Shown: positions 1 to 64,000 of the stretch, in pieces | Layout: each line of letters opens with the position of its first letter | How positions within the stretch are numbered: the stretch's first letter is position 1 | Assembly: GCA_964423665.1 (NCBI GenBank) | Contig: CAYRFX010000002.1 | Location: forward strand, 4,245-68,244 | Direction of reading: 5' to 3' | DNA length: 64,000 nucleotides | Source: an uncultured Bacteroidaceae bacterium | GTDB lineage: Bacteria; Bacteroidota; Bacteroidia; Bacteroidales; Bacteroidaceae | Notes under the pieces: generated by a model | Databases searched by the model: none | What the model was told of the DNA's origin: nothing | Seen by the model: the letters and a program-made list of their open reading frames with translations, nothing else | Program-made: the position numbers and the translations under genes

Positions 1-1002
1 CAATGCATCATTGCTGAAATCTACCGTGCTGCGATAGTGTGCCTGCAAAATGAAGAAACGAATGGTCATTGCCGAATAGGGCTGTGCAAGCAACTTGTGA
101 GAACCAGTGAAGAACTCGTCGAGAGTGATAAAATTGCCGAGCGATTTACCCATCTTCGTACCATTGATGGTTATCATATTGTTATGCATCCAATATTTAA
201 CCACAGGCTTGCCCATAGCCGCCACACCCTGTGCAATTTCACACTCATGATGGGGAAATACAAGATCCATACCGCCACCATGAATATCGAACTGCTCGCC
301 AAGATATTTGCGACCCATAGCCGTGCATTCGCAGTGCCAGCCCGGAAAACCGTTACTCCATGGAGAGGGCCAACGCATTATATGCTCGGGCTGCGCACAC
401 TTCCACAAAGCAAAATCGGCAGGATTGCGTTTTTCGCTCTGCCCATCAAGTTCACGAGTGGTATTGAGCACATCGTCAAGGTTGCGACCCGAAAGAACGC
501 CATAATTATGCGCTTTGTCATATTTTGCAACATCGAAATATACAGAACCTTCGCTCTCATAAGCAAAGCCGTTATCAAGAATCTCCTGCACCAGCTGAAT
601 CTGTTCTATTATATGCCCCGACGCATGCGGTTCAATACTGGGGGGCAACACATTGAGAGCCTCCATCACCTTGTGATAATGAAGAGTATATTGCTGAACC
701 ACCTCCATGGGTTCCAACTGCTCCAAACGAGCCTTCTTCGATATTTTATCTTCGCCATCATCGGCATCGTGCTCCAAATGCCCCACATCGGTGATATTGC
801 GCACATAGCGCACCTTGTAACCAAGATTCTGCAAATAGCGGAAAAGCACATCGAAAGTGATGGCAGGGCGTGCGTGCCCCAAATGTGCGGGACCATAAAC
901 CGTGGGACCACACACATAGAGCCCCACGTTGGGAGCGTGCAAAGGCTCAAACAACTCTTTCTTGCGAGAGAGTGTGTTGTATATCATAAGTTTGTTTTCC
1001 AT
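1..1002 (-). CDS. cysS: Cysteine--tRNA ligase, N-terminal part; the 3' end runs off the window
   Basis: Absent from the ORF track because no stop codon lies in the window. My translation from the ATG (reverse complement of 1000-1002) is [57 protein letters not shown]. This is the typical CysRS N-terminus with a HIGH-type motif (HLGH). The + ORF 37..1056 is its antisense shadow. Confidence 0.88.
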
Positions 1003-1196
1003 ATAAGAAAAGATTTTATCGTTTATTATCTTCTAATTTCTAAACCGCGAAGATAGTGATAAAAAATATAATTATATAGAAAGAGGCTGTTTAATTTTTG
1101 CTGCAACAAAGCGTTTCTTTTTGATAATTTCTTTTGATGAGAGTTTATCGTTAAAGTAATGCAGAATAGGTCAAGAATAATTTATAGCCACATAAA

Positions 1197-1240
1197 AATA
1201 GCAGTCCAAGGTGTTGTAATAACATTTTTGGACTGCTATT
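1197..1240 (-). terminator. Rho-independent terminator after the beta-propeller lipoprotein gene
   Basis: A 13-bp stem (aatagcagtccaa / ttggactgctatt) with an 18-nt loop. On the minus strand it is followed by TTTTTAT, 67 nt downstream of the stop at 1307. Confidence 0.6.
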
Positions 1241-1306
1241 GCAAGAAAGCATGATGAGCGGTTAAAACCTGTATATCCTTAAAGTGAAACCACAAACTCT
1301 TGTTTC

Positions 1307-2260
1307 TTATTCCTCGACTTTAAACCTCCATATTTGATAATTACCCTTTTTATTTCCTCTATCGGATGTAAAATATATATATCCGTCTGTTGTCCAATGA
1401 GGATGCATATCAACAGATTTATTCTTTGTCATTTGAATCACATTGTCGCCATCTACATTTATTACATATATATCAGCATCTTTTTTATTTTTGTTTGTTG
1501 CTTGAAATGCAATTTGTTTACCATCAGGGCTCCAACATGGTTTAGAAGCAAACCCGCTTTTGGCATCTGTCAATTGCGCTTGATTACCTCCATCAATATC
1601 CATAGTCCATATGCTACAACTTTTAGCATTAGATGCATATTTTACATACGCAATCTTAGAACCGTCGGGCGAGAAAGCAGGTTGATAACCATTACCCAGC
1701 AAGGTAGTCTCGCCGGTTTCCAAATTCTTTATCCATATTTCGCTTTTTTCAATAATTACAGTATTGGCTCCCAAGCCCAATATATTAGCAAATAACGCAG
1801 ACGAAGCATACGAATACGATTGCTTGTCATAAGCGACATATTTACCATCTCTGGAAATTGAAGGATTGCCTTCAAATCCGTTTTGTGTATCAGTTATTTG
1901 CCTTAAAGCTTTACCCTTTGTTCCAGACATCATATAAACATCAGATGTAAGATTACCTTCATTTTGGCATCTAAATACGATCTTGTCTATTACGGCACTA
2001 TATGTAGGTGAATAATTCACATTATTTCCATTTGTTTTTTGAGTTACCGAATTAGAAAACGCGTTATCTTTCTTGTAGATATTATAAAAGTACTTGTTTT
2101 CTCGCGCAGCGTAAAATAAGTTCTTCCCATCATCTCCACCTGAAGGAGTGATACAAGGCTCTTCATTGTCTGTTACTTGAGTTAATGCAGATAGATTCTC
2201 GCCATCAATAGAAATTGCAAACTTTGTAGCGCAACTTGAAAGACCAACAGAGGCAATCAA
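1307..2260 (-). CDS. TolB-like / PD40 (WD40-like) beta-propeller lipoprotein with a disrupted N-terminal signal peptide
   Basis: Repeated SPDG/SRDG-type propeller motifs: ISRDGKYVAY, FSPDGSKIAY, WSPDGKQIAF, WTTDGYIYFTSDR. The tracked ORF starts at a TTG (LIASVGLSSC...). The proper ATG at 2283 is in another frame (see findings). Confidence 0.7.
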   Translation of the reverse strand: MIASVGLSSCATKFAISIDGENLSALTQVTDNEEPCITPSGGDDGKNLFYAARENKYFYNIYKKDNAFSNSVTQKTNGNNVNYSPTYSAVIDKIVFRCQNEGNLTSDVYMMSGTKGKALRQITDTQNGFEGNPSISRDGKYVAYDKQSYSYASSALFANILGLGANTVIIEKSEIWIKNLETGETTLLGNGYQPAFSPDGSKIAYVKYASNAKSCSIWTMDIDGGNQAQLTDAKSGFASKPCWSPDGKQIAFQATNKNKKDADIYVINVDGDNVIQMTKNKSVDMHPHWTTDGYIYFTSDRGNKKGNYQIWRFKVEE

Positions 2261-2364
2261 AGTAATAAATAATATTTTCTCATAGTTTTAGAGTTGTGCC
2301 ATCACAATTCCCAGATGAAAGCGGATAAAAAAAATAGGTGTGGGAACTATATTTGCTTTATCCT

Positions 2365-2519
2365 ATAGGTAGGCTTCTCGCATTGCCTTAGACACGGGAT
2401 AAAACAATAGCCCACACCAAAGGATATGTAAGAAGCCAACAATGGCTGTACAAACCAATGATGCGGTGCTATTGTCTATTACCTTCGTGTCTTGGAAAAT
2501 TTTGCGAGAATTTACCTAT
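2365..2519. repeat. Segmented long inverted repeat, a possible structured RNA leader
   Basis: Four collinear helices: 2365-2371/2513-2519 (7 bp), 2375-2382/2503-2510 (8 bp), 2390-2396/2486-2492 (7 bp) and 2404-2411/2468-2475 (8 bp). Two internal loops of 7/10 nt separate the inner helices, with a small 3/2-nt loop between the outermost pair and a 56-nt apical region. No ORF of 60 aa or more lies in 2284-2763 on the minus strand. Confidence 0.5.
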
Positions 2520-2587
2520 GAAGATAATTTCAATAACACCTTTTAATAAAACATTCTGTTCCTATGGAGAACACCATTGAAACAGTA

Positions 2588-2595
2588 CAAAGGTA
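2588..2595 (-). promoter_or_regulatory. Candidate Bacteroidetes sigma-A -7 box (TACCTTTG)
   Basis: Exact match to TAnnTTTG on the minus strand, about 300 nt upstream of the propeller lipoprotein gene and upstream of the inverted-repeat region. Confidence 0.35.
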
Positions 2596-2763
2596 GATAG
2601 AAGGATTAAATTAAACAAGAAATACCTTGCAAAAGTTGAAAAGTTGAAAGAACATAAAAGATTATTGAGCAGCACTCCTATACTTGCAGTTTGTTTCCTT
2701 TTAAGAGACAAACCGCAAGCGGAGCAGCCTGTTATATTTTTCTGCGAAACAGAAGAGGAACAT

Positions 2764-3267
2764 TCATCTGTAATCCTTCAGCAACCGTTGCAGATGCTGA
2801 CGGGTAAAAAAGATGCGGCTCTTAACCGTGCCCAGTGGCAAGGAGAGCCTTTCGGCTATTTCGCGATACTTAAAGCCGGAGAGATGCATGAGAAAAGGAA
2901 TGCGATATTCGCGGGAGAGGCTGTTCACCACGCGATAAATCTCTTTGCTATCGTAATTGTTTTCTGTTATATAATTGTCAAACTCCTGTGAGCTGTTCAC
3001 ATGAAAGAGATTTTCGGTGTGATCGACGAATGTTTGGTCGCGCACCACTTTACGGTAGTTGTTTATAAAGATGTTACGCATTATGGTATATACCCAGCCT
3101 TTGAAATTGGTATCGGGAGTATATTTGTCCATATTGTCAAGCGCCTTTAACGATGTTTCTTGCAACAAATCGTTAGCATCTTCCTTGTCTGCCGTTAGTT
3201 TATATGCAAAGCGTTGCAACTCAGATTGCACCTCGAGCAACTCCTTCCTGAATTTTGCAGCATCCAC
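2764..3267 (-). CDS. ECF-type RNA polymerase sigma-70 family factor
   Basis: 167 aa. Region 2-like DANDLLQETSLKAL...FKGWVYTIMRNIFINNYRK and region 4 HTH SGFKYREIAERLSLPLGTVKSRIFFTRQHL. Confidence 0.9.
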   Translation of the reverse strand: MDAAKFRKELLEVQSELQRFAYKLTADKEDANDLLQETSLKALDNMDKYTPDTNFKGWVYTIMRNIFINNYRKVVRDQTFVDHTENLFHVNSSQEFDNYITENNYDSKEIYRVVNSLSREYRIPFLMHLSGFKYREIAERLSLPLGTVKSRIFFTRQHLQRLLKDYR

Positions 3268-3381
3268 TATTATCTATTTTTGTTAAGTAATAAACATATA
3301 ACAACACCCATTATATTTTTGTTTAGCAACAAAAAGGTTTTTGCAGTTTTTGCCATTTCCTGCACCTCAACTACATGCAAG

Positions 3382-3433
3382 CATAAATTAAAGAGCAACG
3401 GTGCGTTGCCGCACCGTTGCTCTTTAATTTATG
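3382..3433 (-). terminator. Strong hairpin terminator after ispG
   Basis: A perfect 23-bp stem (3382-3404 / 3411-3433) with a 6-nt loop, 9 nt downstream of the ispG stop. Confidence 0.7.
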
Positions 3434-3441
3434 TAAAAAAG

Positions 3442-5181
3442 TTATTTCTTTTCCCTATCGCTGTCTATCAGTTGCAAAAGGCGTTCTATAGCCTCTTCTT
3501 CGGGAATGTTTTTTTCCACGCACTCCTTTTGGCGATAAAGGCTCACTTTGCCACGCGCAGCACCCACATAACCATAATCGGCATCTGCCATTTCTCCGGG
3601 GCCGTTCACAATGCAGCCCATTACTCCTATTTTAAGTCCCTTGAGATGAGCGGTGGCAGCCTTTATTCGGGCAAGGGTTCCTTGCAGGTCATACATTGTG
3701 CGTCCACAACCGGGGCAGGCGATATATTCGGTCTTGCTAATGCGGGAACGTGTTGCCTGCAAAATACCAAAGGCGATGGAATTGATATCTGCCGCAGGGA
3801 TTGAGGGATTCTCTATCCACACACCATCTACGAGACCATCAATGAGAAGAACGCCAAGGTCGGCTGCCGCTTTTATGCGGAGGCTCTCAACGGCATTTTC
3901 GTTATAGCAGCGATGTACAATGACGGGCGCGGCAATGCCATTTGATGCAAGCTTATGAATAACAGCGCGCAACTCACCCACAGGATTCACATGCGTGCTG
4001 CTTGCAACTATTATTATATCTTTGAGTTCCTTCAGCTTGGTTATATTTTGCGGTGTGAGGCAACGGATACAAAGTGATATTACCGAACCATCAACAGCCT
4101 CATCGACACTCACTGTGTGCAACTGCGAACCTATAAAGTCGGGGGCAATATCGGGAGAATCTACCGCTTCGCCCACTACCACCGGCACCTGCGAGCCACC
4201 CACACAACCTACAACTGCCGTCGGGCGGCGCACCGGTTCCAGGTAACAGAAACCATCATAAACTTCACCCTCAATGGGGCGATGGGCTGCACGCTTTGCA
4301 ATATATTCCACCAGCTCTTTTGCCACAGGAATCTCATTCTCGGGAGCCTCGGCAAGGGATACTCGCACGGTGTCGCCTATTCCATCGGCAAGCAACGCGC
4401 CTATTCCCACCGCGCTCTTGATGCGACCATCTTCAGCATCGCCTGCCTCTGTTACGCCCAGGTGCAAGGGGAAAGAGACACCCTCGCTCTTCATTGCGGC
4501 AACCAGACGGCGCACGGTGGTAACCATCATTGCTGTGTTGCTTGTTTTTATGGAGACAACTACGTTATTGAAATTCTCATCACGACAGATGCGAAGGAAT
4601 TCCATACACGACTCCACCACACCCGAGGGAGTATCACCGTATCGGCTCATAATACGGTCGGACAATGAGCCGTGGTTCACACCCACGCGAATAGCTTTGC
4701 CCTGCTCCTTGCACAAATTGAGGAACGACACGAAACGCTCACGCAAGCGTTTGAGTTCCTCGGCATACTCGGCGTCGGTGTAATCAATATGTTTGAACAC
4801 ACGCGCGGCATCGACATAATTACCCGGATTCACACGCACCTTATCGGCATAACGCGCAGCAGTGTCGGCAACGGCAGCATTAAAGTGAACATCGGCAACA
4901 AGAGGTACATTGCAGCCACGGGCGCGCAATATCTCCTTGATGTTACCCAGATTAACGGCTTCGCGGTTACCTTGCGTGGTGAGGCGTACAAGCTCACCAC
5001 CCTTTGCAACAATGCGCATCACCTGCTCGGCACTGCTTTCGGTGTCCATGGTAGATGTGTTTGTCATTGATTGCACGCGCACCGGGTTATTGCAACCTAT
5101 TGCCACACCGCCCACATTCACCTCCACTGTGGAGCGACGATGGTAGTTAAATAAATCGGGATTAGTTTGTTTTGTACTCAT
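3442..5181 (-). CDS. ispG: 4-hydroxy-3-methylbut-2-en-1-yl diphosphate synthase, long Bacteroidetes-type form
   Basis: 579 aa. The N-terminal TIM-barrel part contains VRVQSMTNT...[10 protein letters not shown]. The C-terminal Fe-S part contains ACPGCGRT and GCIVNGPGE. Confidence 0.95.
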
Positions 5182-5668
5182 ATTCCAGTCCTTTAAGCTC
5201 TTCGTTGGCTTTTTCTATTTTCTTCTTAAGATTCTCCTTGTATGCAGCAAGGCGCACGGCAAGCTCGGCATCGGCAAGCGAGAGCATCTCCACGGCAAGA
5301 ATCGCCGCATTTAGTGATGCGTTTACACCCACTGTGGCTACCGGAATACCGGGAGGCATTTGCACAATAGCGAGCAAAGCGTCCATTCCATCGAGAGTGC
5401 TGTTGATGGGCACACCTATAACGGGCAGCGTGGTGCTTGCCGCAATTACTCCCGGCAAATGAGCCGCCATGCCTGCAGCTGCAATAATAATCTTCACGCC
5501 ACGCTCCTTAGCGCCCTTTGAGAACGCCTCCACAGCCTCGGGAGTGCGATGAGCCGAGAGAGCATTAACCTCAAACGGCACCTGCATCTCGTTAAGAAAA
5601 TCTGTCGCTTTTTTCATCACGGGAAGGTCTGATGTGCTTCCCATTATAACGCTTACAATAGCTTTCAT
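5162..5668 (-). CDS. purE: N5-carboxyaminoimidazole ribonucleotide mutase
   Basis: 168 aa: [15 protein letters not shown]...SAHRTPE...[14 protein letters not shown]. It overlaps the ispG start by 20 nt. Confidence 0.95.
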
Positions 5669-5694
5669 ATATAAATCCTGTTTTTATCTGTTTT

Positions 5695-7686
5695 CTATGG
5701 TCTCTCCTTTATTATACCCTTGCGATAAGCCGTGAGGAGTTTTTCGAGGTCGCTTATCTTCAACATTATTCCACGACCTATATCTGTATCTGCCACATTC
5801 TCGCGACGTCCCATCATCTCCACAATCTGAGTGGTACTCTTAATATCGGTACCATTGATTACAGCCTCCTCAGTAGATTTGAAAGGCTCGTGCTGAACAA
5901 GTTGGAAACCACGGCTGTGATACACAAGCGTGTAACCGGCAATACCCGTGCGGTTGTGATATACACGAGAGAAACCGCCGTCAATCACCATCATGCGCCC
6001 ATCGGCTTTAATAGGTGTCTCACCCTTGAACACACGCACGGGAACGTGCCCGTTTATAATGTGGCGATGGCTGCCCTGAACACCGAACTCATCAAGGATA
6101 TAGTCGCACACCTCGGCTCTGTCGCGCAATATGTAGTACCAGCCTTTAGGTTCCTTCTGCACCTCTTTATCTGTGAGCAGATAACGCTCAAATGTTGCCA
6201 TTTTGGATTTTCCAAAAAGTGGCGAATGGGGACCGCACCAAAGATACCAGAAGAAATCTCTTGCAGCCTCGCGTTCTTGTGCATCGACATCATTATCGAA
6301 AGCCGAGCGGGCAATGCGCTCCACCCTCTTCATAAGATCCTTGCCCTTTACAACAACGCCGTTGATAGAGACCTCGCGCATTGTGCCGTCCTCGTTCAAA
6401 GGCACAGAGGCGTGGAACATGAGATTGGAGTTATATATCACATACATTCCGCCACGCATAAGCAAGCAATTTACATGGTTCTGCAAACGCTCGCTGCGGG
6501 TGAACGAATATCGCAAGCGCTCCATCAAATCCGCCTCCTCGGGCGTGAGGGCATAGGGGTTTGCGGGGTCAAGTGTGGGCCACTGAGTATCAAGCATGGA
6601 ATATTCCTTGCCATCAATGGTTATAGTGCCGCGCTCTTTGTTAATGTGCTCCATGAGACAACGATCCTGCATCTCCCAATGGGGATACTTTTGCGCTATA
6701 GCACCCGACAACTTAAACTCTATTACAGAGACAGCCTTGTGCATTTGCGCTATGAGACGAATATCCTTCTCGGTGTGGTTGGTACGCTCCTCATCAACAC
6801 GCGGGATATATATTTCGCAGGGGTCATCGGCATATTGCTCCATGGCAAAGGTTGCCAGCGGCACCATATTGATGGCATAGCCGTCTTCGAGAGTGCGGGT
6901 GTTGGCATCGCGCAAAGAGAGGCGCAACACGCTGGCGATGCAGCATAGATTACCTGCCGCCGCTCCCATCCACAGTACATCGTGGTTACCCCATGTAATA
7001 TCGAGATGGTGATAATTGCACAAGGTATCCATTATGAGATGCGCTCCCGGACCACGGTCAAAGATGTCGCCCAAAATGTGCAAGCGGTCTATTGCAAGAC
7101 GCTGAATGAGCGAGCAGAGGGCTATGATAAAGTGGTCGGCACGCCCTGTGCAGATTATAGTATTTACAATAGCCGAGAAGTATGCCTGTTTGTTGCGGTC
7201 GTCATTCGCTTCGTGCAAGAGTTCCTCAATTATGTAGGCATACTCTTCGGGGAGGCTTTTCCTCACCTTGGAACGAGTATATTTCGATGAAATATTGCGG
7301 CATACGGTAATAAGACGGTTAAGCATCACGGTGTAATACTCGTCCATATTCTCCACCTCCTGCTTTACAAGTTTCAGTTTCTTTTCGGGGTAATATATGA
7401 GAGTGCACAATTCTTTCTTGTCCCTGTCGGAAAGCGCACTGCCAAAGAGATCGTTTACCTTGCGCTTGATATTACCCGAAGCGTTACGAAGAACATGTTC
7501 AAACGCCTCATTCTCGCCATGCAAGTCGGCAAGGAAGTGCTCGGTGGGCTTGGGCAACTGCAATATCGCCTCCAAATTTATTATTTCGGTGGTTACGCTT
7601 GATACTGTGGGAAAATCGCGCGCCAGCAATCGCAGATAGCGCAAATCCTCTTTTACATCTTCAATAGAAATCTGTTTCTTTGCCAT
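5695..7686 (-). CDS. fbp: Fructose-1,6-bisphosphatase class 3
   Basis: Metallophosphoesterase motifs ADLHGE, GDIFDRGP and WGNHD in a protein of about 660 aa typical of FBPase III. I place the start at ATG 7686 (MAKKQISIEDV); the tracked start at 7713 is a GTG. Confidence 0.9.
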   Translation of the reverse strand: MAKKQISIEDVKEDLRYLRLLARDFPTVSSVTTEIINLEAILQLPKPTEHFLADLHGENEAFEHVLRNASGNIKRKVNDLFGSALSDRDKKELCTLIYYPEKKLKLVKQEVENMDEYYTVMLNRLITVCRNISSKYTRSKVRKSLPEEYAYIIEELLHEANDDRNKQAYFSAIVNTIICTGRADHFIIALCSLIQRLAIDRLHILGDIFDRGPGAHLIMDTLCNYHHLDITWGNHDVLWMGAAAGNLCCIASVLRLSLRDANTRTLEDGYAINMVPLATFAMEQYADDPCEIYIPRVDEERTNHTEKDIRLIAQMHKAVSVIEFKLSGAIAQKYPHWEMQDRCLMEHINKERGTITIDGKEYSMLDTQWPTLDPANPYALTPEEADLMERLRYSFTRSERLQNHVNCLLMRGGMYVIYNSNLMFHASVPLNEDGTMREVSINGVVVKGKDLMKRVERIARSAFDNDVDAQEREAARDFFWYLWCGPHSPLFGKSKMATFERYLLTDKEVQKEPKGWYYILRDRAEVCDYILDEFGVQGSHRHIINGHVPVRVFKGETPIKADGRMMVIDGGFSRVYHNRTGIAGYTLVYHSRGFQLVQHEPFKSTEEAVINGTDIKSTTQIVEMMGRRENVADTDIGRGIMLKISDLEKLLTAYRKGIIKERP

Positions 7687-7756
7687 ACATTTCTCTTTTT
7701 CAAGCCCCTTCACCGGGTGGCGTGCCCTGTGAAAGAACCTTATAACTCTATTATTG

Positions 7757-7764
7757 CAAATTTA
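7757..7764 (-). promoter_or_regulatory. Candidate -7 box (TAAATTTG) for fbp
   Basis: Exact TAnnTTTG on the minus strand, about 70 nt upstream of the fbp ATG. Confidence 0.4.
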
Positions 7765-7867
7765 CAGTTAATTTCTGAAAGAGCAAAAGATATAACGGGA
7801 AATTGGCAGAGCTTGCCATAATGTATGAGACAGATGAGGAAAAAGCACAACTGACACTCTGCGCATA

Positions 7868-9295
7868 TTATTCCTTGCGCAAACGCGCAACGGGTATATG
7901 CAACTGTTCGCGATATTTAGCTACGGTGCGACGTGCCAACGAGAAGCCTTGTGCACACAACTGCTCCATTAGCTCGGTATCGGTGAGAGGTGCCTGCTTA
8001 TCCTCGTTGTCTATGAGTTCCTGCATTGTGCGCAAGAGTTCGTGCACAGAACGTTCACCACCATCTGCCGTCGCAACGCCATCGCTGAAAAAATATTTGA
8101 GCGGATATACTCCCCAGGGCAACTGAGCATATTTGCTGTTGCTCACACGGGAGATTGTGGAAATATCATACCCGGCACGCTTTGCGACATCATCGAGAAT
8201 CATGGGGGTGAGCAGAGCCTCGTCACCACCGCCCACAAAGAAAGGCTTTTGCGCATCTACAATAGCACACATTGTGCGCATGAGTGTCTCCTCACGCTGT
8301 TTGATTGCACTGATAAAACCCTTTGCCGCATCTATCTTTTGTTTAAGGAACAAGGCTGCTGCCCTATGCTCGGGGTTGGAGCTGTTGCTCTGTTCAAGCA
8401 ACATCTGTTCATATTCGGCACTCACACGAAGAGTGGGCATATAATAATTGTTCAATGAAACCGAGACCTCATCTCCTATGATTTCTATATTAAAATCGGG
8501 GATTATCTGTTGGTGGCTGATACCAATACTCTCGGCAAGAGCGGCACCCGGGCGAGGATTGAGACGCACAATATCGGCTATTGCATCGCGGCACTCCTGC
8601 TCGCCAACAGAGAGCTTTGCAGGCAACATATCCCAACGTTTCTTTGCAAAATCATCGTAGCAATCGGTGAGAATGCGTTTGTGCAAGGAGAGGTCGCGAC
8701 GCGCACTCTCACGCTCTATCTGCAACAGAAGGCACTCCTGCAAGGAACGTGCAGCAACACCTGCAGGCTCAAAGGAGTGCAACATCTTAAGCACCTCTTC
8801 AATCTCCTGCAACGACGGAGCTACCGAGGAGTAGAGAAGCAGTTCATCTTCAATCTCGGAGAGAGGTTTATGAAGAAGCCCATCATCATCAAGCGAGCCG
8901 ATGAGATATTCTCCGATGGCACGCTGGCGGGGTGTGAGCGACAACTCCCCGAGCTGTTCCAGCAATGCTTCGCCAAAGGACTGGGCATCGCTCACGGGAA
9001 TATCAATCTCATTATCGCCCGAGTGATAATCCCAGCCGTTATAGTCGGGAATATCATCGGCTGTACGATAATCATCGGCAGAATTAATTTCATCGGCAGG
9101 AAGGGATTCGGCTGCAATATGTTCTGGCTCCGATGCCTCCAATGCAGGGTTATCAATCACCTCACCGCGCACACGATCCTCAACCTCAATGGCTGTGAGT
9201 TCCAAGAGACGCGCCAGCAGCACCTGCTGTGGCGAGAGAGATAAATTTTGCGTCTGTTGCTGTTGTTGCGCTTGCGAAAAGGTACTTTTCTTCAT
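7868..9295 (-). CDS. rpoN: RNA polymerase sigma-54 factor
   Basis: Gln-rich N-terminus (QAQQQQQTQNLSLSPQQ) and a C-terminal RpoN box ARRTVAKYREQL. The ATG at 9295 lies 2 nt after the upstream gene's stop. Confidence 0.95.
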   Translation of the reverse strand: MKKSTFSQAQQQQQTQNLSLSPQQVLLARLLELTAIEVEDRVRGEVIDNPALEASEPEHIAAESLPADEINSADDYRTADDIPDYNGWDYHSGDNEIDIPVSDAQSFGEALLEQLGELSLTPRQRAIGEYLIGSLDDDGLLHKPLSEIEDELLLYSSVAPSLQEIEEVLKMLHSFEPAGVAARSLQECLLLQIERESARRDLSLHKRILTDCYDDFAKKRWDMLPAKLSVGEQECRDAIADIVRLNPRPGAALAESIGISHQQIIPDFNIEIIGDEVSVSLNNYYMPTLRVSAEYEQMLLEQSNSSNPEHRAAALFLKQKIDAAKGFISAIKQREETLMRTMCAIVDAQKPFFVGGGDEALLTPMILDDVAKRAGYDISTISRVSNSKYAQLPWGVYPLKYFFSDGVATADGGERSVHELLRTMQELIDNEDKQAPLTDTELMEQLCAQGFSLARRTVAKYREQLHIPVARLRKE

Positions 9296-9297
9296 AT

Positions 9298-10941
9298 TCA
9301 ATAGGTGAAGGTGCTGCCACCCAAAAATTCACGTATAACCGAGGTGGGCGGCAATATATTCTCCTGCAAAGGTACAATATAATCCAAAAAACGCAATAGC
9401 CTGCGGGCAACAGAATATTCGCGACAACTCTGAGGAACAGCACGTAGCATCGGTTCCGCCTGAGCCTTGAACGCCGCAAGTTCATAAAAAAGCGAGGAGT
9501 TGAACATCACATCGGCATTCTCCTGATAGGGGAAAATCCACTCCTCTTCGCCCTCGCGCACGCTGGGCCAGCGGCTTATAGTCTCTATTGCCGAATATCC
9601 GCGATACTTTGCATCGCGCACCATGCGGCGCAGTAAACGCGTATCGGATGTGGATATATAATTATGATAGTCGAGTTTCATTGATGTGAGTGCCGAGACA
9701 TATATGCGGAACTTATCACTATCGGGTACCTGCTGTGTGAGCATTGGATTCAACCCATGGGTGCCCTCTATCACAAGCACCATCTGAGGGGTAAGCTTCA
9801 CCTTGTTGCCATGATATTCGCGTTTGCCGGTAACAAAATTATAATATGGCAACTCCACCTCCTCGCCGGCAAGAATCCTTGTGAGAGACTCGTTGAAATA
9901 TGGGAGGTCTATCGAATGAATCGATTCAAAATCATAATCTCCATTGGGCTTGCGCGGTGTAATAACTCTATCAACAAAGAAATCGTCGAGAGATATTGCA
10001 TGGGGCTTGAGCCCGCATGCCATAAGATGCACGCTGAGCCGCTTACTCGATGTAGTTTTTCCCGACGAAGAGGGACCGGCAATGAGCACCACGCGCGCAC
10101 CGCGTCTTTTTATCTCATCTGCCATGGCAGAAAAGCGTTTCTCCTGCAACGCTTCGGCTATATTAACCAAATCTACCTCGTGCCCCGTGTTTACAGCAAG
10201 ATTAAAATCGCCTATAGTCTCAACACCCATTATCTGATGCCAATGCAAGCGTTCCTCGAAACGCTCCTGCAACTTCTCCTGCGGCACTTTATCCTCGAGA
10301 GTTGTGGGGCACTCCTTGTCGGGGATGCGCAACAGCACACCCTCGGCAAATTTTTCTATCTCAAAGAGCTTTATATATCCCGTGCTGGGGAGAAGCCCCT
10401 CGTAATAGTGGTCTATATAATCTCCCAATTTATAATAGCTTGTATAGAGATACTTATAGGTTTTCAAAAGACGCACACGATCTATGCGCCCAAGCCTCTC
10501 AAAGACCTCGATAGCCTCGGAGGTGTGGCAATCGACACGATGAAAAGGTATATCCTCGGCAATGATAAGGCGCATGCGCTCACGCACTTGAGCAACCTGT
10601 TCCTCGCTCAGTTCCGTGTCCATACGGCAATAATATCCTTTTGAGATAGGGTTTTCAAAACGCACCACCCTGCCGGGGAAAAGGTCGTTCAAAGCCTTCA
10701 TCATTACAAAAGTGAGGGAGCGCACATAAACACGCATGCCATCATCGGAGGTGAGGTCGAGAAACTCCACATCCTTGTGATTATAGACCCTGAAATTCAG
10801 CCCCTCAATTTCGTTGTTCACGCGGGCTGCCACAGTTTCATAGGGGAGATTCAAATTAAACTCCTTACAGGCTTCACGCACGGTTATACCCGACTGAAAA
10901 GTCTTTGTCTCGCCATTGTTCACACAGAATATCTTTACCAT
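9298..10941 (-). CDS. TGS-like domain plus P-loop nucleoside (uridine) kinase-family protein
   Basis: P-loop IAGPSSSGKTTSSKRL in the middle of the protein and a ubiquitin-like/TGS-like N-terminus (MVKIFCVNNGETKTF). The specific substrate is not inferable from sequence. Confidence 0.75.
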   Translation of the reverse strand: MVKIFCVNNGETKTFQSGITVREACKEFNLNLPYETVAARVNNEIEGLNFRVYNHKDVEFLDLTSDDGMRVYVRSLTFVMMKALNDLFPGRVVRFENPISKGYYCRMDTELSEEQVAQVRERMRLIIAEDIPFHRVDCHTSEAIEVFERLGRIDRVRLLKTYKYLYTSYYKLGDYIDHYYEGLLPSTGYIKLFEIEKFAEGVLLRIPDKECPTTLEDKVPQEKLQERFEERLHWHQIMGVETIGDFNLAVNTGHEVDLVNIAEALQEKRFSAMADEIKRRGARVVLIAGPSSSGKTTSSKRLSVHLMACGLKPHAISLDDFFVDRVITPRKPNGDYDFESIHSIDLPYFNESLTRILAGEEVELPYYNFVTGKREYHGNKVKLTPQMVLVIEGTHGLNPMLTQQVPDSDKFRIYVSALTSMKLDYHNYISTSDTRLLRRMVRDAKYRGYSAIETISRWPSVREGEEEWIFPYQENADVMFNSSLFYELAAFKAQAEPMLRAVPQSCREYSVARRLLRFLDYIVPLQENILPPTSVIREFLGGSTFTY

Positions 10942-11076
10942 AGCCACAAATCTTTACAAACTATCATTAAGCGCGAAGTTAAACAGAATTTATCAGCATG
11001 CAACAGCAAAAGAGACTATTTTTATAATTTTATAATTTATTTGCAATTTGTTGTTTGCAGCAATAAAACATTATGC

Positions 11077-11084
11077 TAATTTTG
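11077..11084 (+). promoter_or_regulatory. Candidate -7 box (TAATTTTG) for the ATPase/DUF4435 pair
   Basis: Exact TAnnTTTG, with TTTG motifs 20-30 nt upstream (11047-11057), 56 nt before the ATG at 11140. Confidence 0.4.
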
Positions 11085-11139
11085 TAAACAGCGGGAGAAA
11101 GACTCCCTCTCTGTTTCCGTATGTTATAAAAGAGATATT

Positions 11140-11964
11140 ATGGAAAAACTTGGGCAATATATAAAAAGCATTGAGATTGATTCCCTGTGGGCAAAGCGCA
11201 AACATATATACTGGAAATTGCGCCCCGATGTAAACATTCTGAGCGGCAGCAACGGAATGGGAAAAAGCACAATCATAAACAGGTCGGCACGCCATTTGGA
11301 TATAATGCGCGAAGGACGGCTCACAACGAATCCCGAGAACGGAGTGCACATAACATTCTACCCCGAAGATGCCACAAGCATTGCTTTTGACGTTATAAGC
11401 AGCATCGACCGCCCGATTCTGCGCGGGGACCTGCTCGACAAGATTCCCGGTGCCGATATTCGCACCGAGCTCGACTGGCAGCTCTACAACTTGCAACGCC
11501 GTTATCTCAATTATCAGGTAAACATAGGCAACAAAATTATCGCATTGCTCACAAGCGGCAACCCCGAGGACCAAACAGCGGCAGCAGAGCTCACAAAACC
11601 CAAAAAAGTATTTCAGGACCTTGTAGATGAACTGTTCACCGCAACGGCAAAAACCATAAACCGCACAAGCAACGAGATTTTCTTTGAACAATATGGCGAA
11701 ACACTCTCGCCATACATGCTCTCCTCGGGCGAGAAACAGATACTTGTGATAATGCTCACCGCGTTGGTACAAGAGAACAGGCACTGCGTTATGCTCATGG
11801 ACGAGCCCGAGATATCGTTGCACATTGAATGGCAACAGAGACTTGTGAACATCATACGCACACTGAACCCCAATGCACAGATAATCCTTTGCACCCACTC
11901 ACCGGCAATAATAATGGACGGCTGGGCCGACGCAGTAATGGAGATGGAAGAGATTACCATATAA
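11140..11964 (+). CDS. Soluble ABC/SMC-type (AAA_21-like) ATPase, AriA-like
   Basis: 274 aa. Walker A GSNGMGKST (aa 36-44), ABC signature LSSGEKQ, Walker B/D-loop VMLMDEPEISLH, H-loop CTHSP. There are no transmembrane segments and no permease neighbour. Confidence 0.85.
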   Translation: MEKLGQYIKSIEIDSLWAKRKHIYWKLRPDVNILSGSNGMGKSTIINRSARHLDIMREGRLTTNPENGVHITFYPEDATSIAFDVISSIDRPILRGDLLDKIPGADIRTELDWQLYNLQRRYLNYQVNIGNKIIALLTSGNPEDQTAAAELTKPKKVFQDLVDELFTATAKTINRTSNEIFFEQYGETLSPYMLSSGEKQILVIMLTALVQENRHCVMLMDEPEISLHIEWQQRLVNIIRTLNPNAQIILCTHSPAIIMDGWADAVMEMEEITI

Positions 11965-11984
11965 CCACGCATTGCGCAAACACA

Positions 11985-13022
11985 ATGAAAAAACTCACAA
12001 GCTACCTCAATTCCGCTTTCATAGAGGCCGCCAACAAATTACGCCCTAAGAGAGCCAAAAACCGCATAATCGCCTATGTGGAGAGCTACGATGATATCTC
12101 TTTCTGGCGCAACATATTCGAGGAGTTTGAAAATGAGAACTATAAATTCGAGGTAATGTTGCCTGCACGCGGCAAGCTCACAAAAGGGAAAAAACAGGCA
12201 ATGATGAACATGCTGGGCGAGGCAGTGGGACGCAACATGATTGCCTGCGTCGATGCCGATTATGATTACCTCATGCAGGGAACCACGGAGACATCGCGGC
12301 AACTCATAAACAACCCGTATATTCTGCACACATATGCATACGCAATAGAGAATCTCAAATGCTACTCGCAAAGCCTTAAGCAGGTGTGTGTGCAGAGCAC
12401 GCTCAATGATATGAACGTGATGGATATTCCTGCATTCATGAAGCTATACTCGCAGATATGCTACCCGCTGTTTGTATGGAACATTCTATTATACCGCAAG
12501 CACGACCTCAAGACAATGAGCATGCAACGTTTCTGCGAAATTGTCAGGCTCACATCATTCAATATAGAGAACCCGGCAATAGCACTGAAACAATTAGAGG
12601 GACGCGTGAGCCATAACATATCCCTCATGGAGAGACACAAGCCACACCTGTTGCCCGAGTATGAGAATCTGAAAGATGAACTTGCAGCAATGAATATCCT
12701 GCCCGAGGAATGCTACTTCTACATTCAGGGGCATCACATAATGGACAGCGTTGTCATGCGCATTCTCTCCCCCATATGCCGCTATCTGCGGGGCAAGCGC
12801 GAGAGAGAAATTGAGAAGTTTGCATACCATCGCCAGCAATATTCAAACGAGCTGTCATCGTACCGGCACAGCCTGTGCGATGTGGCACTTATGCTGAAGA
12901 AGAACACCAATTACAAAGAGGCCCCGCCATACAAAAGGCTGAGAGCCGACATTGAAAAGCTGTTGCAAACGATAGGAGATGAAGAAGGGGTCGCTACTGA
13001 CGCTTCCAAAAAGCAGGCATAA
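11985..13022 (+). CDS. DUF4435-like / Toprim-like predicted nuclease, AriB-like
   Basis: 346 aa from ATG 11985 (MKKLTSYL), 20 nt after the ATPase stop. Toprim-type acidic motifs are IIAYVESYDD (Glu33, nt 12081-12083) and IACVDADYD (Asp90-x-Asp92, nt 12252-12260). The DUF4435 assignment is from pattern recognition, not a search. Confidence 0.7.
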   Translation: MKKLTSYLNSAFIEAANKLRPKRAKNRIIAYVESYDDISFWRNIFEEFENENYKFEVMLPARGKLTKGKKQAMMNMLGEAVGRNMIACVDADYDYLMQGTTETSRQLINNPYILHTYAYAIENLKCYSQSLKQVCVQSTLNDMNVMDIPAFMKLYSQICYPLFVWNILLYRKHDLKTMSMQRFCEIVRLTSFNIENPAIALKQLEGRVSHNISLMERHKPHLLPEYENLKDELAAMNILPEECYFYIQGHHIMDSVVMRILSPICRYLRGKREREIEKFAYHRQQYSNELSSYRHSLCDVALMLKKNTNYKEAPPYKRLRADIEKLLQTIGDEEGVATDASKKQA

Positions 13023-14448
13023 GCAACAATAGCACAGCAAAGAATTCCAAACGACCAACCAACATCTGGAACGAGCAGAACCATTTTACAACCGCAGGCA
13101 GAGAGGCGAATGAATCCATTGGTCCATAATGCCCCAGCGCAGGCCCCACATTGCTGACAGAGGTTGCCGACAGACCATAGGCATCAAGAAAGTCGAGCCC
13201 AAAAATCATATTCACAAAAATTCCCACAACAATAGTTGCCACATATATAACCGTATATGCCAATATTGCCGACTGCACCGATGTGGGCACAATCTTGCCA
13301 CTCATACGCACGGGAATAACGGCATTTGGGTGCAATATACGCTTGAACTCATTGAACATTACGCGCCCCAGGATTGATATGCGGGCACACTTCATGGCGC
13401 CGCTTGTAGAGCCCGAGCAGGCACCAAGAAACATAAGCGCGCTCAACATAAGCCACAAAATGGGCAACCACAGCACATAATTGGAGGTTGCAAAACCTGT
13501 AGTTGTCTGCATTGAAACAACCTGAAACAGCGAGGTGCGGAAAGCCTCCTCCACCCCCATTGACGAAGAGAAGAAGAGACCGGCGGCTATTATTACCGTA
13601 AAAAGCAACACCGACCCGGCATATACACGAAACTCACTATCACGGAACAAATCCCCGAAACGAGCCTTGAAGAGGAAGAGATAGAGCAACGACAAGTTCA
13701 CTCCGCCAAGGAACATAAAAAGAGTAACCACATAATCAATGAGCGGAGAATTAAATGCCGCGATGCTCGCCTGCTTGGTGGAGAAGCCACCCGTGGCAAT
13801 AGTGGACATTGCATGACACACAGCATCGAACTTGCCCATTCCTGCAAAATAAAACGAAACGGTTGCTATGATTGTGAGCCCCACATATATAGAAAGAATC
13901 CATCGCGCTGCAACCGATATTCGGGGGTGCAGCTTAGCACGCATAGGCCCCACAGACTCGGCAGCAAAGAGGTTTATATCCCCTAACCCAAAGACCGGGA
14001 AAACCGCAACGGTGAAAAAGACTATACCCAAGCCACCTACCCAATGTGTCATCGCACGCCAAAAGAGAAGGCTGTGCGGGAGAGCCTCGATATCGTTGAG
14101 AACAGTGGCTCCCGTGGTGGAGAAGCCCGACATTGTCTCAAAGAAAGCATCTGTTACAGAGGGGAGGCAGCCGCTGAGATAATAGGGAGCCGCACCAAAG
14201 AAAGAGAATATTATCCAGCAAAGAGTAACAACGATATAGCCGTCCTTGCGCGACACATTGCGCTCTTTACCACGCCCTATGTAGGTGAGAAGCGATCCCG
14301 TGCCCACCATTGCGGCAATACTGTAAATATATGTCCCAAGGTCTGTCTCATGATAGAACAACGCTACCATAAGACCGGTTAAAAGGAACGCCGCTTCAAT
14401 GAGCAGCAACATTCCAATAATGCGGGATATGATTTTGGGGTGAAACAT
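12994..14448 (-). CDS. trkH: Trk-type potassium uptake membrane subunit
   Basis: Polytopic membrane protein of about 484 aa with repeated pore-like segments (SGFSTTGAT, ATGGFST, MQTTTGFAT, SNVGPALG). The start ATG at 14448 shares 1 nt with the trkA stop. Confidence 0.9.
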   Translation of the reverse strand: MFHPKIISRIIGMLLLIEAAFLLTGLMVALFYHETDLGTYIYSIAAMVGTGSLLTYIGRGKERNVSRKDGYIVVTLCWIIFSFFGAAPYYLSGCLPSVTDAFFETMSGFSTTGATVLNDIEALPHSLLFWRAMTHWVGGLGIVFFTVAVFPVFGLGDINLFAAESVGPMRAKLHPRISVAARWILSIYVGLTIIATVSFYFAGMGKFDAVCHAMSTIATGGFSTKQASIAAFNSPLIDYVVTLFMFLGGVNLSLLYLFLFKARFGDLFRDSEFRVYAGSVLLFTVIIAAGLFFSSSMGVEEAFRTSLFQVVSMQTTTGFATSNYVLWLPILWLMLSALMFLGACSGSTSGAMKCARISILGRVMFNEFKRILHPNAVIPVRMSGKIVPTSVQSAILAYTVIYVATIVVGIFVNMIFGLDFLDAYGLSATSVSNVGPALGHYGPMDSFASLPAVVKWFCSFQMLVGRLEFFAVLLLLMPAFWKRQ

Positions 14449-15785
14449 CACTCAAAAAATTTTTCCAACTTCTTTATCACATGTTCCAGGCAGAAGATAA
14501 TCACATGGTCATCGGCTTGAATAACGGTATTACCTGTAACGTGCATACCCTCGCCGTTTCGTATAAGACCACCGATATTGGCGCCCGAGGGCAACTGCAA
14601 GTCCTTCACTGCCTTTTTGGTTATGGGAGCCCCCTCTTTCACAGGGAACTCCACGACAACAGCCTGAATGAAAGTGAGACACTTGACGCTTGATACATCG
14701 GTATTCAGCATCATCTGGAAGATATTGCTTGCCGCCAGTTTCTTCTTGTTTATAACCGAACCGATGTCCATATTTTCTGCCATGGAGATATAATCGATAT
14801 TCTCAATCTCGGCAACGGTACGATACACGCCCGAACGTTTTGCCGAGAGGCAGGCAAGAATGTTTGTTTCAGAATTATCGCTCAACGCAATAAAGGCATC
14901 GGTGTGCTCAACACCCTCGCTGCGCAACAGCTCGGGGTCGCGTGCATCACCATTTATTATCATCACCTTGTCATCGACAAGCTCAAGCAATTTGCGGCAA
15001 CGCGCAAGGTCGCTCTCAATTATTTTAACCTTTATATTATCGGGGATAAGCTTTGTCGTGCGCACCGCTATGCGGCTGCCGCCCATAATTATAATGCTGC
15101 GCACTTCCGTGAACTCCGACTTTCCGCACATGTTGCGCACAAAAGGAATTTTATCCTTCACCGTCATGAAACAGACAAGGTCATCGGGCTCTATCGAATC
15201 GTTTCCGCGAGGTATAATGGTTTCATCGCCACGCTGTATTGCCACTATATGATAAGGAGTGTTGCTGGGAAAATCCTTGAAGAGTGTACCCAATATGGGA
15301 GCTCCTGTACGCACCTTCACGCCCACCATAACCAATGCCCCATCGCCAAATTCAAGGAACTGCCTCATCCAGCAATATTTTATGCTGGTGGCAATCTCTT
15401 CGGCAGCAAGCTGCTCGGGGTAAATGAGAGAGTCTATGCCCAACGAGGCAAAATAGCCTTTATGTTTGGGTTGCAGATACTCATAATTATCTATTCGTGC
15501 CACGGTTTTCCGCGCACCAAGATAATGAGCAAGTATGCAAGCAGTTACATTATCGCTCTCATTGGGGGTAACCGCAACGAAGAGGTCGGCATCATCAACG
15601 CCGGCAAGTTTAAGGTCGGAAATTTTGGTAGGCTGCCCCACTTGGGCTTTGAGGTCGAAGAGAGTTTCCATTTTACCCAACTTCTCCTCGCTTTCGTCCA
15701 TAAGCACCACATTTTCGTTACCTACGGAGAGCATCTTTGCCAAATGCGTACCAACTGCACCTGCGCCGGCTATAACAATTTTCAT
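14448..15785 (-). CDS. trkA: Trk system NAD-binding subunit
   Basis: 445 aa with a duplicated Rossmann/RCK architecture (MKIVIAGAGAVGTHLA; IIIMGGSRIAVRT). Confidence 0.9.
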   Translation of the reverse strand: MKIVIAGAGAVGTHLAKMLSVGNENVVLMDESEEKLGKMETLFDLKAQVGQPTKISDLKLAGVDDADLFVAVTPNESDNVTACILAHYLGARKTVARIDNYEYLQPKHKGYFASLGIDSLIYPEQLAAEEIATSIKYCWMRQFLEFGDGALVMVGVKVRTGAPILGTLFKDFPSNTPYHIVAIQRGDETIIPRGNDSIEPDDLVCFMTVKDKIPFVRNMCGKSEFTEVRSIIIMGGSRIAVRTTKLIPDNIKVKIIESDLARCRKLLELVDDKVMIINGDARDPELLRSEGVEHTDAFIALSDNSETNILACLSAKRSGVYRTVAEIENIDYISMAENMDIGSVINKKKLAASNIFQMMLNTDVSSVKCLTFIQAVVVEFPVKEGAPITKKAVKDLQLPSGANIGGLIRNGEGMHVTGNTVIQADDHVIIFCLEHVIKKLEKFFE

Positions 15786-15786
15786 A

Positions 15787-17691
15787 CTATTGTTTTTTGA
15801 ACTTCAAAATTGCATGCAAAACAGAATCGCTATCCATAGAGCATTTTTTATAAAGCTCTGATGTTGTTCCATGCTCAACAAACACATCGGGAATACCTAT
15901 TGTTGTAATTTGTGGAGTATAACCATGCTCTGCCATATATTCTGTAACAGCACTGCCAAGACCACCTTTGACCACACCATCTTCAAGAGTAACCACATAC
16001 TTGAAGTTCTCGCCTACCGTGCGCAAGATATCCTCATCAACAGGTTTGAGGAAACGCATGTCATAATGCGCCACACTCACCCCTTGCTCGCGAGCGGCAG
16101 AGATTGCACTCTCCACCAGCTTCCCGATGGGACCCAATGTGAGCAGCGCCACATCACTACCCTCCTGCATCAGGCGTCCCTTACCAACAGGCACACTCTC
16201 CAATGGGCAACGCCAATCGGCAAGAGAACCTTTACCGCGCGGGTAACGTATCACAAATGTACCCATGCCGGGCAGTTGTGCGGTGTACATGAGACGACGC
16301 AACTCGCACTCATCGTAGGGAGAGGCTATTGTTATATTTGGTATGGGGCGCAGATAAGCAAGGTCGAACGCTCCGTGATGCGTGGGACCATCTTCACCCA
16401 CAATACCGGCTCTGTCGAGGCACAACACCATATTAACACGCTGCAAGGCTGCATCGTGTATGAGATTATCATATGCTCGCTGCATGAATGACGAGTAGAT
16501 ATTACAGAAGGGCATTGAACCGCCTTTTGCCAAACCTGCCGAGAAGGTAACAGCATGCCCCTCGGCTATACCCACATCAAAGAAACGATGGGGCATCTCG
16601 TTCATCAAAAGATTCATGGAGCAACCTGTGGGCATTGCCGGTGTGATTCCCACAACTTTGTCGTTGAGACGCGCCAGCTCCACAAGAGTTTCTCCAAAGA
16701 CATCTTGGAAACGAGGAGTGGGGCTATCCTTTACAAGACGCTCGCCGGTCTCAATATCAAACAGACCCGGCTGATGCCACACGGTAGGAGTCTTTTCGGC
16801 AGGTTCATACCCCTTGCCCTTGACTGTGTTTATATGCAGCATCTTGGGCCCCTTCATATCTTTCACCATCTGCAGCATGCGCACAAGCTCGCGCACATCG
16901 TGCCCGTTTATGGGACCGAAATAACGAGCCGCCATCACCTCAAAGATATTGTGGCGACGGAAAAGCATAGCCTTTATACCATTGTTGAAACGGGTTATCA
17001 CCCCGGCACGGCGTTTGTTAAGCAATCCGAGGCCTGTGAGAGCACGGGCTATTTTGTAGCGCATCTTGTTGTAGAAACGCGAAGAGTGCATGGTAATGAG
17101 CAACTGGCTGAGACCACCCACACTCTTGTCTATCGACATATTGTTGTCGTTGAGAATTACCAAGAGATTGTTCTCGCAATTTGAGAGATTGTTCAACCCT
17201 TCGAATGCGAGACCACCGCTCATGGAGCCGTCGCCTATGATTGCCACCACATGTTCATTGGGATTATTCTGCAACGCTGCCGACACGGCAAGACCAAGCG
17301 CAGCTGATATTGAGTTGGAGGCATGCCCTGCCATAAAAGCATCATATTCACTCTCATCGGGCGAGGGAAAAGGTTTCACACCACCCAATTTGCGGTTGGT
17401 GCAAAACACGTCGCGACGCCCTGTGAGTATCTTATGACCATATGCCTGATGCCCCACATCCCACACAAGTTTGTCCGAAGGGGTGTCGAACACATAGTGC
17501 AAAGCCACCGTGAGTTCAACAGAACCAAGGCTCGATGCAAAGTGCCCGGGATTTGTGGAGCACGATTCTATGATAAAATCTCTCAATTCCCGGCACACCT
17601 CCGGCAGCTTATCTTCGGGCAATGCACGCAGGTCGGCAGGAGAATCAATCTTCCCCAAAAGAGGATATTTTATATCATTTTCTTTTTCCAT
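15787..17691 (-). CDS. dxs: 1-deoxy-D-xylulose-5-phosphate synthase
   Basis: [22 protein letters not shown], thiamine-diphosphate motif [17 protein letters not shown]. Start at ATG 17691 ([12 protein letters not shown]). The stop lies 1 nt before the trkA start. Confidence 0.95.
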
Positions 17692-17854
17692 ATTCTTTTG
17701 ATAGCAGTTTGCCAATGATAAAGATAAAGGTTAAAATGTAAAAAAACAATTTTTACACACTTTTTTACACGAAAGCGCGCCTAAAGGGCGTTCCTTTTCC
17801 TTATTCTTATAAATATTTTGTGTGCAAAGATAAGCATTTATCGTTTAACTTCAT

Positions 17855-17862
17855 TAAATTTG
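17855..17862 (+). promoter_or_regulatory. Candidate -7 box (TAAATTTG) for the GSCFA / murF-alr operon
   Basis: Exact TAnnTTTG 18 nt upstream of the ATG at 17880. Confidence 0.4.
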
Positions 17863-17879
17863 CAATAAATTAGAAAGCC

Positions 17880-18875
17880 ATGCAACTGACCACTCCGGTA
17901 GCGCCACAGAACAGCAATTTTGAAATTACGCACAAAAGCATCATGCTGCTTTTGGGCTCATGCTTTGCGCAAAACATCGGGCACAGATTGCAGGCCGGCA
18001 AATTCGATGTGTGCATAAACCCGTTCGGGATAATTTACAACCCGCTATCAATAGCAACAATACTGGAACGAATTATAAACGGGAAGGAGTTCACAGAAAG
18101 TTCTCCCGAGATTTTCGAGCACGGGGAAAAATGGCACAGCATACTGCATCACGGCGATTTTTCGCGCAAGACAAAGGAAGAGTTGCTCGCCGCCATTAAC
18201 ACGGCTTTGGGAGATGCACACCGGCGCATTACCAACACAGACATTCTCATTATAACATTCGGCACGGCTTATGTTTACACCCGTAAAAGCGACGGGCTCA
18301 CTACAAGCAACTGCCATAAATTACCGGCAAGCTGTTTCGAGCGCAGATTGTTGAGTATCGGAGAAATTACAGAGGCGATGAGCAACGTGCTCACCCCTAT
18401 AACGACAGCCTGCCCCGATATAAAAATAATATTTACGGTGAGCCCCATAAGACACCTGCGCGACGGGGCACACGACAACCAGATGAGCAAAGCCACGCTG
18501 CTGCTTGCAGCAGAACAGTTGCAGAAACTTTACAGGCACAACACCGTGTATTTCCCTGCATACGAAATTATGCTCGACGAGTTGCGCGACTATCGGTTTT
18601 ATGCCGAGGACATGACCCATCCCTCACCTCTGGCAGTGGAATATATATGGCAGAAGTTTTCCGGCACATACATAAGCGACAGCAGCCACACCCTGTGCAA
18701 GGCAATAGAAGAGATTGACCGCGCGCTCGCACACAGACCTTTTGATGCCGGGAGCAACGCATACAAGGAGTTTGTGCGCGCCACACTAAAAAAGATTGAC
18801 GCCATAGAGGCGCAACACCCTCACCTTCATTTTGAAAAAGAGAGAGAACAATGCAATACACTATTGAACAGATAA
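17880..18875 (+). CDS. GSCFA-family protein
   Basis: Literal GSCFA motif (LLLGSCFAQNIG) near the N-terminus; 331 aa. Confidence 0.85.
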   Translation: MQLTTPVAPQNSNFEITHKSIMLLLGSCFAQNIGHRLQAGKFDVCINPFGIIYNPLSIATILERIINGKEFTESSPEIFEHGEKWHSILHHGDFSRKTKEELLAAINTALGDAHRRITNTDILIITFGTAYVYTRKSDGLTTSNCHKLPASCFERRLLSIGEITEAMSNVLTPITTACPDIKIIFTVSPIRHLRDGAHDNQMSKATLLLAAEQLQKLYRHNTVYFPAYEIMLDELRDYRFYAEDMTHPSPLAVEYIWQKFSGTYISDSSHTLCKAIEEIDRALAHRPFDAGSNAYKEFVRATLKKIDAIEAQHPHLHFEKEREQCNTLLNR

Positions 18876-21331
18876 CAGAGATTCTGAAAGCAGAACACAT
18901 AGGGACACATGCAGAATACGTTGTCTCGCGCCTGCTCACCGACAGCCGTTCACTCGGATTCCCCGAGGAGACACTCTTTTTTGCCATCAAGACCAAGCAT
19001 GGCGATGGAAAGCAGTTTATCGAAGAGCTGTACAAGCGCGGTGTGAAAAATTTTGTAGTGGAAAGCAATAAAAACATTACCCTGTACCCCGATGCAAACT
19101 TTCTTGTTGTAAACAACAGCATAAACGCGCTGCAACGCCTGGCAACCCACCACCGCAAGCAGTTCAACATTCCCGTTGTGGGAATTACAGGCAGTGATGG
19201 AAAAACCATCGTTAAAGAGTGGCTCTATCACCTAACTGCCGCAAACTACATGGTAACCCGCTCGCCACGTAGCTACAACTCGCAGATAGGCGTGCCGTTA
19301 TCGGTGTGGCAACTCGGCGAGGAGAGCACATTGGGAATATTTGAAGCAGGAATATCACAACCACGGGAGATGGACAACCTGCAACGCATAATAACCCCCA
19401 CAATAGGTATTATAACAAATATCAGCGTGGCGCATCAGGAGAACTTCAGCACCATGCAGGAGAAGTGCCGCGAAAAACTCGCACTCTTCAAAGGCTGCGA
19501 TATCGTTATATACAATGCCGACAATCCATTGATTTCCGGCTGCATAAACCAGGTATTGCTGCCCTCGCGCGAAATTGCATGGTCGCAAAAGGACCCGGAA
19601 AGGGCTCTGTTTATAAAAGCCATAGAAAAGGAGGAAGAAGGGACAACCATAAGATATCGTTATCTTGCGTTCGACAACAGCTATCGCATACCCTTCCTCG
19701 ACGACGCCTCCATTGAGGACTCAATAAACTGCCTTGCCGCAGCCCTTTATCTGATGATACCCCCTGAAACCATTGCCCTGCGCATGGCACAGTTAGAGCC
19801 TGTTGCTATGCGCCTGGAGGTGAAAGAGGGGAAAAACGGCTGCATGCTCATCAACGACAGCTACAATGCCGACACCGCATCACTCGACATTGCACTCGAC
19901 TTCATGAAACGCCGCTGCAGCACCCTGCCTCATCTGAAAAAAACACTCATACTATCGGACATTAAACAGACAGGGCTTGCCACACGCGCTCTTTACGCCA
20001 CTGTTGCACAATATGTTACCCACCACAGAATTGACAAATTCATAGGTATAGGAAAAGATATTTCAAGCGAGAAAGAGCGTTTGAAAAAGATGAACTGCGA
20101 ATTACACCTGTTTGACACAAGTGATGAATTCCTGCACAGCGAGCAACTGCACAACTTTACAAATGAGATAATCCTTATCAAAGGTGCCCGCGCCTTCCAT
20201 TTTGAAGATATAACAGAGGCGCTTGAAAAGAAGGTGCACCAAACTATTCTCGAGGTAAACCTGAGCGCCTTGCGCGACAACCTCAACCACTACCGCAACA
20301 ACCTGTCGCCCGATACAAAGACAATATGCATGGTAAAAGCATCGGCATACGGAGCCGGAGCAATGGAGGTTGCACGCACATTGCAGGATTGCCGTGTAGA
20401 TTATCTCGCCGTTGCCGTTGCCGACGAGGGAGCCGAACTGCGCAAAGCCGGCATCACCACAGGAATAATTGTGATGAACCCCGAACCCGGCACGGTGCGC
20501 ACACTTTTTGACAACAAGCTGGAACCCGAGGTTTACAGTTTCGGCATGTTGCGCATGCTGGCACAGGCAGCCTGCCGCGAAGGAATAACAGACTACCCTA
20601 TACACATAAAGATAGATACCGGAATGCACCGTTTGGGTTTTCTCCCAAGCGAGATACCGGCTCTGATAGAGGAGTTGAAAAAGCAGAATTCGCTCACGCC
20701 ACGCTCGGTATTCTCTCACTTTGTGGGCAGCGACAGCGACCGCTTCGACTCTTTTTCAAGAGAACAAATAAAGCGGTTCGAGCAAGCGAGCAGCATGCTC
20801 CAAGCCGCGTTCAAGCATAAGATTCTGCGCCACATTTGCAACAGCGCAGGAGCTGAACGTTTCACAGATGTACAATACGAGGCTGTACGCCTGGGAATAG
20901 GGCTTTATGGAGTTTCACCTATGGGGAACGATGCCACATTGCGCCCCATCTCCACACTCAAAACCATCATATTGCAGATACACGATGTTCCAGCCGACGA
21001 AACAGTGGGATACAGCCGCAAAGGAGAGTTGCAACGCCCATCACGCATCGCGGCATTACCCATAGGATACGCCGACGGGCTCAATCGGCACTTGGGCAAT
21101 CGACACGGATATTGCCTCATAAACGGCAAAGCCGCATCTTATGTGGGCAATATATGCATGGATGTATGCATGGTAGATGTAACCGATATCGACTGCCACG
21201 AAGGTGATGTTGTGGAGATTTTCGGCACAAATCTATCGGTAGAAACTGTTGCCGGCTGGTTAGACACCATACCCTACGAGGTGCTTACCGCCGTCTCCAC
21301 CCGAATCAAAAGAATATATTTCAGTGATTAA
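18851..21331 (+). CDS. Bifunctional UDP-N-acetylmuramoyl-tripeptide--D-alanyl-D-alanine ligase / alanine racemase
   Basis: The N-terminal half has the Mur ligase P-loop VGITGSDGKT. The C-terminal half has the alanine racemase PLP-lysine motif MVKASAYGAG and a typical C-terminus (YEVLTAVSTRIKRIY). It overlaps the GSCFA gene by 25 nt. Confidence 0.88.
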   Translation: MQYTIEQITEILKAEHIGTHAEYVVSRLLTDSRSLGFPEETLFFAIKTKHGDGKQFIEELYKRGVKNFVVESNKNITLYPDANFLVVNNSINALQRLATHHRKQFNIPVVGITGSDGKTIVKEWLYHLTAANYMVTRSPRSYNSQIGVPLSVWQLGEESTLGIFEAGISQPREMDNLQRIITPTIGIITNISVAHQENFSTMQEKCREKLALFKGCDIVIYNADNPLISGCINQVLLPSREIAWSQKDPERALFIKAIEKEEEGTTIRYRYLAFDNSYRIPFLDDASIEDSINCLAAALYLMIPPETIALRMAQLEPVAMRLEVKEGKNGCMLINDSYNADTASLDIALDFMKRRCSTLPHLKKTLILSDIKQTGLATRALYATVAQYVTHHRIDKFIGIGKDISSEKERLKKMNCELHLFDTSDEFLHSEQLHNFTNEIILIKGARAFHFEDITEALEKKVHQTILEVNLSALRDNLNHYRNNLSPDTKTICMVKASAYGAGAMEVARTLQDCRVDYLAVAVADEGAELRKAGITTGIIVMNPEPGTVRTLFDNKLEPEVYSFGMLRMLAQAACREGITDYPIHIKIDTGMHRLGFLPSEIPALIEELKKQNSLTPRSVFSHFVGSDSDRFDSFSREQIKRFEQASSMLQAAFKHKILRHICNSAGAERFTDVQYEAVRLGIGLYGVSPMGNDATLRPISTLKTIILQIHDVPADETVGYSRKGELQRPSRIAALPIGYADGLNRHLGNRHGYCLINGKAASYVGNICMDVCMVDVTDIDCHEGDVVEIFGTNLSVETVAGWLDTIPYEVLTAVSTRIKRIYFSD

Positions 21332-21339
21332 GAGCAAGC

Positions 21340-21390
21340 AATAACAAAGACGAAGCGCATCAAGAAAAGAAGCGCTTCGTCTTTGTTATT
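21340..21390. terminator. Bidirectional hairpin terminator between convergent genes
   Basis: A perfect 19-bp stem (21340-21358 / 21372-21390) between the murF-alr stop (21331) and the transporter stop (21392). Confidence 0.7.
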
Positions 21391-21391
21391 A

Positions 21392-22738
21392 TCAAATAAT
21401 TCCAAGATTCTTAACGAAGATATATAAAATGAGCAAGGGAGTTATAAATCGCAACATAAACACAATCACCGGGATTAGGCGACTCTTTACAGTGCCGTAG
21501 TTGCTCATCTCGTCTCCCATAAAATTTCGTTTCATAACCCACGAAACAAATATACAGGTGAACATTGCACCAAGCGGCATAAGGATATTAGCCGTGAGGT
21601 TGTCAAACACATCGACAAACGTAAGCCCCTCTATCTTTATTCCAAGAAAATCTATATCAAAGACACATAGCACTGTGAGCACGCTCAACGCAATAGATAT
21701 TGCCGATGTGATGCGCGCACCCCACTTGCGGGTGAGCTTGAACTCCTCCACAAAATAGGCTGTCAGAACCTCATGAAAGGAGATTGTAGAGGTGAGCGAA
21801 GCAAGCGTTACCAATATAAAAAAGACTGCCGACCACAGAGCTGCAAGCGGCATACCCTTAAATATCTCGGGCAGGGTAACAAATATAAGCGAAGGGCCCT
21901 CTGCCGGCTGCAGCCCCGCGCTGAACACTGCCGGGAATATCACAAGACCCGCAAGAACAGAGACGAGCAATGTGAGCAGCGACACATTCATTGATGTGGA
22001 TATAAGATTATTATCCTTTTTGAAGTACGAGGCATAGGTAACCATGCAGCCCATGCCCACCGACAGCGAGAAGAACGCCTGCCCTATCGCCATCATGATG
22101 GTCTCGGGTGCAAACGCCTCCTTGAAGTTGGGAGAGAGGAAAAAGCGATAACCCTCAATGGAATTGGGCATGAACGCCACCCTCACTGCCATTACTATAA
22201 GTATCACAAAGAGAGCCGGCATCATTATACGCGACGCCTTTTCAATCCCCTTTTCCACACCGCGCGCAACAATAACGTGCGTGAGCAAAATAAACACAAC
22301 GGCATAGAAGAGAGGACGCCACGAGGCTTGAAACTCGGCAAACTGTTCCGTGAACGAGGCGGGAGAGCTATACAGAATATTTGTCGCCGAACTCACAAGA
22401 TACTCCAACGACCAACCGGCTATAATATAATAGTAGCCCGAGATGAGCAATGCGCCAAGCACCCCGTTATAACCCAGCCAGCTCCATCTCTTCGACAGCT
22501 GGCGATAGGCTCCCACTGCATTCTTTCTGGAATTTCTACCAACGGCAAATTCAGCAATCATGGCAGGGATTCCCACAGCAAAGACGCTTATCAGAAACAC
22601 CAGCAAGAAAGCCGCACCGCCATGCTTGCCGGCAATATATGGAAAACGCCATATAGCTCCAAGACCGATGGCACTTCCCGCGGCAACCAGTATAACACTC
22701 AATTTGCCCCCGAATGAGGCTCTTTTATCTTCACTCAT
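21392..22738 (-). CDS. Sodium-dependent transporter, neurotransmitter:sodium symporter (SNF) family
   Basis: 448 aa, polytopic, with the N-terminal signature AAGSAIGLGAIWRFPYIAGKHGGAAFL. Confidence 0.9.
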   Translation of the reverse strand: MSEDKRASFGGKLSVILVAAGSAIGLGAIWRFPYIAGKHGGAAFLLVFLISVFAVGIPAMIAEFAVGRNSRKNAVGAYRQLSKRWSWLGYNGVLGALLISGYYYIIAGWSLEYLVSSATNILYSSPASFTEQFAEFQASWRPLFYAVVFILLTHVIVARGVEKGIEKASRIMMPALFVILIVMAVRVAFMPNSIEGYRFFLSPNFKEAFAPETIMMAIGQAFFSLSVGMGCMVTYASYFKKDNNLISTSMNVSLLTLLVSVLAGLVIFPAVFSAGLQPAEGPSLIFVTLPEIFKGMPLAALWSAVFFILVTLASLTSTISFHEVLTAYFVEEFKLTRKWGARITSAISIALSVLTVLCVFDIDFLGIKIEGLTFVDVFDNLTANILMPLGAMFTCIFVSWVMKRNFMGDEMSNYGTVKSRLIPVIVFMLRFITPLLILYIFVKNLGII

Positions 22739-22783
22739 AGTTCTTTTTCATTAAATTAGAGCGCGAAAATAATAAAAAAGAAC

Positions 22784-22831
22784 GGTATAACAAAATTGTA
22801 GCGGGAAGCCCCGCTACAATTTTGTTATACC
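22784..22831 (-). terminator. Hairpin terminator overlapping the ddh stop codon
   Basis: A perfect 22-bp stem (22784-22805 / 22810-22831) with a 4-nt loop and a T-rich tract downstream on the minus strand. Confidence 0.65.
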
Positions 22832-23724
22832 AGATGTGCTATCAAATCTTCACGATCGCCATACAGCAAATCAATTATCGGCACCTCTATCATTGTGTAG
22901 CAACCCGGCTGCAAGCGCATGGTAGCACGCGCGCAACACACAAGCACCTGGGCTGTGAGTGCAGGGTTGTTTATCTTCATATTAAACTCGAACAGCTGGT
23001 TCTGAGTGGTGCCGGAAACGCCTTTGCGTGTGAGATTCACGCCATGCCCCATATCAAGCAGTTCATCTACACAGGGAACCTGCATCACATGCGTCTCGTC
23101 GTTCACAAAATAAGGGTCTGCCTTTATAGACGCTGCCACCTGTGCAAACTCATAGCCATCTTCAATCTCAACATACACCATGCGGCGATGAATACCGGTA
23201 CCCACTGGAATTGTCATTGAAAGGGCAGCCTTCACGCCCTCCACAGCCTTGACAGCCACAGTGTGCCCCATGCTCATTCCGGGCCCGAAGTTTGTATATG
23301 TGATACCCTTGGGAGCTATCGCCTGCAAAAGCGCGCGTATAACAGAGTCGCTGCCCGGATCCCAGCCTGCCGAGATTATAGACACGGCATTACCCGCGCA
23401 GGCACTTTCTGTGAGTGAGCGGCGCAAATCTACAATCTTGGAGTGAATATCGAAACTATCCACGGTGTTTATACCGAGCGCGAGAATATCCTTTGCATAT
23501 CTTTCGACACTGCGGGTGGGAGTTGAGAGAATTGCAACATCAACATCACCAAGCTCGCGTATATCCTTCACCACATTGTACCCTGCAAGTTCTGCGGGCA
23601 GGTTCTCTGCCCCTGAACGACGCACCACGCCTGCCACCTCAAAATCGGGGGCTGCACAAAGTGCCTGCAAGGTGTATTTTCCAATATTGCCATATCCCAC
23701 TATGGCTGCTCTAATCTTTCTCAT
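22825..23724 (-). CDS. ddh: meso-Diaminopimelate D-dehydrogenase
   Basis: 299 aa with an N-terminal Rossmann motif [16 protein letters not shown]. Size and sequence pattern match Ddh of Bacteroidales as I recall it. Confidence 0.8.
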
Positions 23725-23834
23725 TTTTTATTCTGTTTTGTTGTTGCGAAGATATAAAAAACTCATTTTTTATATTCTATCTAAGGGCTCTTTTTTTATC
23801 TCGAGAGGTAAAAAAATCACTAATAAAAGAAAAA

Positions 23835-23861
23835 AGCCGTTGAACGCAATGTTCAACGGCT
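23835..23861 (-). terminator. Rho-independent terminator after pnp
   Basis: An 11-bp stem (agccgttgaac / gttcaacggct) followed on the minus strand by TTTTTTCTTTT. Confidence 0.7.
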
Positions 23862-23867
23862 TCTGTA

Positions 23868-26039
23868 TTATGCCTGTGGGCGACGGGGCTCGCGACGGGG
23901 ACGACGCTCACGCTCCTCATAACCCTCGGGTTTCTCTATCAACGCCTTGCGAGAGAGCTTGAATTTGCCGGTCTTGGGGTCAATCTCCACAAGTTTCACT
24001 TGCAGTTTATCGCCCTCCTTTATACCGGCCTCTTCCATTGTCTCGAAGCGTTTCCAATCAATCTCTGAGATGTGCAACAGACCATCTTTGCCGGGCATAA
24101 ACTCAACGAATGCACCATAAGGCATCACGCTGCGCACGGTACCCTCGTAAACCTCACCGGCCTCGGGGATTGCAACGATTGCTTTGATTTTTGCAATAGC
24201 CTCGTTGATTGCATTGCCGTTGTTTGCAGCAATCTCAATGATACCCTCGCCATCAACCTCCTCAATAGAGATTGTAGCACCGGTCTCCTCCTGCATACCC
24301 TGGATAATCTTTCCGCCGGGGCCGATAACAGCACCGATGAACTCTTTGGGAATGCGCATGGTCTCAATGCGGGGAGCATGGGGCTTGAGCTCTGCACGAG
24401 GCTCAGCGATGCACTCAGTAATCTTACCAAGGATGTGCATACGACCCTCGCGTGCCTGATTCAAAGCCTTCTCAAGAATCTCGTATGAAAGACCATCAAC
24501 CTTAATATCCATCTGAGTAGCAGTGATACCATCAACGGTTCCTGTTACTTTGAAGTCCATATCTCCCAAGTGGTCCTCGTCGCCAAGGATATCGCTGAGC
24601 ACAGCATATTTCTCCTCACCGGCATTCTTTATAAGACCCATTGCAATACCCGAAACAGGTTTCTTAATCTTAACACCGGCGTCCATGAGTGCAAGAGTAC
24701 CTGCACAAACGGTTGCCATTGAAGAAGAGCCGTTAGACTCTAAGATATCCGATACCACGCGCACGCAATAGGGATAATCGGCAGGAATCATATTCTTGAG
24801 GGCACGGCAAGCAAGGTTACCATGACCTATCTCGCGACGACCTACACCGCGCTGTGCGCGAGCCTCACCTGTTGAGAAGGGAGGGAAGTTGTAGTGAAGG
24901 AGGAAACGCTCGGTACCCTGATTCATAACCTCGTCTATAATCTTCTCGTCACGCTTTGTGCCAAGAGTTACGGTTGTGAGCGACTGAGTCTCGCCACGGG
25001 TAAATACCGCCGAGCCGTGAGGACCGGGAAGATAACCCGCCTCGCACCAGATGGGACGAATCTCTGTTGTCTTGCGACCATCGAGACGCTTGCCCTCGTC
25101 AAGGATACAACGGCGCATAGCCTCTTTCTCCACATCGTGGTAGTAACGATCGATGAGCGCACCTTTCTCCTCGAGTTCCTCCTCGGTGAACTGTGCCTTG
25201 AACTCCTCTTTTATTGCATCGAAAGCTGCTGCACGACCATGCTTGTCGTTATTGCCGCTTGCTGCAACTGCATAAGCCTTTGCATAGCAAGCCTCGTGAA
25301 CCTGTGAGCGGAGCTCCTCGTCGTTCACCTCGTGGCAATACTCACGTTTAACGGTCTTGCCAACCTCTTCCATAAGTTCCAACTGAGCCTTGCAATGAAC
25401 CTTGATAGCCTCGTGAGCCACCTTCATTGCTTCCAAGAGGTCTGCCTCTGAAACCTCCTTCATCTCACCCTCAACCATCATGATGTTGTCATAGGTTGCA
25501 GCTACCATAATATCCATGTCGGCATTCTCGAGCTGAGCGAATGTGGGGTTCACCACAAACTCACCGCCGATGCGTGCAACACGCACCTCAGAGATGGGGC
25601 CACCGAAAGGAATATCGGACACAGCAAGAGCCGCAGATGCAGCAAGACCTGCAAGAGCGTCGGGCATATCAACACCGTCTGCTGAGAAAAGAACGATATT
25701 CACATAAACCTCGGCATGATAGTTGTCGGGGAAAAGGGGACGCAAAGCGCGATCTACAAGGCGGCAGGTCAGTATCTCATAATCCGAAGCCTTGCCCTCA
25801 CGACGGGTGAAACCGCCGGGGAAACGACCAAATGAAGCATATTTCTCTTTATACTCTACCTGCAAAGGCATAAAATCGGTGCCGGGAACAGCGTCTTTCG
25901 CTGCACACACGGTCGCCAACAACATTGTGTTGCCCAAGCGCAGCATCACAGAGCCATCGGCCTGCTTAGCAAGCTTACCGGTCTCAATGGTGATAACGCG
26001 ACCATCGGGCAAAGCCACATTCTTTGTTACAACATTCAT
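23868..26039 (-). CDS. pnp: Polyribonucleotide nucleotidyltransferase (PNPase)
   Basis: [31 protein letters not shown]..., two RNase PH-like cores, KH ([15 protein letters not shown]) and S1 ([20 protein letters not shown]). The 60 codons upstream of ATG 26039 in the tracked ORF are not PNPase-like. Confidence 0.95.
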
Positions 26040-26079
26040 CTTTTTTATCTGTTTATTATTTTTTATTTCTAAATTCTCG

Positions 26080-26087
26080 CAAAGATA
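26080..26087 (-). promoter_or_regulatory. Candidate -7 box (TATCTTTG) for pnp
   Basis: Exact TAnnTTTG on the minus strand, 41 nt upstream of the pnp ATG. Confidence 0.45.
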
Positions 26088-26108
26088 AATAAATTTCCAC
26101 ATTTTAAC

Positions 26109-26116
26109 TATCTTTG
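26109..26116 (+). promoter_or_regulatory. Candidate -7 box (TATCTTTG) for the TlpA-like gene
   Basis: Exact TAnnTTTG 22 nt upstream of ATG 26138, divergent from the pnp promoter. Confidence 0.45.
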
Positions 26117-26137
26117 CCCACACATTTTTATAAAAAT

Positions 26138-27316
26138 ATGAATATTTCACGCATAAACGGAATAAGAATGGTGCTTTTTGCAGGAATAGCCGCAATGCTT
26201 GGTGCCTGCCGGCAGGCACCGCAATTCACCATTGAAGGAGAGATTAAAGGGAGCGAAGGCAAGATGCTCTATTTGTCCAACATAGGCATCGACAAGAGCG
26301 TAAAGAAAGATTCTGTAAAGATGGGCAGAGACGGCAAATTCCGTTTCCACCACCCACGCCCCGAGTGCTACGATTTTTATGCCCTGCAACTGCAAGGCAG
26401 CGGCAGGCGCATAACTGTTGCCATAGACAGCACCGAAACTGTAAAAATCACAACCACCGCCACCAACTTTGCCGACAGCTGCAAGATTGAAGGCTCGCCC
26501 GAGAGCCTGCGCATACAGGAGCTGGCAACACTTGAACAGTCCCTGCAACAACAGGTGAACGCCCTTATAAAGAACAGCACACCCGCATACGGCGAAACAA
26601 AAGAAAGGATATACACCCTCATAGGCGAGTTCAAGAGAAACATCTTCAAGCAATACATTGCATCTGCCCCGCACAAAGCAAGCGCATACTACGCACTGTT
26701 CTTAAGGCTCAACGGCGAGCCGCTGTTCATACCCACAGCCAACCGCTTCGACAGCCACTGCTTTGCAGCCGTTGCCACCAGCCTCCACGGGAACGCACCT
26801 CACGCAACGCGCGCAATACATCTTTATAATATTGCATCAAAGGGCATGGCAGCCACACGCCCCGTTGCACCCCGCGACACAATAGACATTAACAGCAAGG
26901 AGATTGAAAGAATAGGGCTGTACGACATAAAACTGCCCAATATCTACGGAGACTCCATAAGCCTGCGTTCCCTCAAAGGCAAAGTGGTGCTGCTCGACTT
27001 TACCATTTACAGCAACGCCGATATAAGCAGCCGCAACATCAGATTACGCGAGATATACAGCAAATACCACGACAGAGGGTTCGAGGTCTATCAGGTATCT
27101 TTTGACAGGAACGAGAGTTTTTGGAACAACTCTGCCGACAAGCTACCGTGGATATGCGTGCACGACGGGGAGGGAGAGACATCGCAAAACATCTTGCTCT
27201 ACAACCTGCAATCGTTGCCCACATACTATTTGATAAACCGCGACAACGAACTTGTTGCTCGCGACAACCAAATAGAAGACCTGGAAGCAAGCATAGAAGA
27301 ATTGTTGAAAAATTAA
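26138..27316 (+). CDS. DUF4369-type N-domain plus thioredoxin-fold (TlpA/AhpC-TSA-like) lipoprotein lacking the CxxC motif
   Basis: Lipoprotein signal [24 protein letters not shown]. The thioredoxin-fold block reads [44 protein letters not shown], whereas canonical members have WASWCxPC at the TIYSNADI position. Confidence 0.7.
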
Positions 27317-27410
27317 AAAAAGGTGCAAAAGCCCTCTGAAAAAAGATGTTAAGTAAAAAATATAAAAGTAAAATTTTTCACTTTTAATTTGCTTTTCAAT
27401 TTTTAAGAGC

Positions 27411-27418
27411 TATCTTTG
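27411..27418 (+). promoter_or_regulatory. Candidate -7 box (TATCTTTG) for greA
   Basis: Exact TAnnTTTG 90 nt upstream of the greA ATG. Confidence 0.4.
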
Positions 27419-27442
27419 CAAGCACAACAAAGAGATTTTGGG

Positions 27443-27482
27443 TTCCGGCATTCGTGCCGGAATCCTTTGTTTTACTATTTTT
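27443..27482 (+). promoter_or_regulatory. Leader hairpin plus T-rich tract between the candidate promoter and greA
   Basis: An 8-bp GC-rich stem ttccggca/tgccggaa (27443-27450 / 27455-27462) with a ttcg loop, followed by tcctttgttttactattttt. Confidence 0.4.
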
Positions 27483-27507
27483 CAAAAACCATATAAAAAT
27501 ATAAGAG

Positions 27508-27969
27508 ATGGGTTATATGTCCGAAGAGGGCTACAAGAAACTGTTAGCCGATTTAAAAGAGTTAGAGGCGAAACGCCCCGAGATTGTTCGTCAAATTGCA
27601 GAAGCACGCGACAAAGGCGACCTTTCGGAGAACGCAGAGTATGATGCAGCAAAAGAGGCACAGGGACTGTTGGAGATGAAGATCAACGAACTCAAAATGA
27701 TTATTGCCGACGCAAAAATCATCGACACCTCCAAGCTGAACACCGACAGTGTACAGGTGCTCACCAAAGTGAGTCTTAAGAACACCAAGACCGGTGCCAC
27801 AATGCAATACACCATCGTTCCCGAGAGCGAGGCAAACCTGCGCGAGGCAAAGATATCAATCAACACCCCCATTGCCAAGGGCTTGCTTGGCAAGAAAGTG
27901 GGCGATGTTGCCGAAATCACCGTACCCCAAGGAAAACTCTCCTTGGAGATTACAAACATTGAGTTCTAA
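27508..27969 (+). CDS. greA: Transcription elongation factor GreA
   Basis: EGYKKLLADLKELEAKRPEIVRQIAEARDKGDLSENAEYDAAKEAQ is the classic GreA coiled-coil N-terminus. Confidence 0.95.
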   Translation: MGYMSEEGYKKLLADLKELEAKRPEIVRQIAEARDKGDLSENAEYDAAKEAQGLLEMKINELKMIIADAKIIDTSKLNTDSVQVLTKVSLKNTKTGATMQYTIVPESEANLREAKISINTPIAKGLLGKKVGDVAEITVPQGKLSLEITNIEF

Positions 27970-27981
27970 GAACAGGAAGCC

Positions 27982-28380
27982 ATGGCAACAATATTCAGCA
28001 AAATAGTTGCAGGAGAAATTCCCAGCTACAAGGTGGCAGAGGACGAGCAGTTCTACGCCTTCCTCGATATAAACCCGCTGGCAAAGGGACACACCCTTGT
28101 AATTCCCAAGCGAGAGGTTGATTATTTCTTCGACCTCACAAACGAGGAGATAGGCGCAATGCAGATATTCGCCAAGAAGGTGGCAGAAGGCATCAAGCGC
28201 GCATACCCCTGCATTAAAGTGGGGCAAGCAGTATTAGGGCTTGAGGTGCCACACGCACACATTCACTTAGTACCGATGCAGAGCGAAAAAGACATGCTCT
28301 TCACAAACCCCAAACTAAAGCTCACCCCCGAAGAGTTTGCCGAGGTTGCCCAGGAGATACAAAACGAGATTGCCCGCTAA
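27982..28380 (+). CDS. HIT-family (histidine triad) nucleotide hydrolase
   Basis: IFSKIVAGEIPSYKV... and the histidine triad HAHIHLVP. Confidence 0.9.
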   Translation: MATIFSKIVAGEIPSYKVAEDEQFYAFLDINPLAKGHTLVIPKREVDYFFDLTNEEIGAMQIFAKKVAEGIKRAYPCIKVGQAVLGLEVPHAHIHLVPMQSEKDMLFTNPKLKLTPEEFAEVAQEIQNEIAR

Positions 28381-28398
28381 CGGCAATCTCGTTTTGTA
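28358..28398 (+). terminator. Hairpin terminator spanning the HIT gene stop
   Basis: A 17-bp stem (28358-28374 / 28382-28398) whose 7-nt loop contains the TAA stop. Confidence 0.55.
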
Positions 28399-28550
28399 TA
28401 ATAATCAAGCCTATAAATACACAGGAATAATGGTTTACCTGCAAGGGTGCGTACCTTTATGCAATTGCGCCACAATGCTGCGCAAAGAAATACAAAGAAC
28501 CCCAACTTTCACAGACAAGGGAAGCCACTGGAGACTGCACCAATAAAAAA

Positions 28551-28576
28551 CCCACTTCGAGCACGCTCGAAGTGGG
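28551..28576 (-). terminator. Rho-independent terminator after the LRR surface protein gene
   Basis: An 11-bp stem cccacttcgag/ctcgaagtggg with a 4-nt loop, followed on the minus strand by TTTTTTATTGG. Confidence 0.75.
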
Positions 28577-28602
28577 TTACCTTTATTTTACAACACCTAC
28601 GT

Positions 28603-31600
28603 TTACTTAATCACAACCTTCTTACCGTTTACGATGTAAATACCCTTCTCTGTAATTACATCTATCTTGCGACCTTGGAGGTCATAAATCTTGGCAGTTC
28701 CCTGCTCGCTCATAATCTCCTCTATGCCGGTGGTGTTGCTTATGGTGCCGGCGTAGTTGGCGGGAGTGAGAGAGGTGATGCCGTCGGGGAGAGCAAGAAC
28801 TATGTTGCTGAGGCTGAACTCGGCACTTGCTGCGGTGAAGGCGTCGGTGGCTCTCACGGTGATTACAAGCACGTCGCCGCTATAATTCTTGAACAGTGCA
28901 TTGGTCTGTGAGGTACACATTATCTTGGTGGTGTTCTCGCTTATCTTGTTCGATGCGACAGAGTGTTTCTTATAGTTGGTGCGGCTGCCAAAGTCTATCA
29001 TGTCGCACTCGTTCTCCTCGTCATAAACTATCTCTATGCCGGTGGGGAGGGTGAGCTCGAACTCTATCTGGCAGATATCGGTATCGGGGTTCTCCATGAG
29101 TACCTCTATCTCTTTCTCCTCACCTGCACCTATAGAGAAGGGTTCGATGGTGAGAGAGGATTGTGCTGCGCTACGGGTTTGTGCTGCGGCTTTCTTGGGG
29201 GCTGCGGCACTTGAGCTACTGTTCAGGATTATATTTACAAGAGCTGCAATATCAGATACATTTATGCGAGTATCGCCATTTACATCGGCAGCCTTCACGT
29301 TAAATCCTTCAGTATCGTAACCCAAGATAATACATACCAAACCGGCAATATCAGATACATTAATACGAGAATCACTATTTACATCACCACTAATATGTGA
29401 TTCAACAGTAATACACGAAGCACTCCAAGGCACATCATGCTGAACTTTGCCTTCACTATCCGACATAACGATATCTTTTACATCAATCACATAATCACCA
29501 TCTGCCATATCCTCTGCGACATTAACAATCATAGACAGCACAGCACCTTCATTACCACTGAACACAGCCTTGTTGAGCGAATAGCACACCACGCGTATTG
29601 AGCCATCAGCTTGAAGAGTGCTTTCAAGAGTATGCTTCTTGCGAGTTGTACGCTCTGTCAATAAATCAATCAGTTCATATCCCTCATCATCTACCGCGAA
29701 TGTTACGCCATGGGGCAAGATAACATCAAATTGGAAGCCGGCAATCTCATCAACATTATTCATATTAACAAGAATAGTAGCCTGCTCACCTGCATGAGCT
29801 GTAACATTCTCAAACTTGATATTATTTGAATAGTTTACATTTATTCTGAGCCCAAAAGTCTCAATCGCTGAATTTATTTGTGCAGTGAGCAGTTCCACAT
29901 CTGTGTTCAACATATCATCGGACACTTTAGCAGCAACCTCATCTATCACAGCCTGCAAAGCCGCTTTGCTACCCTTTACATATTCGCCCACATTGTCTCC
30001 TTCCACGCTATTATCATATAATACCTGAGCATTGGCAAGCAGAACTTTAAGAGCTGTAATAGCCTCGCCATTGTTCCCTTTGAATGCACTGAAGTACTGT
30101 TCCCACGAAGAATAATCGCTATCGGCAGGAATTGTCAGAATTGCATTTTCCGATATACCACTAAACACATCGCTTCCCAAAGAGGGCGCAACCGTTGCAG
30201 CAGTAATAACAGAAGCAAGGCTTGAACAACCCTTGAAAGCCTCGTTTCCTATTGTTGTCAAAGTAGATGGCAGGCTGGCACATTGAAGATTTACATAATT
30301 ATTGAATATATAAGCCGGGAGGATAGTTATCCCTTCCTCAACAACAATATTCTTTATACTGCTTGAGAAACTGCTCCATGATGTTGAAGAGACAGCACCA
30401 TTGCCGCTTATAATCAATGTACCATTATACAGGTTCCATGAGGCATCATCGCCACACTCGCCACTATTGGAAGCCGAAGCAAGCGAGCAGGTTTCACCGG
30501 TATTTGAAAATCCCACAGATGTGGGTAATACTTGTGAAGAAAGGTTGCTGACTCTAACAACCCATTTTACTTTGAATGCCGAAACCGCAAACTGAAATTT
30601 CACATCAACATACACATAATCATAAGGAACGGTACCATAACCAGCCGACTGGGTTGAATAATAATATGTGCTATAATCGCCATCATTCAACCCGCTTAAA
30701 GAACCAGCGTTTGTTGCTAAAGAGTTTGTTGTAACATCACTAATGAGATATTCCATCTTATAACCACTCTCATCGTAAAACTCCAATTCGGCAAACGAAA
30801 CCGTAGGGTAGCCATTATAAACCACTGACTTGTTCGACTCAAAAACAGTTATACGGATACCGCTTTGCTCTGTATCGAACTTATACAATGGAGATTCCCA
30901 AACAGCATTGTCATCTACCATGGAATTAGAAGGAAGACCATCTGTCTCGGAAACATAAAAAGGATATTTCACCATTGAGACCTGGGACTCAACCTCTTTA
31001 GACATATTAAAGTATGGAATCCATTTTGAGTAATCACTGCCAACGGGATAAATCAATGAGGTGGCAGAAGAGAGACCGGCAAAAGACAATTCATTTATGG
31101 CAGGAGCCTCCGGCGCCAATGTAGTAACTGTTTCCAACGAGGTGCAGCCATAGAACACAGAAGAGGACAATGAAACCAACTTAGAAGGGAGAGTTATAGA
31201 GCTTAACCCGCTACAACCTGCAAAAGCCTTTGAAGCAATATAAGCGACATTCTCGGGGATAGTTACACTTGTAACAGAAGTTGAACCGCTGAAAGCCTCC
31301 TCGCCAATACCGGTTACAGTGTATGTAGTGCCATTATATACAACAGAAGCAGGAATCTCCACATCACCACAATACTCAACAACAGATTTAACAACCTCAC
31401 ATGTGGAATTTGCAGCAGATGATATGCTATAATACAATCCGTTTGCCTCAAAATAACCAAGCTCATCAACATTAGTAAAGTTCTTCCAATAATCGGCACT
31501 CTTATAAAGAGCCGCAGAATTGCATGGCACATGCAGTATTGCACCGCTATAAAGACTTGTATAGAAAGAACTTACTAGGAGACTCGCAGGCTGGGAAGCA

Positions 31601-32766
31601 AAGACGTATAAATCCTTGATGTTTCTTGTTGCCCCCGAGAATGCATAACCGCCTATACTTTCCAAAGAAGAGGGCAGAACAACCTTGGTTAAATTCTCGC
31701 AATTATAGAATGCATACTCGCCTATGGAGGTTACTGTTTCGGGCAGTGTTACCGAGGCAAGAGATGTGCAACCATTGAAGGCGTTATCTCCCACCGATGT
31801 TACGGTATATTTTTTACCACCCCATGTTATACTTGACGGAACAACAATATCACCCACATATTCTTGCGTAAACTCATCATAGGTGGTGCCATCAAAAGTA
31901 ACCTCGCAGGTGGCAGCCACCTCCGATGTAACCCTGTAACTGATACCATCTACCACAAAATAGTCGAGTTCCACAATGCTGGGGAAATTATCCCAGAATT
32001 CTGCTATATGATAAACATCACGAGTGCCATAAGGGACATGAAGGACAACATCACTATTGCTATACATATAATAAGACCCATAATCAACAACGGAAGGAGG
32101 TGTAGGTGCCATACAATACAACTTGGTTATTCCAGCATTATAAAGAAATGCATAAGCTTGGATATCTGTTATATTTGAGCCTAAATAGACCGTATTCAAT
32201 ACATTACTACCAGAATGCCATGAAGTAGAATAGCAAACTGCATTTTCAGGAACAGTTTGCACCCCATGACCTATATAAAGTGATTTAAGGTCGTTTACGT
32301 AAGCAACAGCACACGACCCAATCTTGGTAACATTGCTTGGAATTTCCAATTTTGACAATCCATTTATACTGGACAATGCATTAGAGCCCAAACTTTCAAC
32401 ACTTGCAGGGATAACTATATCTGCAAGTGAAGTATAACGAAACGCACTATGTCCAATGCTAAAGATTGTATTTGGCAGTTTTACATTTGTCAGGTAATCG
32501 CAGGCATAAAAGGCCATCTCTCCGATAGCCGTTACCGTATAAGTGTATCCATGATACTCCACGGTTTCCGGTATAACAACCTCTCCGGAATATTCATCGT
32601 CATAACTACCAGACGCGCTACCTTTGAATGTAACCTCAACAGTTTTTGCACTCTCATCGGTGATGTTGTAAAAAATACCATCTACCTCAAAATCGTGGGC
32701 ACTTGCCACCGTGCTACACAGCAATGCTATTGCCGGCAACAACAATTTAAGATAAAACTTTTTCAT
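28603..32766 (-). CDS. T9SS-secreted BspA-type leucine-rich-repeat surface protein ending in cohesin-like, dockerin and cohesin-like modules
   Basis: 1387 aa from ATG 32766 (signal MKKFYLKLLLPAIALLCSTVASA). Four LRR_5-like modules (e.g. YTVTAIGEMAFYACDYLTNVKLPNTI, YTVTSVGDNAFNGCTSLASVTLPETV). One discoidin-like segment (AELEFYDESG...LNDGDYSTYYYS). A duplicated dockerin loop (DVNSDSRINVSDIAGLV / DVNGDTRINVSDIAALV). Two beta-rich modules with FQFDVILPHGV and IEFELTLPTGI. C-terminal T9SS sorting domain KIYDLQGRKIDVITEKGIYIVNGKKVVIK. Confidence 0.8.
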   Translation of the reverse strand: MKKFYLKLLLPAIALLCSTVASAHDFEVDGIFYNITDESAKTVEVTFKGSASGSYDDEYSGEVVIPETVEYHGYTYTVTAIGEMAFYACDYLTNVKLPNTIFSIGHSAFRYTSLADIVIPASVESLGSNALSSINGLSKLEIPSNVTKIGSCAVAYVNDLKSLYIGHGVQTVPENAVCYSTSWHSGSNVLNTVYLGSNITDIQAYAFLYNAGITKLYCMAPTPPSVVDYGSYYMYSNSDVVLHVPYGTRDVYHIAEFWDNFPSIVELDYFVVDGISYRVTSEVAATCEVTFDGTTYDEFTQEYVGDIVVPSSITWGGKKYTVTSVGDNAFNGCTSLASVTLPETVTSIGEYAFYNCENLTKVVLPSSLESIGGYAFSGATRNIKDLYVFASQPASLLVSSFYTSLYSGAILHVPCNSAALYKSADYWKNFTNVDELGYFEANGLYYSISSAANSTCEVVKSVVEYCGDVEIPASVVYNGTTYTVTGIGEEAFSGSTSVTSVTIPENVAYIASKAFAGCSGLSSITLPSKLVSLSSSVFYGCTSLETVTTLAPEAPAINELSFAGLSSATSLIYPVGSDYSKWIPYFNMSKEVESQVSMVKYPFYVSETDGLPSNSMVDDNAVWESPLYKFDTEQSGIRITVFESNKSVVYNGYPTVSFAELEFYDESGYKMEYLISDVTTNSLATNAGSLSGLNDGDYSTYYYSTQSAGYGTVPYDYVYVDVKFQFAVSAFKVKWVVRVSNLSSQVLPTSVGFSNTGETCSLASASNSGECGDDASWNLYNGTLIISGNGAVSSTSWSSFSSSIKNIVVEEGITILPAYIFNNYVNLQCASLPSTLTTIGNEAFKGCSSLASVITAATVAPSLGSDVFSGISENAILTIPADSDYSSWEQYFSAFKGNNGEAITALKVLLANAQVLYDNSVEGDNVGEYVKGSKAALQAVIDEVAAKVSDDMLNTDVELLTAQINSAIETFGLRINVNYSNNIKFENVTAHAGEQATILVNMNNVDEIAGFQFDVILPHGVTFAVDDEGYELIDLLTERTTRKKHTLESTLQADGSIRVVCYSLNKAVFSGNEGAVLSMIVNVAEDMADGDYVIDVKDIVMSDSEGKVQHDVPWSASCITVESHISGDVNSDSRINVSDIAGLVCIILGYDTEGFNVKAADVNGDTRINVSDIAALVNIILNSSSSAAAPKKAAAQTRSAAQSSLTIEPFSIGAGEEKEIEVLMENPDTDICQIEFELTLPTGIEIVYDEENECDMIDFGSRTNYKKHSVASNKISENTTKIMCTSQTNALFKNYSGDVLVITVRATDAFTAASAEFSLSNIVLALPDGITSLTPANYAGTISNTTGIEEIMSEQGTAKIYDLQGRKIDVITEKGIYIVNGKKVVIK
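29246..29385 (-). repeat. Intragenic 41-nt direct repeat encoding the two dockerin Ca-binding loops
   Basis: 29246-29286 and 29345-29385 match at 36 of 41 positions by my alignment, with a period of 99 nt (33 aa). Confidence 0.8.
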
Positions 32767-32820
32767 ATTAATGTAATTGGCTCCCCCAATTCCCCGATAG
32801 GAGTGTTTATAAAAAGAAAA

Positions 32821-32907
32821 GCGTGGGAACTGCACCTGTTGCTCGTTCCACGCATAGAGGCTCTGGCATCGCCCTTCAGTCAAGAACGAGCAACGCAGAG
32901 CCCACGC
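32821..32907 (-). promoter_or_regulatory. Nested hairpin in the long 5' leader of the LRR gene
   Basis: Helices 32821-32827/32901-32907 (7 bp), 32830-32833/32895-32898 (4 bp) and 32838-32848/32884-32894 (11 bp). An alternative partner ccacgc at 32848-32853 could pair with 32821-32826 instead. Confidence 0.4.
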
Positions 32908-33148
32908 CGATATATTAGCATTTGAGGAATGACATTTGCACACCACTCCCTCATGCGTAATACACGCCCATAGGCATCTACCGTTGCCTTGTCTTTGACT
33001 GAATATGAAACTGCCAGATTTCTATGCGTCAAGAACAAAGCGTCAAGTAAACGCTTCTAAAAAATTATTTCCCACCCTGCCGCCTCGCAAAAGGCATCGG
33101 CGTGGGGGAGAGCCGTTTACAAAATGTATAAATGGACTCAACCAACGG

Positions 33149-33156
33149 CAAAGATA
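33149..33156 (-). promoter_or_regulatory. Candidate -7 box (TATCTTTG) far upstream of the LRR gene
   Basis: The only exact TAnnTTTG I found on the minus strand in 32767-33315. It implies a leader of about 375 nt. Confidence 0.3.
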
Positions 33157-33283
33157 TAATTTCTTTTATTCATTACAAAATTTTATTATTTTAACAAGCT
33201 GTTTAATTCCTTGATAGAGCTGCAATAACCCTCGCAGGCAACAATATTCGCAGGTAAAATATTATTTCAACATCTTTTTTTGT

Positions 33284-33291
33284 TATCTTCG
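33284..33291 (+). promoter_or_regulatory. Near-consensus -7 box (TATCTTCG) for pyrC
   Basis: One mismatch to TAnnTTTG, 25 nt upstream of ATG 33316. The same TATCTTCG box recurs 27-35 nt upstream of the genes starting at 37303 and 53801. Confidence 0.35.
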
Positions 33292-33315
33292 CACAAAGTA
33301 TAAAAAGACACAAGC

Positions 33316-34644
33316 ATGAGAATACTAATAAGCAACCCCATAATAGTGAATGAGGGGGAGAGTTTCAGAGGTTCCATCGTGATAAACAATGGCAGAATAG
33401 CCGAAATACTCAAAGGAGACAAGTTGCCGACGAGAGAGATTGACTGCATTGTAGAGGCGGGTGATATGTTCCTTATTCCCGGCGTTATTGATGACCATGT
33501 GCATTTTCGCGAGCCCGGGCTCACTGCAAAAGCCGATATTCGCAGCGAGAGCCGTGCCGCTGCTGCCGGCGGTGTAACATCTTTCATGGAGATGCCCAAC
33601 ACAGTGCCGCAAACCACCACGCTGGCTGCATTGAAGGAGAAATTTTCCATTGCCGCAAAAGAGAGCCTCATAAACTACTCTTTCTATTTTGGTGCCACAA
33701 ACAACAATTACAAGTACTTCAACAAGCTGAACCCGCGCCGTGTGTGCGGAATAAAGCTTTTCATGGGGTCGAGCACCGGCAATATGCTGGTAGATGAGGC
33801 AGACAAGCTCGAAAAGATCTTCTTCACAGCAAACCTGCCTGTGGCTGTGCATTGCGAAGATGGTGCCACCATTGCTGCAAACACCAAAAGAGTGGTTGCA
33901 CGCGAAGGTAACAACCCCGATGTCTCCTTCCACCCTGTGATACGAGACAGCAAGGCATGCTACCGCAGCACGCAGACCGCGGTGGAGCTTGCCAAAAAGC
34001 ATGGCACCAAGCTGCATATCATGCATATAAGCACAAAAAGGGAGCTTTCGTTGCTAAGGCATGCAGGCGATAATATCACTGCCGAGGTTACACCTGCACA
34101 CCTCACATTCTGCAGCGACGACTACAGCCGCTTAGGTACAAAGATAAAGTGTAACCCTGCAATAAAAAGCAGTGCCGACCGCGATGCTCTGCGCAAGGCT
34201 ACCGCAAAGGGGCTGATTGATGTGGTGGGGACAGACCATGCGCCACACCTCCCCAAGGACAAAGAGGGCGGAGCACTCACAGCTGCGTCGGGCATGCCAA
34301 GCATACAGTTCTCCCTGCTTGCCATGCTGAAGTTAGTTGATGACGGCGTGCTCACAATGGAGACATTGGTGGAGAAGATGTGCCACGCACCCGCAAGAAT
34401 TTTCGGAGTGAGCAAGAGAGGCTTCATAAAAAGAGGATTTGCGGCAGATTTTGTACTATTGCGCCCCAACGCCCCGCACACAATCGAGAAAAAAGGTATT
34501 ATAAGCAAATGCGGGTGGAGCCCCTTTGAAGGCGACACCTTCAACTGGGCTGTTGCACAAACATGGGTAAACGGCGAGTGTGCATACAAAGAGGGTGTAA
34601 TTAATGAAGATGTGAGAGGAAAAGCTCTTATATTCAGCCGATGA
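33316..34644 (+). CDS. pyrC: Dihydroorotase (cyclic amidohydrolase family)
   Basis: 442 aa with the metal-binding motif GVIDDHVHFREPG and a typical amidohydrolase layout (DVVGTDHAPH). Confidence 0.85.
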   Translation: MRILISNPIIVNEGESFRGSIVINNGRIAEILKGDKLPTREIDCIVEAGDMFLIPGVIDDHVHFREPGLTAKADIRSESRAAAAGGVTSFMEMPNTVPQTTTLAALKEKFSIAAKESLINYSFYFGATNNNYKYFNKLNPRRVCGIKLFMGSSTGNMLVDEADKLEKIFFTANLPVAVHCEDGATIAANTKRVVAREGNNPDVSFHPVIRDSKACYRSTQTAVELAKKHGTKLHIMHISTKRELSLLRHAGDNITAEVTPAHLTFCSDDYSRLGTKIKCNPAIKSSADRDALRKATAKGLIDVVGTDHAPHLPKDKEGGALTAASGMPSIQFSLLAMLKLVDDGVLTMETLVEKMCHAPARIFGVSKRGFIKRGFAADFVLLRPNAPHTIEKKGIISKCGWSPFEGDTFNWAVAQTWVNGECAYKEGVINEDVRGKALIFSR

Positions 34645-35456
34645 AAAAACATATTTTCTGTTACACCGTTCCGCAGCTGCTGCCATACATTGATTGGAGC
34701 TATTTTTTCCATGCGTGGGGTATTGAGACACGCGCATGGGAGAGCGAGCATGCACAAGAGGTGAAGCGCGACGCTCTTGCCCTGCTACACAGCATGGGAG
34801 GGAGTATTATTGCAAAAGCCGTATTTGCTCTGTGCAACGCAAGAGGCTGTAACGAAAATATTATCATAGAAGAGAATACCACGCTGCCATTATTGCGGCA
34901 GCAACATGCGCGCCGGGGGGAGCCCAACCTCTGTTTGAGCGATTTTGTTTCACCGCATGGCGACAGAATAGGGCTGTTCGCAACCACAACAAGCATAGAG
35001 CAGCACAATAAGAGCAACGACACTTATAAAAAGCTGTTACTGCAAACCATTACAAGCCGACTGGCAGAGGCGGCAGCAACCCTCATGCACAAAGATGTGC
35101 GCACAAACGCCGGCTTATGGGGATATTCACCGGGCGAAAATCTCACCCCCGAGGAGCTTAATGCAGAAAAGTTTCAAGGAATACGCCCCGCTGTGGGCTA
35201 CCCTTCACTGCCCGACCAGTCTGTGATATTTATTATAGACAAACTGCTGCAACTGCACTCTATTGGCATAGAACTCACACAGAATGGAGCAATGAAGCCA
35301 CACGCTTCGGTTTGCGGAATAATGATTGGTCACCCGGCAGCACGATATTTTGCAGTGGGCAAGATAAGCGACGAACAGCTGCACGACTACGCGCTGCGCC
35401 GTGGAATTGCAGCCGAAGATTTACACAAATTCCTGTATAAAAATGTAACGCAATAG
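34641..35456 (+). CDS. Stand-alone methionine synthase (MetH) reactivation / AdoMet-binding domain protein
   Basis: IRPAVGYPSLPDQS...AMKPHASVCGIMIGHPAARYFAVGKISDEQLHDYALRRGI closely parallels the E. coli MetH C-terminal activation domain (RPAPGYPACPEH...PGASVSGWYFSHPDSKYYAV). ATGA overlap with the pyrC stop. Confidence 0.85.
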   Translation: MKKHIFCYTVPQLLPYIDWSYFFHAWGIETRAWESEHAQEVKRDALALLHSMGGSIIAKAVFALCNARGCNENIIIEENTTLPLLRQQHARRGEPNLCLSDFVSPHGDRIGLFATTTSIEQHNKSNDTYKKLLLQTITSRLAEAAATLMHKDVRTNAGLWGYSPGENLTPEELNAEKFQGIRPAVGYPSLPDQSVIFIIDKLLQLHSIGIELTQNGAMKPHASVCGIMIGHPAARYFAVGKISDEQLHDYALRRGIAAEDLHKFLYKNVTQ

Positions 35457-35559
35457 CCATTAAGAGAGGATATACAACAAACTTTCGCAAAAGATTTATA
35501 AAAAATCGGAAAAGAAAAGCTATCTTAGCGCAAGATTACCATATTAAACAATTCAAACA

Positions 35560-36297
35560 ATGAAACTCAGAAAGATTCTACACCCGTTTTATGTATTGTA
35601 CCAATTGGTTTTTGCATGGTGGGCAGCCTTGATAACAATAGCCCTAACCTGCATAGGTATCAGCCTGTTTGGCAGATATTTGAAGATAAAGAACGGTGAT
35701 TACTACCCCGCACTTATACTCTTCCGCGTAGTATGCTGGATATGTCTTATCCCCGTAAAGGTGATTGACCGCGACAAATATGTGGAGAAAGACAAGAATT
35801 ATGTATTTGTGGCAAACCACCAAGGATTGTTCGATGTGTTGGTGATGTATGGTTATGTACGCAAGAACTTCAAATGGATGATGAAGGCCTCTTTGCGCAA
35901 GGTGCCTCTATTGGGTAAGGCTTGTGCCGACACCGACCACATCTATGTTGACCGCACCACACCGCAGAAAGATATTCTGCGCAAGGCTCTCAACATTTTG
36001 AAAAGCGGCAAATCAATGTCTATCTTCCCCGAGGGCACACGTTGCCGCGACGGAAAGTTAGGCACATTCAAGAAGGGTGCGTTTGTTGTGGCAAATATGG
36101 CACAGAAGCCTGTTGTTCCTGTGGCTATCCAGGGTTCATACGAACTTATGCCCCCGGGCAAGATTTTCTTGCACTGGTCATCAATTAAACTCACATTCCA
36201 TGCACCGATAGAGTGCAAAGGGCGCGACGCCGAGAATGTGGAATACCTGATGAACACCTCTCGCGAGGTTATTGCCAAGACTCTTGGAGAGGCGTAA
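35560..36297 (+). CDS. plsC: 1-acyl-sn-glycerol-3-phosphate acyltransferase
   Basis: Acyltransferase motifs NHQGLFD (HX4D) and FPEGTR, with an N-terminal membrane anchor. Confidence 0.9.
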   Translation: MKLRKILHPFYVLYQLVFAWWAALITIALTCIGISLFGRYLKIKNGDYYPALILFRVVCWICLIPVKVIDRDKYVEKDKNYVFVANHQGLFDVLVMYGYVRKNFKWMMKASLRKVPLLGKACADTDHIYVDRTTPQKDILRKALNILKSGKSMSIFPEGTRCRDGKLGTFKKGAFVVANMAQKPVVPVAIQGSYELMPPGKIFLHWSSIKLTFHAPIECKGRDAENVEYLMNTSREVIAKTLGEA

Positions 36298-36332
36298 AGA
36301 AGGAGTGCTCTCCCGAGAATACCACAAAAAAA

Positions 36333-36356
36333 GAAAACGATGTGCGCATCGTTTTC
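36333..36356. terminator. Bidirectional terminator between convergent genes
   Basis: A 10-bp stem gaaaacgatg/catcgttttc with a 4-nt loop, flanked by an A-tract upstream and a T-tract downstream. Confidence 0.7.
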
Positions 36357-36373
36357 TTTTTTTATGTGGGGTG

Positions 36374-37081
36374 TTAATCGAGCAACCGCTGCTGTTTCAA
36401 CCGCGCCGCGTTCTCGCGGGCAACATCATAGAAAGCCTTTACAAAGGAGTCGTTGCGAAAAGCATCGGGAGCATCATTGAACAGCGTTTCAAGTTCTGTA
36501 TTAAGAATGGGGGCAGGCACCGCACTATACATCATTGCGAATATGCACGGACCAAGCACATTATTCATATTACGCCTCACATAACTGTTCATAAGTTTCT
36601 CAACAGCCTCGCCCACAATCTCAATGGAGTCGTTCACACAATCGGCGGCGGCCTCGACAGAACAGCCGTTCAGTATTAAAGAGGTTTCCCTGCGTTCAAG
36701 TTCCGTCATACGCGCTTCGAGCTGTGCCTGTTCGCGCACAAGGGTATTGAGTTCCTCGTTAAGCGGAGTGCCGCCAATGGTTATCATATTATCGGTAATC
36801 TCAAATTCAATGGTACCCCTTTCTGCAACAAAGGGAAATACAGGGACATTGCCTATGCAGAACGAAGCTATAAAAGCGGTATCGACCGGGCCACACATCT
36901 CAAATGCACCGTGCGACACACGGCATGAGTCTATTGTGCGATATACGCCACCCTCCATCTTCTTTATATAGACATATTCATCATTTATAATATCGGACAA
37001 TATTGTACCTTTTACACAAAAATCGTTGTTGCATGAGACTATAAACAATGAGAGGAAAAGCAGTGCAAAAGTGTTTTTCAT
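36374..37081 (-). CDS. DUF4369-like lipoprotein of unknown function
   Basis: Lipoprotein signal MKNTFALLFLSLFIVSC. The N-terminal beta-rich domain resembles the N-domain of the TlpA-like protein at 26138. The C-terminal part looks helical. No catalytic motif was recognised. Confidence 0.6.
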   Translation of the reverse strand: MKNTFALLFLSLFIVSCNNDFCVKGTILSDIINDEYVYIKKMEGGVYRTIDSCRVSHGAFEMCGPVDTAFIASFCIGNVPVFPFVAERGTIEFEITDNMITIGGTPLNEELNTLVREQAQLEARMTELERRETSLILNGCSVEAAADCVNDSIEIVGEAVEKLMNSYVRRNMNNVLGPCIFAMMYSAVPAPILNTELETLFNDAPDAFRNDSFVKAFYDVARENAARLKQQRLLD

Positions 37082-37302
37082 ATTCCAAATTTATTATTCT
37101 TTTTTATTTGCATGGGCGAAGATAACAACATTTCCAATATCACAAAGTTTTGTTAATCAATTTTATGATTTCATCGCCATCTATAACATTTTACAACAAA
37201 AATAGAGCTGCAAAAGGCAAGTTTCACATAAAAGAGAAAGGGCGATGAAGTTTTTTTCACTATCTTCGCGCCCAAGAAAAATTTTTATAAAGTTATATAA
37301 TT

Positions 37303-39450
37303 ATGAGAAAAACATTTTTAACACTGCTTGTTGCAGCAATCGCCCTTCCGGCACAGCTTATTGCCGATGAGGGTATGTGGCTACTACAACTCATGCGCAG
37401 CCAGAATTTGGAAAAACCTATGCGCGAACTTGGTCTTGAACTTACAGCCGACGACATCTACGCCCCGGGCGCACCCTCATTGAAGGACGCCATCGGTATC
37501 TTTGGCGGCGGTTGCACCGGAGAAATTGTTTCGCCCAACGGACTTATTCTCACCAACCACCACTGTGGTTACAGCTATATTCAGCAATTAAGCGCTGTGG
37601 AGCACAACTACCTGCGCGATGGTTTCTGGAGCCAGAGCTATGCCGAGGAGCTCCCTTGCAAGGATATAAACTTTACTTTTGTTGCAGATATAAAAGATGT
37701 AACCGACGAGATTAACAGCCGCATAGCAGCCGGCACACTTACCGAGCAGGATTCCTTTAACGAAGCCGCTCTCTCGTTAATTGCAGCCGAGCTGTTTGAG
37801 AAAGACAGCATTGAGGGCAAGCAATATCTTTCTCCCCAGCTGCTCCCCTATTTTGAGGGTAACAAATTCTACCTTGTATATTACAAGAAATATACCGACG
37901 TGCGCTTGGTGGGAACACCTCCCAACTCTATTGGCAAGTTCGGTGGCGAGACCGACAACTGGATGTGGCCCCGCCACACAGGAGATTTCTCGGTGTTCCG
38001 TGTGTATGGCGACTCACTGGGCAACCCCGCAGCATACAGCGAGAAGAACATTCCGCTAAGCACTCCCAAATACTTGAACATCTCTCTTGCGGGAGTGGAT
38101 TATGACGATTTTGCCATGATTATGGGCTTCCCGGGAAGCACCTCGCGTTACCTCACAAGCGAAGAGGTTAAGCACCGCATGTACTCAGAGAACGAGCCCA
38201 GAATTGCAATGCGCGATGCAGCCCTCAAAATTATTCGCGAGGAGATGGAGAAGGATGAGGCTGTGAACATTCAGTATGCCAGCAAGATGGCGCGCATAAG
38301 CAACTACTGGAAGAACTCCATTGGCATGAACAAGGCTATTGTGGACAACAAGGTGGTGGAGACAAAATTGGAGAAAGAGGCTGCCTTCAAGGAGTTTGCA
38401 CAGAGCACCGGGAACAAGGAGTATGAGACTGTTGTGGAGAAGATAAACGCTGCTATAAACACACAAAGCCGCACTGAATATCTCGCGACTTTGGTTGTGG
38501 AGCTCATAAGCAACATCGAATTTATAAGACGCAACCTTGCATACGGCAATGACAGCACCGCCGATGCCAAGTTCCTGGAGAAGCCCGAGGCTGTAAAAAG
38601 CTACTACAGCTGGGTACACGACCGCGACTACAACCACCGCATAGACTGCCGTGTGGCAAAATCACTCATTCCCCTTTATATGTCTCTCACAAAAGAGGAG
38701 GAACGCCCCGCACTGCTCAACGAGATGAACAAAAAATATAAAGGCAACATGGAGAAATACATCGATGATGTATATGAGACCTCAATAATGGCAAATGAGA
38801 AGAACATGGAGAAGTTCCTCAAAAAGCCCGCTGCAAAGAAGCTCGAGAAAGATATGGCTGTGCAGTTGCGCAACGCCATCTATGGCAAATACCGCGAGAT
38901 CGCAAACAGCCAAAAAGAGTTCTACAACACAATAAACGTGCTGCACAAGACCTATCTGAAAGGACTTATGGAGATGGCAAACGGTGCGCCCATGGCTCCC
39001 GATGCTAACTTCACCATGCGCCTCACATACGGTAGTGTAAAGGCATACCAGCCCAAGGACGGTGTTACATATAACCACTACACTACCCTAAATGGTGTTA
39101 TGGAGAAGGAGGACAGCACTAACAGCGAATTTATTGTTCCTGCACGTTTGAAGGAGCTTTACCTTGCAAAAGATTTTGGCGACTATGCTCTCCCCAACGG
39201 CGACCTGCCTGTTGCATTCCTCACCACCAACGACATTACAGGCGGTAACAGCGGCAGCCCCGTTATGAACTCACGCGGCGAGCTTATAGGACTTGCTTTT
39301 GACGGTAACTGGGAGTCGTTGAGCAGCGATATTAATTTTGACAAGAAACTGCAACGTTGTATTAACGTGGATATCCGCTATGTTCTTTTCGTTATAGAGA
39401 AATATGGTAACTGCAAGAGATTGATTGACGAGATGAATATCGTCAGATAA
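37303..39450 (+). CDS. Peptidase S46 family dipeptidyl-peptidase (DPP7/DPP11-like)
   Basis: DEGMWLL after the signal peptide, catalytic His context LTNHHCGY, catalytic Ser context TGGNSGSPVMN. Confidence 0.9.
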   Translation: MRKTFLTLLVAAIALPAQLIADEGMWLLQLMRSQNLEKPMRELGLELTADDIYAPGAPSLKDAIGIFGGGCTGEIVSPNGLILTNHHCGYSYIQQLSAVEHNYLRDGFWSQSYAEELPCKDINFTFVADIKDVTDEINSRIAAGTLTEQDSFNEAALSLIAAELFEKDSIEGKQYLSPQLLPYFEGNKFYLVYYKKYTDVRLVGTPPNSIGKFGGETDNWMWPRHTGDFSVFRVYGDSLGNPAAYSEKNIPLSTPKYLNISLAGVDYDDFAMIMGFPGSTSRYLTSEEVKHRMYSENEPRIAMRDAALKIIREEMEKDEAVNIQYASKMARISNYWKNSIGMNKAIVDNKVVETKLEKEAAFKEFAQSTGNKEYETVVEKINAAINTQSRTEYLATLVVELISNIEFIRRNLAYGNDSTADAKFLEKPEAVKSYYSWVHDRDYNHRIDCRVAKSLIPLYMSLTKEEERPALLNEMNKKYKGNMEKYIDDVYETSIMANEKNMEKFLKKPAAKKLEKDMAVQLRNAIYGKYREIANSQKEFYNTINVLHKTYLKGLMEMANGAPMAPDANFTMRLTYGSVKAYQPKDGVTYNHYTTLNGVMEKEDSTNSEFIVPARLKELYLAKDFGDYALPNGDLPVAFLTTNDITGGNSGSPVMNSRGELIGLAFDGNWESLSSDINFDKKLQRCINVDIRYVLFVIEKYGNCKRLIDEMNIVR

Positions 39451-39471
39451 AAGCGATAAAATATAAAGAAC

Positions 39472-39515
39472 AAACAAACTCCTCGGTTGTGCATGCACAA
39501 CCGAGGAGTTTGTTT
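39472..39515. terminator. Bidirectional palindromic terminator
   Basis: A perfect 44-nt palindrome (22-nt arms) between the S46 stop (39450) and the CotH-protein stop (39535). Confidence 0.7.
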
Positions 39516-39534
39516 ATATAGAGTACCGATAGAG

Positions 39535-42500
39535 TTAGCGAACAACCACCTTTGTTCCAAACACTACATATATACCTGCCGGCACATTCACGCGGGTTGT
39601 ACCCTCTGTCACATTGAGAGTGCGCACCAGGCGACCATCTACGCCATACACATGCACAGGCTGCGATGCGAGTGCCGCAATGGTTATGCAGCCTTCGCCA
39701 CCTGTTGCCGATGCTGTGGGAGCTGTTACATCATATATATTGGTGGAAACACCGAAGGTTGCTGCAACATCATTAAGGCGCAGTTCATCGGTAGCCTCAT
39801 CAATGATGAGCGCGTTGGATATTGAAACAACACGAGACTCTTCGGGAACAACTGCATAGCTGTTGAGTGTGAGATTAACCACTGCATCGTCGCCACCATC
39901 GGCAAACTTTGAATCGTTGTCGGAGTATATGATAAGACGATATGTGGTCATATCACGTTGTGCAAGGCTCACTTTATGGTCGGTGAGAGAGCCGCCTGCA
40001 ACTACATCGTAAATCATCACGCCATCGGGCACGGTAATATCAAACTGCATAGCCTTGTAGCTTTCATCATCGTAGCAGGTGAGATGCAAGGGCAGGATAT
40101 AATCCTCGTTTATCATAAGTTCAAAGTTATTGATATGCATCTCGCCTATCGCCTGTGTTGTATTGTAATAGTCGATAGCCGAAAGTGGGTCGGCATCGGC
40201 AGCAGCAGTCTCTATTGCAAGAACATCGCTGTCTGTAATAAGACCGTCGCCATCGACATCGGCTTTGCTATATGTGAACGAGGAGTGCGTGTTGCCACTC
40301 TTGTAGGCTGTTGTCATTGCTACATCGTGAACCGTTACATAGTTGCTGCGATTAACGTCGGCAACAAGAGGATAGAGGAACTCATCGAGATTGTATTCGG
40401 TGAGGTTGCTATAGAGGTATTCTGCACGGTTGCTCAACCACTGTTTCGTTCTCTCGTTTATGATTGAATAGCCTGTACCATCGGACCACAATGTGGCATT
40501 GTTCTGGAATGAGGGGTTGGCAAATGTGTAGTAACAATCCAAATAATCGTTCAACTCTTCAATGGAGTTCTTGTCCATAAACTCCTTCCACGCCTTGTAG
40601 TAGTACTTCTGCACGGTGGTGTTGCTCATCATCGCTTTGAACATCTTGTAACCGGGCTCGTCATACATTGATGTGTTGAAAACTGAAGATGTGTAATCCG
40701 AGGTACAATAGTTGCTTGTACTCTCGTAACCGAAAGCCCAGTCAAAGTCCCATATAGGACCGAACTTAATCTCACTATCGGGATTCTCAAGTTCTTCCTT
40801 GAAGAGGAATGTACTTTTGGGGTGCCCAATCTCCTGATTGTTCACGAGGTCGTTGGCAAGCATAAAGCGTGCAAAGGCATCGTAATCCAGAATACCATCG
40901 AGCGAACCGCCGTAATATACTGCAGAATCGAGTCTATTGTAATCGGCTTGTATAAGAGTTTTACGCGCCGACGCTGCCGAAATGGTATATTCTGTGAGGT
41001 CGGGTTCCTTAATATTCACAGGCATAGAATAATTGGCAGACTTGAACTTATATACCTCATCATAATAGGTATCGAGTTCAAGGAGATAGCCCACAGCCTC
41101 ATCTACATCGACGCTGTTATTTGCCATGCCCACCTTCTCGGTGAACATATAGCTACCCATATACACACCGTTCATATAGAGCTCAACAGGTATAATGTGG
41201 TTGGTATATTCGGCACCTGCCATCTGACCAATCTTCATTGCTGCAGCATTTGCCATCATAGAACCTTTTTGGGCATTTGCGAGCAACACCCAGCTCTTTC
41301 CCTTTGTGAGACCAAAGGGTTTAACCTTTTCGGCAAATTTCAAGCGATAGGGCTTTTTACTATAATTCCAAGTAATGTTACCGCGTCCTTTTATTTGTAC
41401 AGAATCCTCAAAGTTATCATACACGCCGTAACCTGTTATGCGGAAGTTGGCATTCAAATAATACTCTTTGCTGGTAACAGACAAGCCACCCTCAACATCT
41501 ATATCGATACGGGGAACTGAAACGGCATTATCGGTGAGCCACTCGATTTCCACATTATAGTTCTTGCCAAAAGGAATGCGTGTTACCTCTTTTGCTGCTG
41601 TCTGGGGATATTCTACATTATATACACGCATCTCGGCAAGTGCCATGTGATTCTTGGAATACTCACCTGCTGTTTGAAGGATTTTAAGATATGAGTATTC
41701 GCCGCCAAGAGATATTGTGGGCGAGGTGTACTGCTGCCCCGAACCTCCTGTGGGCATTCCGTCGTCGTATGATGTGAGAGTGCGGGCAAGAACCCAATCG
41801 TCACCATCGTTGCTTGCATAAATCTCCAAGGTGAGTGGGTTGTAACCCGATTGCGGGCGGCACTGATAATAGAGCTGAATATCCTCTACCGCGGTGGGCA
41901 ATGCTATTGTTATATATGTATTGACATTAATTGTGGCATCGTTTGCACTACCCCATGTTGAATGGAAAATTGTGGTGGAGCTGCCATCGAGAAGGCTTGC
42001 CACACTTTCATCTTCCCGTGTTGATGGCTTGTTGGTGCTCAACATATCGGCAGTGAGAGGAATCTCTGTAACAACAGCCTCATCATCGCTATCGCCGGAC
42101 ACGGTTCCTATACCCACTTTTGTATAACCCGGGTAGGTTACCGTGTATGCAACGGGAGAAGCAAAGCTGCGGCGTGTAACCTTAGACTCCTGCAACTCGT
42201 CACCCACATAAACCACTGCCTTATCGTCGCTCAACTGGAAGCTGGGTGTGAGCCATTTTCCTATTGCATTGAGAGAGAAATACATATTGTCTTTAATGCT
42301 GTCTGCAATGGCATCTACATTGAGGTTGGGATTGAATTTATTATTAAACTTGAACGATGTGAATTGGGGCAAAGAGGGAGCTACGGTGGAGATGCTGTCA
42401 TACTCCTGAGAAGCATAATAAACCACATCACAATCTTTGAGAGGCATGCAGAGGAAGTCGCCCTCGGTGTAATAGCCATTATCAAGGTCTTTTATTGCAT

Positions 42501-44694
42501 AAGCATCGACACCGCCATCACTTAAATAGACATATACAGCTTCACCTTCAACCACAACATTGTTGTTCTGCCCGCCTCCAAGTGCCGACAGCGTTATCTC
42601 TGTGGGGAAGAGAGCTGCATTATCGCGACCATAAAGTGCTATACTAAAGGTTTGCATTGCCTGCGGGAAGGTTATATCCAAATATACCTCTCCCACGGGG
42701 TCCATTACTCCATCTTTCCAGATTGAGTGCCAAAAGCTTGAGTAATCTCCGTCGCATATTGCCGACATGGGACCTTCGGAGAGTTCCTGCGAGTTTGTTG
42801 CAAAGGCACTCTCGTCAAGAGTTAAAAGATTATTCTCGGCATCGTAGATTTCAACCTCGGCAAGGCTTATCATGGGATAACCCTCATATAGTTGTGCGGG
42901 GTCAGTGCTTGCGTTGAATGTAATACGCACACCGGTGGTACTGCGGTTCAATGTGATAATATTGGTATCCCACAAATAACCGCCATAGCTTTCAATGCTT
43001 CCGGGCAAGCCATCAGCGGTACCATAGCTTATAGGCAAGGTACGATAGGTTATTTTTGTTGAATAGAAACGGGTAAGCTCGGTTTCATATTGTTCATAAA
43101 AAGTAATATATTGAGCAGCTGTATATACACCGATTTTTCCCTTTGCATCGGCTATGCTTGCAGAGAGAGATTCAAGCAGGGTGCGTGAGCTTTCGGGGTA
43201 GGTATCTGTCACATAGGGATAGGAAGAGAACTCCGAGGTGGTCAAGAGGTCATTGACAAGTGCCTCATAATACCCTAATTTGCATGTAATATATTCGATT
43301 GTTGCTGTATCGAGCGCATCGGCAGCCGCGTCTATCTGAGCCATAGTGGGGGCAGCATCACCCGCCATAAGCAGCTCGGCAGCCTCCATCGCTTCATACA
43401 GTTTCTCTATCACTGCATCTGTGCAAACTCCGTCAAAGTCGCCATATTGGGCAAGATAATCCTCGGTCTCGCTCACCGCGGGAAAGAGACGCAACCTGGC
43501 GATTTGAGACATTGTTACAGCAACAGACGACACGGTTTCGTCGTACAAATCGGCCTTGTAGATTGTCCAATTAAAACCGATGGGCAAAGAATAACCTTGA
43601 TTATAATCCCCATTATCCAATGCTTCTTTCTTGTCGGGAGCAAAGATCTTTGTTTTGGAGACGGTATTATCGCGCATATCGGCACCCACATAGAGGAGGT
43701 CTGTAACCTCTTTTGTGCCATCGGTGGTGGCAACACTATATGTAGAGGTATAGCTTATCTCAAAATCACCGGAGGCAAGAGGAGTAAATGTCACAACTGC
43801 AGCTTCATTTATATCGGAAGTGCTATACTGCCAACCATTTAGTGAAGCATAGTCGCTACCGCCATTTTTAAGGAACACTCCCGCAGAGGGCCAGTAAACC
43901 ATATATTGTTCGTTACCCATGGGAATAAACTGAACGGCATTGCTGAATGTTGCATCGGCTGTACCCTTTTCGGCACAGGTGAGATAAACAGGACCGCTAC
44001 CTGTAAAAGTTTCACCGGTAACTTTGGTGAAAGAGGTTACCGTGTTGGTTTCCATCACAAACAGTTGCCCTTCCTGTGCAAATTCGCTTACATCTGTAAC
44101 CGCTACATCAAGTGCAAATTCCTCACCCACTACAGCCGGAACATAATCGGTTCCAAGAGTGATGGCTACTTTTATTGGAACGTTTTTAGTTGTACCCAAC
44201 CTGCTTGCCCACTCTAACGAGAAGGAACTAACCGGCTTGGAGAGCGACAATTCCACATAGTGATAATCAGCAACAGGGTTATAATCGCTATACATAGAGT
44301 GGAAATAGGTATCATAATCCCCATCGGAAAGAGCGGGAAGACCATCGCCGTCGCTATTCCATGTGAGGTTGTTATGGTCGGCATTAGAAGATGCCACATA
44401 GGTTACTATGTTGCCATCGCCATCATATACGGCAAGCTCGGAAAGAGCAAACGTATAATTGTTGTTATTGGGCTGCTCATGAGACTTTGTATCAAGCACC
44501 GTTATGCGTATGCTCTGCGTTGTTGTACCCGTTTCATACACCGGTGAAACGAACTTGTAACATTCGCTGCCATTAATGGTGGTTGCGACACCCGGCAACC
44601 CTGCAATACTATTGAGCACTACTGACCAATCTTGTGCACCCACATTCATGAATGAGAGGAAAAACAGCACTGCCAAGAATAGATGTTTCTTCAT
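39535..44694 (-). CDS. T9SS-secreted multidomain protein: three discoidin (F5/8 type C)-like domains, a CotH kinase-like domain, a dockerin and a cohesin-like module
   Basis: 1719 aa from ATG 44694 (signal MKKHLFLAVLFFLSFMNVGAQ). Discoidin-like signatures LSDGDYDTYFHS, ICDGDYSSFWHSIW, LLDGSSTTIFHSTWG. CotH-like block VQIKGRGNITWNYSKKPYRLKFAEKVKPFGLTKGKSWVLLANAQKGSMMANAAAMKIG...VELYMNGVYMGSYMFTEKV. Dockerin-like ADVNRSNYVTVHDV...ADVDGDGLITDSDVLAI. Cohesin-like MQFDITVPDGV. T9SS CTD VHVYGVDGRLVRTLNV...AGIYVVFGTKVVVR. Confidence 0.8.
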   Translation of the reverse strand: MKKHLFLAVLFFLSFMNVGAQDWSVVLNSIAGLPGVATTINGSECYKFVSPVYETGTTTQSIRITVLDTKSHEQPNNNNYTFALSELAVYDGDGNIVTYVASSNADHNNLTWNSDGDGLPALSDGDYDTYFHSMYSDYNPVADYHYVELSLSKPVSSFSLEWASRLGTTKNVPIKVAITLGTDYVPAVVGEEFALDVAVTDVSEFAQEGQLFVMETNTVTSFTKVTGETFTGSGPVYLTCAEKGTADATFSNAVQFIPMGNEQYMVYWPSAGVFLKNGGSDYASLNGWQYSTSDINEAAVVTFTPLASGDFEISYTSTYSVATTDGTKEVTDLLYVGADMRDNTVSKTKIFAPDKKEALDNGDYNQGYSLPIGFNWTIYKADLYDETVSSVAVTMSQIARLRLFPAVSETEDYLAQYGDFDGVCTDAVIEKLYEAMEAAELLMAGDAAPTMAQIDAAADALDTATIEYITCKLGYYEALVNDLLTTSEFSSYPYVTDTYPESSRTLLESLSASIADAKGKIGVYTAAQYITFYEQYETELTRFYSTKITYRTLPISYGTADGLPGSIESYGGYLWDTNIITLNRSTTGVRITFNASTDPAQLYEGYPMISLAEVEIYDAENNLLTLDESAFATNSQELSEGPMSAICDGDYSSFWHSIWKDGVMDPVGEVYLDITFPQAMQTFSIALYGRDNAALFPTEITLSALGGGQNNNVVVEGEAVYVYLSDGGVDAYAIKDLDNGYYTEGDFLCMPLKDCDVVYYASQEYDSISTVAPSLPQFTSFKFNNKFNPNLNVDAIADSIKDNMYFSLNAIGKWLTPSFQLSDDKAVVYVGDELQESKVTRRSFASPVAYTVTYPGYTKVGIGTVSGDSDDEAVVTEIPLTADMLSTNKPSTREDESVASLLDGSSTTIFHSTWGSANDATINVNTYITIALPTAVEDIQLYYQCRPQSGYNPLTLEIYASNDGDDWVLARTLTSYDDGMPTGGSGQQYTSPTISLGGEYSYLKILQTAGEYSKNHMALAEMRVYNVEYPQTAAKEVTRIPFGKNYNVEIEWLTDNAVSVPRIDIDVEGGLSVTSKEYYLNANFRITGYGVYDNFEDSVQIKGRGNITWNYSKKPYRLKFAEKVKPFGLTKGKSWVLLANAQKGSMMANAAAMKIGQMAGAEYTNHIIPVELYMNGVYMGSYMFTEKVGMANNSVDVDEAVGYLLELDTYYDEVYKFKSANYSMPVNIKEPDLTEYTISAASARKTLIQADYNRLDSAVYYGGSLDGILDYDAFARFMLANDLVNNQEIGHPKSTFLFKEELENPDSEIKFGPIWDFDWAFGYESTSNYCTSDYTSSVFNTSMYDEPGYKMFKAMMSNTTVQKYYYKAWKEFMDKNSIEELNDYLDCYYTFANPSFQNNATLWSDGTGYSIINERTKQWLSNRAEYLYSNLTEYNLDEFLYPLVADVNRSNYVTVHDVAMTTAYKSGNTHSSFTYSKADVDGDGLITDSDVLAIETAAADADPLSAIDYYNTTQAIGEMHINNFELMINEDYILPLHLTCYDDESYKAMQFDITVPDGVMIYDVVAGGSLTDHKVSLAQRDMTTYRLIIYSDNDSKFADGGDDAVVNLTLNSYAVVPEESRVVSISNALIIDEATDELRLNDVAATFGVSTNIYDVTAPTASATGGEGCITIAALASQPVHVYGVDGRLVRTLNVTEGTTRVNVPAGIYVVFGTKVVVR

Positions 44695-44850
44695 ATTTAT
44701 TTTATTAAAGTTTATTCGACATAACACTCTGCACACAACAGAGCATACCACGTTACAAAGAAACTAAATATTAATATATATTTCAAAAAAATTATATATT
44801 TTTTTACCTATCCCTCTCTTTTATAAACAAAAAGGTGGTTATAGAAAATA

Positions 44851-44888
44851 AATTCCCGGCAAGCAGCTCAAGCTGCTTGTCGGGAATT
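44851..44888 (-). terminator. Hairpin terminator after the GH16 gene
   Basis: A 17-bp stem with one mismatch and a 4-nt loop, followed on the minus strand by TTATTTTCT. Confidence 0.65.
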
Positions 44889-44912
44889 TCAATCAAATAT
44901 CAATTTTTACTC

Positions 44913-47678
44913 TTATCGTACAATGATTTTTTTGCCATTCACTATATATATACCTGCCTGCAAGGCAATGGCAGCCTCGCCATCGACATTTGAATCGTAA
45001 ACCACACGACCCGACAAATCGCATACAAACACACGCACGGGAGCAGATGTATATACAGCCACGCCACCCTGCACTGCATCAACCTCAACAGCGGGAGTAG
45101 AGGGAAGAGCTACAACACCCACGGTGCCGAGAGTATTCTCCATGCCTGCCTTTTGATAGACACGCACCCAGTCGAAAAGCGTTTCATAGGTGTGCGTGAC
45201 ATCGGCATTTGCAGCCCAGGAGCCATTGCCCACACTCTGGTTAAGGATAAGATAGAAATGCTTGTCAAAAGGCCACTGCCCTTGATTCAAATGGCTTTGA
45301 GTGGAGGATTTTGAATACTTGCCCACCTGTCTGCCATCTACATACCATGTGAGACTTGTCTCGGTCCATTCAAGAGCGTATGTGTGATAGCGGTCGAGAG
45401 AGACTGCGGTGTTGAAGCTCGACTGCGGATTACCTGTGTAACCGAGGTCGTATGTCCAGTTGGAGTGTATGGTGTGCCATGAGCGTTCTTGCGAGTCTAT
45501 TGTCTCAAAAATATCAATCTCGCCACAATCGGGCCAGCCTGCCGACTGATCCTCGGGCATCATCCACAACGCGGGGAAGTTACCTGTCCAGGGATTGCTG
45601 AGCAGGCGACACTCTACCTTTCCGTATGTGAAGCCGAAGAGCCCCTGCGACTTTATACCACCGGTAATCATGGGAACATTATCTATCGAGGTATCGGGGT
45701 TGGGGATTGCACGGGCAACCAACTTGCCATCTTCAACATAAATAACCTCTTCACTATCGGACAACCATCTGTTCCAAGTGGCACCCTGACGCTGGCAGCG
45801 CCCCCACTTCTCACTCAAAGGCTGGGTGCCGTCCTCGCCATCAAACTCATCGCTGAACACAAGGCGATATTCGGCATCGTTGCTTGCCACAAAATCCACA
45901 TACAGAGCAACATCACCATCGATACTGTCGGCAGGGATAGTATATGAGGCTGCATCAACAGAATATTCGCTCCATTGGCGATTTCCGTTGATATACTGCG
46001 GACCGTTAAGATTGAAACCGTGGCGTATGACAAGCTCGTCGGCTACATAACCATCGGCAACAGCAACTGGCACAACCTGCAATCTCTCACCAATATTCAC
46101 TACAACGGGAAGCGCGCTATTTGAAGGTGCGTTTATGGAGCCGTTGTAGCTGAACAGTTCTAATTTTCCTGTTTCGGGCACTACTTTCAAAAGAAAATCA
46201 ACCACATAGCCACCATTGCCGGCTATGTTTTCTGCCGCAGGAGAGAGGTTGTCGATATCGGCTTTCAAACGCGCACGATAGACGCCAAACGGCAACTGCG
46301 AGGGCAGCACAAATGAGGGGAGCTGCAACGTTGCCTCCTCCACTGCCGTTCCTGCACTATTCACACCATTGAAACTACTGTATGAAACAAGCTCGCCTGC
46401 CGCAGTGGGAGTACCATCGTCGTTCAATGCCACAGAGAAACCGCCATCTTGATTATAATCGATATACAGATAATAGTGCATACCGGCATTTGCCGCATCG
46501 GCTGAGAAAGTGAGTTCCTCGCCCTGCTTAACCACAAAAGCCGAAGGCGTTGCATCATTATAGAGTTTCTCGGTGCCACCGGGCAGAGATATCTGTTTAT
46601 TGCCGGCAGGGCGCGCAAGCGTTACTGCCGACATTGCATAATCATTTACTGCGGGAGGCAAAGAGCCTTCGACAGCTACGGGATAGAGCCCTGCGGGTTC
46701 ATCGCCATTGAGCAGAGGAACAAAATGGGCCTCTACAATCACATCACCATCAATATACTCTGCCAGGATTTGATACTCATCACCGGTGACAAGATAGGCA
46801 GGAATAATCTCTTCGCTCCACTGCTTAACACCATAGAGAGCCTGCTCGCCATCGAGATTATATCCGTGGCGTATGCAAAGAGCGTCGAGCATATAGCCAT
46901 CGGCAGCAGCAATCTTCACTGCAAGAGGCTCGCCGAAAGGTTGCACATACCCCGCCAGCATCTCGCCATCAATGGTTGTAACCTCGCCGCCGACAGCTGA
47001 AGAATTCACTGTTACATTATCGTTGTGGATATTTACACGCACATCGCATATACCGCCACCGTTCTTTATTATACCATCACCATCTTCGGCACGACCGGCA
47101 GGGTCTATCGACGCCCAGTCTATCTTAAAACGCATAAGATAGTAGCCTGTAACAAGAGAAGAGGGCAAAGTGAAAGAGGGAGGATTGAGCACATTGCGTC
47201 CTTGACCGGTGAGCGTAGTTCCCGCACTGTTCTTTCCCGAACCCGAGCCGAGGCTTGCTTCGGCATATGAGAAAGCAAGAATATCCGAAATGGGAGGAAT
47301 GAGCCCATCGTTTGTGAGGGTGGCATCAAACGTGCCGTCGTGCCCCATATCCATATAGACAAAGCCGTTCATCCATGTTCCGGTAAAAAGGAAAGAGGCT
47401 GTGAGTGTTTCACCTGCACGAGCAGTAAGAAATTCGTCTGCCACATAATTATATACCTTGTCGGACGAAGCTATGGAGGTTATCGACTGAGCCCCGTCAA
47501 CAGAACCGCTTATGGTTACTCCGTTAAAATGACGACCGGCATTTTCATACTTCTGTTCAAGCGACACAATCACCTTGTAATTATCTGCTGTTGCCTGCGC
47601 AAACAAAGCCGACGATGACACCGACACCCAAAACAAGAGTACAAGATTTAATAAACAAGTGTGTAAAAATCTAATCAT
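44913..47678 (-). CDS. T9SS-secreted glycoside hydrolase family 16 (beta-glucanase-type) enzyme with a duplicated N-terminal module pair
   Basis: GH16 catalytic motif EIDIFE (nt 45501-45521) inside YRLVFSDEFDG...WPALWMMP...GEIDIFETID...YALEWT. T9SS CTD ...LSGRVVYDSNV...AGIYIVNGKKIIVR. The N-terminal region repeats twice (see findings). Confidence 0.85.
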   Translation of the reverse strand: MIRFLHTCLLNLVLLFWVSVSSSALFAQATADNYKVIVSLEQKYENAGRHFNGVTISGSVDGAQSITSIASSDKVYNYVADEFLTARAGETLTASFLFTGTWMNGFVYMDMGHDGTFDATLTNDGLIPPISDILAFSYAEASLGSGSGKNSAGTTLTGQGRNVLNPPSFTLPSSLVTGYYLMRFKIDWASIDPAGRAEDGDGIIKNGGGICDVRVNIHNDNVTVNSSAVGGEVTTIDGEMLAGYVQPFGEPLAVKIAAADGYMLDALCIRHGYNLDGEQALYGVKQWSEEIIPAYLVTGDEYQILAEYIDGDVIVEAHFVPLLNGDEPAGLYPVAVEGSLPPAVNDYAMSAVTLARPAGNKQISLPGGTEKLYNDATPSAFVVKQGEELTFSADAANAGMHYYLYIDYNQDGGFSVALNDDGTPTAAGELVSYSSFNGVNSAGTAVEEATLQLPSFVLPSQLPFGVYRARLKADIDNLSPAAENIAGNGGYVVDFLLKVVPETGKLELFSYNGSINAPSNSALPVVVNIGERLQVVPVAVADGYVADELVIRHGFNLNGPQYINGNRQWSEYSVDAASYTIPADSIDGDVALYVDFVASNDAEYRLVFSDEFDGEDGTQPLSEKWGRCQRQGATWNRWLSDSEEVIYVEDGKLVARAIPNPDTSIDNVPMITGGIKSQGLFGFTYGKVECRLLSNPWTGNFPALWMMPEDQSAGWPDCGEIDIFETIDSQERSWHTIHSNWTYDLGYTGNPQSSFNTAVSLDRYHTYALEWTETSLTWYVDGRQVGKYSKSSTQSHLNQGQWPFDKHFYLILNQSVGNGSWAANADVTHTYETLFDWVRVYQKAGMENTLGTVGVVALPSTPAVEVDAVQGGVAVYTSAPVRVFVCDLSGRVVYDSNVDGEAAIALQAGIYIVNGKKIIVR

Positions 47679-47703
47679 ACTACGTTAGTTATTAATAAAA
47701 AAC

Positions 47704-47742
47704 ACATACAATGCAAAAATAGTATTTTTTTGCATTGTATGT
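47704..47742 (-). terminator. Hairpin terminator after the CPBP protease gene
   Basis: A 16-bp AT-rich stem (47704-47719 / 47727-47742) 25 nt downstream of the stop at 47767. Confidence 0.5.
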
Positions 47743-47766
47743 AAATATATCACAATAAATTATTTG

Positions 47767-48384
47767 TCAAATAGGGAACCAAATGAAAACCGCGACGTCC
47801 CATAGGGCGTGAGAAAGGATTATCGCACCAAAATGCTGAGGGAAGAAACGATACAACACACCCCATGCAAAACCGGCAACCAGCGCAGCCATTGTGAGCA
47901 TAAAATTACAAGAGCCGGCATGTACAAGAGCATATACAGCGGTGGTAAGAATAAAGCCCATATTTGGATTAACACGTTCCGACAAGGTACGCTGCACATA
48001 ACCTCGCCAAAAAATCTCCTCGGCGGGACCTATGATAAAAAGCATGAGAAATGTGAGAAGCCACAAAGACTCACCCGATTTCATTCCATAGATAGTATCA
48101 ACCTGGGGACGGGCAAAATCAAACATCAACTGCGACACCTTGTCGCCCACCCAAAAGACGAGCCATAGAGCCACGGCTATTGCCACACCTAAAAGTATCT
48201 CACTTAATGAAAAACGTATTTCTCTCCACCAACCCGGGCGGAATTTTACTGCCAGCAACGACAACACGGCAGCCGATGCAGTCATTGCCCACCAAAAGTT
48301 TACATAAGGCGCAGTGAGCGGGGAGAACATCAGAGTCCACAGAACCGCAGCAAGAAATATGGTGAAACAAACTCTTTTAATCAT
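47767..48384 (-). CDS. CPBP-family (CAAX / type II prenyl protease-like) intramembrane metalloprotease
   Basis: Polytopic; motifs GPAEEIFWRGY (EExxxR) and HALWD. The ATG at 48384 forms an ATGA overlap with the upstream gene's stop. Confidence 0.8.
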   Translation of the reverse strand: MIKRVCFTIFLAAVLWTLMFSPLTAPYVNFWWAMTASAAVLSLLAVKFRPGWWREIRFSLSEILLGVAIAVALWLVFWVGDKVSQLMFDFARPQVDTIYGMKSGESLWLLTFLMLFIIGPAEEIFWRGYVQRTLSERVNPNMGFILTTAVYALVHAGSCNFMLTMAALVAGFAWGVLYRFFPQHFGAIILSHALWDVAVFIWFPI

Positions 48385-49271
48385 TGACACGCTGCAATAA
48401 AGAGAGAGAAAGAAAGCAACAAACTGAACATCAACTGAAGCATGGCAGCAGCCTCATCTGCCCCCACAAGAGCCTTGCCATCGGAAGAGAGAAAATCCAA
48501 CGCCTTGCGAGAAACCCCTATTACAGGTTTCAGGGCGAGCAACACAAGCAACGACCATAAGGGGAACAGACCGCAAACAACACAGGCGATGACCCACACA
48601 AAAGGGAAGAGCAACTCCATGCAAAAGAGCACAGCAGAGAGCTTCTTGCCCGCAAGCATTGCAAAAGTCTTTATGCCGGCACGTTCATCGTGCTCAATAT
48701 CGCGCATATTATTCACATGCAAAATACCCATCGTTATAAGCCCTATGGGAACTGAGAGCCACAATGTTTCCAACCTCACTGCGCCCGTTGCCACATAAGA
48801 TATTCCCAAAAGAGGTAACAGAGAGTATGTGAGAAATATATCAACATCGCCGAGGGCGTGGGATTTAAGCCACGGATAAAGAAGGGTGAGAGCTGCACCT
48901 GCAAGACCAAAATAGAGTACTGGCAACCCTGTAAAGCATAGCAACAAAATACCCGAAGCCACAGCAACAAGAAGGAGCACCACTGCCAATGAACGAATCT
49001 CACAGGGAGCAAACTCACCACTGGTTATGGAGACACCGCCCACGGTATCATCTCTGTCGATTCCTTTTATATAATCGAAATAATCGCTCCAGGTGTTGCC
49101 GGCTGCATGAAAGGCTACGACATTCAGCAAGGTCCATAGAGATATCAACCAATTTATCTCATGCCCGCGCCAAAAAAGGAATGCCACGGCTACGAATATC
49201 GGCATTGCCGATGCCGGAAACGACCACGGGCGGGTTGCAAACAGCCATCTTTGGAAACTATGTTTTTTCAT
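48381..49271 (-). CDS. UbiA-family aromatic prenyltransferase (MenA-like)
   Basis: Polytopic; N-terminus WLFATRPWSFPASAMPIF and Asp-rich motif GNTWSDYFDYIKGIDRDD. Start at ATG 49271 (MKKHSFQRW). Substrate assignment is uncertain. Confidence 0.7.
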   Translation of the reverse strand: MKKHSFQRWLFATRPWSFPASAMPIFVAVAFLFWRGHEINWLISLWTLLNVVAFHAAGNTWSDYFDYIKGIDRDDTVGGVSITSGEFAPCEIRSLAVVLLLVAVASGILLLCFTGLPVLYFGLAGAALTLLYPWLKSHALGDVDIFLTYSLLPLLGISYVATGAVRLETLWLSVPIGLITMGILHVNNMRDIEHDERAGIKTFAMLAGKKLSAVLFCMELLFPFVWVIACVVCGLFPLWSLLVLLALKPVIGVSRKALDFLSSDGKALVGADEAAAMLQLMFSLLLSFSLFIAACQ

Positions 49272-49335
49272 CTGTCCAATAATTTTATGTTTATGATAAT
49301 CATCGTTACTTCTCCACAAAGCATATAAAAAGCAA

Positions 49336-49366
49336 AATCCTCGACAATCGTAGATTATCGAGGATT
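49336..49366 (-). terminator. Hairpin downstream of tRNA-Pro
   Basis: A 13-bp stem with one mismatch and a 5-nt loop, T-rich downstream on the minus strand, 10 nt after the tRNA 3' end. Confidence 0.55.
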
Positions 49367-49375
49367 CCAGACTTG

Positions 49376-49450
49376 TCGGGATGACTGGATTCGAACCAGC
49401 GACACCACGCCCCCCAGACGTGTACTCTAACCGGGCTGAGCTACATCCCG
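49376..49450 (-). tRNA. tRNA-Pro, anticodon GGG
   Basis: Manual cloverleaf on the reverse complement. Acceptor CGGGATG/CATCCCG. D-arm GCTC/GAGT. Anticodon stem CACGT/GCGTG with loop CTGGGGG (anticodon GGG, G37). Variable loop GTGTC. T-arm GCTGG-TTCGAAT-CCAGT. Discriminator A. No encoded CCA. Confidence 0.9.
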
Positions 49451-49474
49451 CGACATTCTGCCTGTTTGCGAGTG

Positions 49475-49482
49475 CAAAGGTA
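49475..49482 (-). promoter_or_regulatory. Candidate -7 box (TACCTTTG) for tRNA-Pro
   Basis: Exact TAnnTTTG on the minus strand, 24 nt upstream of the mature tRNA 5' end. Confidence 0.45.
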
Positions 49483-49583
49483 CACCTTTTTTATCAATAT
49501 GCAACTATCTTTTGAAAAAAATATCTGCAAAATTTTATTTTTCTTTCAAAAACGGATTACAGCCGCCTTTTAAGAGGGTTCTT

Positions 49584-51356
49584 TTATTCCCACTTTGTGA
49601 CATTTTGCACCTCGCGCATCACACGCAACCAGTTACCGCCCCATATTTTTTCAATCTCGGAAAGTGAAAAACCACGGCGCAGAAGCTCGCGCGTTACGTT
49701 GCGCAGCTGCGATGCGTCACTGCAACCAATCACAGCACCATCGCCATCAAAATCTGTGCCTATACCCACATGGTCTATCCCCGCCACATCTATCGCATGC
49801 AACAGGTGCTGTATAAAATCCTCAAGAGCAGCCTTGCCCTCTTTGCGCAAGAAACCGCTGTACATGGTTATTTGCGCCACACCACCTTTTGCAGCCAACG
49901 CACGCAGCTGCTCATCGGTGAGATTGCGCGGGTGATCGCACAGAGCTTTACAAGAGGAATGAGAGCAAACCACCGGCAGAGAGCTTGCCTGCAACACGTT
50001 ATAAAAAGTACTCTCGGCGGCATGAGAGAGATCTATCAGCATACCCACACGGTTCATCTCTGCAACCACTTTATAACCAAATTCGCTGAGACCGCCATGC
50101 TCGCCATTCCCGCGCGCCGAGTCGCAAATATCATTATCGCCGTTGTGGCACAGTGTCATATACACCACTCCGCCGCGACGGAAGCGTTCTATATTTTCAA
50201 GTTCGCAGCCTATCGCATAGCCGTTCTCGATGCCGAGCATGATAACCTTCTTGCCCTCATTCTTCAAACGTTGCAGCTCGCATGGATTATCGGTTATTGC
50301 CACATATTCACTATTCTTTTCCACACGTTCCCTGATGCCTTGCAACAGTGCCGTTGCCTTGGAGGTGGCAGCAGCAAGATAAAGGGCATTGCGCGCCTCT
50401 TGTTTAATATACGCCACCATGGTTACAACATCGAGCGCTCCCTCGTTCATCTTGTGCAAATCGACAAGAGCACGGGTGCTGCGCTCTTCAAGCGCATAAC
50501 CGTCGCCAAAGAGCATGGGAGTGTCGCAATGCGAATCTATTGATAATATTTTTGAATGAACAGCCTTTGCTTCGCTGTAGAGACGCGCCTCGCCTACAAG
50601 CCAACGGAAGAGAGGCATCATGCAGGGATTATTGTCTTTCAATATAAAGGTTTCGGGGTGCCATTGCACGCCTATAATAGAACGCCCATCGGTAGCTTCC
50701 ATCGCCTCTATCACACCATCGGGAGACACTGCCGACACTGCAAAGCCCTGTGGCACACGGCTCACCGCTTGATGATGAAAGGTATTCACAAACAGTTTAT
50801 CACAACCGAAGATAGCGGCGAGACGGCTGCCCTCGCTGAAATTTACCCAATGCGTAGCAACACCGCGCTCCTCGCTCTGGTCGTGATTGAGCAGATTACT
50901 GCCAAGCGCGGCATATATATCCTGATGCACGCTGCCGCCAAGAGCCGCCGCGAGTGTTTGTATTCCACGACATATTCCCAAGATGGGCAGCCCTCTATCC
51001 ACTGCAAGCAACGCTAGCATGAGTTCCTGCTCGTCACGCGTGGGATTTATTGTGTGCAACAGATTATAATCGGGTTCCTCGTTCATATATCGCGGATCGA
51101 TATCCGCACCGCCTGAGAGCAGCACACCATCGAGCATGGAGAGAAGCTCAACCAACGCCTCACGATTACCATACGGCGGAATTATCACAGGGGAACCACC
51201 CGCTGCAAGCACCGATGAGTAGTAGCCCTCGGCAAGAGTGGCAAGGCGTTCATCGTTATAATTGGCAGTGATGCCTATGATGGGACGACGCTGCCCCACA
51301 GGGTATTTTTTATGCAATGCCACGTACTCGGCACCCAAATTGAATTTATCGCTCAT
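49584..51356 (-). CDS. Fusion protein: peptidase C26 / class I glutamine amidotransferase-like hydrolase plus M19 membrane-type dipeptidase
   Basis: The N-terminal half has LPILGICRGIQTLAAALGG...WHPE (Cys-His nucleophile pair). The C-terminal half has IDSHCDTP...MTLCHNGDN...SHSS...IGTDFDG, typical of the renal dipeptidase family. Confidence 0.8.
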   Translation of the reverse strand: MSDKFNLGAEYVALHKKYPVGQRRPIIGITANYNDERLATLAEGYYSSVLAAGGSPVIIPPYGNREALVELLSMLDGVLLSGGADIDPRYMNEEPDYNLLHTINPTRDEQELMLALLAVDRGLPILGICRGIQTLAAALGGSVHQDIYAALGSNLLNHDQSEERGVATHWVNFSEGSRLAAIFGCDKLFVNTFHHQAVSRVPQGFAVSAVSPDGVIEAMEATDGRSIIGVQWHPETFILKDNNPCMMPLFRWLVGEARLYSEAKAVHSKILSIDSHCDTPMLFGDGYALEERSTRALVDLHKMNEGALDVVTMVAYIKQEARNALYLAAATSKATALLQGIRERVEKNSEYVAITDNPCELQRLKNEGKKVIMLGIENGYAIGCELENIERFRRGGVVYMTLCHNGDNDICDSARGNGEHGGLSEFGYKVVAEMNRVGMLIDLSHAAESTFYNVLQASSLPVVCSHSSCKALCDHPRNLTDEQLRALAAKGGVAQITMYSGFLRKEGKAALEDFIQHLLHAIDVAGIDHVGIGTDFDGDGAVIGCSDASQLRNVTRELLRRGFSLSEIEKIWGGNWLRVMREVQNVTKWE

Positions 51357-51376
51357 TTGTTTACTATTATATGTCG

Positions 51377-51384
51377 CAAATGTA
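51377..51384 (-). promoter_or_regulatory. Candidate -7 box (TACATTTG) for the C26-M19 gene
   Basis: Exact TAnnTTTG on the minus strand, 21 nt upstream of ATG 51356. Confidence 0.4.
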
Positions 51385-51483
51385 CAAAATTAAGTGCCAC
51401 TGCACCCATAAAAAGCGAAAGAATGAATTGTTTTCACAAATTTAACATAAATTAATGCCGCGAGAAGATTTTAATACACATCA

Positions 51484-51519
51484 CCAAAAAAGGCAACCTG
51501 CACAGGTTGCCTTTTTTGG
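51484..51519 (-). terminator. Rho-independent terminator after the Lrp/AsnC gene
   Basis: A GC-rich stem ggcaacc/ggttgcc flanked by A6 and T6 tracts, 10 nt downstream of the stop at 51529. Confidence 0.75.
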
Positions 51520-51528
51520 TGGATAATA

Positions 51529-51996
51529 TTACTCCATTGGGAGATTGCGTTTAATACCGCTGTCGAGCATTATCATTGTCTCTGTGCTCACCACACCGGG
51601 AATATCCTGTATTGCGCCGTTGAGCAGCAGCATAAGATGCTCATTATCGTGGGCATACATTTTTGCCAAGATGGAATAAGGACCGGTGGTGTAGCAGCAC
51701 TCCACAACCTCGGGAATTCCGCGCAGGCTCTCAACCACCTCCTTGTACATTGAACCCTTCTCCAATCTTATTCCTATATATGTACAAGTTTTGTAGCCCA
51801 GACGACGAACATCAATCTCGTAGCTTGAACCCGATATTATTCCCATATCTATAAGATGCTGCACGCGCAAGTGGATAGCCGCACGCGACACACCACACGC
51901 CTCTGCCACATTGCGGAAGGGAACACGGGCGTCTTTTGATATGATACTTAAAATCTTAAGGTCAAGACTATCTATTTTACATTCTGTGGTTTTCAT
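51529..51996 (-). CDS. Lrp/AsnC-family transcriptional regulator
   Basis: N-terminal HTH LDLKILSIISKDARVPFRNVAEACGVSRAAIHLRVQHL plus a C-terminal RAM-type ligand domain. Start at ATG 51996. Confidence 0.85.
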   Translation of the reverse strand: MKTTECKIDSLDLKILSIISKDARVPFRNVAEACGVSRAAIHLRVQHLIDMGIISGSSYEIDVRRLGYKTCTYIGIRLEKGSMYKEVVESLRGIPEVVECCYTTGPYSILAKMYAHDNEHLMLLLNGAIQDIPGVVSTETMIMLDSGIKRNLPME

Positions 51997-52042
51997 AAGT
52001 TTCTTCTTTTTGTGCACGGGTATTCAACATACACCGCGCTAT

Positions 52043-52864
52043 TTACTTTTCAATATCTATTATCTCTAAATCAAAAACAAGCGTGGTGTATGGCGGTATC
52101 ACATCCTCCATTCCCTCTGCCCCATAAGCAAGTTGCCATGGAATATAAAGAGTGCAGCGTGTTCCCACGGGGAATAATTTAAGAGCCTCGGCAAAGCCGG
52201 GGATTACACCATTCACAGGAAAAGAGAATACCTCCTCGCCCGATGTATCAAAAACTTCTCCGTTGGTAAATGTGCCTTTGTATTTGCACTTCACCACATC
52301 GGCATCAGTGGCAACTGCACCGCTACCCATATACTCCACTTTATATTGCAAACCGCTGGGCAAGGTTGTGACACCATTGCGTCTCTTGTTTTTACGCATA
52401 AAATCCTCGCTCTTGTTCAGATATTTGTTGCGATTGCAATAATCGGCAGCAAAACGCGCTTCAAGCATACTTGAATTGCGGCACACTGCCGCCACGATAC
52501 CCTCGAGGAAGAGTTGCGGATCGAGCCCTTGAGGACCGGCATTCACTATATTCCCCGACTTTTCAAGCATTTCCATAGTGGCGGCTCCCAAACTCAAGCC
52601 ATAGGCATACGCCTTGGATTCGGGTGTTGCGTTTGTGGGATACGAGGCTCGTACACCGGCAATAAATTCATCGAGTGTAGCCTCTGTAATACCCATTTCG
52701 TCATACACCATAGAAGGGAGATGCTGTGCGGCATACATTCCCGCAGAGTATGAAAGAGAGTCGTTGTTGCTTTTCAGCACCACCTCTTTGCTTGCGTGAT
52801 TACCACCACAAGAGGCGAGCAAAAAGGTTGCAACAAACACGACCGACTGAAAAACCCTTTTCAT
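52043..52864 (-). CDS. FKBP-type peptidyl-prolyl isomerase lipoprotein (FkpA-like)
   Basis: Signal MKRVFQSVVFVATFLLASC and a C-terminal FKBP domain LPSGLQYKV...YKGTFTNGEVFDTS...VIPGFAEAL...IPPYTTLVFDLEIIDI. Confidence 0.85.
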   Translation of the reverse strand: MKRVFQSVVFVATFLLASCGGNHASKEVVLKSNNDSLSYSAGMYAAQHLPSMVYDEMGITEATLDEFIAGVRASYPTNATPESKAYAYGLSLGAATMEMLEKSGNIVNAGPQGLDPQLFLEGIVAAVCRNSSMLEARFAADYCNRNKYLNKSEDFMRKNKRRNGVTTLPSGLQYKVEYMGSGAVATDADVVKCKYKGTFTNGEVFDTSGEEVFSFPVNGVIPGFAEALKLFPVGTRCTLYIPWQLAYGAEGMEDVIPPYTTLVFDLEIIDIEK

Positions 52865-52874
52865 CAGTGATTTA

Positions 52875-53459
52875 TTAAAGTACCTTTATGAGTTCTATAT
52901 CAAAGATAAGCGCACTGTAGGGAGGTATCATTTCGCCTGCGCCATTGGCACCATACGCCATATCCTGCGGAATGAAAAGACGCCACTTTGCCCCCTCTTG
53001 CATGAGCTGAAGAGCCTCAACCCAGCCTCTTATCACCTGATTCACACCAAACACCGCAGGCTCGCCGCGACGGATAGAGCTGTCGAATACTGTACCATCG
53101 ATGAGAGTACCCTCATAGTGGCACTGCACGCGGTCTGTTGCAGAAGGTTTCTTTCCTGTTCCCTCGGTTATTACCTGATATTGCAAGCCGCTGGGCAGGG
53201 TTACAACACCCTCTTTCGCCTTATTGGCAGCCAAGAATGCCTCGCCTTCTTCTTTCACCTTTGCATAAGCCTCCTCGGAGAGCTTGCGGAAATGCTCGCT
53301 CACCACCTGCTGCGCCTCGGCATGTGTGAGAGCAGTTTTCTCGCCTGCGAGCACGTCTTTTATACCTTTCACAAAATCATCGATGTTAAGTTCTTTAACA
53401 CCCATCGAGAGGAGATTCTGACCAATCCCCATTCCTAATCCATAACCGAATTTATCCAT
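52875..53459 (-). CDS. FKBP-type peptidyl-prolyl isomerase (FklB-like)
   Basis: LPSGLQYQVITEGTG...YEGTLIDGTVFDSS...VIRGWVEALQLM...IPPYSALIFDIELIKV. Confidence 0.85.
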   Translation of the reverse strand: MDKFGYGLGMGIGQNLLSMGVKELNIDDFVKGIKDVLAGEKTALTHAEAQQVVSEHFRKLSEEAYAKVKEEGEAFLAANKAKEGVVTLPSGLQYQVITEGTGKKPSATDRVQCHYEGTLIDGTVFDSSIRRGEPAVFGVNQVIRGWVEALQLMQEGAKWRLFIPQDMAYGANGAGEMIPPYSALIFDIELIKVL

Positions 53460-53800
53460 AATGGTCTTTGTAATTTTTAATTTATAATATTATTTATATT
53501 CTGTCATTTTGCCATTTGCCCCGAATGAGACAAACTGCGCACATCTGTTGCGAAGATACAATATAATATTTACATTTTGCAAGCAAACAGGCATTTTTTT
53601 GTCATTTTGTATATTCTGCCACAACAAATGGCTTTTTAGAAACGATTTTTGATTTTGGCATTTTGTCATTTGCAGAAAGAGCAAAGATAGTATAAAGTTT
53701 ATGCACTGTATTACATTCAAGCCATGATTTGTACTTTATTTTTTTTGTATTGCCCGAGGTTTGAATTATCTTCGCAACAAATAATATTATATATTCCAAG

Positions 53801-54178
53801 ATGAGCGAAACATTTGTGCTTATAGGCATATTTATTTTTATATTCGGTGGGTTCTTTATGCTGAATAAATTCTATCGCAACAGACCTGTTGCAGAGGAGC
53901 ATCACGACCACGTCGGCGAGGACGGCGTTTGCTGCGGCAGACATTCTAATTGTTCCAAGGGGCTCGACAAGAGAGACTTGTATTTTGATGACGAAGAGTT
54001 AGATGCTTACAAGGGGCGCAAAAGCGACACCTACACCGAGGAAGAGATTGAAGAGTTCCGCAATATCCTTTACACCATGCAAGCCAACGAGGTTGAGGAG
54101 TGGGTTAGCTGCCTGCAAACACGCGGTATAGAGATCCCGCAGGAGGTAAAAGATGAAATCTTGCTGATGTTGCAATAA
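53801..54178 (+). CDS. Small single-pass membrane protein with a His/Cys-rich segment and an acidic C-terminal domain; function unknown
   Basis: 125 aa. Transmembrane helix FVLIGIFIFIFGGFFML, then EEHHDHVGEDGVCCGRHSNC, then an acidic helical tail. The stop lies 1 nt before the porW-like ATG. Confidence 0.6.
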   Translation: MSETFVLIGIFIFIFGGFFMLNKFYRNRPVAEEHHDHVGEDGVCCGRHSNCSKGLDKRDLYFDDEELDAYKGRKSDTYTEEEIEEFRNILYTMQANEVEEWVSCLQTRGIEIPQEVKDEILLMLQ

Positions 54179-54179
54179 A

Positions 54180-57113
54180 ATGCGCTTTTATCAGTTATAT
54201 ATTATTATAATATTTAATAGTAGAGAAGTGAAACACAAAACACACATACACATATTGCCGCTGTTATTGCTTGCCCTGGCATTGTTATGCGCCTGCTCAA
54301 GCAGAAAGAATAACACGGCAAAAACACGTATGTATCACTCATTCTTTGCACGATACAACACATTCTATAATGGCAATGTATCTTTCAAGGAAAGCAAGAA
54401 GATGCAACTCAACGGGCACAAGGACAATTACCTGGAGCTGTTACCCTTGATGATTAACAGCAACGAGACCACAAACAAGATTGGCGCGCCCGGGCTCGAC
54501 CGTGCGATAGAAAAGTCGCAGAAAGCAATAAAGAACCACTCCATTAAAAGAAAGCCCAAAAAGCCTACCGGCAAAAAGCTAAGCGAGAAACAGAAACGTT
54601 TCTATGCACAGAAAGAGTTTAATCCTTTTCTTTGGCGTGCATGGTTCATGATGGCAGATGCCTATTTTGCAAAAGGAGAATTCACAGAAGCTGCAAGCAC
54701 CTACATTTATATCAGCCGCCTGTATGAGAACAATCCCAAGATTGTGGCAAAGGCACGCATAAGGCTTGCAAAATGTTACAACGAGCTCGACTGGCTATAT
54801 GAGAGCGAGGACCTGCTGACCCGTACCAAACGCGACAGCCTGCCCACGTCCTTAGAGAAAGAGTATGCACATGCAAGAGCCGGGCTATTGCTTAAACAGG
54901 AACGCCATAGCGAAGCTGCAGAACAGATAAAGAAGGGTGTTAAACGCAAAGAGACAGAGAAGCTGGACAAAGCACGCGAATACTACCTGATGGGGCAGCT
55001 ATACAAAAAGATTGGAAACAACAAGGAAGCTTTCAGAAACTTTGGAAAGGTAATCTCGCAAAACCCTCCATACGAGCTTGAATTCAACGCACGCATACGC
55101 CAAACAGAATGCCTGACCGACCAAAGCAAAAAAAGCATACTGCGCAAACTGAACAAGATGGCACGCAGCTCCAAAAACAAAAGCTACCTTTCACAGATAT
55201 ATTACGCGATAGGTAATGTACACCTGAATGACAAAGATACAACCGAGGCGGTAAAAGCCTATGAGAAAGGACTTGTAGAGGGCGATGGCAGCGGATACGG
55301 CAGCGGCATGCTCAATCTTTTGCTCGGAAAAATCTATTGGGAGCAGGAAAAATTCTCAAAATCAAAGATCAACTACGAAAAGGCAAAACAGCTTTTGGGC
55401 GAGGATACACCCGAAAAGAAAGAAATAGACTTCAGAAACGAGGTCTTGCAAGAACTTGTGCAATATACCGATGTAATTGAAGAGCAAAGCGAGTTACTTT
55501 ATTGGGCAACCTTGCCACAAGAGCAACTGTTGCAAATAATAGATGAGCGCATAAAAGAGGCAAAAGAGAAAGAGAAACTCCAAAAGAAACAGGAGAAGAA
55601 GGAGAAAAGACAAAATGCCGCCGACAACCTTGCAAACGCAAGCACTGCCGCAGCAATGACAACTACCAACCCCGAAGATGCAAACAAGTGGTATTTCTAT
55701 AATCCCTCAATCGTATCAAAAGGCATACGTTCATTCGCCTCAAAATGGAACAACAGAGAGCTGAAAGACTTCTGGCGATTGAGCAATGGAGTGGTTTTCA
55801 GTGCAGAGAGCGACACAATAGCCGAGGAGGGTGAGATGGTGAATGACAGCATTGGTACTGCAGCCCTGCCCAACGACAGCATTGCAGCCGCCATGGAGGA
55901 GACGGAAGAGACCACCGTAGCCGACTCACTGCCCACCGACCCCACCACACGCGAATATTATTTAAGCAGAATACCCGACAGCGAGGAGGACAAAGAAAAA
56001 GCACACACAGCATTGCGCGATGCGCTCTACGAAGCGGGTATCGTGTTCAAGGATAAAGCCGGAGACAAGAAACATACACTCAAGAACTTGGAAAAGGTTG
56101 TAAACAACTACCCCGAGTTTGAAAAGATGCCCGAGACCTATTATCACCTGTTCCTTGCATGCTCGCGCTGGAACGAGCCGGAAAAAGCCGAATACTACAA
56201 GGAACTGATGATAACACAATTCCCCGACAACGAACTGACTGCACGCATACAGCAACCCGGATTCTTTGAAAGCGTGGCTACAAGGAGACACAACGAGGAC
56301 TCTATGTATGTGAAAGCTTATGACCACTACCGCAAGATGGAATATGCAGCCGTGGAAAATGAAAACATGATGGCACAGGAGCGTTACCCCGAGGGTGATC
56401 ATCGCGCACGCTTCCTCTTTATTGACGCAATGTCCAAACTATATAGCGGCAAACAGAGCGAGGCTTTGGAGGTATTGAAGGAGCTTGTACAGAACCACAG
56501 TTCCGACAGCGTGAGCCGAATAGGAGCAGAAATTACCACCGGCATAGAGCAAGGACGTCTCTTGCGCAGTGGAATTTCACTCTCGATATGGGACAGAAAG
56601 AGCGATGGCACCATAAAAGGAGCAATGGACAGCGTGCCTGCATTCAGCAGCGAGCGCAACGAGCCTTTCTACTTTATTCTTGCCTTCCCCAAAGACTCGC
56701 TCGACGAGAAGCGCCTGTTGTTTGAGATGGCACGCTACAATTTCTCGCGCTACATGGTGCGCAACTTCACTATGGAGTTCCAGGAACTCTCGCATATAAC
56801 CCTGTTCCAGATAAAAGAGTTCCTAAACTTCGATGAAGCATTCGTATATCGCAAACGCCTATATGAGAATGGCGAGATGGCTAAGATTTTAGAAGGGATT
56901 AATGCCTATCTGATATCAAAATCGAACCTCGATTTGTTATTGCAGTATTACAGCTTTGCCGACTATGAGAAGTTCTACGAGGAGACGCTAATGAATATTC
57001 CCGAACTCGAGATTGACGGATATACCCTTGACGAACCGGACTATGGCGAGGAGGAAAAGGCTGTGGAGAATACCGATGCCGCCGGCAATGAGGTAGAGGA
57101 AGAGAATTTGTAG
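54180..57113 (+). CDS. porW: TPR-repeat lipoprotein, probable T9SS component PorW/SprE
   Basis: Lipoprotein signal LLLLALALLCACSS followed by NNTAKTRMYHSFFARYNTFYNGN, the SprE/PorW-type N-terminal pattern as I recall it. Multiple TPR-like repeats, 977 aa, immediately upstream of porX. Confidence 0.6.
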   Translation: MRFYQLYIIIIFNSREVKHKTHIHILPLLLLALALLCACSSRKNNTAKTRMYHSFFARYNTFYNGNVSFKESKKMQLNGHKDNYLELLPLMINSNETTNKIGAPGLDRAIEKSQKAIKNHSIKRKPKKPTGKKLSEKQKRFYAQKEFNPFLWRAWFMMADAYFAKGEFTEAASTYIYISRLYENNPKIVAKARIRLAKCYNELDWLYESEDLLTRTKRDSLPTSLEKEYAHARAGLLLKQERHSEAAEQIKKGVKRKETEKLDKAREYYLMGQLYKKIGNNKEAFRNFGKVISQNPPYELEFNARIRQTECLTDQSKKSILRKLNKMARSSKNKSYLSQIYYAIGNVHLNDKDTTEAVKAYEKGLVEGDGSGYGSGMLNLLLGKIYWEQEKFSKSKINYEKAKQLLGEDTPEKKEIDFRNEVLQELVQYTDVIEEQSELLYWATLPQEQLLQIIDERIKEAKEKEKLQKKQEKKEKRQNAADNLANASTAAAMTTTNPEDANKWYFYNPSIVSKGIRSFASKWNNRELKDFWRLSNGVVFSAESDTIAEEGEMVNDSIGTAALPNDSIAAAMEETEETTVADSLPTDPTTREYYLSRIPDSEEDKEKAHTALRDALYEAGIVFKDKAGDKKHTLKNLEKVVNNYPEFEKMPETYYHLFLACSRWNEPEKAEYYKELMITQFPDNELTARIQQPGFFESVATRRHNEDSMYVKAYDHYRKMEYAAVENENMMAQERYPEGDHRARFLFIDAMSKLYSGKQSEALEVLKELVQNHSSDSVSRIGAEITTGIEQGRLLRSGISLSIWDRKSDGTIKGAMDSVPAFSSERNEPFYFILAFPKDSLDEKRLLFEMARYNFSRYMVRNFTMEFQELSHITLFQIKEFLNFDEAFVYRKRLYENGEMAKILEGINAYLISKSNLDLLLQYYSFADYEKFYEETLMNIPELEIDGYTLDEPDYGEEEKAVENTDAAGNEVEEENL

Positions 57114-57141
57114 ATTAACTAACATTTAAGGAAAACTTATT

Positions 57142-58692
57142 ATGGCATATAAACTTCTATGGGCAGATGATGAAATTGAGCTTTTGAGTGCCCACATTAT
57201 ATTTTTGCAATCAAAGGACTACGAGGTTGTAAAGGTTACAAACGGGCACGATGCAATTGAGGAGTGCAAACGAGGAGCCTTTGACCTCATTCTCCTTGAT
57301 GAGAATATGCCCGGGCTCACAGGATTGGAGACTTTGTTGCAGATTAAGGATATAACCCCCACAACACCTGTTGTAATGGTAACAAAGAGTGAGGAAGAGG
57401 ATATCATGGAACAGGCCATTGGCTCAAAGATTGCCGACTACCTCATAAAGCCCGTAAACCCGAGCCAGATACTGCTTACACTGAAAAAGAACATACACAA
57501 GGAGGAGATTGTGGCTGAAAAGGCAAACAGCGCCTACCAACAGAATTTCGGCAAGCTTGCCATGCAGATAAGCGATGCACGCTCCATTGACGACTGGAAG
57601 GAGGTTTACAGGAAGATTGTGTATTGGGAGCTGGAACTGGAAAATGCCGACAGCCAGATGCGCGAGATGCTGAAAGCACAGAAGGAGGAGGCTAACAACA
57701 TGTTTGGCAGATTTGTGAAGAAAAACTACATGGAGTGGATGGGTGCCGAACGCGATGAACGCCCGATGATGAGCCACGACATATTCCGCGAGTGCATCTT
57801 TCCGTTGCTCGACAACAAGGAAAAGGTGTTCTTCATCATTATAGACAATTTCAGATATGACCAGTGGCGTGTGCTTGCCAATGAGATTGGTGGAGATTTC
57901 AATATTGATGAGGGGTTATATACAAGCATTCTTCCAACGGCTACACAATATGCACGCAACGCCATCTTTTCGGGGTTGTTGCCTTTGCAGATAAAAGAGA
58001 TGTTCCCCGCATTGTGGGTTGATGAGGAGGAAGATGAGGGAAAGAACTTAAACGAAGAGGCACTCATTGAGACGCAGATTACACGCTACCGCAGGAAGGA
58101 TACCTTCTCGTACGGCAAGGTAGTAACATCTGCCGCTGCAGAGAAATATCTCGATACGCTGCATAATCTATCGAAGAACGATATAAACGTGCTTGTGATA
58201 AACTTTATCGACATGCTTTCACATGCACGCACAGAGTCGCTCATGGTGCGCGAACTTGCATCGGACGAAGCTGCATACCGCTCAATAACGCTATCATGGA
58301 TTCGTCACTCGGCAATAAAGAGATTATTCAAGGCTCTTGCCGAGAATGGATATACGGTGATAATAACTACCGACCACGGAAGTATTCAGGTGGATACCCC
58401 CACAAAGGTTATTGGTGACAAGAATACAAACACCAACCTGCGCTACAAACTGGGAAAGGCTCTCAATTACAACAGCAAGGAGGTCTTTGAGATTAAAGAA
58501 CCTGCAAAAGCATTTCTGCCTCAGCCCAATGTGAGCACCAGCTACATATTTGCAACAGGTGGTAACTTTTTTGCCTACCCCAATAACTACAACTACTATG
58601 TGCAGTACTACAAGGATACCTTCCAGCATGGCGGTATATCGCTTGAAGAGATGCTTGTACCCATTATTAAACTGAAACCAAAAGGCAAATAA
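57142..58692 (+). CDS. porX: Response regulator with a PglZ / alkaline-phosphatase-like output domain (PorX-type)
   Basis: Receiver domain LLWADDEIELL...DLILLDENMPGLTG...MVTKSEE...YLIKP, plus a C-terminal domain of about 380 aa with PglZ-like motifs (IIDNFRYDQW, INFIDMLSHA, ITTDHGS). Confidence 0.8.
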   Translation: MAYKLLWADDEIELLSAHIIFLQSKDYEVVKVTNGHDAIEECKRGAFDLILLDENMPGLTGLETLLQIKDITPTTPVVMVTKSEEEDIMEQAIGSKIADYLIKPVNPSQILLTLKKNIHKEEIVAEKANSAYQQNFGKLAMQISDARSIDDWKEVYRKIVYWELELENADSQMREMLKAQKEEANNMFGRFVKKNYMEWMGAERDERPMMSHDIFRECIFPLLDNKEKVFFIIIDNFRYDQWRVLANEIGGDFNIDEGLYTSILPTATQYARNAIFSGLLPLQIKEMFPALWVDEEEDEGKNLNEEALIETQITRYRRKDTFSYGKVVTSAAAEKYLDTLHNLSKNDINVLVINFIDMLSHARTESLMVRELASDEAAYRSITLSWIRHSAIKRLFKALAENGYTVIITTDHGSIQVDTPTKVIGDKNTNTNLRYKLGKALNYNSKEVFEIKEPAKAFLPQPNVSTSYIFATGGNFFAYPNNYNYYVQYYKDTFQHGGISLEEMLVPIIKLKPKGK

Positions 58693-58693
58693 G

Positions 58694-59128
58694 ATGAGCA
58701 AAGATATAATAATAAAGATTAACAACTTGGAAGATTACCCCGCAGCTGCACGAGAGTTTATCGCAGCAACGAAAGGGGAGCGCATTTTTGCCTTCTATGG
58801 TAACATGGGAAGCGGAAAAACCACACTCATTAAAAGCATCTGCGAGGAGATGGGAGTGAAAGATTGCATAAATTCCCCCACCTTTGCCATTGTAAATGAG
58901 TATGCAAGTGCAGAGCAGGAGACTATCTTCCATTTCGACTTTTACAGAATAAAATCAATAGCCGAGGTGTATAATATGGGCTACGAAGAGTACCTTTACA
59001 GCGATGCCTACTGTTTTATTGAGTGGCCCGAACTCATTGAAGAGCTATTGCCCGAAGAGACGGTAAAGGTGTGTATCACAGAAGAGGGAGACGGCTCCCG
59101 CACAATAAAGATTGAGAAAAACAATTAA
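58694..59128 (+). CDS. tsaE: tRNA t6A37 biosynthesis ATPase TsaE
   Basis: P-loop FYGNMGSGKTTLIK and SPTFAIVNEY...HFDFYR. Confidence 0.9.
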   Translation: MSKDIIIKINNLEDYPAAAREFIAATKGERIFAFYGNMGSGKTTLIKSICEEMGVKDCINSPTFAIVNEYASAEQETIFHFDFYRIKSIAEVYNMGYEEYLYSDAYCFIEWPELIEELLPEETVKVCITEEGDGSRTIKIEKNN

Positions 59129-59138
59129 CAGCTATAAT

Positions 59139-59465
59139 ATGAAAATAAACGCAAACGCATCGGGGACAAGAACCATTGAGGTTACCGAAGAACAGTTGCA
59201 AATAATAAGAAAATACTCTTTGCTCGACCGCATTACAAACAGCCTGGGCAAGGTTGATGAGGACTCACTCAACAAATTGCGCCTCACAGTGCGCGCACTG
59301 ATAGCATCGCAGCAGATGGACGCAAAAGAGTTGCTTGACCTGTGCACCGTTCTCTATGACGAGAATATGAAAGCACTGGGGCTTGCAAACCTCATGACAT
59401 GCTACAACAACTGGGTGCAACAACAACTTAATGAGCAACCGGCAGAAGAGGAGCACGATGCGTGA
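59139..59465 (+). CDS. Small hypothetical protein
   Basis: 108 aa from ATG 59139, with no recognisable motif. The sequence looks helical by eye. The 3' end overlaps the ygiQ start by 8 nt. Confidence 0.5.
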   Translation: MKINANASGTRTIEVTEEQLQIIRKYSLLDRITNSLGKVDEDSLNKLRLTVRALIASQQMDAKELLDLCTVLYDENMKALGLANLMTCYNNWVQQQLNEQPAEEEHDA

Positions 59466-61314
59466 GAGAAAAGTGAGCGACTGGCTGCCCACCACCCGCA
59501 AAGAGGCTGAAATGCGCGGGTGGGAGGAACTTGATGTGGTCATATTCAGCGGAGACGCATATATTGACCACCCTTCGTTCGGGGCGGCCGTCATAGGCAG
59601 AATTTTGGAGGCAGAGGGGCTGCGTGTGGCAATAGTACCACAGCCCAACTGGCAGGACGACTTGCGCGACTTTAAGAAGATGGGACGCCCAAGACTGTTT
59701 TTCGGAATATCGGCTGGCTGCATGGATTCAATGGTGAACAAATATACCGCAGCAAAAAGATTCCGCAGCGAAGATGCATACTCGCCCAATGGCAAGCACA
59801 GCATGCGCCCCGAGTATGCTACAACAGTATATTCCGCAGCTCTAAAAAAACTATTCCCCGACTCTGCAGTACTTATTGGGGGCATAGAGGCTTCCATGCG
59901 CCGTTTCACACATTACGACTATTGGCAGGACACTCTTAAAAAAAGTATTCTCATAGATAGCAAAGCCGACATTCTTGTATATGGCATGGGAGAGCAACCT
60001 ATCATAGCTCTTGCAAAAGCAATGAAACAAAAATTGCAGTGCGAGGGAGGTGACTATATTACAGCTGCACAGGCAAGGGATATTGCAAAAGCAACAAGAC
60101 AGACTGGTGTTCTTATACAAAAAGCCGATTTTACACCCAACACAGATGGCGACAAGGTGCTTGCTCCCCATAATATTTGCACACAAAACAAGGAAAAACA
60201 AGCCTCCAATTTCCTTGCAATAGAGAAAGAATCGAACAAGGTGAGTGCCAAAAGGCTCATACAGGAGTATGACGAGGGATTGGTTGTTATAAACCCACCT
60301 TTCCCTAAGATGACAACAGAGCAACTCGACCATAGTTTCGACCTGCCATACACCCGCCTACCCCACCCCAAATATAACGGGAAACGCATTCCGGCATACG
60401 ATATGATTAAGTTCTCGGTGAATATCCATCGTGGCTGTTTCGGAGGGTGCGCCTTCTGTACAATCTCGGCACATCAAGGAAAATTCATTGTAAACCGCAG
60501 CACTGAGAGTATCATGCGCGAGATTGAAGCTATAGCCTCCCTACCCGATTTCAAGGGTTATCTATCAGACCTTGGCGGACCGTCGGCAAACATGTATATG
60601 ATGCACGGCAACAATGAGCAACTATGCGCAAAATGTTCGCGACCATCGTGCATACAGCCAAAAATATGCCCCAATCTTAATATAGACCACACACACCTGC
60701 TCAACCTATATAAGAAGGTTGATGCTATGCCGCAAGTGAAGAAGAGTTTCATAGGCAGTGGAGTGAGATATGACATGTTGCTGCACAGAAGTGGTAACAA
60801 GGAGCGCGACGCAGCAAGCGACAGATACACCGAGGAACTGATACGCAACCATGTGAGCGGGCGTCTGAAGGTGGCTCCAGAGCACACTAACGATGCTGTA
60901 CTACGCCTTATGCGCAAACCATCATTCAAGCAATTTCACGACTTCAAGAGAATATTCGACAAGATAAACAGCCGCTACAATCTTAAACAGCAACTGATAC
61001 CATACTTCATAAGCAGCCACCCCGGCAGCACCGTTGAGAGCATGGCAGAGCTGGCAGCTGAGACCAAACAGCTGAATTTTCACTTGGAGCAGGTGCAGGA
61101 TTTTACTCCTACACCTATGACTATGGCTACTGAAATGTACTATACCGGCATAAACCCCGAAACAGGCGAGAAGGTGTACGTTGCACGTAACATGCGCGAC
61201 AAAGAGGGACAGAGAAAGTTCTTCTTCTGGTACAAACCCGAGGAGAGGAGAGAAATAATACAGGCCCTGCGTCGCCTGGGGCGCGCGGACCTGCTAAAGA
61301 AATTGGGGCTTTAA
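59458..61314 (+). CDS. ygiQ: YgiQ-family (UPF0313) radical SAM protein
   Basis: N-terminus LPTTRKEAEMRGWEELDVVIFSGDAYIDHPSFG and radical-SAM cluster motif CFGGCAFC. Confidence 0.88.
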   Translation: MRERKVSDWLPTTRKEAEMRGWEELDVVIFSGDAYIDHPSFGAAVIGRILEAEGLRVAIVPQPNWQDDLRDFKKMGRPRLFFGISAGCMDSMVNKYTAAKRFRSEDAYSPNGKHSMRPEYATTVYSAALKKLFPDSAVLIGGIEASMRRFTHYDYWQDTLKKSILIDSKADILVYGMGEQPIIALAKAMKQKLQCEGGDYITAAQARDIAKATRQTGVLIQKADFTPNTDGDKVLAPHNICTQNKEKQASNFLAIEKESNKVSAKRLIQEYDEGLVVINPPFPKMTTEQLDHSFDLPYTRLPHPKYNGKRIPAYDMIKFSVNIHRGCFGGCAFCTISAHQGKFIVNRSTESIMREIEAIASLPDFKGYLSDLGGPSANMYMMHGNNEQLCAKCSRPSCIQPKICPNLNIDHTHLLNLYKKVDAMPQVKKSFIGSGVRYDMLLHRSGNKERDAASDRYTEELIRNHVSGRLKVAPEHTNDAVLRLMRKPSFKQFHDFKRIFDKINSRYNLKQQLIPYFISSHPGSTVESMAELAAETKQLNFHLEQVQDFTPTPMTMATEMYYTGINPETGEKVYVARNMRDKEGQRKFFFWYKPEERREIIQALRRLGRADLLKKLGL

Positions 61315-61321
61315 CATGGGG

Positions 61322-61486
61322 TTACTCCTCAACGGGAGCAAACTCATCTTTTCCCACACCACACATGGGACATACCCAGTCATCGGGAAGATTCTCGAAT
61401 GCGGTTCCGGGCTCTATTCCCTGTTCGGGATCGCCAATAGCGGGGTCATACTCCCATTGGCATACTGTGCAATAATACTTTTTCAT
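61322..61486 (-). CDS. Rubredoxin
   Basis: 54 aa from ATG 61486: [15 protein letters not shown]...[15 protein letters not shown], with two CxxC pairs. Confidence 0.95.
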
Positions 61487-61536
61487 AAAAACTGGTTTTC
61501 TATTATAACATTTTATTAATATCTTTTGTTGAAAGG

Positions 61537-61578
61537 AAATGCTAATTCTGCACACCAATGAGTGCAAAATTAGCATTT
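61537..61578 (-). terminator. Hairpin after the sirtuin gene
   Basis: A 17-bp stem with one mismatch (61537-61553 / 61562-61578) and an 8-nt loop, 45 nt downstream of the stop at 61623. Confidence 0.5.
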
Positions 61579-61622
61579 ATTTCTTTCTTGCAAAGAGGAA
61601 GGAATGATTTTTGTACTCCTAT

Positions 61623-62327
61623 CTAAAAACCAACAAGGTATTTATCTATCAAAGTGCGCATTCCCTCAGAGGCTCCTTTGCGTATGTGCACGACATTGGC
61701 AGGCAACACTGCTGCTACATCATTGGGATCTATCAAATAGATGGGAACACCTGCGGGAGCGTAATTCAAAAGCCCGGCGGCAGGATAGACATTGAGAGAG
61801 GTTCCTATTATGACAAATGCATCAATGCCACGCATTGCAGCAACAGCATCTTCCATGAGCGGAACAGACTCACCAAACCACACAATAAATGGACGTAACT
61901 GCGAGCCGTCGGCAGCGAGGTCGCCCATCTTTATTGTGGGCGCGGAGGCTTGCAGGGTGCGCACATAACGGAGATCATTGGGATTGCGCGAAGAGCACAC
62001 CTTCATAAGCTCGCCATGCAGGTGTATCACAGATGTGGAGCCTGCACGCTCGTGAAGGTCATCGACATTCTGTGTAACCACCGTAACATTATATTTCTCT
62101 TCAAGGGAAGCGACAAGTTTGTGCCCTTCATTGGGAACCACACCAAGGAGTTCTATGCGGCGTTTATTGTAAAATTCAAGAACAAGGGCGGGATTGGCAG
62201 CATATCCCTCGGGGGTGGCTACCTGCTCCACGGGATAATTGTCCCACAAGCCACCACCGCCACGGAATGTGGAGAGACCGCTCTCCACGCTCATTCCTGC
62301 ACCGGTCAGTATCACAATCCTTTTCAT
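61623..62327 (-). CDS. cobB: NAD-dependent protein deacylase (Sir2 family)
   Basis: LTGAGMSVESGLSTFRG, TQNVDDLHERAG and catalytic HLHG. Start at ATG 62327 (MKRIVILTGAG). Confidence 0.9.
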   Translation of the reverse strand: MKRIVILTGAGMSVESGLSTFRGGGGLWDNYPVEQVATPEGYAANPALVLEFYNKRRIELLGVVPNEGHKLVASLEEKYNVTVVTQNVDDLHERAGSTSVIHLHGELMKVCSSRNPNDLRYVRTLQASAPTIKMGDLAADGSQLRPFIVWFGESVPLMEDAVAAMRGIDAFVIIGTSLNVYPAAGLLNYAPAGVPIYLIDPNDVAAVLPANVVHIRKGASEGMRTLIDKYLVGF

Positions 62328-62358
62328 CACTTTATGCTTTATTATCATTATATAATAG

Positions 62359-62390
62359 AAACAGAGAGAAGCGCGTGCTTCTCTCTGTTT
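62359..62390 (-). terminator. Hairpin terminator after the SusD-like gene
   Basis: A perfect 14-bp stem (62359-62372 / 62377-62390) with a 4-nt loop, 11 nt downstream of the stop at 62401. Confidence 0.65.
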
Positions 62391-62400
62391 GATATTTTTT

Positions 62401-64000
62401 TTATTCACCCTCACCTTGCTCGGGAACAACAAGTGTTTGTTCCTCATCAACCGGTGTATCGTTTCCCTCTTCATCTACAGAGGGGGAATCGGGAGTTACA
62501 GTCTCCTCCTCGTCCACCTCGGGAATATAAGGAGCATCGGGAGTTACCGGAACGATTGTGGGAACAAGATAGTTATCGGGGAGAGGTATATACCAATTAT
62601 TCTTATCGCTGAGCTTGCTATACAATGCCGCATTCCAGCCCGATGCTGTCTCGGCACTACGCCAGTCTGCATCTGCCACATTGCGGGCAGCAACACGCTT
62701 AGCGAGGAAATCGGCATTGCCAAGAGCAGTTGCCATACGGGCAAGGTCGCCAAAACGATGACCTTCCCATGCCATCTCCAATGCCATCTCGTCTATAATC
62801 TTATCATACATGTATGCTACGCGGTCCTCATCAGTTACAACATACTTATCAACCTCAACGGGCTCGGTGTAGCCATACTCCCAAACCACATTGCCATTTT
62901 CATCAAGCTTGTATATTGTTTGTTCCTCATCTTCGTACACGGGAACCTGCTTGATTGACTTGTCATCATTGTAAATATAGTCCTGAACAGTGATTTTCAC
63001 TCCATCCTCGGGCAAGATATTGCGGTATTTTGCCACGATAGAGTCTGTGAGAGCATAATAGGGGTTAGACTCTGTGAAACCTGAACCACGAGAGTGGATA
63101 CCGCCGTTACCCGAGAATACATTGTCAGTAAAATCATATACAATGGGGTCATAATCGGACTTGACAACCTGATCCATAATGGGAGCAGTCTGCTGAATCT
63201 CCTGCGTCAAAGGCTCACCGGTCTCCTCATCTACAACGGGCTCACCGGTCTCCTCATCAAGCACAGGAACAGTCAATTTAATGGCTTTGCCTTCTGCGTC
63301 AAGCAAGGCTGCTGTGAGACCACGACCAATCTCATCTACGCGCTGTTCTTGTACAGTGTCGGGTTCCCAGTAGAGTTTGTACTCCTTCTTCACACCGCTT
63401 TTGAGCACTGTCATTGCAAGTTCCTTGGCACCTGTCCAGCCTTCACGCTCCAAGCCCATTAAAGCCTCGGCAAAGCGCAAATAAACATTTTCGGGACGGT
63501 CAAGAATGATGTTGTTTGTCTCGTAGTTAAATTGTCTTATTTGACGTTTGTTATCACTTAGGTAAACATCATTGGCGTTATTCAAATTGAACTTAAGAAT
63601 AATATTCTCATACAAGGTTTTATTAATATCAGTTTCATCTCTGCTCGCTGCAGTAGCCGAATAGAGACGAAGGTCTCCGGGCCACTTTTCACTCTTCACG
63701 ATATAATCGGTGAATGATGTCTCGGTTTTGTAATAACGATAGTTATATACTTGACGATTGGACAAGCCTATGATTGCGGGTGAAGCCACTACTTGATTCA
63801 AGCCTACACCGCCTGTGGGGGCAAATACATCGGCAAGCTGTGATGTCATACCGGTATTCTCGTTATCGGCATAGTGGATAATTGAAACCATATATTCATC
63901 GTTTGACGAAAGACTACTTCTTATAAAGCGATTGATAAAGCTTGTACTAGGCTCGGTGTTCTTATCATCAGGTTTCTCTGTATAGTGTTGAGAGATGTGC
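62401..64000 (-). CDS. SusD/RagB-family outer-membrane nutrient-binding lipoprotein; the 5' end lies beyond the window
   Basis: C-terminal SusD hallmarks IIDEMALEMAWEGHRFGDLARM and NNWYIPLPDN. The frame stays open upstream of the tracked Met to nt 64000 by my translation. It carries an unusual acidic tail (see findings). Confidence 0.75.
   Translation of the reverse strand, partial: HISQHYTEKPDDKNTEPSTSFINRFIRSSLSSNDEYMVSIIHYADNENTGMTSQLADVFAPTGGVGLNQVVASPAIIGLSNRQVYNYRYYKTETSFTDYIVKSEKWPGDLRLYSATAASRDETDINKTLYENIILKFNLNNANDVYLSDNKRQIRQFNYETNNIILDRPENVYLRFAEALMGLEREGWTGAKELAMTVLKSGVKKEYKLYWEPDTVQEQRVDEIGRGLTAALLDAEGKAIKLTVPVLDEETGEPVVDEETGEPLTQEIQQTAPIMDQVVKSDYDPIVYDFTDNVFSGNGGIHSRGSGFTESNPYYALTDSIVAKYRNILPEDGVKITVQDYIYNDDKSIKQVPVYEDEEQTIYKLDENGNVVWEYGYTEPVEVDKYVVTDEDRVAYMYDKIIDEMALEMAWEGHRFGDLARMATALGNADFLAKRVAARNVADADWRSAETASGWNAALYSKLSDKNNWYIPLPDNYLVPTIVPVTPDAPYIPEVDEEETVTPDSPSVDEEGNDTPVDEEQTLVVPEQGEGE
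63212..63258 (-). repeat. 27-nt in-frame tandem duplication inside the SusD-like gene
   Basis: An identical 20-mer ggctcaccggtctcctcatc occurs at 63212-63231 and 63239-63258. It encodes DEETGEPVV / DEETGEPLT. Confidence 0.85.

Follow-up and report, generated by a model that had tools for sequence, protein, structure and literature searches.

A compact PARIS-like ABC ATPase and DUF4435/Toprim gene pair as a long-standing fixture of Bacteroidaceae chromosomes

Censuses of defence systems score any locus that matches both AAA_15/21 and DUF4435 as PARIS immunity, and such calls are concentrated in gut Bacteroidales: PARIS has been found in 20% of gut MAGs, mainly of that order, and has been regarded as a gut-specific "second line" of defence (PMC10924106). 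A two-gene operon of this architecture is present in the window analyzed here—a stretch of 64,000 nucleotides from an uncultured Bacteroidaceae bacterium—and a first, sequence-only reading had taken it for a cassette wedged between housekeeping operons. The question raised by this locus is whether such a pair constitutes a mobile immune system or a fixture of the chromosome, and, if the latter, what function might have kept it there.

The locus and its surroundings

The two genes are co-directional on the plus strand and separated by a spacer of 20 nt (11965–11984), as had been described. Gene 1 (11140–11964) encodes an AriA-like, compact ABC ATPase of the Rad50/SMC-like AAA_15/AAA_21 kind, whose size had been given correctly as 274 aa; gene 2 (11985–13022) encodes a DUF4435 Toprim protein that, counted from the ATG at 11985, comprises 345 aa, and not the 346 initially stated. 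The two constitute an operon, and their counterparts in Bacteroides finegoldii overlap by 23 nt.

Position 11077, where the feature had originally been made to begin, lies 63 nt before the ATG of gene 1 and coincides with a −7 box, TAATTTTG (11077–11084), ca. 55 nt upstream of that ATG. The box belongs to a promoter-like element of the Bacteroidetes type (11054–11084, plus strand) composed of TTTG (−33), 19 nt, and TAATTTTG (−7), and located in the divergent intergenic region that gene 1 has in common with the kinase gene. The TTTG/−7 consensus is well established for Bacteroides promoters, and the pattern TTTGN{18,22}TANNTTTG occurred 5 times in the window versus 1.6 matches expected; the element may act as a promoter. 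A scan for sigma-70 promoters and terminators, for its part, gave the same result as shuffled sequences and was discarded, that promoter type being wrong for Bacteroidetes.

All the neighbours—cysS (partial, running off the window start), ispG, FBPase, rpoN, a PRK-family kinase gene, trkH (12994–14451), trkA and dxs—are on the minus strand, and the plus-strand ORF at 37–1056 is a shadow of cysS, so that the pair is indeed the only plus-strand unit in the first 17.7 kb. Gene 2 and trkH converge, their 3' ends overlapping by 29 nt (12994–13022), which overlap is similar in the closest species (e.g., loci L001–L003) and is replaced by a 7-nt gap in L066.

The orientation opposite to that of all the neighbours, together with the defence-type domains, would favour the notion of a mobile defence cassette, recently inserted and accessory to the genome. 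The immediate surroundings speak against it: the GC content of the pair (0.47–0.48) compares with 0.47–0.50 in the neighbours, gene 2 shares its 3' end with trkH, and searches around the pair for insertion scars found neither tRNA genes nor flanking repeats. There is likewise no integrase, transposase or compositional break around the pair, a point on which the sequence-only reading was right. An Rfam scan of 10500–13500 returned sub-threshold chance matches only.

In Phocaeicola and other lineages an Upf1-like SF1 helicase gene and a DMT-transporter gene often lie divergently upstream of the pair. We considered a functional link among these genes and rejected it, since the helicase gene does not adjoin the pair in B. 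finegoldii and neither gene adjoins it in the present clade; the 64-kb window contains no homologue of either.

The two predicted proteins

The identification of the pair as PARIS-type architecture stands. The published detection rule calls for adjoining genes with AAA_15 at ≥32 or AAA_21 at ≥27 bits, plus DUF4435 at ≥27 bits (PMC9122126); the two genes, 20 nt apart, score 59.6 (AAA_15, 5.6e-16), 59.3 (AAA_21, 8.4e-16) and 170.7 bits (DUF4435, 6e-50, model positions 1–234 of 238), all far beyond chance, and their top PADLOC models are AriA and AriB. Gene 1 also matches SMC_N (4.5e-13).

Translation confirmed all the motifs that had been quoted for gene 1, each on the plus strand: the Walker A GSNGMGKST (11245–11271; K42), the ABC signature LSSGEKQ (11719–11739), the Walker B plus D-loop VMLMDEPEISLH (11788–11823; D221, the catalytic E222, and S226-L-H228), within which VMLMDEPE occupies 11788–11811 and SLH 11815–11823, and the H-loop CTHSP (11890–11904; H253). 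Among 27 sequences with identities down to 39%, G36, N38, G39, G41, K42 and T44 of the Walker A, L194, S195, G197, E198, K199 and Q200 of the signature, and T252, H253, S254 and P255 of the H-loop are invariant. The Walker B/D-loop segment, assigned from the translation, the AriA alignment and hhalign, aligns with LIDEPEISLH of AriA (8ux9), which stretch contains the residue E393 that is replaced in the AriA ATPase mutant E393A (PMC11464382). All its motifs, the Walker B with E222 and the D-loop included, are present and invariant, and gene 1 thus encodes a catalytically intact ABC ATPase.

One might ask whether this protein is simply the nucleotide-binding subunit of an ABC transporter, orphaned and lying beside an unrelated gene, in view of its weak matches to transporter ATPases and of the name "ABC transporter ATP-binding protein" that some database records give to relatives. 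The ABC_tran match, at 24.3 bits, nevertheless falls below the cut-off of 25, the NCBIfam transporter matches are far under their cut-offs—no NCBIfam family matches gene 1 above cut-off—and no permease or binding-protein gene is found near gene 1, the lack of a transporter partner having been noted from the beginning. The strict coupling to a DUF4435 gene in nearly every locus completes the case, and we consider this reading excluded.

The ATPase is unusually small, as had been recognized (274 aa against the 464 of AriA), and the distance from the Walker A to the signature, estimated earlier at about 160 aa, measures 150 aa versus ~320 in AriA. The top PDB sequence match is AriA (8ux9_B, 2.3e-15), in its C-terminal part only; and hhalign with a canonical-type AriA gave E = 5e-17, the segment from signature to H-loop being 44% identical. 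These alignments are confined to 68–76 C-terminal residues, and nothing aligns outside this C-terminal core. The predicted model of gene 1 has low quality at the C-terminus and in the greater part of the N-terminal lobe, so that its PDB fold matches, all defence ATPases (PtuA and AriA, with the sequence identity highest to AriA), serve as family-level support only, the mean pLDDT being 63.6; its confident part includes a helical stub of ~55 residues (110–165). Taking as a basis only the length of the protein, the alignment and this confident 110–165 segment, we would conclude that the long helical domain has been reduced to a stub; and because of that reduction to ~55 residues, gene 1 most likely acts as an ATP-sandwich dimer and not as the propeller-shaped hexamer of the E. 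coli AriA. The variable patches of the protein are residues 51–80 and 141–150.

In gene 2, translation likewise bore out the quoted motifs, YVESYDD and CVDADYD. The first acidic pair of the Toprim site, E33/D37, lies in ESYDD (12081–12095), the DxD(xD) motif, D90-A-D92-Y-D94, at 12252–12266, and the fifth acidic residue, E122 (in AIENL), at 12348–12350, all on the plus strand and placed by alignment, the first two also by translation. None of 72 sequences, with identities down to 25%, departs from E33, D37, D90, D92 or E122, and conservation of D94 in the same set is at least 90%. The Toprim acidic residues of AriB are E26, D30, D88, E90 and E122 (PMC11464382), whose spacing is reproduced: E33/D37 are four residues apart like E26/D30, D90/D92 correspond to D88/E90, and E122 to E122. 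The AlphaFold2 model (mean pLDDT 94.2) consists of an N-terminal Toprim domain (~25–125) and an all-helical C-terminal domain (128–344), which architecture, along with the acidic site, leads us to predict that gene 2 encodes a Toprim nuclease of the two-metal type that carries a helical domain at its C-terminus.

Gene 2 matches the PADLOC AriB model PDLC02983 at 3.1e-56, and this model is matched along most of its length by both gene 2 and a canonical-type AriB (2e-10). Direct comparison with structures gave a different picture: neither a single-sequence phmmer search nor the 72-sequence profile found a match to gene 2 in the PDB, though AriB is in that database; hhalign against the solved AriB returned a probability of 0.4%; and Foldseek with the pLDDT-94 model gave a best E of 0.6 against the PDB and no significant match in BFVD. 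NCBIfam contains no match to gene 2. The variable patch of this protein spans residues 191–240.

Among phage collections, PHROGs gave for gene 1 matches only to ATPase families without known function and for gene 2 marginal matches only, and tblastn searches of the INPHARED phage genomes with an AriA fragment or gene 2 found no match.

Vertical inheritance and distant relatives

We compared the locus among related Bacteroidaceae species, checking the gene-context strings against the tblastn coordinates. The pair occupies the same site in 44 of the 49 loci, the other five being rearranged on the pair's side, and further comparisons showed it at that site again. Its divergence follows that of the neighbours: the Mantel correlation with trkA and dxs is r = 0.966, a value reached by 0 of 2000 permutations, and the distance matrices of the two genes correlate with each other at r = 0.96. 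Gene 1 averages 83% identity and gene 2 74%, compared with 77.5% for the kinase, 76% for TrkH, 83% for TrkA, 80% for Dxs and 64% for RpoN. In more divergent loci where trkH-trkA-dxs still adjoin the pair, gene 1 has 59–60% and gene 2 46–48% identity, and the same loci have 49–51% for TrkH, 61–63% for TrkA and 62–65% for Dxs.

The dN/dS ratios of 0.050 (gene 1) and 0.053 (gene 2) lie within the range of the neighbours (0.027–0.070), the synonymous sites being saturated across the divergence compared (dS > 1). No internal stops were found in 123 orthologues of gene 1 or 131 of gene 2. The genes adjoin each other in 44 genome loci and in 78 of the 80 metagenome loci long enough to hold both, and one Phocaeicola-type sequence recurs, unaltered, in 8357 indexed blocks of the sequence collection. 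Orthologues are known from Phocaeicola, Bacteroides and Tannerellaceae, where the flanks are always housekeeping genes, and in the genus-specific contexts that we examined the vicinity of the pair is free of integrase and transposase genes and of further defence genes.

The arrival of the pair in the Bacteroidaceae lineage is ancient, and its inheritance has since been vertical, as a single-copy chromosomal unit under purifying selection of housekeeping level. A recently inserted cassette is therefore refuted for this clade, with both the shared site and the identities that track those of the neighbours contradicting it, and we accord that notion almost no probability; nor does the opposite-strand orientation inform on insertion, because the pair is syntenic and conserved like its neighbours. 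Its behaviour is essentially that of a strictly conserved core gene, the outcome that the sequence-only reading had itself named as counting against its cassette, and the alternative offered there, namely that the insertion was old and domesticated or the pair a variant subtype, came close to the truth.

The same figures bear on a selfish toxin–antitoxin system, which would bring the host no benefit and persist only because cells that lose the ATPase "antitoxin" die. AriA has been called an "antitoxin" by the PDB depositors, AriB, when free, has a toxic effect in E. coli (PMC11464382), and a relative is the sole cargo of a 4.4-kb ColE1 plasmid of Klebsiella. Addiction, however, gives the toxin gene no shelter from decay, whereas gene 2 has a low dN/dS, an invariant catalytic site and not a single stop among its orthologues, which intactness persists across dS > 1; we thus regard an addiction module as improbable.

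At greater distances (21–36% identity) relatives occur on plasmids and prophages, also in other phyla; at ~36% identity the family jumps to Gammaproteobacteria, and therefore is mobile at depth. The PADLOC models PDLC04164 and PDLC04165 also match pairs of B. finegoldii, of a prophage, of the Klebsiella ColE1 plasmid and of a Psychrobacter plasmid, and on IMG/VR contigs the pair adjoins tape-measure genes. The plasmid and phage members have somewhat longer ATPases (325–339 aa), and in the phage-borne one an insertion directly follows the Walker A helix, at a place that is variable among the Bacteroidaceae proteins. The AbiLi model matches relatives at ~1e-15.

Possible function and comparison with known systems

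Given the observed domains, invariant catalytic residues, operon structure and evolutionary status, the explanation that we favour, with moderate confidence, is that the pair is an ATP-gated Toprim nuclease of the OLD class 4/PARIS kind, PARIS-like but compact and fixed in its lineage. By analogy with PARIS, the ATPase would form a complex with the nuclease and keep it inactive until a signal led the former to release or activate the latter; the nuclease would then cut structured RNA, for which tRNA is the precedent, and that cutting might cause growth arrest.

That this activity would be directed against phages may be doubted, because the pair is an old, vertical and tightly conserved chromosomal fixture. 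Anti-phage systems do not typically show such family-wide synteny, absence of turnover and strong purifying selection, features that a cellular function would explain no less well than defence, so that anti-phage defence, argued by analogy, is plausible and a housekeeping role is its serious rival. Under that rival—possible, though we would hold it with appreciably less conviction than the PARIS-like explanation—the pair would be a core, perhaps domesticated, ATP-regulated Toprim RNase or DNase that acts on a cellular substrate, descended from or ancestral to the mobile PARIS-like defence modules, and the label "PARIS" would denote family resemblance only; RNA maturation or quality control (cf. 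RNase M5) and DNA repair (cf. RecF/RecR and Rad50/Mre11) could be tentatively cited as examples. The match of the pair to trkA, dxs and the kinase gene in synteny, co-divergence and dN/dS argues for such a role, as do the intactness of every orthologue, the housekeeping flanks in every genus-specific context, the lack of room in gene 1 for the AriA sensor and hexamer modules, and the lack in gene 2 of any detectable likeness to the solved AriB beyond the catalytic site, which site in AriB resembles that of RNase M5, the maturase of 5S rRNA (PMC12409363). Against it, every profile search placed the pair nearest to defence ATPases and AriB; the distant members of the compact subtype reside on small plasmids and prophages, where a housekeeping role is unlikely; the mobility of the family at depth reaches the Gammaproteobacteria; and the variable patches of both proteins would suit a sensor surface.

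Each of the two possibilities has its own consequences. In the Bacteroidaceae sampled here, a PARIS match denotes a single-copy, syntenic, vertically inherited pair under selection like that of trkA and dxs. If the pair were defensive, this would be a rare instance in which an abortive-infection-type module became part of the core genome for as long as the family has existed, which fixation raises the question of what conserved trigger such a module guards against. If, alternatively, it were a housekeeping enzyme, most of the "PARIS" calls behind the apparent enrichment of this system in the human gut would represent a vertical core gene outside the mobile defensome that has been mislabelled as immunity, the reading of gut defensome statistics would change, and a dominant gut lineage would possess a new step of RNA or DNA processing.

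Among the known housekeeping enzymes, RNase M5 shares with gene 2 the Toprim two-metal active site, and in RecF/RecR, too, an SMC-like ATPase is paired with a Toprim protein, both likenesses being functional analogies only; the present pair exhibits the same core-gene behaviour as these enzymes, but has no sequence match to either family (gene 1 scored 23.5 bits against the NCBIfam recF model TIGR00611, whose cut-off is 172). Gene 1 belongs to the same ATPase family as PtuA of the Septu and retron systems, GajA of Gabija, P2 Old and AbiL, with PtuA models and structures being its next-best matches. The partners differ, however, in that PtuB is an HNH protein and the Toprim domain is fused in Old and GajA, whereas here the DUF4435/Toprim protein is a separate polypeptide; moreover, the present operon contains no helicase or reverse transcriptase. 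[quoted passage not shown]

The solved representative of that arrangement is the PARIS of the P4-like satellite of E. coli B185 (PDB 8UX9, 8V45–8V49), likewise an operon of an ABC ATPase and a DUF4435/Toprim gene, in which the anti-restriction protein Ocr triggers the AriA hexamer and the AriB released cleaves tRNA-Lys, giving protection from phage. In AriA, IS1 (residues 122–180), IS2 (residues 242–289) and the helical domain build a D3 homohexamer with trigger-binding pores; because 274 aa leave no room for them, IS1, IS2 and the extended helical domain cannot, to judge from length, be present in gene 1, and the stripped-down ATPase cannot be expected to work like the solved E. coli complex. 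Gene 2, in turn, is detectably similar to the solved AriB in the five-residue acidic Toprim site only, with the same spacing. The sequence gives no grounds for carrying over to this locus the sensing of Ocr by a hexamer and the cleavage of tRNA-Lys, its shared parts being only the C-terminal core of the ATPase and that acidic site. The two also differ in genomic setting: the E. coli system is patchy and located on a satellite, in phages or in defence hotspots, whereas the present pair is chromosomal, syntenic and vertical.

A closer relationship is with the compact subtype represented in PADLOC by PDLC04164 (AriA, 253 positions) and PDLC04165 (AriB, 289 positions), for which our literature search found no experimental work. 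Whether existing models cover the pair had been left undecided, and these do: PDLC04164 matches gene 1 from end to end (1.2e-54; residues 3–273 on model positions 3–251), and PDLC04165 matches gene 2 at 2.9e-34. The plasmid and phage members of the subtype are mobile and have the somewhat longer ATPases mentioned above, whereas the present pair is fixed in its lineage.

Locus layout and family assignment

The two-gene pair proposed by the sequence-only reading was confirmed on the plus strand as gene 1 (11140–11964; 274 aa), encoding a compact ABC ATPase, and, after a 20-nt spacer, gene 2 (ATG at 11985, end at 13022; 345 aa), encoding a DUF4435/Toprim protein, with all the motifs quoted there being present in the translations. 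Position 11077, formerly taken as the start of the first gene, is not coding; it coincides with a putative Bacteroidetes-type -7 box (TAATTTTG, 11077–11084), a TTTG lying 19 nt farther upstream. A PRK-family kinase gene (9298–10947, minus strand) flanks the pair on the gene 1 side and trkH (12994–14451, minus strand) on the gene 2 side; and the pair is, as had been noticed, a lone plus-strand unit, since every neighbor as far as dxs, beginning with the partial cysS that opens the window, is on the minus strand. The GC content of the pair (0.47–0.48 vs. 0.47–0.50 in the neighbors) likewise agrees with the absence of a compositional break, and searches of the locus for tRNA genes, flanking repeats, and Rfam families found none.

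The convergent 3' ends of gene 2 and trkH overlap by 29 nt (12994–13022), which leaves a terminator without space between the two; the overlap recurs in the closest species (L001–L003), with a 7-nt gap in its place at one other related locus (L066). An antisense shadow ORF of 275 aa (11071–11898, minus strand) covers gene 1 and exceeds it by one codon, so that longest-ORF calling chooses the wrong strand here, as in several related loci. Elsewhere in the window, an 826-aa MurF–Alr-like ORF (18851–21331, plus strand) joins a Mur ligase domain to alanine racemase N- and C-terminal domains and is preceded by a GSCFA-family gene, which arrangement is kept in related loci; and the gene at 5695–7713 (minus strand), the best conserved of the neighborhood (mean identity 85%), encodes a fructose-1,6-bisphosphatase (FBPase) of the "Firmicute" class 3 type (FBPase_2, E = 2.9e-296).

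The resemblance to PARIS—the anti-phage system of the ABC ATPase AriA and the Toprim nuclease AriB—was borne out. Gene 1 matched Pfam AAA_15, AAA_21, and SMC_N, its best PADLOC match being AriA PDLC04164 (1.2e-54, end to end over a model of 253 positions); gene 2 covered the whole Pfam DUF4435 model (6e-50, 171 bits) and best matched AriB PDLC02983 (3.1e-56) and AriB PDLC04165 (2.9e-34). The pair therefore falls under the published PARIS detection rule (PMC9122126), and the compact form, for which coverage by existing models had been in doubt, is already covered by PADLOC models; an NCBIfam search gave no name for either product.

Conservation of the pair within the Bacteroidaceae

With the neighboring kinase as probe and one genome per species, we surveyed 49 Bacteroidaceae loci and found the pair at the same site in 44. 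The five exceptions (L034–L037, L041) have another gene order on that side, from which FBPase, trkH, and trkA are missing too, and are accordingly uninformative on absence of the pair. These loci form a sister group, with a kinase about 70% identical and the kinase–rpoN block joined to different genes; the pair and trkH/trkA are both absent from the flanking sequence covered, which extends to at most 10 kb. Another locus (L072), having gene 1 at 72% and gene 2 at 63% identity in a different context, may represent a similar lineage. In further contigs found through homologues, the order FBPase–rpoN–kinase/gene 1–gene 2/trkH–trkA–dxs was unchanged.

The mean identity to the window was 83% for gene 1 and 74% for gene 2, vs. 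77.5% for the kinase, 76% for TrkH, 83% for TrkA, 80% for Dxs, and 64% for RpoN. The dN/dS ratios of 0.050 (gene 1) and 0.053 (gene 2), obtained with saturated synonymous sites, lay within the range of the neighbors (0.027–0.070). The distance matrices of the pair correlated with those of TrkA and Dxs at the level at which the latter two correlate with each other (0.94–0.95), the Mantel r of 0.966 being equalled in none of 2000 permutations (r 0.87 in the close clade only), while the distances of gene 1 and gene 2 correlated at r = 0.96. No internal stops were found in 123 gene 1 and 131 gene 2 orthologues. Variation was localized in residues 51–80 and 141–150 of gene 1—the former patch being where a phage-borne relative has more than 60 inserted residues—in residues 191–240 of gene 2, and in the C-terminal tail.

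The constant site, the co-divergence with TrkA and Dxs, and the neighbor-like dN/dS argue against the inserted cassette that the sequence-only reading had envisaged. A recent insertion, a pure addiction module, and a transporter role share a small remainder of the probability among them, and pure addiction in particular cannot account for purifying selection on the toxin-like partner. A housekeeping or domesticated nuclease is a less probable but serious rival reading: the locus behaves in evolution as a housekeeping gene does. Homology and the mobile relatives make defence the default role.

Wider distribution and genomic contexts

In 78 of the 80 loci returned by a metagenome scan, gene 1, whole or in part, immediately precedes gene 2; one of the other two is a 1.5-kb contig. 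Identities were mostly 57–65% for gene 1 and 46–54% for gene 2, and several loci keep trkH–trkA–dxs beside gene 2 (TrkH 49–51%, TrkA 61–63%, Dxs 62–65%), so that the pair has diverged in step with those genes across a much deeper split. The remaining loci fall into a few recurring contexts, all of housekeeping genes, such as that of Bacteroides finegoldii (meaB, DMT transporter/AAA family ATPase, DUF4435/MscS). Phocaeicola massiliensis, P. salanitronis, P. barnesiae, P. faecicola, P. coprophilus, and Bacteroides mediterraneensis are further named examples, together with "MULTISPECIES [Bacteroidaceae]" RefSeq proteins; and a single identical 278-aa sequence was indexed in 8357 collection blocks, with the same housekeeping context in all three places shown.

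Farther away, a Tannerellaceae homologue has 37% identity and a gammaproteobacterial member about 36%, the pairs on mobile elements being more distant still (AriB identity 21–31%). The sole cargo of the 4416-bp ColE1-type plasmid pK708696-4 of Klebsiella pneumoniae (L159), Rop and an HTH gene excepted, is a compact-subtype pair (325-aa ATPase plus 325-aa DUF4435 protein), the system in a minimal mobile form. A distant pair adjoins parA/parG on a Psychrobacter plasmid, and two prophage-like IMG/VR contigs (L151, 6985–9014; L153, 6988–9056) have compact pairs with ATPases of 333–339 aa about 1–2 kb from tail tape-measure genes, a typical moron position. All these pairs matched the compact PADLOC models, which indicates that the family as a whole is mobile and its Bacteroidaceae branch fixed.

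Several database entries deserve comment. Two PLSDB "plasmids" typed as non-mobilizable (NZ_OY725943.1, L157, B. finegoldii "plasmid 41"; OY726067.1, L158, P. massiliensis "plasmid 93") bear chromosomal genes—alpha-2-macroglobulin, meaB, MscS, a TonB-dependent receptor—and are apparently pieces of chromosome submitted under a plasmid label. The longer proteins topping the compact-ATPase profile search (P0476, 390 aa; P0477, 456 aa) may be mis-started, fused, or truly extended forms. The JGI/IMG label [quoted passage not shown] on P0596 and other members of its cluster of gene 2 homologues (46% identity) is probably spurious, driven by long C-terminal helices.

In contexts of the Phocaeicola type, and in several others from the Bacteroidaceae (L161–L163, 5010–6885; many metagenome loci, among them L090, L099, L100, and L103), a divergent gene for a 624–630-aa Upf1-like SF1 helicase (AAA_11/AAA_12) lies just upstream of the pair, often with a DMT (EamA) transporter gene in between. 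This neighbor recalls the ATPase–Toprim plus helicase sets of OLD class 2 and Gabija; however, neither in B. finegoldii nor in the window does the pair have the helicase as a neighbor.

Comparison with the characterized PARIS proteins

The closest solved relative of gene 1 is AriA (8UX9, 8V45–49; 464 aa; 2.3e-15), the alignment being limited to residues 192–267 plus a weak Walker A stretch. As a proxy for canonical-type PARIS we used the replicon pair of Pseudoalteromonas sp. THAF3 (L164), whose AriB matches 8ux9_A at 6e-70; against its AriA the compact-ATPase profile aligned over only 68 columns, from signature to H-loop (44% identity, E = 5e-17). In canonical AriA, IS1, IS2, and the extended helical domain give the hexamer and the trigger-binding pores; these modules cannot fit the gene 1 product, which has 274 aa and only 150 residues between Walker A and signature. 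In the confident part of its AlphaFold model, which is poor at the C-terminus and across most of the N-terminal lobe, the helical domain is no more than a stub of about 55 residues (110–165). Since the oligomerization modules are missing, we would expect a dimer rather than a hexamer.

For gene 2, a 72-sequence profile had no match among PDB sequences, hhalign against canonical-type AriB gave a probability of 0.4% with only the VEsxDD motif aligned, and a fold search of the model (pLDDT 94) in PDB and BFVD found nothing, although PDLC02983 is matched over most of its length by both gene 2 and canonical-type AriB. Canonical-type AriB (L164, 3797–4729) had no Pfam DUF4435 match at E ≤ 0.01, whereas gene 2 scored 171 bits, so that this Pfam model is centered on gene 2-like proteins; with the PADLOC DUF4435-derived model, the L164 AriB scored 39 bits vs. 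170–235 for the Bacteroidaceae proteins. Judged by these sequence scores, E. coli AriB is a peripheral DUF4435 member, and Pfam-based PARIS detection is therefore biased to Bacteroidales-type proteins.

The family resemblance stands; direct transfer of the E. coli mechanism is not supported, because the AriA modules cannot fit and no similarity to solved AriB was found beyond the acidic site and PDLC02983. The two genes are arranged as an operon, lie side by side at nearly every locus, and have co-evolved. By analogy with PARIS, the ATPase would bind and hold back the nuclease, a signal would elicit an ATP-dependent conformational change setting the latter free, and the freed nuclease would cut a structured RNA. 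We lean, with modest confidence, toward an ATP-gated nuclease of compact PARIS-like form that is fixed in the lineage and probably still triggered by stress or phage.

One PARIS has been reported in B. fragilis NCTC 9343, and the published phylogeny recognizes 11 clades without remarking on core-like inheritance; our full-text searches found no paper connecting DUF4435 with Bacteroides. The locus was, through prior software, already detectable and named as PARIS; within the literature searched, its core-gene status, the compact ATPase lacking the AriA scaffold modules, and the distance from solved AriB are not described.

In comparison with E. coli AriA, then, the gene 1 product has no room for the scaffold modules and keeps an intact, invariant ATPase site. 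The two-metal Toprim site of gene 2 is likewise intact: its E33, D37, D90, D92, and E122, invariant among 72 sequences down to 25% identity, are the exact counterparts, at identical spacing, of the acidic residues E26, D30, D88, E90, and E122 of AriB (PMC11464382).
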